A stretch of DNA of 32,000 nucleotides, from positions 4,140,001 to 4,172,000 of the forward strand of contig JAIZWK010000001.1 of assembly GCA_021498095.1 (NCBI GenBank), written 5' to 3'. Shown in pieces: positions 1 through 32,000 of the stretch. The position numbers and the translations under genes were made by a program. A model generated the notes under the pieces. That model worked only from the letters and a program-made list of their open reading frames with translations. It ran no database searches and was not told the DNA's origin. Source of the DNA: Candidatus Harpocratesius repetitus. Its GTDB lineage: Archaea > Asgardarchaeota > Lokiarchaeia > Sigyniarchaeales > Promethearchaeaceae. How positions within the stretch are numbered: the first letter of the stretch is position 1; each line of letters opens with the position of its first letter.

Positions 1-146
1 AACACATCAACAATATAATATTTTAAATTAGACATGGGGATTCACTTTTGTAAAGAAGGAAGTCATAGACGTATTCTTCAATGAGATATAAAAGTAAATA
101 AAGCCAAAAAAGTTTTCAAGCAATTTTTCACTAAAATACGAAAAAA

Positions 147-542
147 TTAATCTTTTGCAACATCTCGATATGCAAAATGTGAAATATAATAATCCAAAGA
201 TTCTTTTACAGCTCGTTTAACAAGTGGAATATATTCATTACTATTTAATGTACGTAATAAAATTCGCTCTAATTCAAGAAACATTTCGGATACGTATTTT
301 TTTCTAGCTTCTGGGATCATTGTTCGAAATTCTCCAATTGGTACCATTCGTTTTTTTTGCCATTCTTGAATTGCCATCAAAAAGAAACCGCGCATAGCGA
401 GTTCTTCCATTTCGATATAGTTTAAAGCAACTTTAACTAATTGATCAACAATTTTTCTTTGTTCTTTTAGGAGAGTAACTCGTGCTAAAGATTCTCTGGC
501 GCGAATTAAATCATCAGCTTTAAATAAATTCCCTTTATGCAA
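147..542 (-). CDS. Hypothetical alpha-helical protein (131 aa)
   Basis: TTG-start ORF with protein-like composition and a purine-rich SD-like stretch (GGAGAGGGTGTGG) just upstream on the minus strand; no motif recognised. Confidence 0.6.
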   Translation of the reverse strand: MHKGNLFKADDLIRARESLARVTLLKEQRKIVDQLVKVALNYIEMEELAMRGFFLMAIQEWQKKRMVPIGEFRTMIPEARKKYVSEMFLELERILLRTLNSNEYIPLVKRAVKESLDYYISHFAYRDVAKD

Positions 543-697
543 AGATTACCACACCCTCTCCTTCTTCTAATTTAACATATTTATATCAATATCGAGATTT
601 AAAAATACTGCTTTGGAAATATATGTATTCTGTATTAGTTCATAATTTGTGAAATTTAAATATGGTTGAAAATGAAAAAAAAAAGGAACAATGTCAA

Positions 698-2395
698 TTA
701 AAACCAGATAGTTTTGCGAATATGATGAATGTAATCTTGGATTTCATTTTGAATTCGTTCAGAGTCCCATTTCATTTTTACAGCGAGAATTTTTGCTACT
801 TTTTCAGCAATTACTTCTTGTTGATCATGTCGAACTTTCATAAAAATTTCAGTTCGACGGCGAAGTATGTCTACTAAATGCACTATATATTCATGTTCAA
901 TAATGTACTCAATTTCTGCAGGAATGAATGGATGGCCGGATAAAAGCGGAACACCTAAATCAGAATTATTTTTTACCATTATTACAATTTCCTTTGCGCC
1001 TTTGCCATATTGTTGATATAGATGACTTAAAATCTGTTCTGATAGTGTTGTTGAAGTCTCTTGAAGAAACTTTCGCCACTCTTGTTTAGAAAGATTAACC
1101 AAGAATGGACGACGAGAAAAATTCTTCTTTTTCATTTTCTTAGGAATTCTGGCAGCAAGTTTAGGATCCTTTTTAAAAAGGTGAAATAGCAAGTCTTCAG
1201 CCATTTTTCGGTAGGTTGTTAGTTTTCCTCCGCACAAAGTGGTTAATCCATCACTGGCATCTAAGATTACATGTTTACGAGATACTTCACTCTCAGATTT
1301 GCCTTCTTCCATTACAAGCGGACGAATACCTGCATATGTTGAAATAATATCGTCATAAGTCAAGTTTGCCTTAGGAAACAAATAATTGACAGTATGAAAA
1401 AGATAATCACAATCTTCTTTAGTACAATATGGTTGAGCAAGATCTTCATTCGGTTGACCATTTTTCTTATCAATATAATCTGTATCAGTTGTACCAATTA
1501 AGGTTATATCTTCTCGATTAAGGACAAAAAATACCCGCCCATCATCTATTGATTTTAAGCCAATTCCATCCCGATTCCCAATTTTGTCAATAGGCACAGC
1601 CACATGAACTCCCTTAGTGGGCCGAATTACCTTTCGATGACCAGGTGGTAACAAATCATCCGTCCAAATTCCTGTAGCATTAATGAAATGTCGCCCTTTA
1701 ATATGAAATTGTTCATTTGAGATTAAATCGTGGACTTTAAGAGAAATAATCTTTCCATTCTTACGTTCAAATCCATCTGCTTTAACATAATTAACTGCAA
1801 TTGTTGATCCAAGAAATACTGCTTCCTTTATAGTTTCAAGAGTTAAACGAGCATCATCAACATTTGTATCGTAATATTCACCAATCATCTGAAGATCGTC
1901 AAAACGCATATTTGGTTGAATTCTTTCTGCTTCTTCTTTTGTGTAAAATTTGTGTTCGGCATACTGTTTAAATTTGGAACAGCAATTAGAGAGAAAATCA
2001 TATAGGCAAATTCCAATTTTAACCTCTTTGGGAGTAATACCCATCTTTTTATCCGCAATCATGTACATTTTTAGTGGTCGACAATTATGGGAGAAGTGAG
2101 ATCTCAGCCAATTTCGTTCAGTTGTTGCTTCTCGAACGAGTTTAAATTCAGCTTGGGAAAGATAACGAAATCCCCCATGGGCTAATTTTGAAGAGCGAGA
2201 GGAAGTCCCAAAAGCAAAATCATTCATGTCGATCAACGCAGTCTTTATTCCACGAAGAGCCGCTTCTCGTGCAATTCCTGCTCCAGTAATCCCTCCACCA
2301 ATTATTACTAATTCAAATTCTTCAGATTTCAGTTTTTTGATATGATCTTGCCGAAAATTATTTGACCAATCTATTTTAACAATTGAGTTAGACAT
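698..2395 (-). CDS. glpD: FAD-dependent glycerol-3-phosphate dehydrogenase/oxidase (GlpD/GlpA family)
   Basis: FAD-binding IIGGGITGAG, family signatures TSSRSSKLAHGGFRYL, DDARL, IGTTD, YAGIRPL, GGKLTTYRKMAED, and C-terminal DILRRRT. Confidence 0.92.
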   Translation of the reverse strand: MSNSIVKIDWSNNFRQDHIKKLKSEEFELVIIGGGITGAGIAREAALRGIKTALIDMNDFAFGTSSRSSKLAHGGFRYLSQAEFKLVREATTERNWLRSHFSHNCRPLKMYMIADKKMGITPKEVKIGICLYDFLSNCCSKFKQYAEHKFYTKEEAERIQPNMRFDDLQMIGEYYDTNVDDARLTLETIKEAVFLGSTIAVNYVKADGFERKNGKIISLKVHDLISNEQFHIKGRHFINATGIWTDDLLPPGHRKVIRPTKGVHVAVPIDKIGNRDGIGLKSIDDGRVFFVLNREDITLIGTTDTDYIDKKNGQPNEDLAQPYCTKEDCDYLFHTVNYLFPKANLTYDDIISTYAGIRPLVMEEGKSESEVSRKHVILDASDGLTTLCGGKLTTYRKMAEDLLFHLFKKDPKLAARIPKKMKKKNFSRRPFLVNLSKQEWRKFLQETSTTLSEQILSHLYQQYGKGAKEIVIMVKNNSDLGVPLLSGHPFIPAEIEYIIEHEYIVHLVDILRRRTEIFMKVRHDQQEVIAEKVAKILAVKMKWDSERIQNEIQDYIHHIRKTIWF

Positions 2396-2623
2396 TCATC
2401 CATTCACATCATTTACAATATATTTGAAATATTTATTAATCTTCGATAAGAAAGCCGTATTATTAAAAATATTGCTCCAACTTTTCTAGAATTCGCTAGA
2501 ATTTGACTTTTTCACTTTTTTTATTCTAAATGTAAAAAATGGAATTGAATTAGTATCAAAAATATTAATACATATATTCGTATTTTTCATATTATTCAAA
2601 TAAATGATGTGCAATAACGCCCC

Positions 2624-3817
2624 ATGACTGAAAAAAAGGAAAAAAGCCTCGTTTCAATAAAAAATGAATTATTAGAGGCGTGTAAAGGAATTCAAGACTA
2701 TTTGGTAAAAATTCGGCGCTATTTTCATCAACATCCCGAATTACAGTATCAAGAAAAAAATACTCAAGATTTCATTTTAAAAGAATTAAAAAAAATGGGA
2801 ATTGAAGGCAAAATAACGGCAAAGACAGGAGTAATCGCTAAAATCACAGGAGAATTACCAGGATCATGCATAGCCTTAAGAGCAGATATGGACGCTCTGG
2901 CGATTTCAGAAGAAAATACCATAGAATATCGAAGTAAAACACCTGGAATTATGCACGCTTGTGGTCACGATGCCCATATGGCTTCTTTGCTGGGGGCAGC
3001 TAAAATAATTAATCAATATCGTTCACATCTACATGGAACATTAAAATTAATTTTTCAACCAGCTGAAGAAGGTGGAGGAGGGGCTCAAAAAATCGTGAAT
3101 GAAGGCCATTTACAAGATGTTGATCAAATTTATGGTATTCATGTATGGTTGCCTCTTCAATCTGGTACAATAGGATTGAATCCAGGAATTCTTATGGCTT
3201 CAGCAGATATGTTCCAAATTATAGTTACAGGAATAGGCGGACACGCTGCTTTTCCCCAATTGTCTATCGATCCAACTGTTGTAGTGAGTGAAATATATGA
3301 TGCACTTCAAAAGTTGATTACTCGAGAAATTAATCCATTACATACTGTTCTTATTACTACTCCTGAATTTCAAGGGAGTAATGCAGGTAATATTATCCCG
3401 TCAAAGGCAATTCTCTCAGGAACTTTACGTACGTTTGATGAAAATGATCGAAAATATGTATTAAAACGAATAAAGGAAATTTGCACTCTGTATGCAAAAG
3501 CTTGGCGATGTGAATGTGAACTAAATCTTTTGGGAGTTTCTTATCCATCTGTAATTAACTCAACACATCTTGTTAAGAAAATAAAACCAATCCTAAAAGA
3601 TCTTGGACCTATTACTGAAGTGGAACCAACGATGGGAGGAGAAGATTTTGCCTTTTATCAACAAGAAACTGAAGGTGTATTTCTATTTTTGGGAATTCAA
3701 AATAAAGAAAAGGACATTATTTATCCTCATCATCATGCCAAATTTAATATTGATGAAGATATATTGTGGAAAGCATCTGCAATATACTCGCTTTTAGCAT
3801 TCTCTGATTCGATTTAA
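2624..3817 (+). CDS. M20D-family amidohydrolase (aminoacylase/hippuricase-like)
   Basis: RRYFHQHPEL, ALRADMDAL, MHACGHDAH, FQPAEEG, GGHAA, EDFAFY and HHH-x-x-F motifs typical of M20 Acy1-like enzymes. Confidence 0.92.
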   Translation: MTEKKEKSLVSIKNELLEACKGIQDYLVKIRRYFHQHPELQYQEKNTQDFILKELKKMGIEGKITAKTGVIAKITGELPGSCIALRADMDALAISEENTIEYRSKTPGIMHACGHDAHMASLLGAAKIINQYRSHLHGTLKLIFQPAEEGGGGAQKIVNEGHLQDVDQIYGIHVWLPLQSGTIGLNPGILMASADMFQIIVTGIGGHAAFPQLSIDPTVVVSEIYDALQKLITREINPLHTVLITTPEFQGSNAGNIIPSKAILSGTLRTFDENDRKYVLKRIKEICTLYAKAWRCECELNLLGVSYPSVINSTHLVKKIKPILKDLGPITEVEPTMGGEDFAFYQQETEGVFLFLGIQNKEKDIIYPHHHAKFNIDEDILWKASAIYSLLAFSDSI

Positions 3818-3894
3818 AATAATTTAAAGAATTCAATATTCAATTTTAGTCTTAATGACTCTGAATGCAATATTCAATTTTTCTTTAATAATTC

Positions 3895-4731
3895 TTAGTG
3901 CTCTTTTTCTTCTTTCAATCCCATGTAAAGCAGTATTACTGCAGGAACTATACCAATATTTATAATTAAATTGATTTTTCGCCCAATTTCTGAATTTAAC
4001 CAATTAAAGACAAAACTTCCCACTATTACTAAATCCATCAAAATCATTCCTGAAAGAGTCATTATATATTTTTTACCATAAATGTCTGATCTCCCAATTT
4101 CTTTATATTGTTTAATCCCAGTCGTAATAATTAAAATGACTAAACTCTGAGAAATCACCATTCCATATAAAAAGAATGCAGTAGACCAGACAGGAACGCC
4201 TAAATCTAAAGGATCAAGTGATTTCTGGTTGTATCCTTCAATACCTTGAAGCCCATTTTTATATTCAAACACAACACCATCTGGAATAAAGAATAATACT
4301 GATAATAAGCAGATGTAAATGAAAGTATAAAGAATCTGTCTTTTTAAAGGAAATCCAACTTGAGATTTTCTGATAATTTGAGCAAAAAAATAGATATTGA
4401 TTAGACCTAAACAAGAAAGTGTAATAGTAAATTTATTTCCAATAATGTTAAATTCATAGGAATCTATTGCGCGATATAAAATATTAATTAAAATTCCGAT
4501 AGCAGGAATGATGAACACTAATGCAAGAGTAATTGATATACGATTTCGTTTTCGAGCTAAAGCTTTAATTGACAAATAAATAAAAAGCATTAAAATTAAG
4601 CCATAAATCACATATACTTGAAGAATTACTGTCGATACCATACTAAATATCAAATATGCAACTATATTTTTTAATTTATCATTCACTATGTAATTGATCT
4701 TTTTTCTTCTATTTAAGATTAATTCATTCAT
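3895..4731 (-). CDS. Stand-alone multi-pass (about 7 TM) membrane protein
   Basis: About seven hydrophobic segments with a polar loop of roughly 30 aa between the 4th and 5th; no soluble catalytic domain. True start may lie downstream. Confidence 0.7.
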   Translation of the reverse strand: MNELILNRRKKINYIVNDKLKNIVAYLIFSMVSTVILQVYVIYGLILMLFIYLSIKALARKRNRISITLALVFIIPAIGILINILYRAIDSYEFNIIGNKFTITLSCLGLINIYFFAQIIRKSQVGFPLKRQILYTFIYICLLSVLFFIPDGVVFEYKNGLQGIEGYNQKSLDPLDLGVPVWSTAFFLYGMVISQSLVILIITTGIKQYKEIGRSDIYGKKYIMTLSGMILMDLVIVGSFVFNWLNSEIGRKINLIINIGIVPAVILLYMGLKEEKEH

Positions 4732-4868
4732 TAATCTATGAATATATTATTCTTTTCACCTCATGGATGACATATATAATGGATACCGATGATTTGAGCA
4801 TATTCCAAGAAATTCATTCAATTCTAACTCTTTTACGGTAGGATCGTTTCTTTTTATCAGAAATCGTT

Positions 4869-7601
4869 GTGTCTGCCATATATTATACAAAAAACACCGA
4901 ACTGCATGATCTATGGAACGTCCCCGAAGGAAAAGAAATCTTCCTTGAAAAAATAACCGATAGCGGCGAAACGTTCAAAGCCAAAGAAGACGGTTTCGTT
5001 TACCAATTCGATAAAGAAACCAATGAATTTTCCACCCTCAAATCCACCGAGCAGATAATCGTCACTAATTGGCTCACCGATGCCCGAAAAATCTCTGTGG
5101 TTGACCCAATTTCTAATTCGATAGTTAAGAAAATCCTCGGCATAAATCTTCCCGATTATCAGACAATGCAGGAAAATATTATCGAAGATGAATCTCTCAA
5201 TCCGAATGCTGAATATTGGAAAGATAACATACAACTTTTCACCAACTTTAATTACAGGTATATTAATTTAATCGGACACGAAAATGGATTTCACTATAAA
5301 AAAGCAGGAATGAATGATGATACACTGATAAAGATCAATGTTGATAAAAATATCGATATGAGCTTGGAGCAGATTCTTAAGGAGCTCGGATTTGAAAATG
5401 TAAAAGGTGTTGAGGATGGAAAAATCCCGCTCGGATTAATTAAAAACCCGAAAATTCAAATGTTGTTTCTACCGATTAAAATTGGAGAAGAAATCTATCA
5501 AATTTTCTCGTATCCAGATAGTCAAACTGTTAAAATTTTGGTAAATGATAAGATAGAAAGTGTGAAAACTGAAAAAGATCAAGAAATACCTTTATATACA
5601 AATATGAATTGGCGGAAAGGCTTGTTTGAAATTAGACTACTTTCATTTGCTTTTAAAAATATTGCAAAAAATCATATTGCTGGAATAAGGCGATATTATA
5701 AAAATAGAAAAAATGCAAATGGATGGAATTTTAAATTAGGCTTACAAAAAATTAGAACTACATTAAAAAATATTTATAAAAATGTTCCTGATATCGCAGA
5801 ACAGCTAAGAAACTTATTTTTTGATTTTAATGCTTTGGATAAAGACCTTCCAGGCGCCGGCACAGAATTAAGAGAGCACTTTTTCGATGAATCTATAGAT
5901 GGATTGAAATATATCAATGAAATAAAGGAATTGTATGAAGCGGATGAAACTCATAAATACTGGCGAATTGTAAGCAAAAATATGAAGACTAAAAAATTAA
6001 TTTGGAAAAAAGAAGTAATTAATCAAATTGAACATATTTTATATAAAATCAGTGAAATTTCCCAAAATGCAGGAGGTTTTTCTTATAAAAATATTGCTGT
6101 TAATCCAAAAGGTGCTGCTAAATATTTGACCCAATTTTTGCAGAAAAGACTTGGATACAGCGAATATTTACAATTTATTAAAGATAAAAGATTAGAAAAT
6201 ATCAACAAATTAAGTTCTGCTTCACAAATTCACGAATGGGAACTGATGCACGCAGCTTGGATTTCTTTGGCATCCCTTTTTACCAATATCGAGGCACTCC
6301 GTTCTACTATTGACTATCTGGTTGAAAATAAATTAGAAACCCCAGATCAAAAAAGAGTTCAAGACTATATTAGCGAAAAAGTAGTTGATGATCATCACTA
6401 CTATGTGCCCCCCAACGCCCTTCCCGACCCAATTATAATAATTGGTGCCAAAAAAACCTCATTTATTGCTAATTTCATACAATTCGGAAAGCAAAAAAGT
6501 GAAGTAATCGATTCGGGAAGAGAAGTGCTGGTTTTCGGTAGTATGGTCGGTCAAATTCAAAATGATGAGGCTCATACAATCAAATTCTTCCAACTCGGCA
6601 CCCCCATCTCAGATGCCGCTAAAGACATTGTCCCCACCACGCCTTCACCCTATTCCATGATAATTCCGCAGTTTTCGATGGATTTGTGGGACCCGGTTAA
6701 AAGAGAATATTATAAAACCAACGAACCCGATATAAATAATGGAATTGAGCGCTTCGTTATGGATTTTCTGGTATTTGAGAACATGCTGAATTTACTTGGA
6801 GCGGACGGCAGTTCGATTAATTGGCGCTATCCCGGTATTTACGGCGTGGGAATGCATGGTAAAAAGGAAACTAATACTGAATATTATACTAAAAAAGCGC
6901 GCAAGGTGTGGACAGCCTTCCAGAACGGCTTATCCATGATAAACATATTTAATAATCAAGAAAGTATTAATACATTTACGAAGATGATGAAAAACAAAAT
7001 TGGTGGAGACGCTTCTAAAATGGTGCTGATTGAACTTGAAGACTGTCGAGCCTTTTTCAACCTACGCAATCTTGCCGAATTTCAAGGCTCCAGCATTCGA
7101 GACTCTGTATCCGTGCTTGCAAAGTGGGTTTATGAGCAGTATACGCTGCATTCATCCGAGCAGGATTTAAAAGATTCAAATTTAAAGATGAAAAGTTTTT
7201 ACAACGATATTAAGTTGATGATGAAAGCAAGAGGTGGTGGAGGAAATGCATACATTGCTACATGGAACCGAATCGAAGGAATCATCAAGGCATTCGGCGT
7301 TAAAGGTGAAACCATAACAATTAAAATAAGTAAAGATAAATCAATTGAATACTTCGTTCCCACTTTAGATGAGAACGGCAACATTCAATTTGACTCCCGA
7401 CTCGACCGGTGGTATGCCCAGATTGAAAATCCTGTAGGCATCTTCAATTCAAATTCACAGTTGTTAATGCTGAAGCAGTGTTTCGCATACTATTTGAAAT
7501 ACAAGAACGAAATGCGCTTGTACTACGAAGAATATGCCGATGAAAGTGCCATGAATAATTTTGATGCATATTTGGATGCGATTGAGGGATTTGTCGGATA
7601 G
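4869..7601 (+). CDS. Large orphan hypothetical protein (910 aa), compositionally mosaic; possible polymorphic effector
   Basis: 2.7-kb open frame with GTG start and no recognisable motif; contains one copy of the 93-bp repeat; GC content varies sharply along the gene. Confidence 0.72.
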   Translation: MSAIYYTKNTELHDLWNVPEGKEIFLEKITDSGETFKAKEDGFVYQFDKETNEFSTLKSTEQIIVTNWLTDARKISVVDPISNSIVKKILGINLPDYQTMQENIIEDESLNPNAEYWKDNIQLFTNFNYRYINLIGHENGFHYKKAGMNDDTLIKINVDKNIDMSLEQILKELGFENVKGVEDGKIPLGLIKNPKIQMLFLPIKIGEEIYQIFSYPDSQTVKILVNDKIESVKTEKDQEIPLYTNMNWRKGLFEIRLLSFAFKNIAKNHIAGIRRYYKNRKNANGWNFKLGLQKIRTTLKNIYKNVPDIAEQLRNLFFDFNALDKDLPGAGTELREHFFDESIDGLKYINEIKELYEADETHKYWRIVSKNMKTKKLIWKKEVINQIEHILYKISEISQNAGGFSYKNIAVNPKGAAKYLTQFLQKRLGYSEYLQFIKDKRLENINKLSSASQIHEWELMHAAWISLASLFTNIEALRSTIDYLVENKLETPDQKRVQDYISEKVVDDHHYYVPPNALPDPIIIIGAKKTSFIANFIQFGKQKSEVIDSGREVLVFGSMVGQIQNDEAHTIKFFQLGTPISDAAKDIVPTTPSPYSMIIPQFSMDLWDPVKREYYKTNEPDINNGIERFVMDFLVFENMLNLLGADGSSINWRYPGIYGVGMHGKKETNTEYYTKKARKVWTAFQNGLSMINIFNNQESINTFTKMMKNKIGGDASKMVLIELEDCRAFFNLRNLAEFQGSSIRDSVSVLAKWVYEQYTLHSSEQDLKDSNLKMKSFYNDIKLMMKARGGGGNAYIATWNRIEGIIKAFGVKGETITIKISKDKSIEYFVPTLDENGNIQFDSRLDRWYAQIENPVGIFNSNSQLLMLKQCFAYYLKYKNEMRLYYEEYADESAMNNFDAYLDAIEGFVG
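5817..5909 (+). repeat. 93-bp direct repeat, copy 1 (inside the 910-aa ORF; encodes FFDFNALDKDLPGAGTELREHFFDESIDGLK)
   Basis: Manual alignment with 8693-8785: 89/93 identical, no gaps; mismatches at 5831/8707, 5861/8737, 5895/8771, 5902/8778. Confidence 0.97.
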
Positions 7602-7642
7602 AAGATTGGTCTGCCCAAGAGCGGGTTAATTTTTTAATATCG

Positions 7643-7651
7643 TTTTTTTTT
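7643..7651 (+). terminator. Possible archaeal oligo-T terminator after the 910-aa ORF
   Basis: T9 run about 40 nt after the stop codon, preceded by another T-run. Confidence 0.35.
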
Positions 7652-7706
7652 AATATACATTGGATAAGAAAATAAATGGAAATGGAAAAAAAATGGATGA
7701 AGCATT

Positions 7707-8657
7707 ATGCATAATGAAAATCCAAAATATGTGAGATACAGTCAAATTTATAGCGATAAAATAGTATTAACACTGGTTAGGCAGGATTTTGATGTTAAAA
7801 ATTGGAAAGATGTTGATAAAGTATATAAATTAGAAGCATACGATTGTATTTATCCCAATAATGAAGCAGATTTTTCAGCTTTCATTAACTGTAAAGAAAT
7901 TGAAATATCTGGAGAAAATCAGCTGCGGGTGGTTAAATGGCCGCCGAAAATAGAATCAATTCTAATTTTTGAATTTCCAAATCTAAAAATACCCCTAAAG
8001 TGCGACCAATACCAATATTTAAGGAAATTCACAACTATTGCTGCCGTTTTAGATGACTACAACATAGATTTCGCCCATTGCTATCGCCTGCGGGAAATTT
8101 CAATTGGTGAAGACTTTCTTTGCGAGTGGTATGCAAATATGTTCGATGGTGAAAAAATAACGCTGCCGCCCAAAAACGATGGAAAGCACCGCATGAAGCA
8201 GGTTCCCATCAATTGGGCATTCTGCATTTCATTAGAAAAATTGAAATTAAATAGTTTACGCGAAGTAAAGGAAATTCCGATTGAATTTACCCATAATCCT
8301 GAATTATGGATTAACATTTCAAATCTTCCTCATATTCCTCATATTTCATTTCTGCTGATTGAGTTCTGGGACTGCACCCAGTTTGAAAACAGCGAAAATT
8401 TCATGCTGATTTTTGATTCGTTCATCCATCCCCGAAAGCAGAAGAATATCGAGCGCTATAAAGAGTGGGAGAAACTATATTTTGAAGAATACGGGTTTGA
8501 AACTACGTGGACTGCTGAGCGGATTAAATTTATGGATTACGCTTTAATTGCTGCGGAGCAAATTCCAGAAAAAGAACTGCGAGAGGAATATATAAGGTGG
8601 GCAAAAAACTTTAGGCCTAAGTTTAAATTGAAAAGCGGCTACGAGATTATCATGTAA
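7707..8657 (+). CDS. Hypothetical protein with leucine-rich-repeat-like segments (316 aa); possible immunity protein
   Basis: Repeated LxxLxL/I-type patterns (CDQYQYLRKFTTI, FAHCYRLREISI, WAFCISLEKLKLNSLREVKEIP, INISNLPHIP) and a helical C-terminus. Confidence 0.6.
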   Translation: MHNENPKYVRYSQIYSDKIVLTLVRQDFDVKNWKDVDKVYKLEAYDCIYPNNEADFSAFINCKEIEISGENQLRVVKWPPKIESILIFEFPNLKIPLKCDQYQYLRKFTTIAAVLDDYNIDFAHCYRLREISIGEDFLCEWYANMFDGEKITLPPKNDGKHRMKQVPINWAFCISLEKLKLNSLREVKEIPIEFTHNPELWINISNLPHIPHISFLLIEFWDCTQFENSENFMLIFDSFIHPRKQKNIERYKEWEKLYFEEYGFETTWTAERIKFMDYALIAAEQIPEKELREEYIRWAKNFRPKFKLKSGYEIIM

Positions 8658-8659
8658 GA

Positions 8660-8896
8660 TTGTTATATTTTAAACTAATTTGGTTTACAAATTTTTTTGA
8701 TTTTAACGCTTTGGATAAAGACCTTCCAGGCGCCGGTACAGAATTAAGAGAGCACTTTTTCGATGAATCTTTAGATGAATTGAAAACTGATCATGTCTTA
8801 TTTTTTCTTTTATTTTATCTATTCCCCATTTTGATCCCACCTATTATAGATGGAAAAATTAAAGGGAAATCACAGATATATTTTATTACTGATTGA
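8660..8896 (+). pseudogene. Gene relic carrying an in-frame copy of an internal peptide of the 910-aa ORF
   Basis: Translation contains FFDFNALDKDLPGAGTELREHFFDESLDELK; the flanks are T-rich and look non-coding. Confidence 0.45.
8693..8785 (+). repeat. 93-bp direct repeat, copy 2
   Basis: 89/93 identity to 5817-5909; offset 2876 bp. Confidence 0.97.
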
Positions 8897-8911
8897 TTTA
8901 GTGATTATTTT

Positions 8912-9076
8912 ATGGCGAAAAAAACCACCAAGAAATCGAAATCTTCTTCAAAATCGAAATCTCAAGATAAGAATAAACCAACTAAAAAAGATATAGAATT
9001 AGAAAAAACGAAAAAAGATGCAGATTTGGAGAAAAAGGAAAATAAAGCTCAAGAACCCTCAACTGAAAAGTTGTGA
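8912..9076 (+). CDS. Short Lys/Ser-rich ORF (54 aa, not in the ORF track); probably the N-terminus of the following membrane protein
   Basis: Manual translation: MAKKTTKKSKSSSKSKSQDKNKPTKKDIELEKTKKDADLEKKENKAQEPSTEKL*. ATG at 8912; stop overlaps the GTG of 9073..9387. Confidence 0.6.
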   Translation: MAKKTTKKSKSSSKSKSQDKNKPTKKDIELEKTKKDADLEKKENKAQEPSTEKL

Positions 9077-9387
9077 TTAAAAAGTATAAATTTACCCGAT
9101 TCCAAGCTATTTTAACAGGTGGGTTCTCTTTAGGACTTTACGAAGTAATCTTGGGAGGATCTTCACTAAATATTCTAATGCTTCTTCTCTGGCCATTTTT
9201 AATTATGATTCATGGAGTACATTTGATTGTACCTAAGATTCTATTTTTTGATGAAGATAAGCAAAATGAGAGAAAAGAATCCAATTGGAAATATGTTTTT
9301 GGAATAATTCTTCCAGTACTTGGAATTGGAATTGGAATCTTGGTATCTGGAATTATTGCTCAAGCATTCAACTTAGAATTTTATTGA
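9073..9387 (+). CDS. Small membrane protein (about 3 TM); possibly the frameshifted C-terminal part of 8912..9387
   Basis: Three hydrophobic segments; GTG start overlaps the upstream TGA (GTGA). Confidence 0.65.
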   Translation: MIKKYKFTRFQAILTGGFSLGLYEVILGGSSLNILMLLLWPFLIMIHGVHLIVPKILFFDEDKQNERKESNWKYVFGIILPVLGIGIGILVSGIIAQAFNLEFY

Positions 9388-9511
9388 TCTTGATTGTTCT
9401 TAATCTTAATCGTTCGTTTTTTATTCTCTCATCGCATTCTGACAAAAAACAAAAAATCATTAATAATTTTGATCACTCTTGAAAAAAAATAGTTAGAACG
9501 CCAAATATTTA

Positions 9512-9865
9512 CTAATCACTATTCAATTTCGGGATTCCGCAAAGTAATTCAACTGTATATTCATTGGGATTATTATAGCCATGAGGTTCATTTGGAGGCA
9601 TATAAACAAATTGATTTGATTCTACTACTGTTTTTTCCCCTTTTTCATTTAATAATTCAATTGGACCTTTCAATATAAACATTTGATGTTCTTCTGGATG
9701 TGAGTGAATTCCAATTTGACCATGTGGTCCAATTTCAAACCGTCGAAGCATAAAATGAGTTGATTCTGAAGGTTTTCTGAACCATTGAATTGTTGTTTTC
9801 GTTGATCCATAAACAGTTACTGGCTCTTTGGGAACATCATTAAGTGGTTTTATAATCATTTTCAA
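9512..9865 (-). CDS. Cupin-domain protein (cupin_2-like)
   Basis: Cupin motifs HSHPEEHQMFILKG and YMPPNEPHGYNN. Confidence 0.9.
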   Translation of the reverse strand: MKMIIKPLNDVPKEPVTVYGSTKTTIQWFRKPSESTHFMLRRFEIGPHGQIGIHSHPEEHQMFILKGPIELLNEKGEKTVVESNQFVYMPPNEPHGYNNPNEYTVELLCGIPKLNSD

Positions 9866-9920
9866 TCAAGATTGAAATAAGAACGGTTTATTTTAAATTA
9901 TTTACATTCGCGCTAACTAT

Positions 9921-9950
9921 AAAAATAGGAAAAAAAAGGAAAAAAAAGGA
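9921..9950 (-). terminator. Tandem oligo-T tract (T8CC x2 on minus strand); likely terminator of 9974..10753
   Basis: GGAAAAAAAA repeated at 9928-9947 on the + strand, starting about 25 nt past the stop of the minus-strand gene. Confidence 0.5.
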
Positions 9951-9973
9951 ATAACCAGAACTATTCGATTAAA

Positions 9974-10753
9974 TTAATGAAGCTTTTGACCGCAGTATTC
10001 ACAAAATAGAAAATTAGGCTCAATCTCTTCACCGCACCGCGGACAGTATTTAATTTTTGCATTAGATTGAGAATATTGTTGTGAATAATTTGAGTTATTA
10101 GCTGAACTTACTAAAGGTAAAGATTCCCTGCGCATTTCTCGGTAATGGTGTTTGTTAACTGAATGATCAATAGAAATATATGCAATTAACATAATTGGAA
10201 CTGTAGGCCATAAGAACCATCCAAAACCTCCACCTGAAAATAAATCAACAAAAGCTAAAAAGATACAAACAATTCCAGGATACCAGAGTGAATAATATTT
10301 TGAAACAGGAAGACCCATTAATTTACGGCGTTTGGCGTTGTATGCTACAGCATGACAACCCAATCCAATACCCCAAGTTAATGCAGGCCAAATAAACCAT
10401 ACACCACTTGCACTCAGTATGTTTAGTATTAATAAATAGGCGTTTACAATTAAATACACGGCGAAATGGATGTAAAATTCGCGATCAGATCGATTTGAAT
10501 ATTTAGAACGAATAATTACAACAGCTGTGTGAATCCCAATCCCAATACCCCACGAAAACAGCGGAAATACATGCCAAGGATATTCATATCCTGTTAATAA
10601 ATTTATTATAAAAAGGAAAGAGTTTACACTTAAGAATGTAATCCAATGAGAGCGAAGACCGCTGCGAGCATTAGCATATGATCTCGGGCTATAATAACCC
10701 CGATTTGGAAGTCGAGAAGTAAAATTTGACTCACTGTTATTAATATATGACAT
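9974..10753 (-). CDS. Membrane protein with repeated 2TM-type hairpins and a C-terminal zinc ribbon
   Basis: Repeated H..F/Y...N..L..IN...W...P...WG.GL..H units; ends CPRCGEEIEPNFLFCEYCGQKL. Confidence 0.82.
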   Translation of the reverse strand: MSYINNSESNFTSRLPNRGYYSPRSYANARSGLRSHWITFLSVNSFLFIINLLTGYEYPWHVFPLFSWGIGIGIHTAVVIIRSKYSNRSDREFYIHFAVYLIVNAYLLILNILSASGVWFIWPALTWGIGLGCHAVAYNAKRRKLMGLPVSKYYSLWYPGIVCIFLAFVDLFSGGGFGWFLWPTVPIMLIAYISIDHSVNKHHYREMRRESLPLVSSANNSNYSQQYSQSNAKIKYCPRCGEEIEPNFLFCEYCGQKLH

Positions 10754-10842
10754 TTTTTCACCAATTTTTATGATATGATTCTTAATATTTTTATCAAAAA
10801 ATCATTGAATTAAGAAGGTTGAAGAGCCCATTTTTTAGCATG

Positions 10843-11826
10843 TCACGCTTTTCCACTCGTGTTAGTCCCATCAAATTCCTTGCCAGTAACATGTCGATAA
10901 CGTGGATTTTTATTTGCAACAGTAATTGCAACTAAAATTAAACAGATTCCAATAACTTCACGCAGAAAAAGAGTTTCATGTAGTAAAAAAACCCCGGCAA
11001 TTGTACCGATAATTGGATTAATTAACGAAAAAATCACAATATATTCAGAAGAGATGCGTTTATTTGATAATGCTAAATTGTATGTATAGAAAGCTATACC
11101 TCCACAGAAGATACCAAGATATAAGAGAGCAATCCAATTGATACTAGATAATCCACAAATTGCTTCAAGTCCTCCATTAATAATAGCAATAGGAAGAAGA
11201 AGAATAAGAGAACTAAGAAAAACAGAAAGAGTAGTGAAAAGAGGGTTCATTTGCTCATTTATTTTTGCAGTAAATGCACTATATGCCCCCCAAATAAAAT
11301 AAGCCACCAAAGTACCAAGATCTCCAGGTAATGTAACATTGCTAAAATTAAATTCATCAGAAATTAAAATTAACATTACCCCGCTTATTGCCAAAATCAA
11401 GCCGACAAGGAAATTTTTAGTAGGCTTTTGCTTATAAAATATTGTATTTATTATTACAACCCAAAAAATCATAGTATTACTAAGGACGGCTTGATTTGAG
11501 GATTCTGTACGCGATAAAGACCAATATTCCATAAAAAAAGCCATTGCGTATAGCAACACTCCAATCGCTAAAATTTGCCAGAAAAATTTACGAAATGAAT
11601 AAAACCAATCAGTGAGTTGTCCCTTAATTGCCAAAATACAAAATATTGTTAGTGCACCAATTACTGTTCTATAAAAAGTAACAATGATTGGAGAAAATGG
11701 AGTTGGAGATATGAACTTTCCAGCTGTAAAAGATGTTCCCCAAATTAAGAAAGTAAATAAAGCAAGTGCATAAGAAAAAGTGGGTGAACCACGCCAAGAT
11801 TGCTTTTTTTGGGAGATCAAGTTCAT
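10843..11826 (-). CDS. DMT superfamily (EamA-like) transporter
   Basis: Two 5-TM halves; IWGTSF, YR..IG, GDL..L...FIWGAY, LYLGIFCGGIAF, INPI....G...L.E motifs. Confidence 0.92.
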   Translation of the reverse strand: MNLISQKKQSWRGSPTFSYALALFTFLIWGTSFTAGKFISPTPFSPIIVTFYRTVIGALTIFCILAIKGQLTDWFYSFRKFFWQILAIGVLLYAMAFFMEYWSLSRTESSNQAVLSNTMIFWVVIINTIFYKQKPTKNFLVGLILAISGVMLILISDEFNFSNVTLPGDLGTLVAYFIWGAYSAFTAKINEQMNPLFTTLSVFLSSLILLLPIAIINGGLEAICGLSSINWIALLYLGIFCGGIAFYTYNLALSNKRISSEYIVIFSLINPIIGTIAGVFLLHETLFLREVIGICLILVAITVANKNPRYRHVTGKEFDGTNTSGKA

Positions 11827-11947
11827 AAGGATGTAATATTATGCATAGTTATTATTATTTTTATTTTTTTTTTCATTCTATCTTCTAAATGTTGTGTAAA
11901 AAATAGAATCATATCATTTTTCTCTTTGAAAGCAAGTATAAAAAAGA

Positions 11948-12355
11948 TTATTCGTAAAATTGCTTTATTTCTATCCAAATTTTTTGCTTTAGAATCTTTG
12001 AAGCCATTTTAAGCGGTGTTTGATTTTTTAATATATTTGGCACGATACCTATCGTTCCAGGTATTTTAATTGGAATTATTGGGATTTTTTTTTCCATTCC
12101 AATTTTAATTTGTAAATCCACAAATGAGTCTTCTGGAGGATCTTCTCCTGCAAAATAGATGATAATATCTACATTTTTAATGATTACTAACAATAGATTG
12201 CGTTTTGCAATCTCAGATTTCATATTTATAAATTTCTTTTCAGATTCAGTAATATATATAATATCTTGATTGTTGATTTTCAATTTTTCTAAATATTTCC
12301 TCATATATTTACTGTATTTTTGATTGAATATTAAAAAAAGTTGTACCATAATCAT
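11948..12355 (-). CDS. TIR-like (MTH538/ThsB-type) domain protein, apparently degenerate
   Basis: DIIIYFAGE...SFVDLQIKIGMEKKIPIIPIKIP resembles the vvivLig...wV..EI..A....kpIigv pattern of MTH538/ThsB TIR domains (by eye). Confidence 0.55.
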   Translation of the reverse strand: MIMVQLFLIFNQKYSKYMRKYLEKLKINNQDIIYITESEKKFINMKSEIAKRNLLLVIIKNVDIIIYFAGEDPPEDSFVDLQIKIGMEKKIPIIPIKIPGTIGIVPNILKNQTPLKMASKILKQKIWIEIKQFYE

Positions 12356-12479
12356 TTTAACAAAAATGTAAATAAAGACATATTTATTTCATAAAGTAAG
12401 AAAAACAGAGGGAATACTTAATTTAAAAAAGTAAAGTCCATTTTAACTCAAAAAATAGAAAATTAGAATATGTTTAATT

Positions 12480-15400
12480 CTATTCTGTTTTAATTAATGA
12501 TGCAATTTTCATTTGCACTTTAATTAGGTGATTTTTCTTCAATCGCTTTATAGCCTCAAGAAAATGGTCCAATGCTGTATGAGAAGTTGATCGTTTTCCG
12601 AAGAAATTCATAACAACGCGCTGTAAAGATTCTAAAGGCATTTTACCACCATCTTTTAAAACAAAAAGAATACATTTAGATATTTCATAAAGTGAAATCA
12701 TGTTAAATTTACGAGGATCATCTTTAGGATGTAAGGTTATCCGACATTTGAATGATAATTGAGATTTATAATCTTTAGGAAGTAAAAATCCCGGTTCACT
12801 TTGGTAATCAACAATATCTTGAGAGAAAATTAAATCAGATATTTTCTGCTTTACATAATTAGATTTCTTCTTGTATCCAAAAAGAGTAGACATTCGTGAA
12901 ACGAGAAGATCAAAGTGAATTGGCCCTTCTTTTGTAACAATTTCTTGAATATATTCTTCAATTACTCTTTCATATGCAGGATCATGAAAGTCATCAGTAG
13001 AAAAATCTTCTTCAAAGCTTACAATTTTATATTCTTTGACTCCTGGAATAGATAATAATTTTTTCCGGAAAATTACACTATTTCGCCTTTGACTTGTCAA
13101 TGATTCTAGATCTTGCTCATTAAATACAAAGAAAGTGCTTGATTCAGTAATATCTTTAATTTCTGAAATATTAGTCAGATTAGAAGATGAATTTTGCTTA
13201 TATTGGTGAAGTGCCTTTGTAGATGAAATTGATGAAGATAAACTTTTCACTTTCTCTTTTTCTAGTGTACAGAGGTTATATACTATTCCTGATATTTCCT
13301 TCAAGATTTTCTCATAATTTTGAAACCATTCCACAGAATAAATATGATATAGATTCCAACCTAAACTCTGAAGAACATTAGGTCGAATTCGAAATCGTTC
13401 AGTCGCATTAGGAGCAAATGCATAACTTCCATGATCTAGAATAATACCTAAAATATATCTGGATGAATCAAAAGGATGCACAATTGCAAGATCAATTTGG
13501 TTTTTGGATTTACCTACACCAATGTCGACATTGAAACCTTGATCCTTTATTTTATTCGCAATAGAACGCTGTAAATCAGTTTTAAGAGTTAATGAAGCTT
13601 GTAATAGCGCTCCAGAATTTGAAAATACACTTGTATTGTTGCTTGTATTTTTTATTGTTTGAGAATAAACAAATTGCAAGAATTGAAAAAAATCACGCAA
13701 ACCTTTACTTTGAGTGCGCTTAAAATCAATTTCATTCGGATTGAAAGAGCAGAAGATTTCCATGCGATATCGAGCACGTGTAATTGCTACATTTAAACGA
13801 CGTTCACCACCCATTTGATTTAGAGCTCCAAAATTCAATCTAAATTCTCCATTATAATCGTATCCATATCCAATGGAGAAAAATATAACATCACGTTCAT
13901 TTCCTTGGACATTTTCGATATTTTTGATAAAAAGACGCTCAGGACCAATATAATCAACCAATTTTTCCTTTTCAAGATTAGCTTTTAACTTTTTTGCCAG
14001 AGCTTTTTGAATTGCATCCATTTGGGCTTCATTAAAAGCAATTACCCCTAAACTAAGGGATCTCTTCTGAACTTGATTATTTTGATAATGTTCTAAGATA
14101 GCATTTGCAACTGCTTCTGCTTCAACCTTATTAGTTCGTGATTTTCCTCTATCATATTTTCCTTCTTTAATGTAATGAAAATTGATAGCACTCGTTGAAA
14201 TATCCCTAAATATATCTGGGAATGTATTAAGCATGTGGGAATAATAATTATAGTTGGAAAAAACAATCAAATTTTCCCGTTTTGATCGATAATGATTTTT
14301 TAATGTAAAAACGGGTAACCCAATAACCATAGCTTCTTCTAACACGCTTTCGTATGATGATAAATCAGGATCAGTAAATTCTGATTCATCAAATAACTGT
14401 GATGTAAAAAATCGAGTAGGAGGTAATTGTTTCTCATCACCTACTACCACCACTTGTTTTCCTCGAATAATAGCACCAATTGCATCTTCAGTACAAATTT
14501 GAGACGCTTCATCAAATATTACCAAATCAAAATATTGATAAAATCTCTCTAAAGGTAGATAGGTCGCAACTGAGAGAGGGCTCATTAGTAAACAGGGTTT
14601 AAGAGTTAAAAGATAATCTCTGCTGTAATCTAAAATGTCTCGCAACGGCTTAATATTTCTTCGCTTTATTAATTCACGATTTAAAAAACCAATTTCAGTA
14701 ATCTCATCATCTTGATAAAGCCATGGAGCGATAGGCCGATTTTCAAACAATCGTTTTGCTAATCGATATCGATTAATACGTAATAGATTGGCATCAATTT
14801 CTTTGAAATTTTTAATATTTTTAGAGTATTTTTCTAATCGAAATCTAGAAAGTGATGGATTTGATTGAATTACGCGCTCTAACCATTGTATCAAATAAGT
14901 TTTTCGAAATTTGGCGGCAAAATTGGGGGATATTGCAGAAATCATTAATTCTTTTATTAAAAAATCAAGTTGTTTCGATTTAAGTTGCTGCAAACTTTTA
15001 GAAAAATCAACCCATTGAGAATAAGATTTGAGTTGTGCCTGCCAATATGAACACCATTCAGCTAATTGTGTCCAATAATTATCAGATTCTATAATGTTTA
15101 CAATAGATATAGGTAATTTTGCCAGAATTGGATTGTTTTGTAATTTTAATAACGATTTTAGTTTATTATTTAATTCATTAAAATGAGTTTGAAATAATTG
15201 AGGATTATTTTTAGCCAAATTGTGACCCGCTTGATATATTTCCTTGTTAATATAAGAATTTTGCACCAATTTTATACGTTGTATATGATTTTTGATGAGT
15301 TCAAATCGATTTTTCCGTTTTAAGAGATTTGAAATTAGTTTTTTCCGATATTGATAAAATGTTATGGAAAAAAAACGCCTTGTATTATCGAAATTATTGA

Positions 15401-17528
15401 TATACTCTTGTTCTATTGCATTAATATCTACACTTAAACTTGCCAATGAATAAAAAGAAAAGAAATCAGCTAATTTTTCAAAATCTGAAGGAGAATCTAT
15501 CGATTTAAACCCATAACGATGATAGAATAATTCTAATTTTTCTTGAAATACTGTTAAAGCAATTTGAAAATTCAGCAATGCTTCTTGGATTTCAAGATAA
15601 GAATATTCAGGAGGTTGATTAAATGAACAAAGGCGCCATGAATAAGAATCATAATTCGCTCGGATATCAGAAAAATCTTCAATCGTAGATAAAATGTCTT
15701 CAATTTCATCTAAATCATTCTCATCGTATGCATCAATATTTGGAATACGGCCTGAAAATTCTTTAATTTCGCGCAATTGATCCAAAGCAGCTAGTTTTTG
15801 TTCAACCAAACTCTCAGTTGTGCCAATCGTTTTATTAATTTCGCTAACATACGAATTTAAATGCTGTTTCAAGCGTGATAAGGAATGATATTTTTCATTA
15901 GGAACCACAAACGGCTTTAGCTCCGTGTTGTAGGTATGACTGATTTGATCCATAACTTGGCGTTTATTGGACTTATCAGAATGCAATTCTAAACAAAATT
16001 CACCAATTCCAGTCTTATCCAACCGTTCTTTTACCACTTCCAAAGCGGCCGATTTTTGAGCAACAAATAATACTTTTTCATTATCTGAAAGACATTCCGC
16101 AATAATATTGGCAATACATTGGCTTTTTCCTGTTCCAGGTGGTCCCCTAATGACGCATGAATAACCTTGTTCAATGTAAGAGACCGCTTGTAATTGACTA
16201 TGATCTATATCAAGAATGGAAAATGCATTTATTGCCTCTTCATTTTTGGTTCTTTCATCAGTTAATTGTGAAGTATCAATATTTTGAGAATAATGAGAAA
16301 GTTCAGCCAGGCTGCGAATAAATGGGTGTTTAAAAAATAATGGCTTGAAATCATACAGATCTTGAAATAATGGAATTTTATTAAATGCAAAAAAACTAAT
16401 AAATGTGCGAAAAGTTATTTCCCAAGCAGGATACGGTTCGATTTTTTGTGAAAGTTGTTCAAAGTACTTCAATATCTGCTCTTTTGAATATTCGCCTTCA
16501 TAAGAAGGAAATTGAAAATTAAAATCAATTTTCATCTTGTGCATCAAAGAAGGGTTGATAATGAGATTTTCATCCAAAATTTGAACAGTATGAAGGGTTT
16601 TGACAGAAATACGACTTATTTTAATTGGAACAAAAAGAATTGGGCTGTAATTAATTTCATCACTATTTTTTTCCTGCCATTTAAACAAACCAAAAGTGAA
16701 ATAAAGTGCATTTACTCCTTTTTCTTCCAAAAAATTTTGATTTTTAGCCACAAATCGAGAAAGACGCTTTTCTAATACTTTGTCATCGACATTTGCAACC
16801 ATTTTATTTGGTGGAGGTGATTCAAGAATTTTAAATAGAGCTTGCTCGTACAAGAATTTGATTTTTTGATTTCTCTCATTTTCATTCTTTTCTTCTTCTT
16901 TATTTTCTCTTTCTTTTTTATCTACTTTTTTTTTGTCTTCCCAATTCTGTGTCTTTTTATCTAAATTTGCTTGGGAATGCGATTTTCGTCTAATCACAGA
17001 ATCGGGATGGAATACTGGCTGAAAATGAAGTCGTTTTTCTTCACCTACAAGCTGCTGGAATAAGGAAGTTAAAGGAGGAGAAATAATTTCTATTGTACGT
17101 TTTGAATGAGGTCGAAAATTCAATTGAAAATTACGTTTACTAAGATCCAATAAGTACTGCTTCCAAATTCGAAATTTTTTCTCAAATTTGGGCGTATAGT
17201 CAACTTTTTCTACTTTAAGCTGATGAATTCGAATTGAATCTTGATCTTCTGACCCTTCAGCTTGAATATTACCTTCTTTAGAAATTTCTGAAATTAAATC
17301 AGATTGACAGTGTGGGCAGGTGGTTAAATTTTCTTCAATTTGTGCGGAACAAAATGGACAAAAAGTATATCCTCTGGGCAGAAATGATTCACAAACCATA
17401 TATTCTTGCTTAATTTTTATTCCATACTTTATACAAAAGCCATCGTAAGCTTGAGAGAAATTTGCACAATTTTTACAATTTTCATCTGATCGCTTTTCCA
17501 AAGGTCGAAATCCGGGAGGTTGCACCAC
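12480..17528 (-). CDS. DUF4011 - Upf1-like SF1 helicase (AAA_11/AAA_12) - Vsr/MTES_1575-like nuclease - DUF3320 protein (HheA-like), with extra N-terminal Cys-rich modules
   Basis: DUF4011-like WKQYLLDLSKRNFQLNF and EEKGVNALYFTFGLFKW...SPILFVP; helicase motifs GPPGTGKS, DLVIFDEASQ, VVGDEKQLPP, HYRS, ENVQGNERD, RLNVAITRAR; nuclease-like IDLAIVHP...LQSLGW; C-terminal EGPIHFDLL winged helix. Confidence 0.9.
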   Translation of the reverse strand: MVQPPGFRPLEKRSDENCKNCANFSQAYDGFCIKYGIKIKQEYMVCESFLPRGYTFCPFCSAQIEENLTTCPHCQSDLISEISKEGNIQAEGSEDQDSIRIHQLKVEKVDYTPKFEKKFRIWKQYLLDLSKRNFQLNFRPHSKRTIEIISPPLTSLFQQLVGEEKRLHFQPVFHPDSVIRRKSHSQANLDKKTQNWEDKKKVDKKERENKEEEKNENERNQKIKFLYEQALFKILESPPPNKMVANVDDKVLEKRLSRFVAKNQNFLEEKGVNALYFTFGLFKWQEKNSDEINYSPILFVPIKISRISVKTLHTVQILDENLIINPSLMHKMKIDFNFQFPSYEGEYSKEQILKYFEQLSQKIEPYPAWEITFRTFISFFAFNKIPLFQDLYDFKPLFFKHPFIRSLAELSHYSQNIDTSQLTDERTKNEEAINAFSILDIDHSQLQAVSYIEQGYSCVIRGPPGTGKSQCIANIIAECLSDNEKVLFVAQKSAALEVVKERLDKTGIGEFCLELHSDKSNKRQVMDQISHTYNTELKPFVVPNEKYHSLSRLKQHLNSYVSEINKTIGTTESLVEQKLAALDQLREIKEFSGRIPNIDAYDENDLDEIEDILSTIEDFSDIRANYDSYSWRLCSFNQPPEYSYLEIQEALLNFQIALTVFQEKLELFYHRYGFKSIDSPSDFEKLADFFSFYSLASLSVDINAIEQEYINNFDNTRRFFSITFYQYRKKLISNLLKRKNRFELIKNHIQRIKLVQNSYINKEIYQAGHNLAKNNPQLFQTHFNELNNKLKSLLKLQNNPILAKLPISIVNIIESDNYWTQLAEWCSYWQAQLKSYSQWVDFSKSLQQLKSKQLDFLIKELMISAISPNFAAKFRKTYLIQWLERVIQSNPSLSRFRLEKYSKNIKNFKEIDANLLRINRYRLAKRLFENRPIAPWLYQDDEITEIGFLNRELIKRRNIKPLRDILDYSRDYLLTLKPCLLMSPLSVATYLPLERFYQYFDLVIFDEASQICTEDAIGAIIRGKQVVVVGDEKQLPPTRFFTSQLFDESEFTDPDLSSYESVLEEAMVIGLPVFTLKNHYRSKRENLIVFSNYNYYSHMLNTFPDIFRDISTSAINFHYIKEGKYDRGKSRTNKVEAEAVANAILEHYQNNQVQKRSLSLGVIAFNEAQMDAIQKALAKKLKANLEKEKLVDYIGPERLFIKNIENVQGNERDVIFFSIGYGYDYNGEFRLNFGALNQMGGERRLNVAITRARYRMEIFCSFNPNEIDFKRTQSKGLRDFFQFLQFVYSQTIKNTSNNTSVFSNSGALLQASLTLKTDLQRSIANKIKDQGFNVDIGVGKSKNQIDLAIVHPFDSSRYILGIILDHGSYAFAPNATERFRIRPNVLQSLGWNLYHIYSVEWFQNYEKILKEISGIVYNLCTLEKEKVKSLSSSISSTKALHQYKQNSSSNLTNISEIKDITESSTFFVFNEQDLESLTSQRRNSVIFRKKLLSIPGVKEYKIVSFEEDFSTDDFHDPAYERVIEEYIQEIVTKEGPIHFDLLVSRMSTLFGYKKKSNYVKQKISDLIFSQDIVDYQSEPGFLLPKDYKSQLSFKCRITLHPKDDPRKFNMISLYEISKCILFVLKDGGKMPLESLQRVVMNFFGKRSTSHTALDHFLEAIKRLKKNHLIKVQMKIASLIKTE

Positions 17529-17643
17529 TATAACTATTGCTGGGTGTTGAAAGAAAATAAAGCTTTTCTATGATTAAAAAAGGAAAAAATAGATAAATTG
17601 ATCAAATGTAAAAAAGACTAGATCATAATGAAAAGCTTGCAAT

Positions 17644-18558
17644 TCAACTTCTTTTGAAGAATGGAATTTTCTTTCGGATTAGATAATAAAATCCTCCATA
17701 TGACAAAAACCCTAAAGTTCCAAATAGAAAAAGTCCAAATGTTTGGAATTCTGGATCATTTCGGAGAAACATAATCCACGCCATTGCATTAACTGCTGTG
17801 ATCATACCTATAAAAAACCCAAAGAATAAGATCATTAAAGGAAATGCACGCTTAGGTCGCGTCATTAACAAATACATTGCAATATAGCCAATTGGGATAG
17901 ATAAACCTAAATCTAAGTATCGAATTACCCAAAATACAACAGGAGTCGCAGAATAAGATCCAGTTGCAGTATCGCCATATTTAACCACTTCCAATATTTC
18001 TTTCAACCACATCATTGCAAATAACGATAGAACTCCAATTACTGCAAATCCATACCGTTTTAATCCCTTTGAATTGAAATCAGGAGCATCATCTTCAGTA
18101 AATTGCATTAAGCCAAAGATCATCATGATTAATCCATCGATGATCAATATTAGAAACATCCAAAAATACTTTTGAACATTGTAATCTCCAGTTAAATTTG
18201 GATGATTCCATTCTTGACCAATTCCATAAGATATTCCAGTATAGATTAAAGTTAAAGAAGCAAATGTAAGAAGATATTTGGAAATGGAATGATTTTTGAT
18301 TTGTGTATAACCCGCTGCAATGCAAATTGGTGCAATAAGGATAACATTGGCAAGATCTTGGCCTTGAGTTTGCCAAATACCCGACTGACTGGTTTTGAAT
18401 TTAATCACTTCTAACCCTAATGGACCTAAAACTGCCAAGAGGATCAGGACAATACCGCTAGAAAATGCAGCAAAACAGATTAAAACCCGATCTTTACTTT
18501 CATATCGGGTATCTAACTTCGATTCTTCCATGGTTTCAGTTTTTGTATTGATTTTCAT
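17644..18558 (-). CDS. Hypothetical multi-pass membrane protein (about 8 TM)
   Basis: Alternating hydrophobic segments; QGQD and LDLG..IP motifs; no function assigned. Confidence 0.78.
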   Translation of the reverse strand: MKINTKTETMEESKLDTRYESKDRVLICFAAFSSGIVLILLAVLGPLGLEVIKFKTSQSGIWQTQGQDLANVILIAPICIAAGYTQIKNHSISKYLLTFASLTLIYTGISYGIGQEWNHPNLTGDYNVQKYFWMFLILIIDGLIMMIFGLMQFTEDDAPDFNSKGLKRYGFAVIGVLSLFAMMWLKEILEVVKYGDTATGSYSATPVVFWVIRYLDLGLSIPIGYIAMYLLMTRPKRAFPLMILFFGFFIGMITAVNAMAWIMFLRNDPEFQTFGLFLFGTLGFLSYGGFYYLIRKKIPFFKRS

Positions 18559-18579
18559 TCTTGTTCACATTTTTATTAA

Positions 18580-18783
18580 TTATTTGATCAAATCTAAGAG
18601 CACCATACCCGATCCAAATTCAATTTTTAGAACACTATTCTCTTCAACGTATATTTTAGGTATATTTTCAAGAGAAATCTCTATTACTAATTGTTCTAAG
18701 GAATTTCGTTGGCATGAGAATTCTAAAATACTTGATAATGAATTTAGAATCAAGATTAGTTTTCCGTGCTCCACCGCTATCAT
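18580..18783 (-). CDS. Small hypothetical protein (67 aa), likely beta-rich
   Basis: Protein-like composition (EENSVLKIEFGSGMVLLDL); same strand as its neighbours and 21 nt from the next start. Confidence 0.45.
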   Translation of the reverse strand: MIAVEHGKLILILNSLSSILEFSCQRNSLEQLVIEISLENIPKIYVEENSVLKIEFGSGMVLLDLIK

Positions 18784-18936
18784 AGAAAGAAAGAAATTGA
18801 TACATATTTAAAGAAAATCGGAAAAAAAGGGAAGAAAGTATGTGATTTCAAAGTTACTTCGAAAAATTGAAGCAACAAAAATTGTATTTTTTTTAAATTA
18901 TAATTTAAATCTTACTTTAATTTTAATAAATTCATT

Positions 18937-19695
18937 TCAATAATTGAGAGAAAATTCAGTTCCTTTCGCCCAAAAAATATCCCACAATTGATTAAGGAAC
19001 TTCATACCCTCATGATCTTCATTTAAAATATAAAATCCCTCCGTGAAATCAGGTTGACCTTTATCATTTGGAAAAAATATAAAAGATCCTGCTATATCGG
19101 TTATTACTAAAGAAAAGTGAATAGGATCTAACAACCGAATTTCTGAAGTTAAATTCTTTTTTGTGTTATCTTTATATTTTAACATCTCTTTTGGAACAAT
19201 ATATTTTGCCCTTAAATTTGCTTTCCCGAATGGAAATGCTTGATCAGTCATTAATTTAACTTCTTCTTGAACTATATCAAACACCTGCGAAAATCTTAGC
19301 ATCACATTACCAGTTCCTTTAATGAATTCTGCTTTACTTAAATGAATTAGATTAGGAATCATTCTTGTAGGAAATCCTGCCAAAGTATGAGTTTGAAAAA
19401 AAGGAGCATGATTTAAAATAAATAAAGTTGGTTGAAATAAGTGAATTATTAAATTTCCAAAGGGTGTCAACCTATATTTTTTATGTTCTACATCTTTTCG
19501 GACCAAATTAAGCTTAACTGATGAATTTAAATGCCGCGAAGTTTCAGAACTTGATATACCTAAATAATGCGTTATTGAAGTAAAAGTTTCATCATTAAAA
19601 CTCAAAAAGTGCAATAATTCTAATCGCTTAGGGTGGAATATATCATTAATTAAATCTGAAGGAAAGTTAGGTGAAGAAAGTTTAGAAGGTTCCAT
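18937..19695 (-). CDS. Archaeal transcriptional regulator: N-terminal ArsR-like winged HTH plus C-terminal effector domain
   Basis: HPKRLELLHFL...TFTSITHYLGISSSETSRHLN...LV.K....YRLTPFG wHTH pattern; C-terminal WD.FW typical of archaeal HTH-fusion regulators. Confidence 0.82.
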   Translation of the reverse strand: MEPSKLSSPNFPSDLINDIFHPKRLELLHFLSFNDETFTSITHYLGISSSETSRHLNSSVKLNLVRKDVEHKKYRLTPFGNLIIHLFQPTLFILNHAPFFQTHTLAGFPTRMIPNLIHLSKAEFIKGTGNVMLRFSQVFDIVQEEVKLMTDQAFPFGKANLRAKYIVPKEMLKYKDNTKKNLTSEIRLLDPIHFSLVITDIAGSFIFFPNDKGQPDFTEGFYILNEDHEGMKFLNQLWDIFWAKGTEFSLNY

Positions 19696-19777
19696 CGCTA
19701 TAAATATTGCTCAGTAAAGCTAAGCAATAAAGCTTTTCAATTATTAAAAATAGAATGTAATTAATTGGTGAATTCTT

Positions 19778-20911
19778 ATGACTTCAATTGACAAAAAAAA
19801 GATTATTTTTCAATTTATGAAAAAAGAATTCATCATAATTTCTTCATTAATTCTCCTTATTATTCTCTCTTTAATATACCGTATTCCAATGAAATATTAT
19901 CCTTCTTTCGTTGATTGGCATACGATTCTAGCTTTGGCAGGATTACTTGTAATAACAACAGGATTAAAAGAAAGCGAAATTTTTGAAAAAATCGCAAAAT
20001 GGATAATTAATTCGATTAAATCTGAAAAAATGCTTGCATTATTCATGGTTATGCTAACTTCTTTATTTTCAACATTGTTAACCAACGATATTGCACTTTT
20101 TATCGTGATTCCTTTAACAATAAGTATTCAAAAATTGATATCAAATAATATTTCAAAAATACTATATTTTGAAGTAATATCTGTAAATGTCGGTTCTTCG
20201 TTGACACCTATTGGAAATCCACAAAATCTTTATTTATGGCATATTTGGGATAATTCGTTCTTTATTTTTATTTTCAAACTTCTACCTTTTGTGTTGATTC
20301 TTCTTCTTATTCTTGGGTTATTTGTATGGATTTTATTTCCAAAAACTCATTTAGTAATTTTAAGTCAAAACGAGAAAAATACGACAGATAAGAATCAAAA
20401 CAGAGCCCTTTTTGGATTATCTCTTTCATTATTAATTTTATATATTATACTCTTAGAATTTGATTTGTTGGTAATTTGTATCATTGCAATTTTTGCGTGC
20501 TTTATTCTTTTTTTTAGAAGAATTCTACTTAAGGTGAATTGGGAAATTCTTATTCTTTTCTTTTTAATATTCATTGATTTTCATATTATCTCCCAAATTT
20601 CAATTATAACCGATTTAATGCAAAGAATAAATCTAAATTCATCAAGAAATATATTCTTTCTCGCAGTTCTTATTTCACAATTAATTAGTAATGTTCCTGC
20701 AGCAGTTTTTCTTTCAAAATATACTTCAAATATGCTTCCGTTAATCTATGGAGTAAATATTGGTGGTATTGGGTTTTATTTAGGATCTTTTGCAAATATA
20801 ATAGGATTAAGATTAATAAATGAAAAAAAATCTTTTATTAAATTTCATAAATATGCATTACCTTATTTTCTAATATCAATGACTGTAATATTTCTTATTT
20901 TGATAAATTAA
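19778..20911 (+). CDS. ArsB/NhaD (SLC13/YbiR-like) anion permease
   Basis: LTNDIALFIVIPLT, VNVGSSLTPIGNPQNLYLW, ISNVPAA and NIGG.G..LGSFANIIGLR motifs; about 11 TM segments. Confidence 0.88.
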   Translation: MTSIDKKKIIFQFMKKEFIIISSLILLIILSLIYRIPMKYYPSFVDWHTILALAGLLVITTGLKESEIFEKIAKWIINSIKSEKMLALFMVMLTSLFSTLLTNDIALFIVIPLTISIQKLISNNISKILYFEVISVNVGSSLTPIGNPQNLYLWHIWDNSFFIFIFKLLPFVLILLLILGLFVWILFPKTHLVILSQNEKNTTDKNQNRALFGLSLSLLILYIILLEFDLLVICIIAIFACFILFFRRILLKVNWEILILFFLIFIDFHIISQISIITDLMQRINLNSSRNIFFLAVLISQLISNVPAAVFLSKYTSNMLPLIYGVNIGGIGFYLGSFANIIGLRLINEKKSFIKFHKYALPYFLISMTVIFLILIN

Positions 20912-20941
20912 AAAAAATAAAAATACTGTAAGCATCAAAAA

Positions 20942-22282
20942 TTACATGCCAGTTTTTTTGCTTCCCCACATTCCCATCGCAACACCCAATTCTTGATGCT
21001 CTTTGGCCGCTTTCTTCACCGGTTCACCCTTCATAACCGCATCAATCGCCTGTCTGAAAGCTTTCGCACCTGCAGTTGGACCCATCTCATGTGCATGAAT
21101 TCCCCCTCCGGCACCTAGCATACAATTCCATCCAATATCACGAACAGCATACTCAACCATTCCTGGGGTGATTCCACCACTCGGCATTGGCATCATTGGT
21201 TTTATATGAGGTAGAGGATATACGCACTCCATGACATTTTGAATAAATCTCTCTGGAACCACTGGTGCTTTTCCATAAGGTGCAGGAAGAACAATAACAT
21301 CTCCACCAACCAATCGGGGAAGTTTTCCCAAAGTTAATTTGCTTGTTACTCCAGACCAAGGATCTTCATACCAAACTCCAGCAAAGTCCATATGCATTTG
21401 AATTGGAATCTTCACACTGGGATCTTCAGCAATCTGCTTAACAATGGTCAGCCCTTGCGGAAGATAATTGATAAGCATTCCATTTCCTCCATGAGACTGA
21501 ACAGTTTCAATATTATGAAAGATTTGTGGAGTGTTATCTGTAACATTGATCATATAAATTGTTTTTTCTCCAGTTTCTTCCTTTGCCCGATCAATAGCTT
21601 CCATACATTTGGTGACACGGTCTTCAAGAGTGTTGAATTGCTGATCTGCGATAAGTTCGTCATCTTTAACAACATCCACACCTCCAAGTGCCACTTTATA
21701 GGTTAAATCAGCTGCAACTTCAGCCGTGTGACCTGTACAGGGTTTAATCATATTATTCAATAGAGGTCGATTCTTAACACCTAAATATTCACGAATTCCA
21801 TCAATACCAAAGCGTGGTCCTGGCATTGTGGCAAGAACATCTTTAGGAAACCAGATGTCCATGAGTTTTAATTTTCCACCCATAGAAATATTCCCAATTA
21901 CAGCCGTGAAGAGTAAAGCAAAGTTCAATTGACCTTCCCGATTTAAAAGGTTAATTTTCGGCCATGCGATTTGAAGAACATAGTCACGATAATTAATATC
22001 TTGATTACCGATTGATTTTGGAATTTCATATTCATAATTTGGTAGTTCATAACATCCAATGACTTTTGCGATGTGATCCTTACGGACTGCTTCAGTTTCT
22101 GCAGGGACTCTAATCCATGTTCCTGTTGATTGCTCTATTGCCGCAAATTGCCCTAGAGTTAATCCATTTTGCTTTTTAGGCAAGCGAACAATAAATGTAC
22201 CTATTATATAATTCTCAATTTCAATTCCATCAAAAACACCCCATGGTTGGGCAGGAATATTATCAAAGCTAGCTATTGGTAT
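20942..22282 (-). CDS. RuBisCO-like protein (form IV RLP); ORF-track start at 22183 is probably too short
   Basis: EQSTGTW, PGPRFGIDG, IKPCTG, GGVDVVKDDE, MPSGG, GAGGGIHAH. The frame stays open and RLP-like upstream to 22285 (FDGIEIENYIIGTFIV). Confidence 0.92.
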   Translation of the reverse strand: MPIASFDNIPAQPWGVFDGIEIENYIIGTFIVRLPKKQNGLTLGQFAAIEQSTGTWIRVPAETEAVRKDHIAKVIGCYELPNYEYEIPKSIGNQDINYRDYVLQIAWPKINLLNREGQLNFALLFTAVIGNISMGGKLKLMDIWFPKDVLATMPGPRFGIDGIREYLGVKNRPLLNNMIKPCTGHTAEVAADLTYKVALGGVDVVKDDELIADQQFNTLEDRVTKCMEAIDRAKEETGEKTIYMINVTDNTPQIFHNIETVQSHGGNGMLINYLPQGLTIVKQIAEDPSVKIPIQMHMDFAGVWYEDPWSGVTSKLTLGKLPRLVGGDVIVLPAPYGKAPVVPERFIQNVMECVYPLPHIKPMMPMPSGGITPGMVEYAVRDIGWNCMLGAGGGIHAHEMGPTAGAKAFRQAIDAVMKGEPVKKAAKEHQELGVAMGMWGSKKTGM

Positions 22283-22722
22283 TTTTCACAACTCCATTTT
22301 GTTTTTTTTTTAAAAGGTAAAAAAATAAAAGTAAAATCCATGATCCATCAATATAACACGCTAAAGGAAAAAAAAGGATAGACAATCCATAATTACAATA
22401 TGTAAATGCAGATATATAAAGACTTTGGCTAAATTCAAAGAAGAAAATCCATTTTTTTTGATTCAGATTTCAATTCCTTTCAAATTATAAAGTCAAAAAA
22501 TATTCGATAATTGATTTGTCATCGAAAATTGAACAAAAATGGACTTTTTTTATTTGGAATAATAAATTCAATTCTAATTTTTCTTACCTTTTTGCTTAAT
22601 ATTGCGAAGTTATTAACACACACCATGTTATTTCCAATTTTGTAGTTTATCTATATTTAAACCAGAAAATTCGCAACGGGATCACAAAATTCTTACTTGG
22701 AATCAGATTAATTAGTATAAGT

Positions 22723-22998
22723 TTGTTTTATTTAAGTAGGATGTCAACAAAAAATACAACATGGGAAATTTCTCCTCAATTGAAAACACTTATCATCCCT
22801 TGTAGTAGATGTAGACATCTTAAGAAAATTGAATTTTTGCAACTTGATCAAATATTTATGGAGTGCGAATGTTATCAAATTAAAGATACTTTAACAGAAT
22901 TGATTAAATTCAGTAGAGTTTGCGAGCATTACTCTGAATCTTTGAAACAATTAAAAGAAATTTTAAAATCCGACAATAATTCCAATATCAGAAAATAA
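22723..22998 (+). CDS. Small Cys-containing hypothetical protein
   Basis: CSRCRH...CECY...VCEHY; may start at ATG 22741. Confidence 0.55.
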   Translation: MFYLSRMSTKNTTWEISPQLKTLIIPCSRCRHLKKIEFLQLDQIFMECECYQIKDTLTELIKFSRVCEHYSESLKQLKEILKSDNNSNIRK

Positions 22999-23027
22999 TT
23001 AATTTTCAATAATCATTATGCTTTTTC

Positions 23028-24914
23028 TTAATCCTTTTCAATAAATTTTTTTATTCGTTGTTGAAGCATTTGTTTATCTTTAGTTCTTTTAGGATATTTC
23101 TCTAAGAATGCATCTTGATCGCGCTCTATTATATCCAAACAAGTTGATAAAAGAAATAAAGCGCGTTGTTTTTGAATAGATTCAACTGAATTCGCTTCTC
23201 TTAAAAGATTAAGGTAATCGTCAATAGAATAATCTGCAGGATCCATACTTTTCTTACTTTCTTCTTCACCGTTTATTTGTTCTTCTATCATTAATGTTTC
23301 AGCTTTCCGTGTTTCTTCAGCCTTTCGAGCTTCTTTTGCTATTCGCGCTTCTTCAGCCTTTCGAGCTTCTTCTGCTATTCGCGCTTCCTCAGCCTTCCGT
23401 GCTTCCTCAGCCTTTCGAGCTTCTTCTGCTTTCCGTTTTTCTTCAGCCTTCCGTTTTTCTTCAGCCTTCCGTGCTTCTTCAGCCTTTCGAGCATCCTCTG
23501 CTTTTCGAGCTTCCTCAGCCTTCCGTGCTTCTTCAGCCTTTCGAGCATCCTCTGCTTTTCGAGCTTCCTCAGTCTTCCGTGCTTCTTCAGCCTTTCGGGC
23601 CTCTTCAGCCTTTCGGGCCTCTTCAGCCTTTCGAGTTTCTTCTGCTATTCGAGCATCCTCTACTTTTCGAGCTTCTTCAGCTTTCCGTTTTTCTTCAGCT
23701 TTCCGTTTTTCTTCAGCTTTCCGTTTTTCTTCAGCCTTCCGTTTTTCTTCAGCCTTCCGTTTTTCTTCAGCCTTCCGTGCTTCTTCAGCCTTTCGAGCAT
23801 CCTCTGCTTTTCGAGCTTCCTCAGCCTTCCGTGCTTCTTCAGCCTTTCGGGCCTCTTCAGCCTTTCGAGTTTCTTCTGCTATTCGCGCTTCCTCAGCCTT
23901 CCGTGCTTCCTCAGCCTTTCGAGCTTCTTCTGCTATTCGTGCTTCCTCAGCCTTTCGAGCATCCTCTGCTTTTCGAGCATCATCTGCTTTTTGAGCATCC
24001 TCAGCCTTTTGAGCATCCTCAGCCTTTCGTGCTTCTTCAGCCTTCCGTGCTTCTATAGCATCTTTCACTTTCTCGATCTTAGTGCTTTTTTCAGTCTCCT
24101 GTGCTTCTTCAATAATTTTTGCTTCTTCTGCTTTCTCTAAAGCTAAATCCTCTTCTAATTTCTTTTTAAATAATTCTCGCTTGTGTTGAAGGATAGAATA
24201 ATAATCTTGCCAGCTATGAATCAACCCATGATCTTCAGAACCACTCAATTCAAAGTTAATTTTGTCCAATAATTCTTTGGCATCATTGTATTCATGGTTC
24301 TTCATCGCCCTATGAAAATTTACAGCAAGGATATCGACCTTTTTTCGAATTTCGATCTCTTTATTTGTTTTTTCTTGATCAATCAAAGAAGAAAGAAGTG
24401 CTTCATATTTTTTTATTCTTTCCAAATCATTGATTATTTCGGATTCTGAAATAAGATCTTTAACCATTTGCTTCATCATTCCAATATCTGCAAAATCAGA
24501 TACTTTATTCAAGTTTTCTTCTAATTTAGAGATATTAGATTTGATTTCACGTTGTTTTTGTTCCCACCAGGATAATTGTTCTTTATATTCTTCTTCTGAT
24601 ACATTAAGATATTGTAGAAATTCCTGCGTCTGGTAAGTATATCCTTCAATTGTAAAGTGACGTAAAATGGTAATAGTTGGATTTCGTTCAAGTACTTGAT
24701 CTTCAATTAAGGGGATTAAGTTTTTCAAATCTCTTGGTGCTTCAGGACCTACCCAAATATAAAGCCTTTTAACGCGAAAGAAATAAAATGCAAGAATTTG
24801 TACACTTTGAAAATCCTTAATTATATTTTCAGTATTTAGAGCAATTAAATTTCCATTTTTTAGTAAACGATATGCGATAAACGATTTTTTAAAAGGATAT
24901 GCCATTTTTACCAC
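23028..24914 (-). CDS. Gelsolin-like domain + coiled region + long (EEARKA)n charged single-alpha-helix protein
   Basis: N-terminal about 110 aa match the gelsolin-repeat pattern (AYRL..., FQSVQILAF, RLYIWVGPEA, long helix, TIEG, EFLQYL); 42 six-residue repeats follow. Confidence 0.8.
   Translation of the reverse strand: MVKMAYPFKKSFIAYRLLKNGNLIALNTENIIKDFQSVQILAFYFFRVKRLYIWVGPEAPRDLKNLIPLIEDQVLERNPTITILRHFTIEGYTYQTQEFLQYLNVSEEEYKEQLSWWEQKQREIKSNISKLEENLNKVSDFADIGMMKQMVKDLISESEIINDLERIKKYEALLSSLIDQEKTNKEIEIRKKVDILAVNFHRAMKNHEYNDAKELLDKINFELSGSEDHGLIHSWQDYYSILQHKRELFKKKLEEDLALEKAEEAKIIEEAQETEKSTKIEKVKDAIEARKAEEARKAEDAQKAEDAQKADDARKAEDARKAEEARIAEEARKAEEARKAEEARIAEETRKAEEARKAEEARKAEEARKAEDARKAEEARKAEEKRKAEEKRKAEEKRKAEEKRKAEEKRKAEEARKVEDARIAEETRKAEEARKAEEARKAEEARKTEEARKAEDARKAEEARKAEEARKAEDARKAEEARKAEEKRKAEEKRKAEEARKAEEARKAEEARIAEEARKAEEARIAKEARKAEETRKAETLMIEEQINGEEESKKSMDPADYSIDDYLNLLREANSVESIQKQRALFLLSTCLDIIERDQDAFLEKYPKRTKDKQMLQQRIKKFIEKD
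23301..24056 (-). repeat. In-frame 18-bp tandem repeat, 42 units (756 bp), consensus peptide EEARKA
   Basis: Counted from the translation; 756/18 = 42; variants include EDARKA, EEKRKA, EEARIA, EETRKA, EDAQKA. Confidence 0.97.
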
Positions 24915-24933
24915 TTTCTTTTATATTGTTATC

Positions 24934-27900
24934 TTAAATTTTAAGTAATTGTTTTTCTGATGGAAGAATAGGAAGTTTTTCAAAAATATTAAGTAAATAT
25001 GATTTTATTTCTGAATTATTGCTCTGTAACACATCTAATGTAAAAAAGGCTAATTTTACTCCAAAATGGTCTTCTAAGATTTTTTTTACTAATCCTAATC
25101 CATTTAAGACTTCATCAAGTTGTGTTTGAATTTCAGAAACTGGTTTATTCTCATGAATTAAACATAAAGTAGAAAGAAATATCATTAAACTTGCAGAAGT
25201 ATAATCATTTCGTCGCGCCATTCGTTTTGATAATTTAATGTATTTTTGAAAAGCTTCTTTATATCGATTTTTTGAAAGATCACTAAAAATTTCCTGATAA
25301 TAAGTTCGAATCATTTTTTCTCTTTTTTTAAGCAATAAAGAAAACTCATTACTTAATTTGGTAATATCTTGGATTAAAACAATAGCTTGTTGCCCTAATA
25401 AACTATCTTCTTTTAAGGTTTCACCTACTTTAATAGATTCAACTCTCTGTGACTTATTATCTGAAGATTTCTTATCCTCTTGCTGAAATTTCTGGGTTAA
25501 TCGAACTATAAATGAGATTTCCCAGTCAAAAAGTGGAAGCTTTGTCTGAAATGCATTAAAAATATCAAGTATCATCTTTTGTGAATTAGGGTGTTCCCAA
25601 TAGTGTAAAACTAGTTCTAATAATTGAATCGGAATACTTGACATTAAATCTCCATATTTTTTTCCATATTGAAATACAAATTTCTCAAACTCATTATAAA
25701 CTTCATCAGATGTTTTAACTTTAAGCATTGTTATAAATCCCATAATTATTGAGACAATCGAAAACTCAAAATAATTATGGTTAAACATATTGAGAGATTG
25801 TTCAAAATATGATACAGATGCATCTTCGTATTCTTGTCGTGCAAAATGATCTTGACAATCACCCCAATATTTTAAATCAAAGGAAATTCTCCGATTTTTT
25901 AATTGAATATCAGGATAAAGTTTTTCAATCAAAATTAAGTAATTAGATGGAATTGTAGATTTAATCTTTGATAATAATTCTTGATGCCCAGATAAGATAC
26001 GAGAAAAATCAATTTCTTCTCCAAGTAGTGTTTCTAAAATAAGTCGTTCTTCAGGGAAAAATGCAAATACATCAAATAATTGAAGAGCAGATTTTAATTG
26101 TTTAGGTTTATTTGCTTCAATCATCTGAATTAGATAATCGATAAGTTGGTATGCATAAGTTTTTTTAAAAATATCAAATGAGATCCGAGAATTATTCGTA
26201 AACTTATGAATTTCATGTTTCAAAGTATTTATGTTCTTTAATGTAAGGAAAAGTAGAGAGACCACAGCGAGATTTACTCCGGCTAATTCAAATTTTTTAC
26301 TTGCGGCTAAATCTTCAGCTGTTTTTAGATATTTTTCAATTGATTTATAATATTGTCCTTCTCTAAATAATTTGATAGCATCTTGATAATATCGACGTTT
26401 TAGTCCAGTTCGCATTCGTAGTAAATTGACAGATGCAATTCGCTGATCTCGAGCGCGATTTTGCAATTGTGATAATTTCTCAGCAAATATTTTTGCTTTT
26501 TGATTTTGATGGATTTGTTCAACTTTTGATCGACTTAACTCTGATTCGATTTCATCGATTTTTTCGCAATAAGATTGAGACAGTTGGAAATTAGAGATCT
26601 TTTCTGCATACGTTCTAGCTTCACTGTATAAATGATTTTTTAAATAGTATTTTACAATGGTTACATAAATAGAATCTAAATTTATTTCTTCATTTTCTAA
26701 ATAGCTTTTTGTTGTTAAATCTATTTTATTAATCTGTTCAAATAAAGTTGATAACCCTTTTACTTCAATTTTATGAGAAATTAATTCTGCGTAAGCGAGA
26801 AGTTCTTCAAGATACAATTTAGCTAAAAGACGAGATTCTTCATACAGTAGATGATTGCGATATAATCTTATAAAATTAAATAATAATTTCTCCGTTTCTT
26901 CACTTGTCTTATCAGAGTCAGTAAACTTCATTCTATCAAAATGTTCTTTAAGTCGTGGAAATTCATTTTTTAAAAATTTCTTTCTTTGGATTTCAGGAAG
27001 TTTTGAAATATATTTTATTATTTTTTTAATTTTCCCATTATTTAAATTAATCTTTAAAAAATATAGTAAAATTTGATGATTATAATATTCTTGTCCAATT
27101 TGTAAAAACCAATCTGCTTGTTTTAGCAAAATATTCTCAACAAATTGAATATTGTTATGCTGAAGTTCAAATTCTAAATCTTGATATAGATCTTCCATCA
27201 TTTGATCAAATTTTGATTTCTCATATTCAATATATTCAAATAAGAAATCAGTTTTTAAACCTAACTCTTCTAATTCTCCTTTTCGGGCTAAATTTTTAAA
27301 GCGCTCTTCAGTTTCCATTCGATATTTAGTTAATTCGATTTGTAATATTGTATCATTAATTTTTGGAATTATACCTTCAGCTTTTAAGAAATCACGCCGC
27401 TCTATGAATAGTCTTGCCATTTTATAAAGTATTTCATCTACATTTTCTGTTTCAATATTATAGGTCTCCCAAATAGTAGTAAGTTCATCATAGCTCAATC
27501 GTGCAGTATCAACATCACCTATATTTAAATTTCTAATTATTATTCTCTTTAATATTTTCACCGCTTTCCGAGCAAGAACTTGCAATGATTCAAATAACCC
27601 TGACTTTTGATATCGCTGAAAACATAGATATAATTGTGCTTTTGCAAGCCCATCTTGGTTTTTTTCGATTAATTGATCAGCAAGATGAGCAATTTTTTCT
27701 GTCATCTCTTCTAATATGGTGATCATTCTAAAATGATCAAATTTATCTAATAAAGCAAATGCATTTTGCAATTCATGTTGTGCAATCCAAGCATCAATCG
27801 CAAGTTTATAGCACTCTTCCATTAAAGGAATATCATCAAGTTCCATTTTTATCCAATTTCCAACCGTTTCAAATTTTAACGCGGCAGATTCATATTTATT

Positions 27901-28683
27901 TTGAGATAATAATACTTTTGCTTCTTCAATTATTGTATTTGCATAGTCCTTTTGATACTTCTTAAAGAAAATAGGGTTTATTTGTCGAATTATTTGAGCT
28001 GCTTTTAAATAATTTCCACTTTTTGCATAGAGATTAGCTGTTTTTTCAGCAAGAATATAATAATCTTGAGAATCTGAACGTTTTTGAATATTAATCACTC
28101 GTTCACACAAAACCGCTGCCGGCAGAAATTTAGATTGAGATATAAATTCATTTATTTTCGAATAATAAAGGGGTTTTTGAATCCAAGCAATATCGGAATT
28201 AATGTTTCTTTGACCAGAAATCACCGATTGACATAAAGTTATTAAATATTCACGTATCATGCCAATTTCTGTTCGTGGAATAATAAAAATACAAGCCGAA
28301 GAACGAAAAGAGATATCTTTTATGATTTCCGATATATCTGCTTTAAGAATAGCATCCATAGTTTGAATCACAATTATCATCGGAATATCAGGGCGAATTT
28401 TTTCAATTTGATCTAATACATGTTGAAGCTTTTCAATATTTCCTATTTGATTAGGATCCAAATAAAATAAAATTCCATCCGCCATACTAATTGAATTTTT
28501 TCCTTGTTCTTCTACGTTATGAGGAATGAGAAGAGATAATTCTATTTCATCATCTTCTAGTGTAAAAACTGTTGTATACTGAACATCTTGACCCTCATCT
28601 TTACTCTGGAATCCAATTTCATTAAATCCTTGCATGGCTGAAAAAATATCACCCAACACAGCAAATGTTAATACAAATTGCAA
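24934..28683 (-). CDS. Degenerate Ras-like GTPase-fold domain fused to a TPR/SNAP-like alpha-solenoid (1249 aa)
   Basis: N-terminal ADGILFYLDP...IEKL..VLDQIEK.RPDIPMIIV follows small-GTPase secondary structure without G1/G3/G4 consensus; the remainder has TPR-like A..Y..A/G helical pairs. Confidence 0.72.
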   Translation of the reverse strand: MQFVLTFAVLGDIFSAMQGFNEIGFQSKDEGQDVQYTTVFTLEDDEIELSLLIPHNVEEQGKNSISMADGILFYLDPNQIGNIEKLQHVLDQIEKIRPDIPMIIVIQTMDAILKADISEIIKDISFRSSACIFIIPRTEIGMIREYLITLCQSVISGQRNINSDIAWIQKPLYYSKINEFISQSKFLPAAVLCERVINIQKRSDSQDYYILAEKTANLYAKSGNYLKAAQIIRQINPIFFKKYQKDYANTIIEEAKVLLSQNKYESAALKFETVGNWIKMELDDIPLMEECYKLAIDAWIAQHELQNAFALLDKFDHFRMITILEEMTEKIAHLADQLIEKNQDGLAKAQLYLCFQRYQKSGLFESLQVLARKAVKILKRIIIRNLNIGDVDTARLSYDELTTIWETYNIETENVDEILYKMARLFIERRDFLKAEGIIPKINDTILQIELTKYRMETEERFKNLARKGELEELGLKTDFLFEYIEYEKSKFDQMMEDLYQDLEFELQHNNIQFVENILLKQADWFLQIGQEYYNHQILLYFLKINLNNGKIKKIIKYISKLPEIQRKKFLKNEFPRLKEHFDRMKFTDSDKTSEETEKLLFNFIRLYRNHLLYEESRLLAKLYLEELLAYAELISHKIEVKGLSTLFEQINKIDLTTKSYLENEEINLDSIYVTIVKYYLKNHLYSEARTYAEKISNFQLSQSYCEKIDEIESELSRSKVEQIHQNQKAKIFAEKLSQLQNRARDQRIASVNLLRMRTGLKRRYYQDAIKLFREGQYYKSIEKYLKTAEDLAASKKFELAGVNLAVVSLLFLTLKNINTLKHEIHKFTNNSRISFDIFKKTYAYQLIDYLIQMIEANKPKQLKSALQLFDVFAFFPEERLILETLLGEEIDFSRILSGHQELLSKIKSTIPSNYLILIEKLYPDIQLKNRRISFDLKYWGDCQDHFARQEYEDASVSYFEQSLNMFNHNYFEFSIVSIIMGFITMLKVKTSDEVYNEFEKFVFQYGKKYGDLMSSIPIQLLELVLHYWEHPNSQKMILDIFNAFQTKLPLFDWEISFIVRLTQKFQQEDKKSSDNKSQRVESIKVGETLKEDSLLGQQAIVLIQDITKLSNEFSLLLKKREKMIRTYYQEIFSDLSKNRYKEAFQKYIKLSKRMARRNDYTSASLMIFLSTLCLIHENKPVSEIQTQLDEVLNGLGLVKKILEDHFGVKLAFFTLDVLQSNNSEIKSYLLNIFEKLPILPSEKQLLKI

Positions 28684-28815
28684 CTCTTCTTCTACCTCTT
28701 CAATATTCCTTTACAATTAATATTGAACCTTATATCTCTTATAGAAATTCGTATTCTATCATTAAATAAGTTGCTAAAATAATTTCTTGATCTTTGGGAT
28801 CTTATATTAAGAGAA

Positions 28816-29286
28816 ATGCATATAAACATTCATTGCATCAGATCAAGTATGCATTCTGATTATGAGAGTAAGAAATTAGCTCAATGCTTTATTGCAGAAT
28901 TATCATCTGAAATCAAGATCCCTCCATCAATTCACGAACAATTGAAGCCGTTGGGTAAAAATTTAGTCGCTGTCATTCCAGGAGAATCAAAAAAGTTATC
29001 CTTTTTCTTGACCAATTGCTCTAGAGTCCTTTTTATAAAATTGATATTGGATAAATCTTCCTTAAATGAAAGTTTCTTTACATCCTTAAGGAGAACTCTA
29101 CAAAAATTAGGTATGGAAAATCTTTTCTCTACAGGTATATGTTTTAAAGATGATATCTGTGTTTGGGAAGGTGTCTTTGAATTTGATGATGATTCGAATT
29201 TTCCACAAATAAAGGAAAATTTAGCTAAAGTAACTCATGTTAATAAAGCAAAATTTGAAAAAATCGAATTAAATAAAGATTTGTAA
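28816..29286 (+). CDS. Hypothetical regulator-like protein; possible AbrB-like N-terminus and ACT-like C-terminus
   Basis: IKIPPSI..L pattern, then a beta-alpha-beta-beta-alpha-beta-like stretch (LFSTGICF..CVWEGVF); by eye only. Confidence 0.5.
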   Translation: MHINIHCIRSSMHSDYESKKLAQCFIAELSSEIKIPPSIHEQLKPLGKNLVAVIPGESKKLSFFLTNCSRVLFIKLILDKSSLNESFFTSLRRTLQKLGMENLFSTGICFKDDICVWEGVFEFDDDSNFPQIKENLAKVTHVNKAKFEKIELNKDL

Positions 29287-29356
29287 GTAAATTATAAAAA
29301 TTGAACAAGGTGGTTATACGTCATTTAGAAGAAATTCAGAAGATAAAATCTTTTTA

Positions 29357-29992
29357 TTGCATCCCACCCGAAGAAAAATCTATAAAATAATTTGTGAAAA
29401 TCCAGGGTCGTACTTTTACCGTTTAATGCAACATGGGGAAGAAGGTATAAGTAGTGCAACCTTACTTTATCATTTGTCAAAATTGGAAGAAGATGAATTG
29501 ATTCATTCTGCAAAAATCGATGGAAAACGCATCTATTTTCCCAAAAACTTAAGAGATTTTGAAACTGAAAGAGCTTTTATGCTCTTAAAAAATGAAAATG
29601 CCCGAAAGATATTTCTCTATATTTTAAATCATGAGAGCTGTTTTCAAAACGAAATTGCACGAGAATTAAATATTCATCATGATACAGTTCGTCATCACGT
29701 TTCTAAACTTGTTGATTCAGAAATGGTCGAAAAACATAAAGTAGGTAGGCAGATTCATTTTAAAATTGGGCGATTGGGAAAAGAAATCTTAAAGGGTTCA
29801 ATGATAATCTTTTCAGAAGCATATATTCGCTTTATTATATCTAAATTGGCTGATGATTGTCATTTTCCAGAGATTATAGAGCGAACAAATGAAAGAATTG
29901 TGATTCGAGTTGTATGCCCTAACGAAGATGATATTGAATTAAGTATTGACATCTCAGGTTGGGTAATTGATGAAAACCCAAACAAAAAATAA
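29357..29992 (+). CDS. Tandem winged-HTH transcriptional regulator; real start probably upstream (frame open from 29291)
   Basis: Two wHTH units: RRKIY..I.ENPG...TLLYHL.KLE and ARKIF.YIL......EIA.ELNIHHDTVRHHV.KL. Confidence 0.85.
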   Translation: MHPTRRKIYKIICENPGSYFYRLMQHGEEGISSATLLYHLSKLEEDELIHSAKIDGKRIYFPKNLRDFETERAFMLLKNENARKIFLYILNHESCFQNEIARELNIHHDTVRHHVSKLVDSEMVEKHKVGRQIHFKIGRLGKEILKGSMIIFSEAYIRFIISKLADDCHFPEIIERTNERIVIRVVCPNEDDIELSIDISGWVIDENPNKK

Positions 29993-30057
29993 TTCATTTG
30001 CTGGGAAAATGATTTTAAAATGTTAATTCATGTAAAATGAAACACATCTTTTTTTAA

Positions 30058-30789
30058 GTGCCTTTCTTTATTAAGGGTATGATCACTGAGGATCTTCGAC
30101 CGACCGAAATTACCAATATTCAGCATTTAGTAGATCGAAATGGAGAGATTGTACGAGATCATTTGATTACGAAAATGAAAGAATCGTTGGAGATCGGTTC
30201 TCGATTGATCGATGAAGAATTAAATGGGATGGCAGCAATTTTTCGCCCAATTATCAAATCTTTTTATTCTAATTTGGTTCAAAAGGATTTAGAGCATGGA
30301 ACGATTAAAAGCATAAATGGCATGATTAGGATGTCCAAAAAATTAGTGATGGAAGGAATTGATCCAAACACACCTGAATTTGAGCGACGTCTGACTCAAA
30401 AATTTCCAAGTTATTTGAAAAATGATCAAACAGGGCGACAATGTAAACCATACCATCCGAATTTTCCTCAGTTGAAGGCGATTTTGAAAAATACTTTTCG
30501 AGCACAAATATGCGGTATATTACCTTTGCTAAAAGTTCAAATACACGATATTTCTTCATATAATGAGTTATGCCGAGCTGCATTTAAAACAGAAAAACAC
30601 TGTAAAGATATTTTACGCTTACAAACTGATTCAATGAAAGAGGGTTTAAATGTTATTAAAAGAGATTTATCTATTTTGAACATTATGACAGGAAAAGAAC
30701 TTATATTTCGAGTTTTACAAAAAGGATTCGAGAAGAAAATTAAGGATTTCAACAAAGAGATAGAAGAAATTTTTAATTGTGAAAACTAA
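30058..30789 (+). CDS. Hypothetical alpha-helical protein (243 aa)
   Basis: Long ORF; its stop overlaps the next ATG (TAATG), suggesting translational coupling. Confidence 0.75.
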   Translation: MPFFIKGMITEDLRPTEITNIQHLVDRNGEIVRDHLITKMKESLEIGSRLIDEELNGMAAIFRPIIKSFYSNLVQKDLEHGTIKSINGMIRMSKKLVMEGIDPNTPEFERRLTQKFPSYLKNDQTGRQCKPYHPNFPQLKAILKNTFRAQICGILPLLKVQIHDISSYNELCRAAFKTEKHCKDILRLQTDSMKEGLNVIKRDLSILNIMTGKELIFRVLQKGFEKKIKDFNKEIEEIFNCEN

Positions 30790-31994
30790 TGGCATCAGAA
30801 CAAAAAGTAAGATACTACAATCCCTCAGAACCGCTAAAAAGAAATATTCTCGCCAAAATTCTTATTTTCTCCGTTGAATTTATGATTGTATGGCAAGGTT
30901 ATTATGTTTTTTCTCTCATTGCAGGCAATTCAGTATCATTACATCAATTTAGCATAAATCCTTCTGATGTTTTTACAATTCCTATTTCTTTTTGGATTTC
31001 AGTTTTATTTTTAATGATAATATCCAAAATATTTAATCGTTATATTGTTTTACTCGCGGCAATATTTTGTGAAATATATATTGAATATTATATAGAAACT
31101 GAACAACTTCAACTAGTTATTATTGGATTCCTTATTATATTAATCGTAATTGAAAGTATTAAACCATATGAAGGAGGAGAATATTTAGGAGGTAAATTTA
31201 TTTGGAAACAGTTGGCATGGAAAGTATTTTATATTTGTGGGTATCTGCCAATTCTTTATTTTGGGTTTAATTTTCAGACTCCAATTAGTTTCTTTACTTT
31301 TGATGGATTTCAAATTCGATTTTACCTTAGTTTGATTTTTCTTTTTAACAATCTTATTTTGATAATTCCTGCATGGCTTATTTTTTGGCTTTTAGATCGT
31401 TCATTACATCCTTACTTTCCATTATCAAATTCTGATATGAAGATTCTGCAAGAAAAGGAGGAAAAAAAAATATGGGATTTATATAATTTATATCTTCCCC
31501 AACCAGGAGAAGTGTATCTTCAAATTCTATCTCATCATTCTATTGAGGAAGATGACCATACAATAGTTGTTGCATTAGGAAAAGTAAGAATTTATTTCTG
31601 CACAAGATGTACAGCTATGATTTTTGGTGTGATATTCACATTTTTTCTTTCTTTTATCATTTTTCATGATTTTAATATGAATTTAAATACAAGTCTTGCT
31701 TTTTGGCTGGGTACGATTCTTCCGATATTTCCTTTGTTAGATTGGGGTTTACAAGCACTTCAAATTAGAAAAGCTACAACACAATCAAGACTTTTCACAG
31801 GATTTATCTTAGGTGTTTCAATGCAGTTAATCCCTTTTGCATTGGGTGAAACTTTTTATTATATTTTTGTAGTAGTCGGATATTTTACTGTTTTCGGCGT
31901 TTTATTCTATTTTAGAACTCGCCTTGCTCAAAAAGAAGCAGATCAAGAAGCATTACAGGAAATTTTAGAGTTTAAAAGTAATTCAATATCATAA
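30789..31994 (+). CDS. Multi-pass membrane protein with a C-terminal DUF2085-like domain
   Basis: LSHH...FCTRCTAM.FG followed by P..LDWG.Q and R..TG...G segments resembles DUF2085; an additional N-terminal TM bundle is present. Confidence 0.72.
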   Translation: MASEQKVRYYNPSEPLKRNILAKILIFSVEFMIVWQGYYVFSLIAGNSVSLHQFSINPSDVFTIPISFWISVLFLMIISKIFNRYIVLLAAIFCEIYIEYYIETEQLQLVIIGFLIILIVIESIKPYEGGEYLGGKFIWKQLAWKVFYICGYLPILYFGFNFQTPISFFTFDGFQIRFYLSLIFLFNNLILIIPAWLIFWLLDRSLHPYFPLSNSDMKILQEKEEKKIWDLYNLYLPQPGEVYLQILSHHSIEEDDHTIVVALGKVRIYFCTRCTAMIFGVIFTFFLSFIIFHDFNMNLNTSLAFWLGTILPIFPLLDWGLQALQIRKATTQSRLFTGFILGVSMQLIPFALGETFYYIFVVVGYFTVFGVLFYFRTRLAQKEADQEALQEILEFKSNSIS

Positions 31995-32000
31995 AAATTA

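Follow-up and report, generated by a model that had tools for sequence, protein, structure and literature searches.

A probable decayed copy of a dispersed two-gene module, and its relation to IS607-type elements, in Candidatus Harpocratesius repetitus

During analysis of a 32,000-nt stretch of the Candidatus Harpocratesius repetitus genome (contig JAIZWK010000001.1, positions 4,140,001 to 4,172,000, referred to here as the window) we encountered an interval, 4677-9069, that is probably a decayed copy, without element ends, of a selfish module of two genes, bearing the scars of several recombination events (Table 1). We regard the 93-nt direct repeat within this interval, together with its junctions, as an ordinary scar of mobile-element recombination, and the element family with which the module is associated as a modestly novel IS607 variant.

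Table 1. Features of the window locus (coordinates of the window)
Feature	Position	Strand	Description
DDE insertion sequence remnant	4677..4903	-	End piece (227 nt) of a ~1.57-kb insertion sequence, 3' end of transposase gene
Gene 1, window copy	4869..7601	+	910-aa ORF, 5'-truncated relative to paralogues
Insertion sequence/gene-1 overlap	4890..4903		14 nt, AAAAACACCGAACT
Repeat copy 1	5817..5909	+	Within gene 1, codons 317-347
Predicted restriction-endonuclease-like (PD-(D/E)xK) fold	6453..7100	+	Gene-1 residues ~529-744, conserved C-terminal domain
T9 run	7643..7651	+	Gene 1 - gene 2 spacer
Gene 2	7707..8657	+	316-aa repeat protein, N-terminal half LRR-like
Spacer	8658..8692	+	35 nt, common only to copy c3285; first 17 nt also in c336
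78-aa ORF	8660..8896	+	Spans repeat copy 2 and "tail"
Repeat copy 2	8693..8785	+	Candidate remnant of a second gene-1 copy
Partial duplicate, 92% identical	8786..9069	+	126 nt of upstream DNA and first 52 codons of a Peptidase_M24 gene

Copies of the module and their predicted products

The two open reading frames of the original prediction, the first with a GTG start, and the T9 run were confirmed. Gene 1 had been described as an orphan, but tblastn finds it at 12 W-type places in the genome (73-88% identity, and 100% for the window's own copy) and at 4 distant ones, and gene 2 at about 20 places, in copies that are 80-98% identical. The module as a whole is represented by 20 copies, comprising 15 full or partial W-type copies and five divergent paralogous pairs, which are scattered over the chromosome and not arrayed behind a main gene. 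Variation among these copies consists of 5' truncation and not of C-terminal tips. The 5' ends of the W-type copies lie at 13 different points, and 14 of the 15 stop 0-37 nt past the gene-2 stop codon, the exception (c2401) being an internally deleted 353-bp fragment that ends inside gene 2. All 12 W-type matches to gene 1, including the window copy, share one homologous C-terminal sequence, which ends at residue 909-910. Full-length gene-1 paralogues encode 951 and 983 aa and reach ~181 nt further 5' than the window copy. The dN/dS ratio is ~0.2 for both genes and 0.23 for truncated copies, in which the frames are mostly open.

Sliding-window comparisons revealed mosaic identity profiles among all module copies. 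For example, window positions 6840..8450 (+) are 100% identical to copy c1576 (genome 1576343-1573701), whereas the flanking parts are 78-95% identical; the edges of this tract are approximate, as they were placed with 150-nt sliding windows. It represents a recent gene-conversion tract of ~1.6 kb.

An AlphaFold2 model of gene-1 residues 385-910 (pTM 0.69) gave TnsA (1t0f_A) as its best match in VIA-align, with a Z score of 6.7 (rmsd 2.8 Å over 112 residues) that is under the level required for a fold claim by the program's own notes, followed by many nucleases at Z 4-5.8. Foldseek lists from the PDB and BFVD were enriched in the restriction-endonuclease fold at E values of 0.007-0.7, none being under 0.001. 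A canonical D...(D/E)xK motif could not be assigned in gene 1, sequence-profile searches gave no match to any nuclease, and domain searches found no RHS, haemagglutinin or other delivery domains. The models thus weakly but consistently suggest a restriction-endonuclease-like fold for the conserved C-terminal domain of ~520 aa. TnsA is the restriction-endonuclease-fold transposase subunit of Tn7 and, like the gene-1 protein, is transposon-encoded, but it shares only 15% sequence identity with the gene-1 domain and no TnsB/TnsC-like partners are present here.

The proposed LRR-like character of gene 2 was upheld at the level of predicted fold, as nearly all of its Foldseek matches are LRR domains (e.g. 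XopL 4fcg, E 0.01, and LGI1, probability 1.0). Pfam LRR models gave no match. The AlphaFold2 model (pTM 0.56) is confident for residues 13-135, and the protein contains internal repeats, with extra units in the distant paralogues.

Junctions of the window copy

The left edge of the window copy abuts the remnant of a DDE insertion sequence, unrelated to the IS607-type element discussed below, that is present in about 10 genome copies and encodes a 434-aa transposase (Pfam DDE_Tnp_1, E 4.7e-11) between inverted ends. The remnant's outer boundary at 4677 is sharp, and every other copy runs on past 4903; the remainder of the insertion sequence is absent from the window locus. The GTG start and the first 7-11 codons of gene 1 fall inside this remnant. 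Homology to the insertion sequence extends to 4899-4903 and homology to the full-length paralogues c2264 and c2917 begins at 4890, and the 14-nt overlap has the appearance of a microhomology junction produced by illegitimate recombination or deletion.

The direct repeat, 35 nt past the gene-2 stop codon in its downstream copy, was borne out in its particulars: 89 of 93 positions are identical (96%, BLAST E 1e-35), the start-to-start spacing is 2876 nt, and two of the four mismatches are synonymous third-position changes (AAT/AAC and GGC/GGT), the other two altering residues (I>L and G>E). Both copies begin in codon phase 0, and a deletion between them would therefore be in frame, as had been proposed. 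The homology had also been said to end abruptly on both sides, which holds for the right edge but not for the left, since the preceding 16 nt (8677-8692) also derive from gene 1. They match exactly a gene-1 segment of the c2797 variant (window-equivalent ~5733-5749), situated ~68 nt upstream of the 93-nt segment, with a score reached in none of 1000 shuffles; against the window's own gene 1, to which the match is inexact, the score is not significant (61 of 1000 shuffles). The gene-1 remnant is therefore longer than the 93-mer and patchy, and 8677-8785 can be read as what is left, in patchwork form, of a second gene-1 copy, the 93-mer being the larger piece. Three of the four differences between the repeat copies are states that repeat copy 2 shares with other paralogues, and copy 2 carries one variant unique to itself. 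Copy c3285 possesses the spacer, including the gene-1-derived 16-mer, without the 93-mer.

Downstream of the repeat, the duplicated DNA corresponds to an intact Peptidase_M24 gene (375 aa, genome 3287266-3288393). There, a miniature IS607-type element has its right end against the same nucleotide at which the flank begins at 8786, and c3285, the only copy to share the whole spacer, neighbours it. The 8786-8896 tail, to which the N-terminal part of gene 1 was expected to become fused, is thus duplicated non-coding DNA from upstream of the peptidase gene. Because it consists of a gene-1 fragment and this duplicated DNA, the 78-aa ORF is most likely not a gene. In G002, a genome of the same genus, the flanking genes lie 0.77 kb apart and enclose a single unrelated gene, compared with 4.78 kb here.

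Mis-joins in a repeat-rich long-read assembly could in principle account for the 93-nt fragment and the odd junctions, as the region is repeated ~15 times at 80-100% identity, and short-read contigs of public runs fragment across it, none among the matches listed spanning 8692|8693. We consider such an artefact very improbable: one short-read contig, probably of the same sample as the assembly, covers 8740-8903 without differences and bridges 8785|8786, the 93-nt fragment has its own variants, and the junction with the 35-nt spacer recurs independently at c3285.

Association with an IS607-family element

IS607-family transposons encode a serine-recombinase TnpA and usually carry TnpB as their second gene. 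Seventeen tnpA loci are found in this genome, encoding a 242-aa protein in which an N-terminal MerR-type HTH precedes the resolvase catalytic domain and which scores 164 bits against the NCBIfam "IS607 family transposase" model (cutoff 110). Half of the module copies (10 of 20, c1576 included) have a same-strand tnpA fragment at most 3.5 kb upstream, and fragments holding aa 1-82 and 1-234 of tnpA directly adjoin gene 1 or gene 2 fragments. All 12 aligned copies show a sharp left end of the element, and a canonical right end is defined, although the latter is missing from most module copies, which end right past gene 2; no match to either end occurs within the window. A rare 11-mer at the gene-2 stop codon (10 occurrences in the genome, four of them at gene-2 ends) hints at an alternative right-end site. 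The same internal deletion is found in two 966-bp derivatives at unrelated loci, which are 92.6% identical and lack a target duplication, and a d-type unit occurs at two loci with 95% identity that extends from the left end to a point ~10 nt beyond gene 2'.

These elements thus resemble IS607 in their TnpA, in having defined ends common to many copies, in the lack of a target-site duplication (none at 5 of 5 bounded elements) and in forming non-autonomous deletion derivatives at several loci. They differ in their cargo, which is a small ORF, a large protein of predicted nuclease fold and an LRR-like protein, with no match to TnpB/OrfB models among the cargo ORFs tested.

We propose that gene 1 (~950-980 aa) and gene 2 (316 aa) are cargo of this element, in which the left end is followed by tnpA, a small ORF, other DNA and then gene 1 and gene 2. 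Its activity would account for the roughly 20 copies, some full and others internally deleted or truncated, that still exchange sequence by homologous recombination. Internal deletions would join a tnpA fragment with its 5' end intact to a gene 1/gene 2 fragment with its 3' end intact, giving rise to the apparent 5'-truncation series. As reconstructed from this one genome, a second gene-1 copy would once have lain directly behind gene 2 in a donor element and been deleted except for 8677-8785; the block and 284 nt of host DNA flanking the donor would then have been copied into the present locus at a break in the DDE insertion sequence, using the 14-nt microhomology on the left, and part of it would afterwards have been overwritten by gene conversion from c1576. 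No tnpA lies near the three longest gene-1 copies, namely c2264 and c2917, which are full-length, and the window copy, which is short by only ~181 nt, so the module may instead be a separate unit that frequently inserts into or beside IS607 elements. TnpB and restriction-modification genes help their elements to persist or spread, and our working guess is that gene 1 may encode a nuclease, with the LRR-like protein as its partner, that does likewise.

Alternative origins of the repeat and comparison with known systems

The repeat could also have arisen in a single step, a reading that we consider rather unlikely. The incoming DNA would have been a 5'-truncated cassette, circular or linear, that ran from ~5817 in gene 1 through gene 2 to the end of the spacer at 8692. 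Recombination over ~93 nt of shared sequence would have inserted it into a gene-1 remnant already resident beside the peptidase flank, with its end at 5909, producing an A-X-A' structure by Campbell-type integration or "insertion with long target duplication". Both edges would then be explained without coincidence, 5817 being where the arriving cassette ends and 5909 where the resident remnant does, and three of the four mismatches do place the two 93-mers in different lineages. Long flanking direct repeats also occur at c2264 (249 bp at 99.6%) and c1337 (78 bp at 88%), and so at three of the 15 W-type copies including the window. Restriction-enzyme gene units with long target duplications of 46-423 bp are documented (Furuta, Abe and Kobayashi 2010, PMC2853133), although the screen, in the parts of the paper that describe it, kept no archaeal case. 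The present units are comparable in their flanking repeats of 78, 93 and 249 bp, in having no recombinase inside the flanked segment and in containing a gene of predicted restriction-endonuclease fold. There is no methyltransferase here, so they fall outside the combination of R and M genes used in that screen as there described, and the repeated sequence in the window is the module's own and not unique host DNA. The gene-1 16-mer before the downstream 93-mer, which is also in c3285, fits better with a longer second copy trimmed by deletion, and sliding windows gave no evident change of nearest relative exactly at 5817-5909, mosaicism being everywhere. Public data show neither a circle nor a deletion joint, although they carry little information on this point. 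The Campbell-type scar suggested in the original prediction thus came close to the evidence in that the repeat appears to be a by-product of recombination among mobile module copies, but its single insertion step is not what we favour.

That prediction's main proposal, in which the 93-nt copies act as handles for exchanging an effector C-terminus together with its immunity gene, is improbable in the extreme and, by the sequence criteria applied, close to refuted. The repeat is in frame at both places, the layout of a large, possibly nuclease-like protein followed by a small partner gene recalls Rhs, CDI and MafB loci, and the 5'-truncated copies with their partner gene, still homologous to the main gene over a stretch, bear a superficial likeness to orphan modules. 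However, all gene-1 paralogues that extend to the C-terminus (12 of 12 W-type matches) have the same one and there is therefore nothing to swap; the 93-mer occurs at eight places in the genome and is a free-standing fragment at just one of them. Unlike in those systems, the partner gene is conserved, the copies are dispersed and not tandem, and delivery or repeat domains were not found; the predicted fusion tail is, moreover, the non-coding duplicate. Diversification from silent cassettes, with truncated promoter-less copies donating to a few full-length expressed ones as in pilE/pilS or vls, is also quite improbable. The 1.6-kb tract of complete identity with the truncated c1576, set against 80-90% identity elsewhere, the mosaic profiles, and the mostly open frames and dN/dS of truncated copies would suit it, but dispersed repeats undergo gene conversion in the absence of a programme, divergence is distributed over the genes without variable blocks, and half of the copies have a linked transposase fragment, so that transposon decay explains the truncations.

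Among Asgard archaeal mobile elements, the Heimdallarchaeum aloposons use tRNA genes as integration sites and contain genes for 3000-6000-aa proteins in tandem, together with one for a ParA/MinD-like ATPase, according to the passages that describe them (PMC8813620). The present elements share with them very large ORFs, one family member carrying an ORF of 2942 aa; the tRNA-gene integration, tandem giant genes and ParA/MinD-like ATPase of those passages were not seen here. Internally deleted, non-autonomous derivatives are familiar among DNA transposons from the Ac/Ds-type relation and from MITEs. The copies described here likewise retain one or both ends and lose variable internal parts, and one deletion derivative is found at two loci, but many of them differ in retaining a coding two-gene module under purifying selection.

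A dispersed gene pair with a common 3′ end

The 910-aa gene (gene 1) had been regarded as an orphan in the original prediction, but the 93-nt repeat sequence (93-mer) matches eight places in the genome, a single contig of 4.36 Mb with 31% GC, and gene-1 paralogues were readily found by tblastn. With the 910-aa protein as query we detected two longer paralogues that share 79% identity over residues 6 to 910, together with shorter copies that begin at residues 215, 255, 316, 385, 385, 438, 527, 616 and 844, every one of which extends to residue 909-910. Each gene-1 copy is followed by gene 2, at 80-98% identity. At the DNA level this two-gene module is represented by 15 copies at dispersed positions, whose 5′ ends (as window-equivalents) fall at 4890 (three copies), 5511, 5629, 5723 (two copies), 6021, 6077, 6416, 6714, 7441, 7805, 8253 and 8383. 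The 3′ end lies 0-37 nt past the gene-2 stop codon in 14 of the 15; the exception, c2401 (copies elsewhere in the genome carry names of this form), is an internally deleted fragment of 353 bp that ends within gene 2. Open frames are retained in most of the truncated copies, and the copies give a dN/dS of about 0.2 in all parts of gene 1 as well as in gene 2 (0.23 between truncated copies), indicating that the divergence arose under protein-level constraint.

More distant paralogues are present at five further loci. At four of these gene 1 has 25-37% identity and is followed by a gene-2 homologue at 31-34%, and at the fifth a gene-2 homologue follows a gene-1 fragment of 185 aa. The distant gene-1 paralogues likewise align through to the C-terminal end in tblastn. 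Those of 489 aa comprise the C-terminal domain alone, which identifies the module's core as this domain together with gene 2. Judging from sequence searches, the family is almost absent outside this genome and the pair is lineage-restricted. A word-indexed search of 5.8 billion proteins returned, for both genes, no matches outside this same genome and contig, and a profile search of 1.84 billion representatives returned 11 matches, four of them distant relatives of 461-995 aa. The family was absent from all 40 related genomes searched, among them two of the same genus and 13 of the same family; many of these 40 are incomplete assemblies where repeats may be missing. As a caution, a gene without database relatives may still represent a high-copy family in its own genome.

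Gene 1 had been proposed to encode a polymorphic effector with a swappable C-terminus, gene 2 its immunity partner, and the 93-nt repeat a handle for tip swapping. The paralogues speak against this proposal, as all 12 tblastn matches of the window type, the window's own gene included, reach residue 909-910 with 73-100% identity. Whereas Rhs, CDI and MafB systems have variable tips and variable immunity genes, the gene-1 tips are conserved in 12 of 12 cases and gene 2 is conserved throughout. The orphan modules of those systems are arrayed behind the main gene, in contrast to the dispersed copies found here; behind the window copy lies just a remnant of 128 nt. Pfam detected no delivery or repeat domain in gene 1, whether of the RHS/YD, haemagglutinin-repeat or secretion-linked kind. 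A polymorphic toxin system of the Rhs/CDI/MafB kind was rejected on every feature compared. The finding as originally posed is ordinary: it is a scar within a mobile-DNA copy that has decayed, and not an archaeal tip-swapping toxin system.

Predicted folds of the two proteins

Pfam searches at E-values up to 1 gave no family for the 910-aa protein, and a 983-aa gene-1 paralogue has only a sub-threshold match to WH1. For both genes PHROGs matches were confined to E > 0.05, and nothing usable was obtained from NCBIfam, PADLOC, PDB sequences (phmmer and profile searches) or the ESM Atlas. An AlphaFold2 model of gene-1 residues 385-910, built on an alignment that included distant relatives, has a confident core (pTM 0.69). 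The top Foldseek matches of this domain in the PDB are Can2, Mus81-Eme1, R.BspD6I, NucC, AddAB, NucS, BstEII and PaqCI, with a best E-value of 0.09 and nothing below 0.001. VIA-align, which is independent of Foldseek, ranked Tn7 TnsA highest (Z 6.7, rmsd 2.8 Å over 112 residues), with numerous nucleases of the restriction fold next at Z 4-5.8, and the BFVD viral library yielded DUF1064, restriction enzymes and endonucleases at E 0.007-0.3. Fold scores at this weak level do not, by the tools' own notes, prove a fold, but since the three lists agree, a PD-(D/E)xK-like domain at the C-terminus of gene 1 is a reasonable lead from the model, all matches being weak. Residues E72, E168, D248, N254, H279 (D in one paralogue) and K292 (domain numbering) are conserved with distant relatives; the canonical D...(D/E)xK motif could not be placed in this alignment.

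The gene-2 model is confident at residues 13-135 only, and this part matches LRR domains almost exclusively (E 0.01-0.3, prob up to 1.0). Internal repeats are visible in the alignment of gene-2 paralogues, some of which have extra repeat units, and Pfam gave no LRR match in gene 2. Prediction of a complex between the gene-1 C-terminal domain and gene 2 scored 0.00 against a mark of 0.32, an outcome that argues neither for binding nor against it.

The window copy and its 93-nt repeat

A repeat search of the window revealed one outstanding direct repeat, of 93 nt with 96% identity (89/93), whose copies are spaced by 2876 nt and flank 2783 nt; a BLAST E-value of 1e-35 places this pair far beyond chance. 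The second copy begins 35 nt after the gene-2 stop codon. The two copies differ at four sites, two being synonymous third-position differences and two residue-changing, and both begin in codon phase 0, so the arithmetic of an in-frame 2876-nt deletion is correct. These features, together with the ORFs and the T9 run, were all reproduced as originally described. Short-read contigs from two public runs of one sample are fragmentary over the region, and among the matches listed none crosses 8692|8693. They show no joint of the predicted 2876-nt deletion or circle, which at such patchy coverage argues neither for nor against it.

Coordinates of features in the window and at related sites elsewhere in the same genome (G000)
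Feature	Position	Strand	Remarks
278-aa membrane-protein ORF	window 3895-4731	-	annotated start and first ~18 codons inside the IS remnant
DDE IS remnant	window 4677-4903		terminal 227 nt of a ~1.57-kb IS with about 10 genomic copies
Gene 1 ORF	window 4869-7601	+	910 aa, GTG start
93-nt repeat, first copy	window 5817-5909
T9 run	window 7643-7651		spacer between gene 1 and gene 2
Gene 2 ORF	window 7707-8657	+	316 aa
93-nt repeat, second copy	window 8693-8785
Very large ORF	window 12480-17528	-	1682 aa
Very large ORF	window 24934-28683	-	1249 aa
Other DDE IS copies (examples)	G000 4082158-4083727, 4316278-4317842
562-bp mini element	G000 3286570-3287131		left end, tnpA aa 1-66, right end
12.6-kb element	G000 3159195-3171838	-	same left and right ends
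397-aa ORF	G000 2918853-2917660 (L012:8165-9355)	-	upstream of full-length c2917; no known family
~55-bp fused-end sites	G000 3058578-3058632, 893568-893622, 243909-243963, 1956442-1956496, 2473388-2473442
Tandem repeat array	G000 ~3889900-3890500		1.0-1.5 kb upstream of c3889
Tandem repeat array	G000 ~2649900-2650700		upstream of c2653

At its 5′ side the module is joined to the remnant of an unrelated IS, which encodes a 434-aa transposase with a DDE_Tnp_1 domain and has inverted ends of ~20 nt (CATTCACTATGTAATTGATC...). The join shows a 14-nt overlap, AAAAACACCGAACT, and all other copies of this IS run on past the window junction. Full-length paralogues of gene 1 reach about 181 nt further 5′, so the window's gene 1 is a truncated copy too, starting at a GTG within IS DNA. 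Upstream of the module, the 278-aa membrane protein has an orthologue in G002, a genome of the same genus, that aligns from residue 31 only; its native N-terminus has probably been replaced by the IS insertion. In a sliding comparison the window copy is 100% identical to c1576 across about 6840-8450 and 78-95% identical on either side; this tract, and the mosaic identity patterns seen among all module copies, indicate that gene conversion among the dispersed copies is recent and frequent.

The 35 nt behind gene 2 are common to the window and c3285 only, the first 17 nt being found also in c336. The last 16 nt of this spacer, AATTTGGTTTACAAAT, have an exact counterpart in gene 1 of c2797 (window-equivalent ~5733-5749; 0/1000 shuffles), while the match to the window's own gene-1 variant is not significant (61/1000 shuffles). 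Taken with the 93-mer, the origin of this 16-mer indicates that the DNA behind gene 2 represents two stretches of a second gene 1, in collinear order and with the 67 nt between them missing. The downstream 93-mer has, at three of its four differences, states common to other paralogues, and is thus not a recent self-duplicate. Beyond it, 8786-9069 is 92% identical to genome positions 3287131-3287423, where an intact 375-aa Peptidase_M24 gene is located; of this gene the window holds no more than the first 52 codons, preceded by 126 nt of upstream DNA. The downstream tail of 37 codons, to which a deletion had been predicted to fuse gene 1 in frame, is consequently duplicated non-coding DNA. At the intact peptidase locus the canonical right end of a 562-bp mini element adjoins the exact nucleotide at which homology to the window begins. 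This mini element lies between thymidylate kinase and M24 peptidase genes, 135 nt upstream of the M24 start codon. The copy c3285 is situated 1.3 kb away, past the thymidylate kinase gene.

The evidence favours the 93-nt repeat being the remnant of a second gene-1 copy. A donor element would have carried a second gene 1 head-to-tail behind gene 2, and later deletions, one of them ending at the boundary between element and flank at the donor locus, would have trimmed it. In the simplest reading of these junctions, the window block would descend from an element adjoining the peptidase gene and would have been copied to its present locus along with 284 nt of the donor's host flank. An inversion that would connect c3285 with the mini element and the peptidase flank can be sketched, but we do not claim it. 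The repeat had also been interpreted as the scar of a Campbell-type insertion; the scar stands, while the Campbell step itself is kept as an alternative that we consider rather unlikely, in which a 5′-truncated cassette recombined through the 93-nt homology into a resident remnant, in effect an insertion with long target duplication. Such a single step would fit the long flanking repeats at two other copies (c2264, 249 bp at 99.6%; c1337, 78 bp at 88%) and the long target duplications, of 46-423 bp, documented around bacterial restriction-modification units in a study that retained no archaeal case (PMC2853133). The size limits of that study (an insert <20 kb and a direct duplication >30 bp) accommodate the window copy, with its 2783 and 93 nt. 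The combination of a restriction with a modification gene that the study calls for is lacking, as no methyltransferase or other Pfam match was found in the insert, and no related genome shows the unduplicated target, the family occurring in 0 of 40 genomes. Furthermore, a long target duplication repeats host DNA, whereas the repeated sequence in the window is part of the module. The comparison is confined to a single genome and cannot decide between the trimmed remnant and the single step.

In a comparison across strains, both anchor genes are present on one contig in one of the four nearest genomes searched, G002, where the interval from the membrane-protein gene to the cupin gene is 0.77 kb, compared with 4.78 kb in the window, and contains one unrelated 215-aa gene (G002:C31, about 4603-5250). 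This is not a clean empty site. The only relatives of the 215-aa gene in G000 are paralogues elsewhere that are 29-31% identical, so the locus represents a variable accessory slot.

An IS607-type element as the probable carrier of the module

A full-length gene for a 242-aa recombinase (tnpA) is located upstream of c336 and is followed by a 107-aa ORF. Its product has a MerR-type helix-turn-helix (Pfam MerR, residues 3-39) and then a resolvase catalytic domain (Resolvase, 67-201), and scores 164 bits on the NCBIfam equivalog NF033518 "IS607 family transposase", for which the cutoff is 110. The genome contains 17 loci with tnpA or pieces of it, and a same-strand piece lies ≤3.5 kb upstream in 10 of 20 module copies, c1576 included. 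These pieces retain the 5′ end of tnpA (aa 1-82, 1-141, 1-165, 1-199 and 1-234), and in c1576 and c2653 the piece is joined directly to a gene-1 or gene-2 fragment that keeps its own 3′ end. The apparent 5′-truncation series of the module is thus largely one of internal deletions within a larger element. LINE-like retroposition was rejected, because truncated copies join transposase fragments with the element's left end and neither a reverse transcriptase nor an A-tail is present; for rolling-circle or one-ended transposition, no Rep/HUH match was found in the Pfam search.

The left end of the element is sharp: homology of 12 aligned copies begins at AACTTATCAACAGC..., ~85 nt before the tnpA start, and includes the near-palindrome TGATCAAACTTGATCA. 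The canonical right end, aligned in about seven copies, has the same core inverted and then GTAAAAAATT(A/G)TCA. Five elements have both ends, with lengths of 562 bp, 966 bp, 967 bp, 4.9 kb and 12.6 kb, and none of them has a target duplication at its flanks. The two derivatives of ~966 bp have the same internal deletion; their 92.6% identity coincides exactly with the extent of the element, and their flanks are unrelated. On sequence comparison, the bounded elements and these derivatives are as would be expected of trans-mobilised IS607-type behaviour. Two loci carry a unit of the divergent type, in the order left end, tnpA aa 1-141, small ORF, 489-aa gene 1′ and gene 2′. The two units are 95% identical over the whole stretch between the left end and a point some 10 nt beyond gene 2′, which shows that the module has travelled inside an element of this kind.

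The family agrees with IS607 in recombinase type, match to the curated model, shared ends and absence of target duplication; it differs in its cargo and in frequent loss of the canonical right end, which is missing from most module copies. TnpB, a RuvC-like accessory protein, is commonly but not obligatorily encoded by IS607 transposons, and no Pfam match to TnpB/OrfB was found in gene 1, gene 2, the small ORF or a 402-aa ORF. No tnpA was found near the full-length copies c2264 and c2917 or near the window copy. The window itself (genome 4140001-4172000) contains no tnpA match, no left end at ≤7 mismatches and no right end at ≤6 mismatches; the window copy, having no element ends, is not itself a bounded transposon copy. 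A rare 11-mer occurs ten times in the genome, four of them just past a gene-2 stop, and is shared there by two lineages; it may hint at another right end at this point, which is too little to claim.

The remaining interest is in an Asgard IS607-type transposon whose passenger is a lineage-restricted pair, of a putative nuclease-fold and an LRR-like protein, in place of TnpB. The pair is under purifying selection, and three copies have long flanking duplications of a kind known until now only from the surroundings of bacterial restriction-modification genes. The case also illustrates how an Asgard genome is remodelled by its repeat families, by way of flank transduction, gene conversion and IS-linked capture. 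It is conceivable, though we think it quite improbable, that gene 1 and gene 2 form a new IS607 accessory module in which a REase-fold nuclease and an LRR partner replace TnpB, and DNA cutting causes the module to be copied into breaks, starting at its fixed 3′ end, in a homing-like or break-induced manner. If true, this would unite the fixed 3′ boundary and variable 5′ ends with the microhomology joints and duplications of 78-249 bp, would also cover the long tracts of gene conversion and the host flank copied with the block, and would give the mobility known from restriction-modification units its first counterpart in archaea. Should the nuclease activity prove real, the pair would offer a test case for the spread of selfish nucleases in archaea, and the candidate nuclease-plus-LRR accessory module is worth an experiment. 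Aloposons, a different kind of element, were excluded on their published features.

Several further structures accompany the family. The cargo of the 12.6-kb element comprises tnpA (aa 1-199), a zinc-ribbon ORF (TFIIB-like by eye), a 406-aa ORF and a giant ORF of 2942 aa, a fragment of which forms the 3′ extension behind gene 2 in c1337, c1576, c2513 and c2653. At the sites of ~55 bp, the outer left end, palindromic core and outer right end are fused; these may be minimal elements or footprints of end-to-end recombination. In c1337, 453 nt of the 397-aa ORF (90% identical) are fused in frame to a truncated gene 1, giving a 711-aa ORF. The tandem repeat arrays upstream of c3889 and c2653, found by self-comparison, repeat every 60 or 69 nt or so.

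Follow-up and report, generated by a model that had tools for sequence, protein, structure and literature searches.

Genes A and B, which follow one another on the minus strand of a 32,000-nt stretch of the Candidatus Harpocratesius repetitus genome (contig JAIZWK010000001.1, positions 4,140,001 to 4,172,000; hereafter the window), are probably two separately conserved Lokiarchaeial cytoskeleton-type genes that are neighbours only in this genus, rather than a dedicated pair. Gene A, from an undescribed family, belongs to the core genes of one Lokiarchaeial order; gene B, as judged from its sequence and structure model, is a GelX-type variant, a class assigned here by one gelsolin domain plus an extension.

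Open reading frames were found at exactly the coordinates given by the first-pass annotation, which had noted two same-strand genes 19 nt apart (24915-24933); gene A is transcribed before gene B, and both genes are real. The TTG start of gene A aligns with the family N-terminus (MxYxFxxLVLGD). Gene B probably starts at ATG 24905 rather than at the GTG at 24914, to judge from the N-termini of its orthologues and from how the gene is called in a relative with 92% identity; it would therefore be 625 aa long and the A-B gap 28 nt, and the gap in relative L088 is likewise 28 nt. The spacer was read and contains no oligo-T run; with a gap of 19-28 nt, A and B may thus be co-transcribed in this genus (g1). 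The DNA around the spacer is 30% GC. Neither protein was matched convincingly by Pfam, and the domain calls therefore needed structure prediction, which covered the N-terminal part of each protein. Coordinates of all features are listed in the table.

Table. Features of genes A and B and of the divergent cluster upstream of gene A, in window coordinates.
Feature	Coordinates	Strand	Details
Gene A (P0001), putative pseudo-GTPase/helical-repeat scaffold	24934..28683	-	1249 aa, TTG start; ORF list and translation
Gene A aa 1-160, Ras-like fold without G1/G3/G4	28204..28683	-	AF2 model, Foldseek, profiles
Gene A aa ~165-744, predicted alpha-helical TPR/SNAP-like solenoid	26452..28191	-	Pfam/profile scores
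Gene A repeat R1, aa 745-900	25984..26451	-	hhalign
Gene A repeat R2, aa 925-1075	25459..25911	-	hhalign
Gene A repeat R3, aa 1110-1249	24937..25356	-	hhalign
A-B spacer	24906..24933	-	28 nt to ATG 24905; 19 nt (24915-24933) to GTG 24914
Gene B (P0002), GelX-type gelsolin-headed protein (predicted)	23028..24914	-	628 aa from GTG
Gene B residues ~8-105, gelsolin-homology domain	24600..24893	-	YxWxG and EGxE..F motifs
Gene B residues ~107-242, six-helix region ("X" part beside the head)	24189..24596	-	AF2 helices 104-239
Gene B charged array	23298..24054	-	18-nt unit x 42.1 copies; Tandem Repeats Finder
Gene B C-terminal ~70-aa conserved helical domain (...YPKR...)	23031..23246	-	
156-aa protein and 211-aa double winged-helix regulator	28816..29992	+	between gene A and P0019
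P0019, 243 aa, conserved FPxYLKNDQTGRQC motif	30058..30789	+	divergent from gene A
DUF2085 membrane protein, 401 aa	30789..31994	+	Pfam PF09858; last gene of divergent cluster

Full-length, single-copy relatives of gene A (approximately 1245 aa, with a subset of approximately 1085 aa) are present in 145 of the 154 genomes of the order and in all of its good-quality genomes (39/39). A profile search recovered the gene from 140/153 other genomes of the order and from 0/246 sampled genomes beyond it. Relatives of the gene B head domain occur in 94 genomes, and gene B orthologues are confined to three genera (g1, g5, and g6). Since A is universal in the order and B is found in three genera, the function of A cannot depend on B.

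The first-pass annotation had proposed a putative operon for a two-component scaffold that would connect actin filaments with a membrane or with a trafficking-like complex; on this view, the gelsolin-rod protein B would be docked by the pseudo-GTPase/solenoid protein A. The shared strand and the short gap lacking a T-run favour such an operon, as does adjacency in every g1 member seen (G000, G135, G136, L002, and L088), with tight spacing kept in 5/5 examined; a conserved neighbour of gene A is also a membrane protein. Synteny, however, breaks down outside g1, the only genus in which the two are adjacent: the distance between the orthologues is 1.1 Mb in the closed genome of Lokiarchaeum ossiferum and 224 kb in that of G142, and the remaining g5 and g6 genomes with both have them on separate contigs. 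The order-wide distribution of A, set against the three genera with B, likewise argues against the proposal. The data do not support an operon system dedicated to A and B, and the arrangement is local rather than a conserved two-component system.

A Lokiactin co-immunoprecipitation published for L. ossiferum (10.1101/2025.11.30.690169, Supp. Table 2) bears on the same proposal. By exact sequence look-up with matching molecular weight, GNAMCCOK_02880 is UYP46565.1, the gene B orthologue, and GNAMCCOK_03870 is UYP47553.1, the gene A orthologue; neither is named by the authors of that study. The B orthologue had a log2 ratio of 1.32 (adjusted p 0.023) and the A orthologue a marginal 0.90 (adjusted p 0.044), each being quantified in all three actin IPs and in none of the three IgG controls, and Bar2, a BAR-domain protein encoded downstream of A in L. 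ossiferum, had a log2 ratio of 1.66 (adjusted p 0.075). These results count in favour of the scaffold, but more than 100 proteins are similarly enriched (in the ratio-sorted table, the B orthologue comes after roughly 80 proteins and the A orthologue after roughly 110), and with so long a list the enrichment of either orthologue is modest and may be indirect. We consider the two-component scaffold unlikely; because both orthologues are in the actin-associated fraction, a looser functional link between A and B through actin is conceivable. The recovery of both orthologues in one co-immunoprecipitation, together with the tight g1 spacing, would also fit a real A-B partnership.

The stable genomic partner of gene A is the divergent P0019 with the DUF2085 membrane protein, not gene B. 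The P0019 family is found in 147/154 genomes of the order and, where the contig is long enough, almost always adjoins the gene A orthologue, frequently in the form of a tandem pair; the DUF2085 gene holds the same position in L002, L003, L004, and L088. The 156-aa protein and the 211-aa regulator between A and P0019 are found in this family of genera. Neither a profile search of the PDB with the P0019 family nor an ESM Atlas search with P0019 returned a match. The two L. ossiferum proteins have the same architectures as those described here and A lies beside the same divergent cluster, the differences being the distance between A and B, Bar2 after A, and an octad array in B. The gene directly downstream of A varies among genera: L. 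ossiferum has Bar2 there, G142 a different gene of 309 aa, and family f3 a convergent TFIIB gene. With B here and Bar2 in Lokiarchaeum, two genera thus have a gene of cytoskeleton or membrane type after A. Gene A might on this basis be pictured as the hub of an archaeal actin-to-membrane linker, anchored via P0019/DUF2085 and recruiting interchangeable adaptors encoded downstream (the gelsolin-rod protein here, Bar2 in Lokiarchaeum), with the ER/K helix of B setting the filament-membrane distance, a speculative arrangement that we regard as distinctly improbable.

Under the preferred reading of two separately conserved genes, gene B would be an actin-binding protein, and the gelsolin-like domain claimed for it was borne out by several methods. 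The head was modelled with AF2 at a pLDDT of 88.6 and has the gelsolin fold, its central sheet flanked by one long and one short helix. Its best Foldseek match is Thorarchaeota ProGel (7c2f_B, TM 0.78, approximately 16% identity), and the best 50 matches all belong to the gelsolin/villin/adseverin family. The head profile matched 7c2f_B (E 1.1e-3) and Loki 2DGel (E 0.022) with the motifs aligned. The WxG signature, the criterion of Akil et al. 2022 for calling gelsolin domains, reads LYIWVG in gene B and aligns to YLWRG of ProGel, and neither Y49 nor W51 varies among 22 relatives. A single gelsolin domain was detected; the remainder of the protein is helical and charged, and the six-helix region that follows the head is conserved across the 22 relatives. 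A word-indexed homology search with residues 1-250 gave no match, the method being too insensitive, as relatives exist. A sub-threshold Pfam match to SRP_SPB was rejected.

The 252-residue charged repeat reported earlier was recovered by Tandem Repeats Finder as an in-frame array covering aa 287-539 (253 aa), mostly of EEARKA/EEKRKA hexads. Its composition is E 29%, A 28.5%, K 18%, R 16%, and hydrophobic 2.8%, with E+K+R+D at 66%, and it contains 81 i+4 and 150 i+3 opposite-charge pairs. Because only 2.8% of residues are hydrophobic, the composition is incompatible with a coiled coil; the array is most likely a single, stiff alpha-helix approximately 38 nm long. Pfam matches to Plasmodium_HRP, EntC, and RadB were rejected as low-complexity matches to the array. 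Among gene B orthologues the spacer at this place ranges from approximately 0 (G136, a protein of approximately 275 aa) to approximately 600 aa. The conserved C-terminal domain, with which the protein ends, is confined to orthologues in genera g1, g5, and g6.

Single alpha-helix (SAH) domains of the ER/K type are known from myosin VI and X and caldesmon, where a stiff-spacer role has been proposed. The gene B array resembles them in its Glu/Arg/Lys richness, its i/i+3 and i/i+4 charge pairs, and its near-zero hydrophobic content, and differs in being alanine-rich (28.5%) and in being a perfect hexad tandem array that is recent and variable in copy number between species.

It could be argued instead that the head is a diverged gelsolin fold for a partner other than actin, and that the array is a neutral, slippage-driven low-complexity expansion. 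Pfam Gelsolin (PF00626) does not match gene B at E <= 1, whereas it clearly matches 2DGel, the only such match in this genome; the low identity to ProGel, the change in copy number between close relatives (42.1 here, 35.4 in L088), and the G136 orthologue without a spacer point the same way. Against this, the YxWxG and EGxE..F motifs are retained, with W51 invariant in the 22 relatives, and the gene B orthologue is significantly enriched with Lokiactin. The array is moreover in frame, 94% of its residues being E, A, K, R, or D, and in the L. ossiferum orthologue the corresponding stretch consists of AREEAEQK octads; the use of unlike repeat units for a charged-helix array in one position points to selection for a property rather than a sequence. 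A non-actin head with a neutral array is accordingly judged very unlikely.

In the preferred reading, by which genes A and B are conserved separately, the N-terminal gelsolin-homology domain of gene B would bind Lokiactin, as its fold, its motifs, and the co-immunoprecipitation of its orthologue suggest. Beyond the six-helix region, the rapidly evolving Glu/Arg/Lys/Ala array would form the stiff single helix and hold the small conserved C-terminal domain, which may serve for docking, away from the filament; gene B would thus act as a spacer or tether.

The nearest known relatives in architecture are Thorarchaeota 1DGelX (KXH72031.1) and L. ossiferum B35_GelX (UYP44381.1, distinct from the gene B orthologue UYP46565.1). 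Both, like gene B, have one N-terminal WxG gelsolin domain followed by a non-gelsolin helical extension and are confined to Asgard archaea. Calcium-independent severing of actin is reported for Thor 1DGelX (Akil et al. 2020, PMC7444086), and B35_GelX co-precipitates with Lokiactin, as does the gene B orthologue (10.1101/2025.11.30.690169). In contrast to these two, gene B is missed by Pfam Gelsolin, is far longer (625 aa vs approximately 350-400 aa), and has, besides the ER/K-type array of 253 aa, a conserved C-terminal domain that is distinct from it.

Gene A begins with a domain that had been described as a GTPase fold with its nucleotide motifs lost, and both parts of that description held. 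The domain was modelled with Ras topology at an AF2 pLDDT of 87.5, and the best 50 Foldseek matches of the N-terminal model are all KRAS, HRAS, or Rab (TM approximately 0.74, E 1e-7). In a library of 1.84 billion proteins, the family profile recovered genuine members of the Ras family at E 1e-4 to 1e-3. The N-terminal profile weakly matches HRas, KRas, and Rab21; an ESM Atlas search with gene A returned only its own family. Among 26 family members, the G1 P-loop (GxxxxGK[S/T]) and G4 (NKxD) were found in none and G3 (DxxG) was absent from 25, the sole match (DVPG) being chance-like; Pfam GTPase models did not match the gene A protein. Because the G motifs are missing family-wide, the domain is filed as a pseudo-GTPase and not as a GTPase. 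That gene A is nevertheless a working nucleotide-dependent switch with an atypical site, regulating the products of neighbouring genes, is hardly credible: the Ras topology is fully preserved at high model confidence and D69-G70 and G11 are (nearly) invariant, but the P-loop lysine/serine and NKxD are lacking in 26/26 members.

Nucleotide-free pseudo-GTPases are known in eukaryotes, among them CENP-M, the pG1/pG2 domains of p190RhoGAP, and the dynein light intermediate chain. Like gene A, these keep the Ras fold with the G motifs erased and carry the domain within a scaffold; unlike them, gene A is archaeal, order-specific, fused to approximately 1,080 residues of helical repeats, and nearest by sequence to ordinary Ras-family GTPases.

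The TPR/SNAP-like solenoid assigned to gene A is supported at a borderline level. Pfam SNAP (PF14938) scored 24.9 bits on residues 160-480, just under the cut-off of 25, with a second, weak match on repeat R1; TPR_2 (PF07719) matches 8/20 relatives, although not this protein, and the family profile weakly matches TPR proteins. The term TPR/SNAP-like is drawn from borderline profile scores. A sub-threshold Pfam match to DUF4064 was rejected. The helical-hairpin repeat signal is shared with alpha-SNAP/Sec17 and TPR scaffolds, but gene A has no NSF or SNARE context, and the resemblance may be generic TPR likeness. The C-terminus consists of three homologous repeats of approximately 135 aa, related by hhalign with probabilities of 99.5% (R1 vs R3, E 6e-23), 99.0% (R1 vs R2), and 98.7% (R2 vs R3, E 2e-16). 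Gene A would thus be a single-copy, order-wide scaffold, a role that we infer, in which a Ras-fold domain no longer binding nucleotide, and so presumably an interaction module rather than a switch, is fused to a TPR/SNAP-like helical-repeat region of approximately 1,080 residues, with the three 135-aa modules at its end.

Gene B adds a gelsolin-headed protein whose orthologues have long, predicted charged helices made from differing repeat units, and because a cultured species has an orthologue that co-precipitates with Lokiactin, a "molecular ruler" role would be directly testable. Gene A combines a nucleotide-dead Ras fold with a large, predicted solenoid in a core protein, an architecture otherwise known from eukaryotic scaffolds, and its orthologue is present, unremarked, in the same Lokiactin pull-down.

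Gene A (P0001, a putative pseudo-GTPase/helical-repeat protein) and gene B (P0002, a gelsolin-headed protein with a charged array) lie in a closed 4.36 Mb genome with ~30% G+C, and their open reading frames were located on the same strand with the 19-nt gap described in the first-pass annotation. The ATG at 24905 is the preferred gene B start, based on orthologue N-termini and the gene call at the related locus L088, resulting in a 625-aa protein and a 28-nt gap. The gap sequence was read and contains no oligo-T run. Pfam and NCBIfam gave a credible match to neither protein; Plasmodium_HRP, EntC, and RadB matches on gene B were rejected as repeat artefacts.

Coordinates of the genes and related features (G, sampled genomes; L, related loci; G000, source genome; G137, Lokiarchaeum ossiferum)
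Feature	Coordinates	Strand	Description
Gene A	window 28683..24934	minus	1249 aa, TTG start, first of pair
Gene B	window 24914..23028	minus	19 nt after gene A
Gene B array	window 23298-24054		18-nt unit, 42.1 copies
ORF antisense to array	window 23294-24058	+	254 aa
RuBisCO-large-like gene	window 20942-22183 (-) and 22184-22297		3' of gene B
Divergent cluster	window 28816-31994	+	156-aa protein, double winged-helix regulator, P0019, DUF2085 membrane protein
Bar2 gene	L003:9888-11243; L074:208-1560; G137:C1:4484207-4485559		directly 3' of A orthologue
Bar2 homologue	G000:C1:2596684-2598057		37% identical
Gene B head family, further loci	G000:C1:568281-568988; G000:C1:2185212-2185808		916-aa ORF; 339-aa ORF
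Two-domain gelsolin	G000:C1:4005197-4005718		348-aa ORF, Pfam-detectable
Gene B-type C-terminal domain outside orthologues	G137:C1:284834-285028; G141:C185:2437-2619; G135:C329:5154-5342

Residues 1-200 of gene A were modelled (pLDDT 87.5) with strands and helices in canonical Ras order, and Foldseek matched this domain to KRAS, HRAS, and Rab structures only (TM ~0.74, E ~1e-7). When 1.84 billion representative proteins were searched with a profile of residues 1-480, 107 matched: its own family, TPR proteins, and genuine Ras-family GTPases of ~180 aa at E 1e-4 to 1e-3. Among 26 relatives aligned over residues 1-200 (alignment A2), none has GxxxxGK[ST] or NKxD, and DxxG occurs in one (DVPG), apparently by chance; because the G motifs are missing, the N-terminal domain is predicted to be a pseudo-GTPase across the family. 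The remainder is helical: Pfam SNAP matches residues 160-480 (24.9 bits, cut-off 25) and, weakly, 745-900, TPR_2 matches occur in 8 of 20 relatives, and residues 745-900, 925-1075, and 1110-1249 are three homologous ~135-aa modules (hhalign, probabilities 98.7-99.5%), in keeping with the GTPase fold and TPR/SNAP-like solenoid first proposed.

For gene B, 22 relatives were aligned over the first 240 residues (alignment A1) and the segment was folded (pLDDT 88.6), revealing a beta-sheet with one long and one short helix at residues ~8-100, followed by six helices. Foldseek against the PDB ranked Thorarchaeota ProGel first (7c2f_B, TM 0.78), and the top 50 are without exception gelsolin, villin, adseverin, CapG, or fragmin domains. 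The A1 profile matches ProGel (E 1.1e-3) and Lokiarchaeota 2DGel (E 0.022) by sequence, with the YxWxG and EGxE..F motifs inside the alignment to gelsolins; Asgard gelsolin domains were previously called by a WxG signature (Akil et al., 2022; PMC9433394). Gene B thus bears the gelsolin-like domain originally annotated and shares the architecture of the known Asgard 1DGelX/GelX class, in which a non-gelsolin extension follows a single gelsolin domain; one member, Thor 1DGelX, both nucleates actin and severs it, free of calcium control (PMC7444086). Across a phylum-wide sample of 400 genomes, 94 encode relatives of the head and helical region, as proteins of ~350, ~540, ~770, and ~915 aa, and every one of the 94 belongs to families f1-f3 of a single order. 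The source genome encodes two head paralogues and one 2DGel.

The long charged repeat was recovered by Tandem Repeats Finder and in the composition of residues 287-539 (Glu 29%, Ala 28.5%, Lys 18%, Arg 16%, hydrophobic 2.8%), where EEARKA/EEKRKA hexads predominate. Such a composition rules out a coiled coil; it is compatible with a single alpha-helix of the ER/K type, which at 0.15 nm per residue would span ~38 nm over 253 residues. The antisense ORF is most likely not a gene, as it is open only because the 18-nt unit is stop-free in that frame. True orthologues, defined by the same head and the same conserved C-terminal domain (final ~70 residues), were found in 7 of 154 genomes, in only three genera of family f1. 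Their lengths of ~275 (G136), 328 (G142), 440 (G141), 571 (L088), 625 (source genome), 741-780 (L002, G135), and 867 aa (L. ossiferum, UYP46565.1) indicate a hypervariable spacer. At L088 gene A is 92% identical, yet the gene B hexad unit is present in 35.4 copies; the L. ossiferum orthologue carries ~47 copies of an AREEAEQK octad at the same position. Such different units in the same place argue for selection of a long charged helix, and orthologues with a short spacer or none argue that the core function does not need it. The C-terminal domain (~60 aa) was also found alone or within other proteins (149-, 154-, and 544-aa ORFs), and so may be a portable docking module. Within the established Asgard GelX class, gene B represents a new, long form that probably carries an ER/K helix of ~38 nm.

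A and B adjoin in all members of the source genus examined (G000, G135, G136, L002, and L088; gaps roughly 10-95 nt) and nowhere else. Their orthologues are 1.1 Mb apart in the closed L. ossiferum genome, 224 kb apart in the closed genome G142, and on separate contigs in G139 and G141. Being unlinked in other genera, they do not show the conserved adjacency expected of the proposed operon beyond the genus, and, as a gene arrangement, the "operon coupling" is specific to the genus. The gene 3' of A also varies by lineage: a 451-aa protein in L. ossiferum (sequence exactly UYP47554.1, "Bar2", a helical, two-fold repeated BAR-domain protein), another gene of 309 aa in G142, and, in family f3, a TFIIB gene in convergent orientation with Arf-like GTPases of ~410 aa behind it. 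At L075-L079 (family f3) and at L004, one to three tandem ~400-420-aa proteins lie beyond TFIIB, those of L004 having Arf/Ras/Gtr1 GTPase domains by precomputed matches. A Bar2 homologue lies elsewhere in the source genome. In the source genome a RuBisCO-large-like gene lies 3' of gene B, and the related loci L003 and L088 also have a RuBisCO_large gene, a few genes 3' of A.

A preprint on L. ossiferum motility reports a Lokiactin co-immunoprecipitation (10.1101/2025.11.30.690169). Orthologue accessions were obtained by exact-sequence look-up and linked to locus tags through its Table S3, the accession-to-tag offset being constant between listed flanking genes. Masses calculated for the proteins (102.96, 143.95, 98.45, and 51.39 kDa) agree with the table (102.9, 143.86, 98.39, and 51.36, respectively).

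Lokiactin co-IP values for L. ossiferum proteins (last two columns, number of IPs in which the protein was quantified)
Protein	Locus tag	log2 ratio	Adjusted p	Actin IPs	IgG
B orthologue	GNAMCCOK_02880	1.32	0.023	3/3	0/3
A orthologue (UYP47553.1)	GNAMCCOK_03870	0.90	0.044	3/3	0/3
Bar2	GNAMCCOK_03871	1.66	0.075	3/3	1/3
B paralogue	GNAMCCOK_03181	0.78	0.45, not significant	3/3	2/3

The preprint names neither orthologue, and that of A falls under its authors' cut-off (log2 > 1; 10.1101/2025.11.30.690169). The list is long: sorted by ratio, it places the B orthologue after roughly 80 proteins and that of A after roughly 110. These data support actin association of gene B, give only a hint of it for gene A, and say nothing on direct A-B contact. 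That A and B form a dedicated two-component scaffold is possible, if improbable, and the evidence gives it no support.

The conserved neighbourhood of gene A is instead the divergent cluster upstream. P0019, a 243-aa protein with an invariant FPxYLKNDQTGRQC-type motif, belongs to a family present in 147 of 154 genomes, with no detectable relatives in the PDB or Atlas. Where the contig is long enough, it almost always adjoins gene A, frequently in two tandem copies, with the DUF2085 membrane protein next in line; across the order both are found together with gene A. Family f1 has two genes inserted between A and P0019, encoding a ~150-aa protein and the double winged-helix regulator. Gene A itself is single-copy and conserved in length in 145 of 154 genomes of the order (39 of 39 of good quality); a profile search detected it in 140 of the order's 153 other genomes and in none of the 246 genomes sampled elsewhere in the phylum. 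No published description was found in a literature search. Gene A thus represents an undescribed, order-specific family of predicted pseudo-GTPase/TPR proteins whose stable partner is the membrane-linked divergent cluster.
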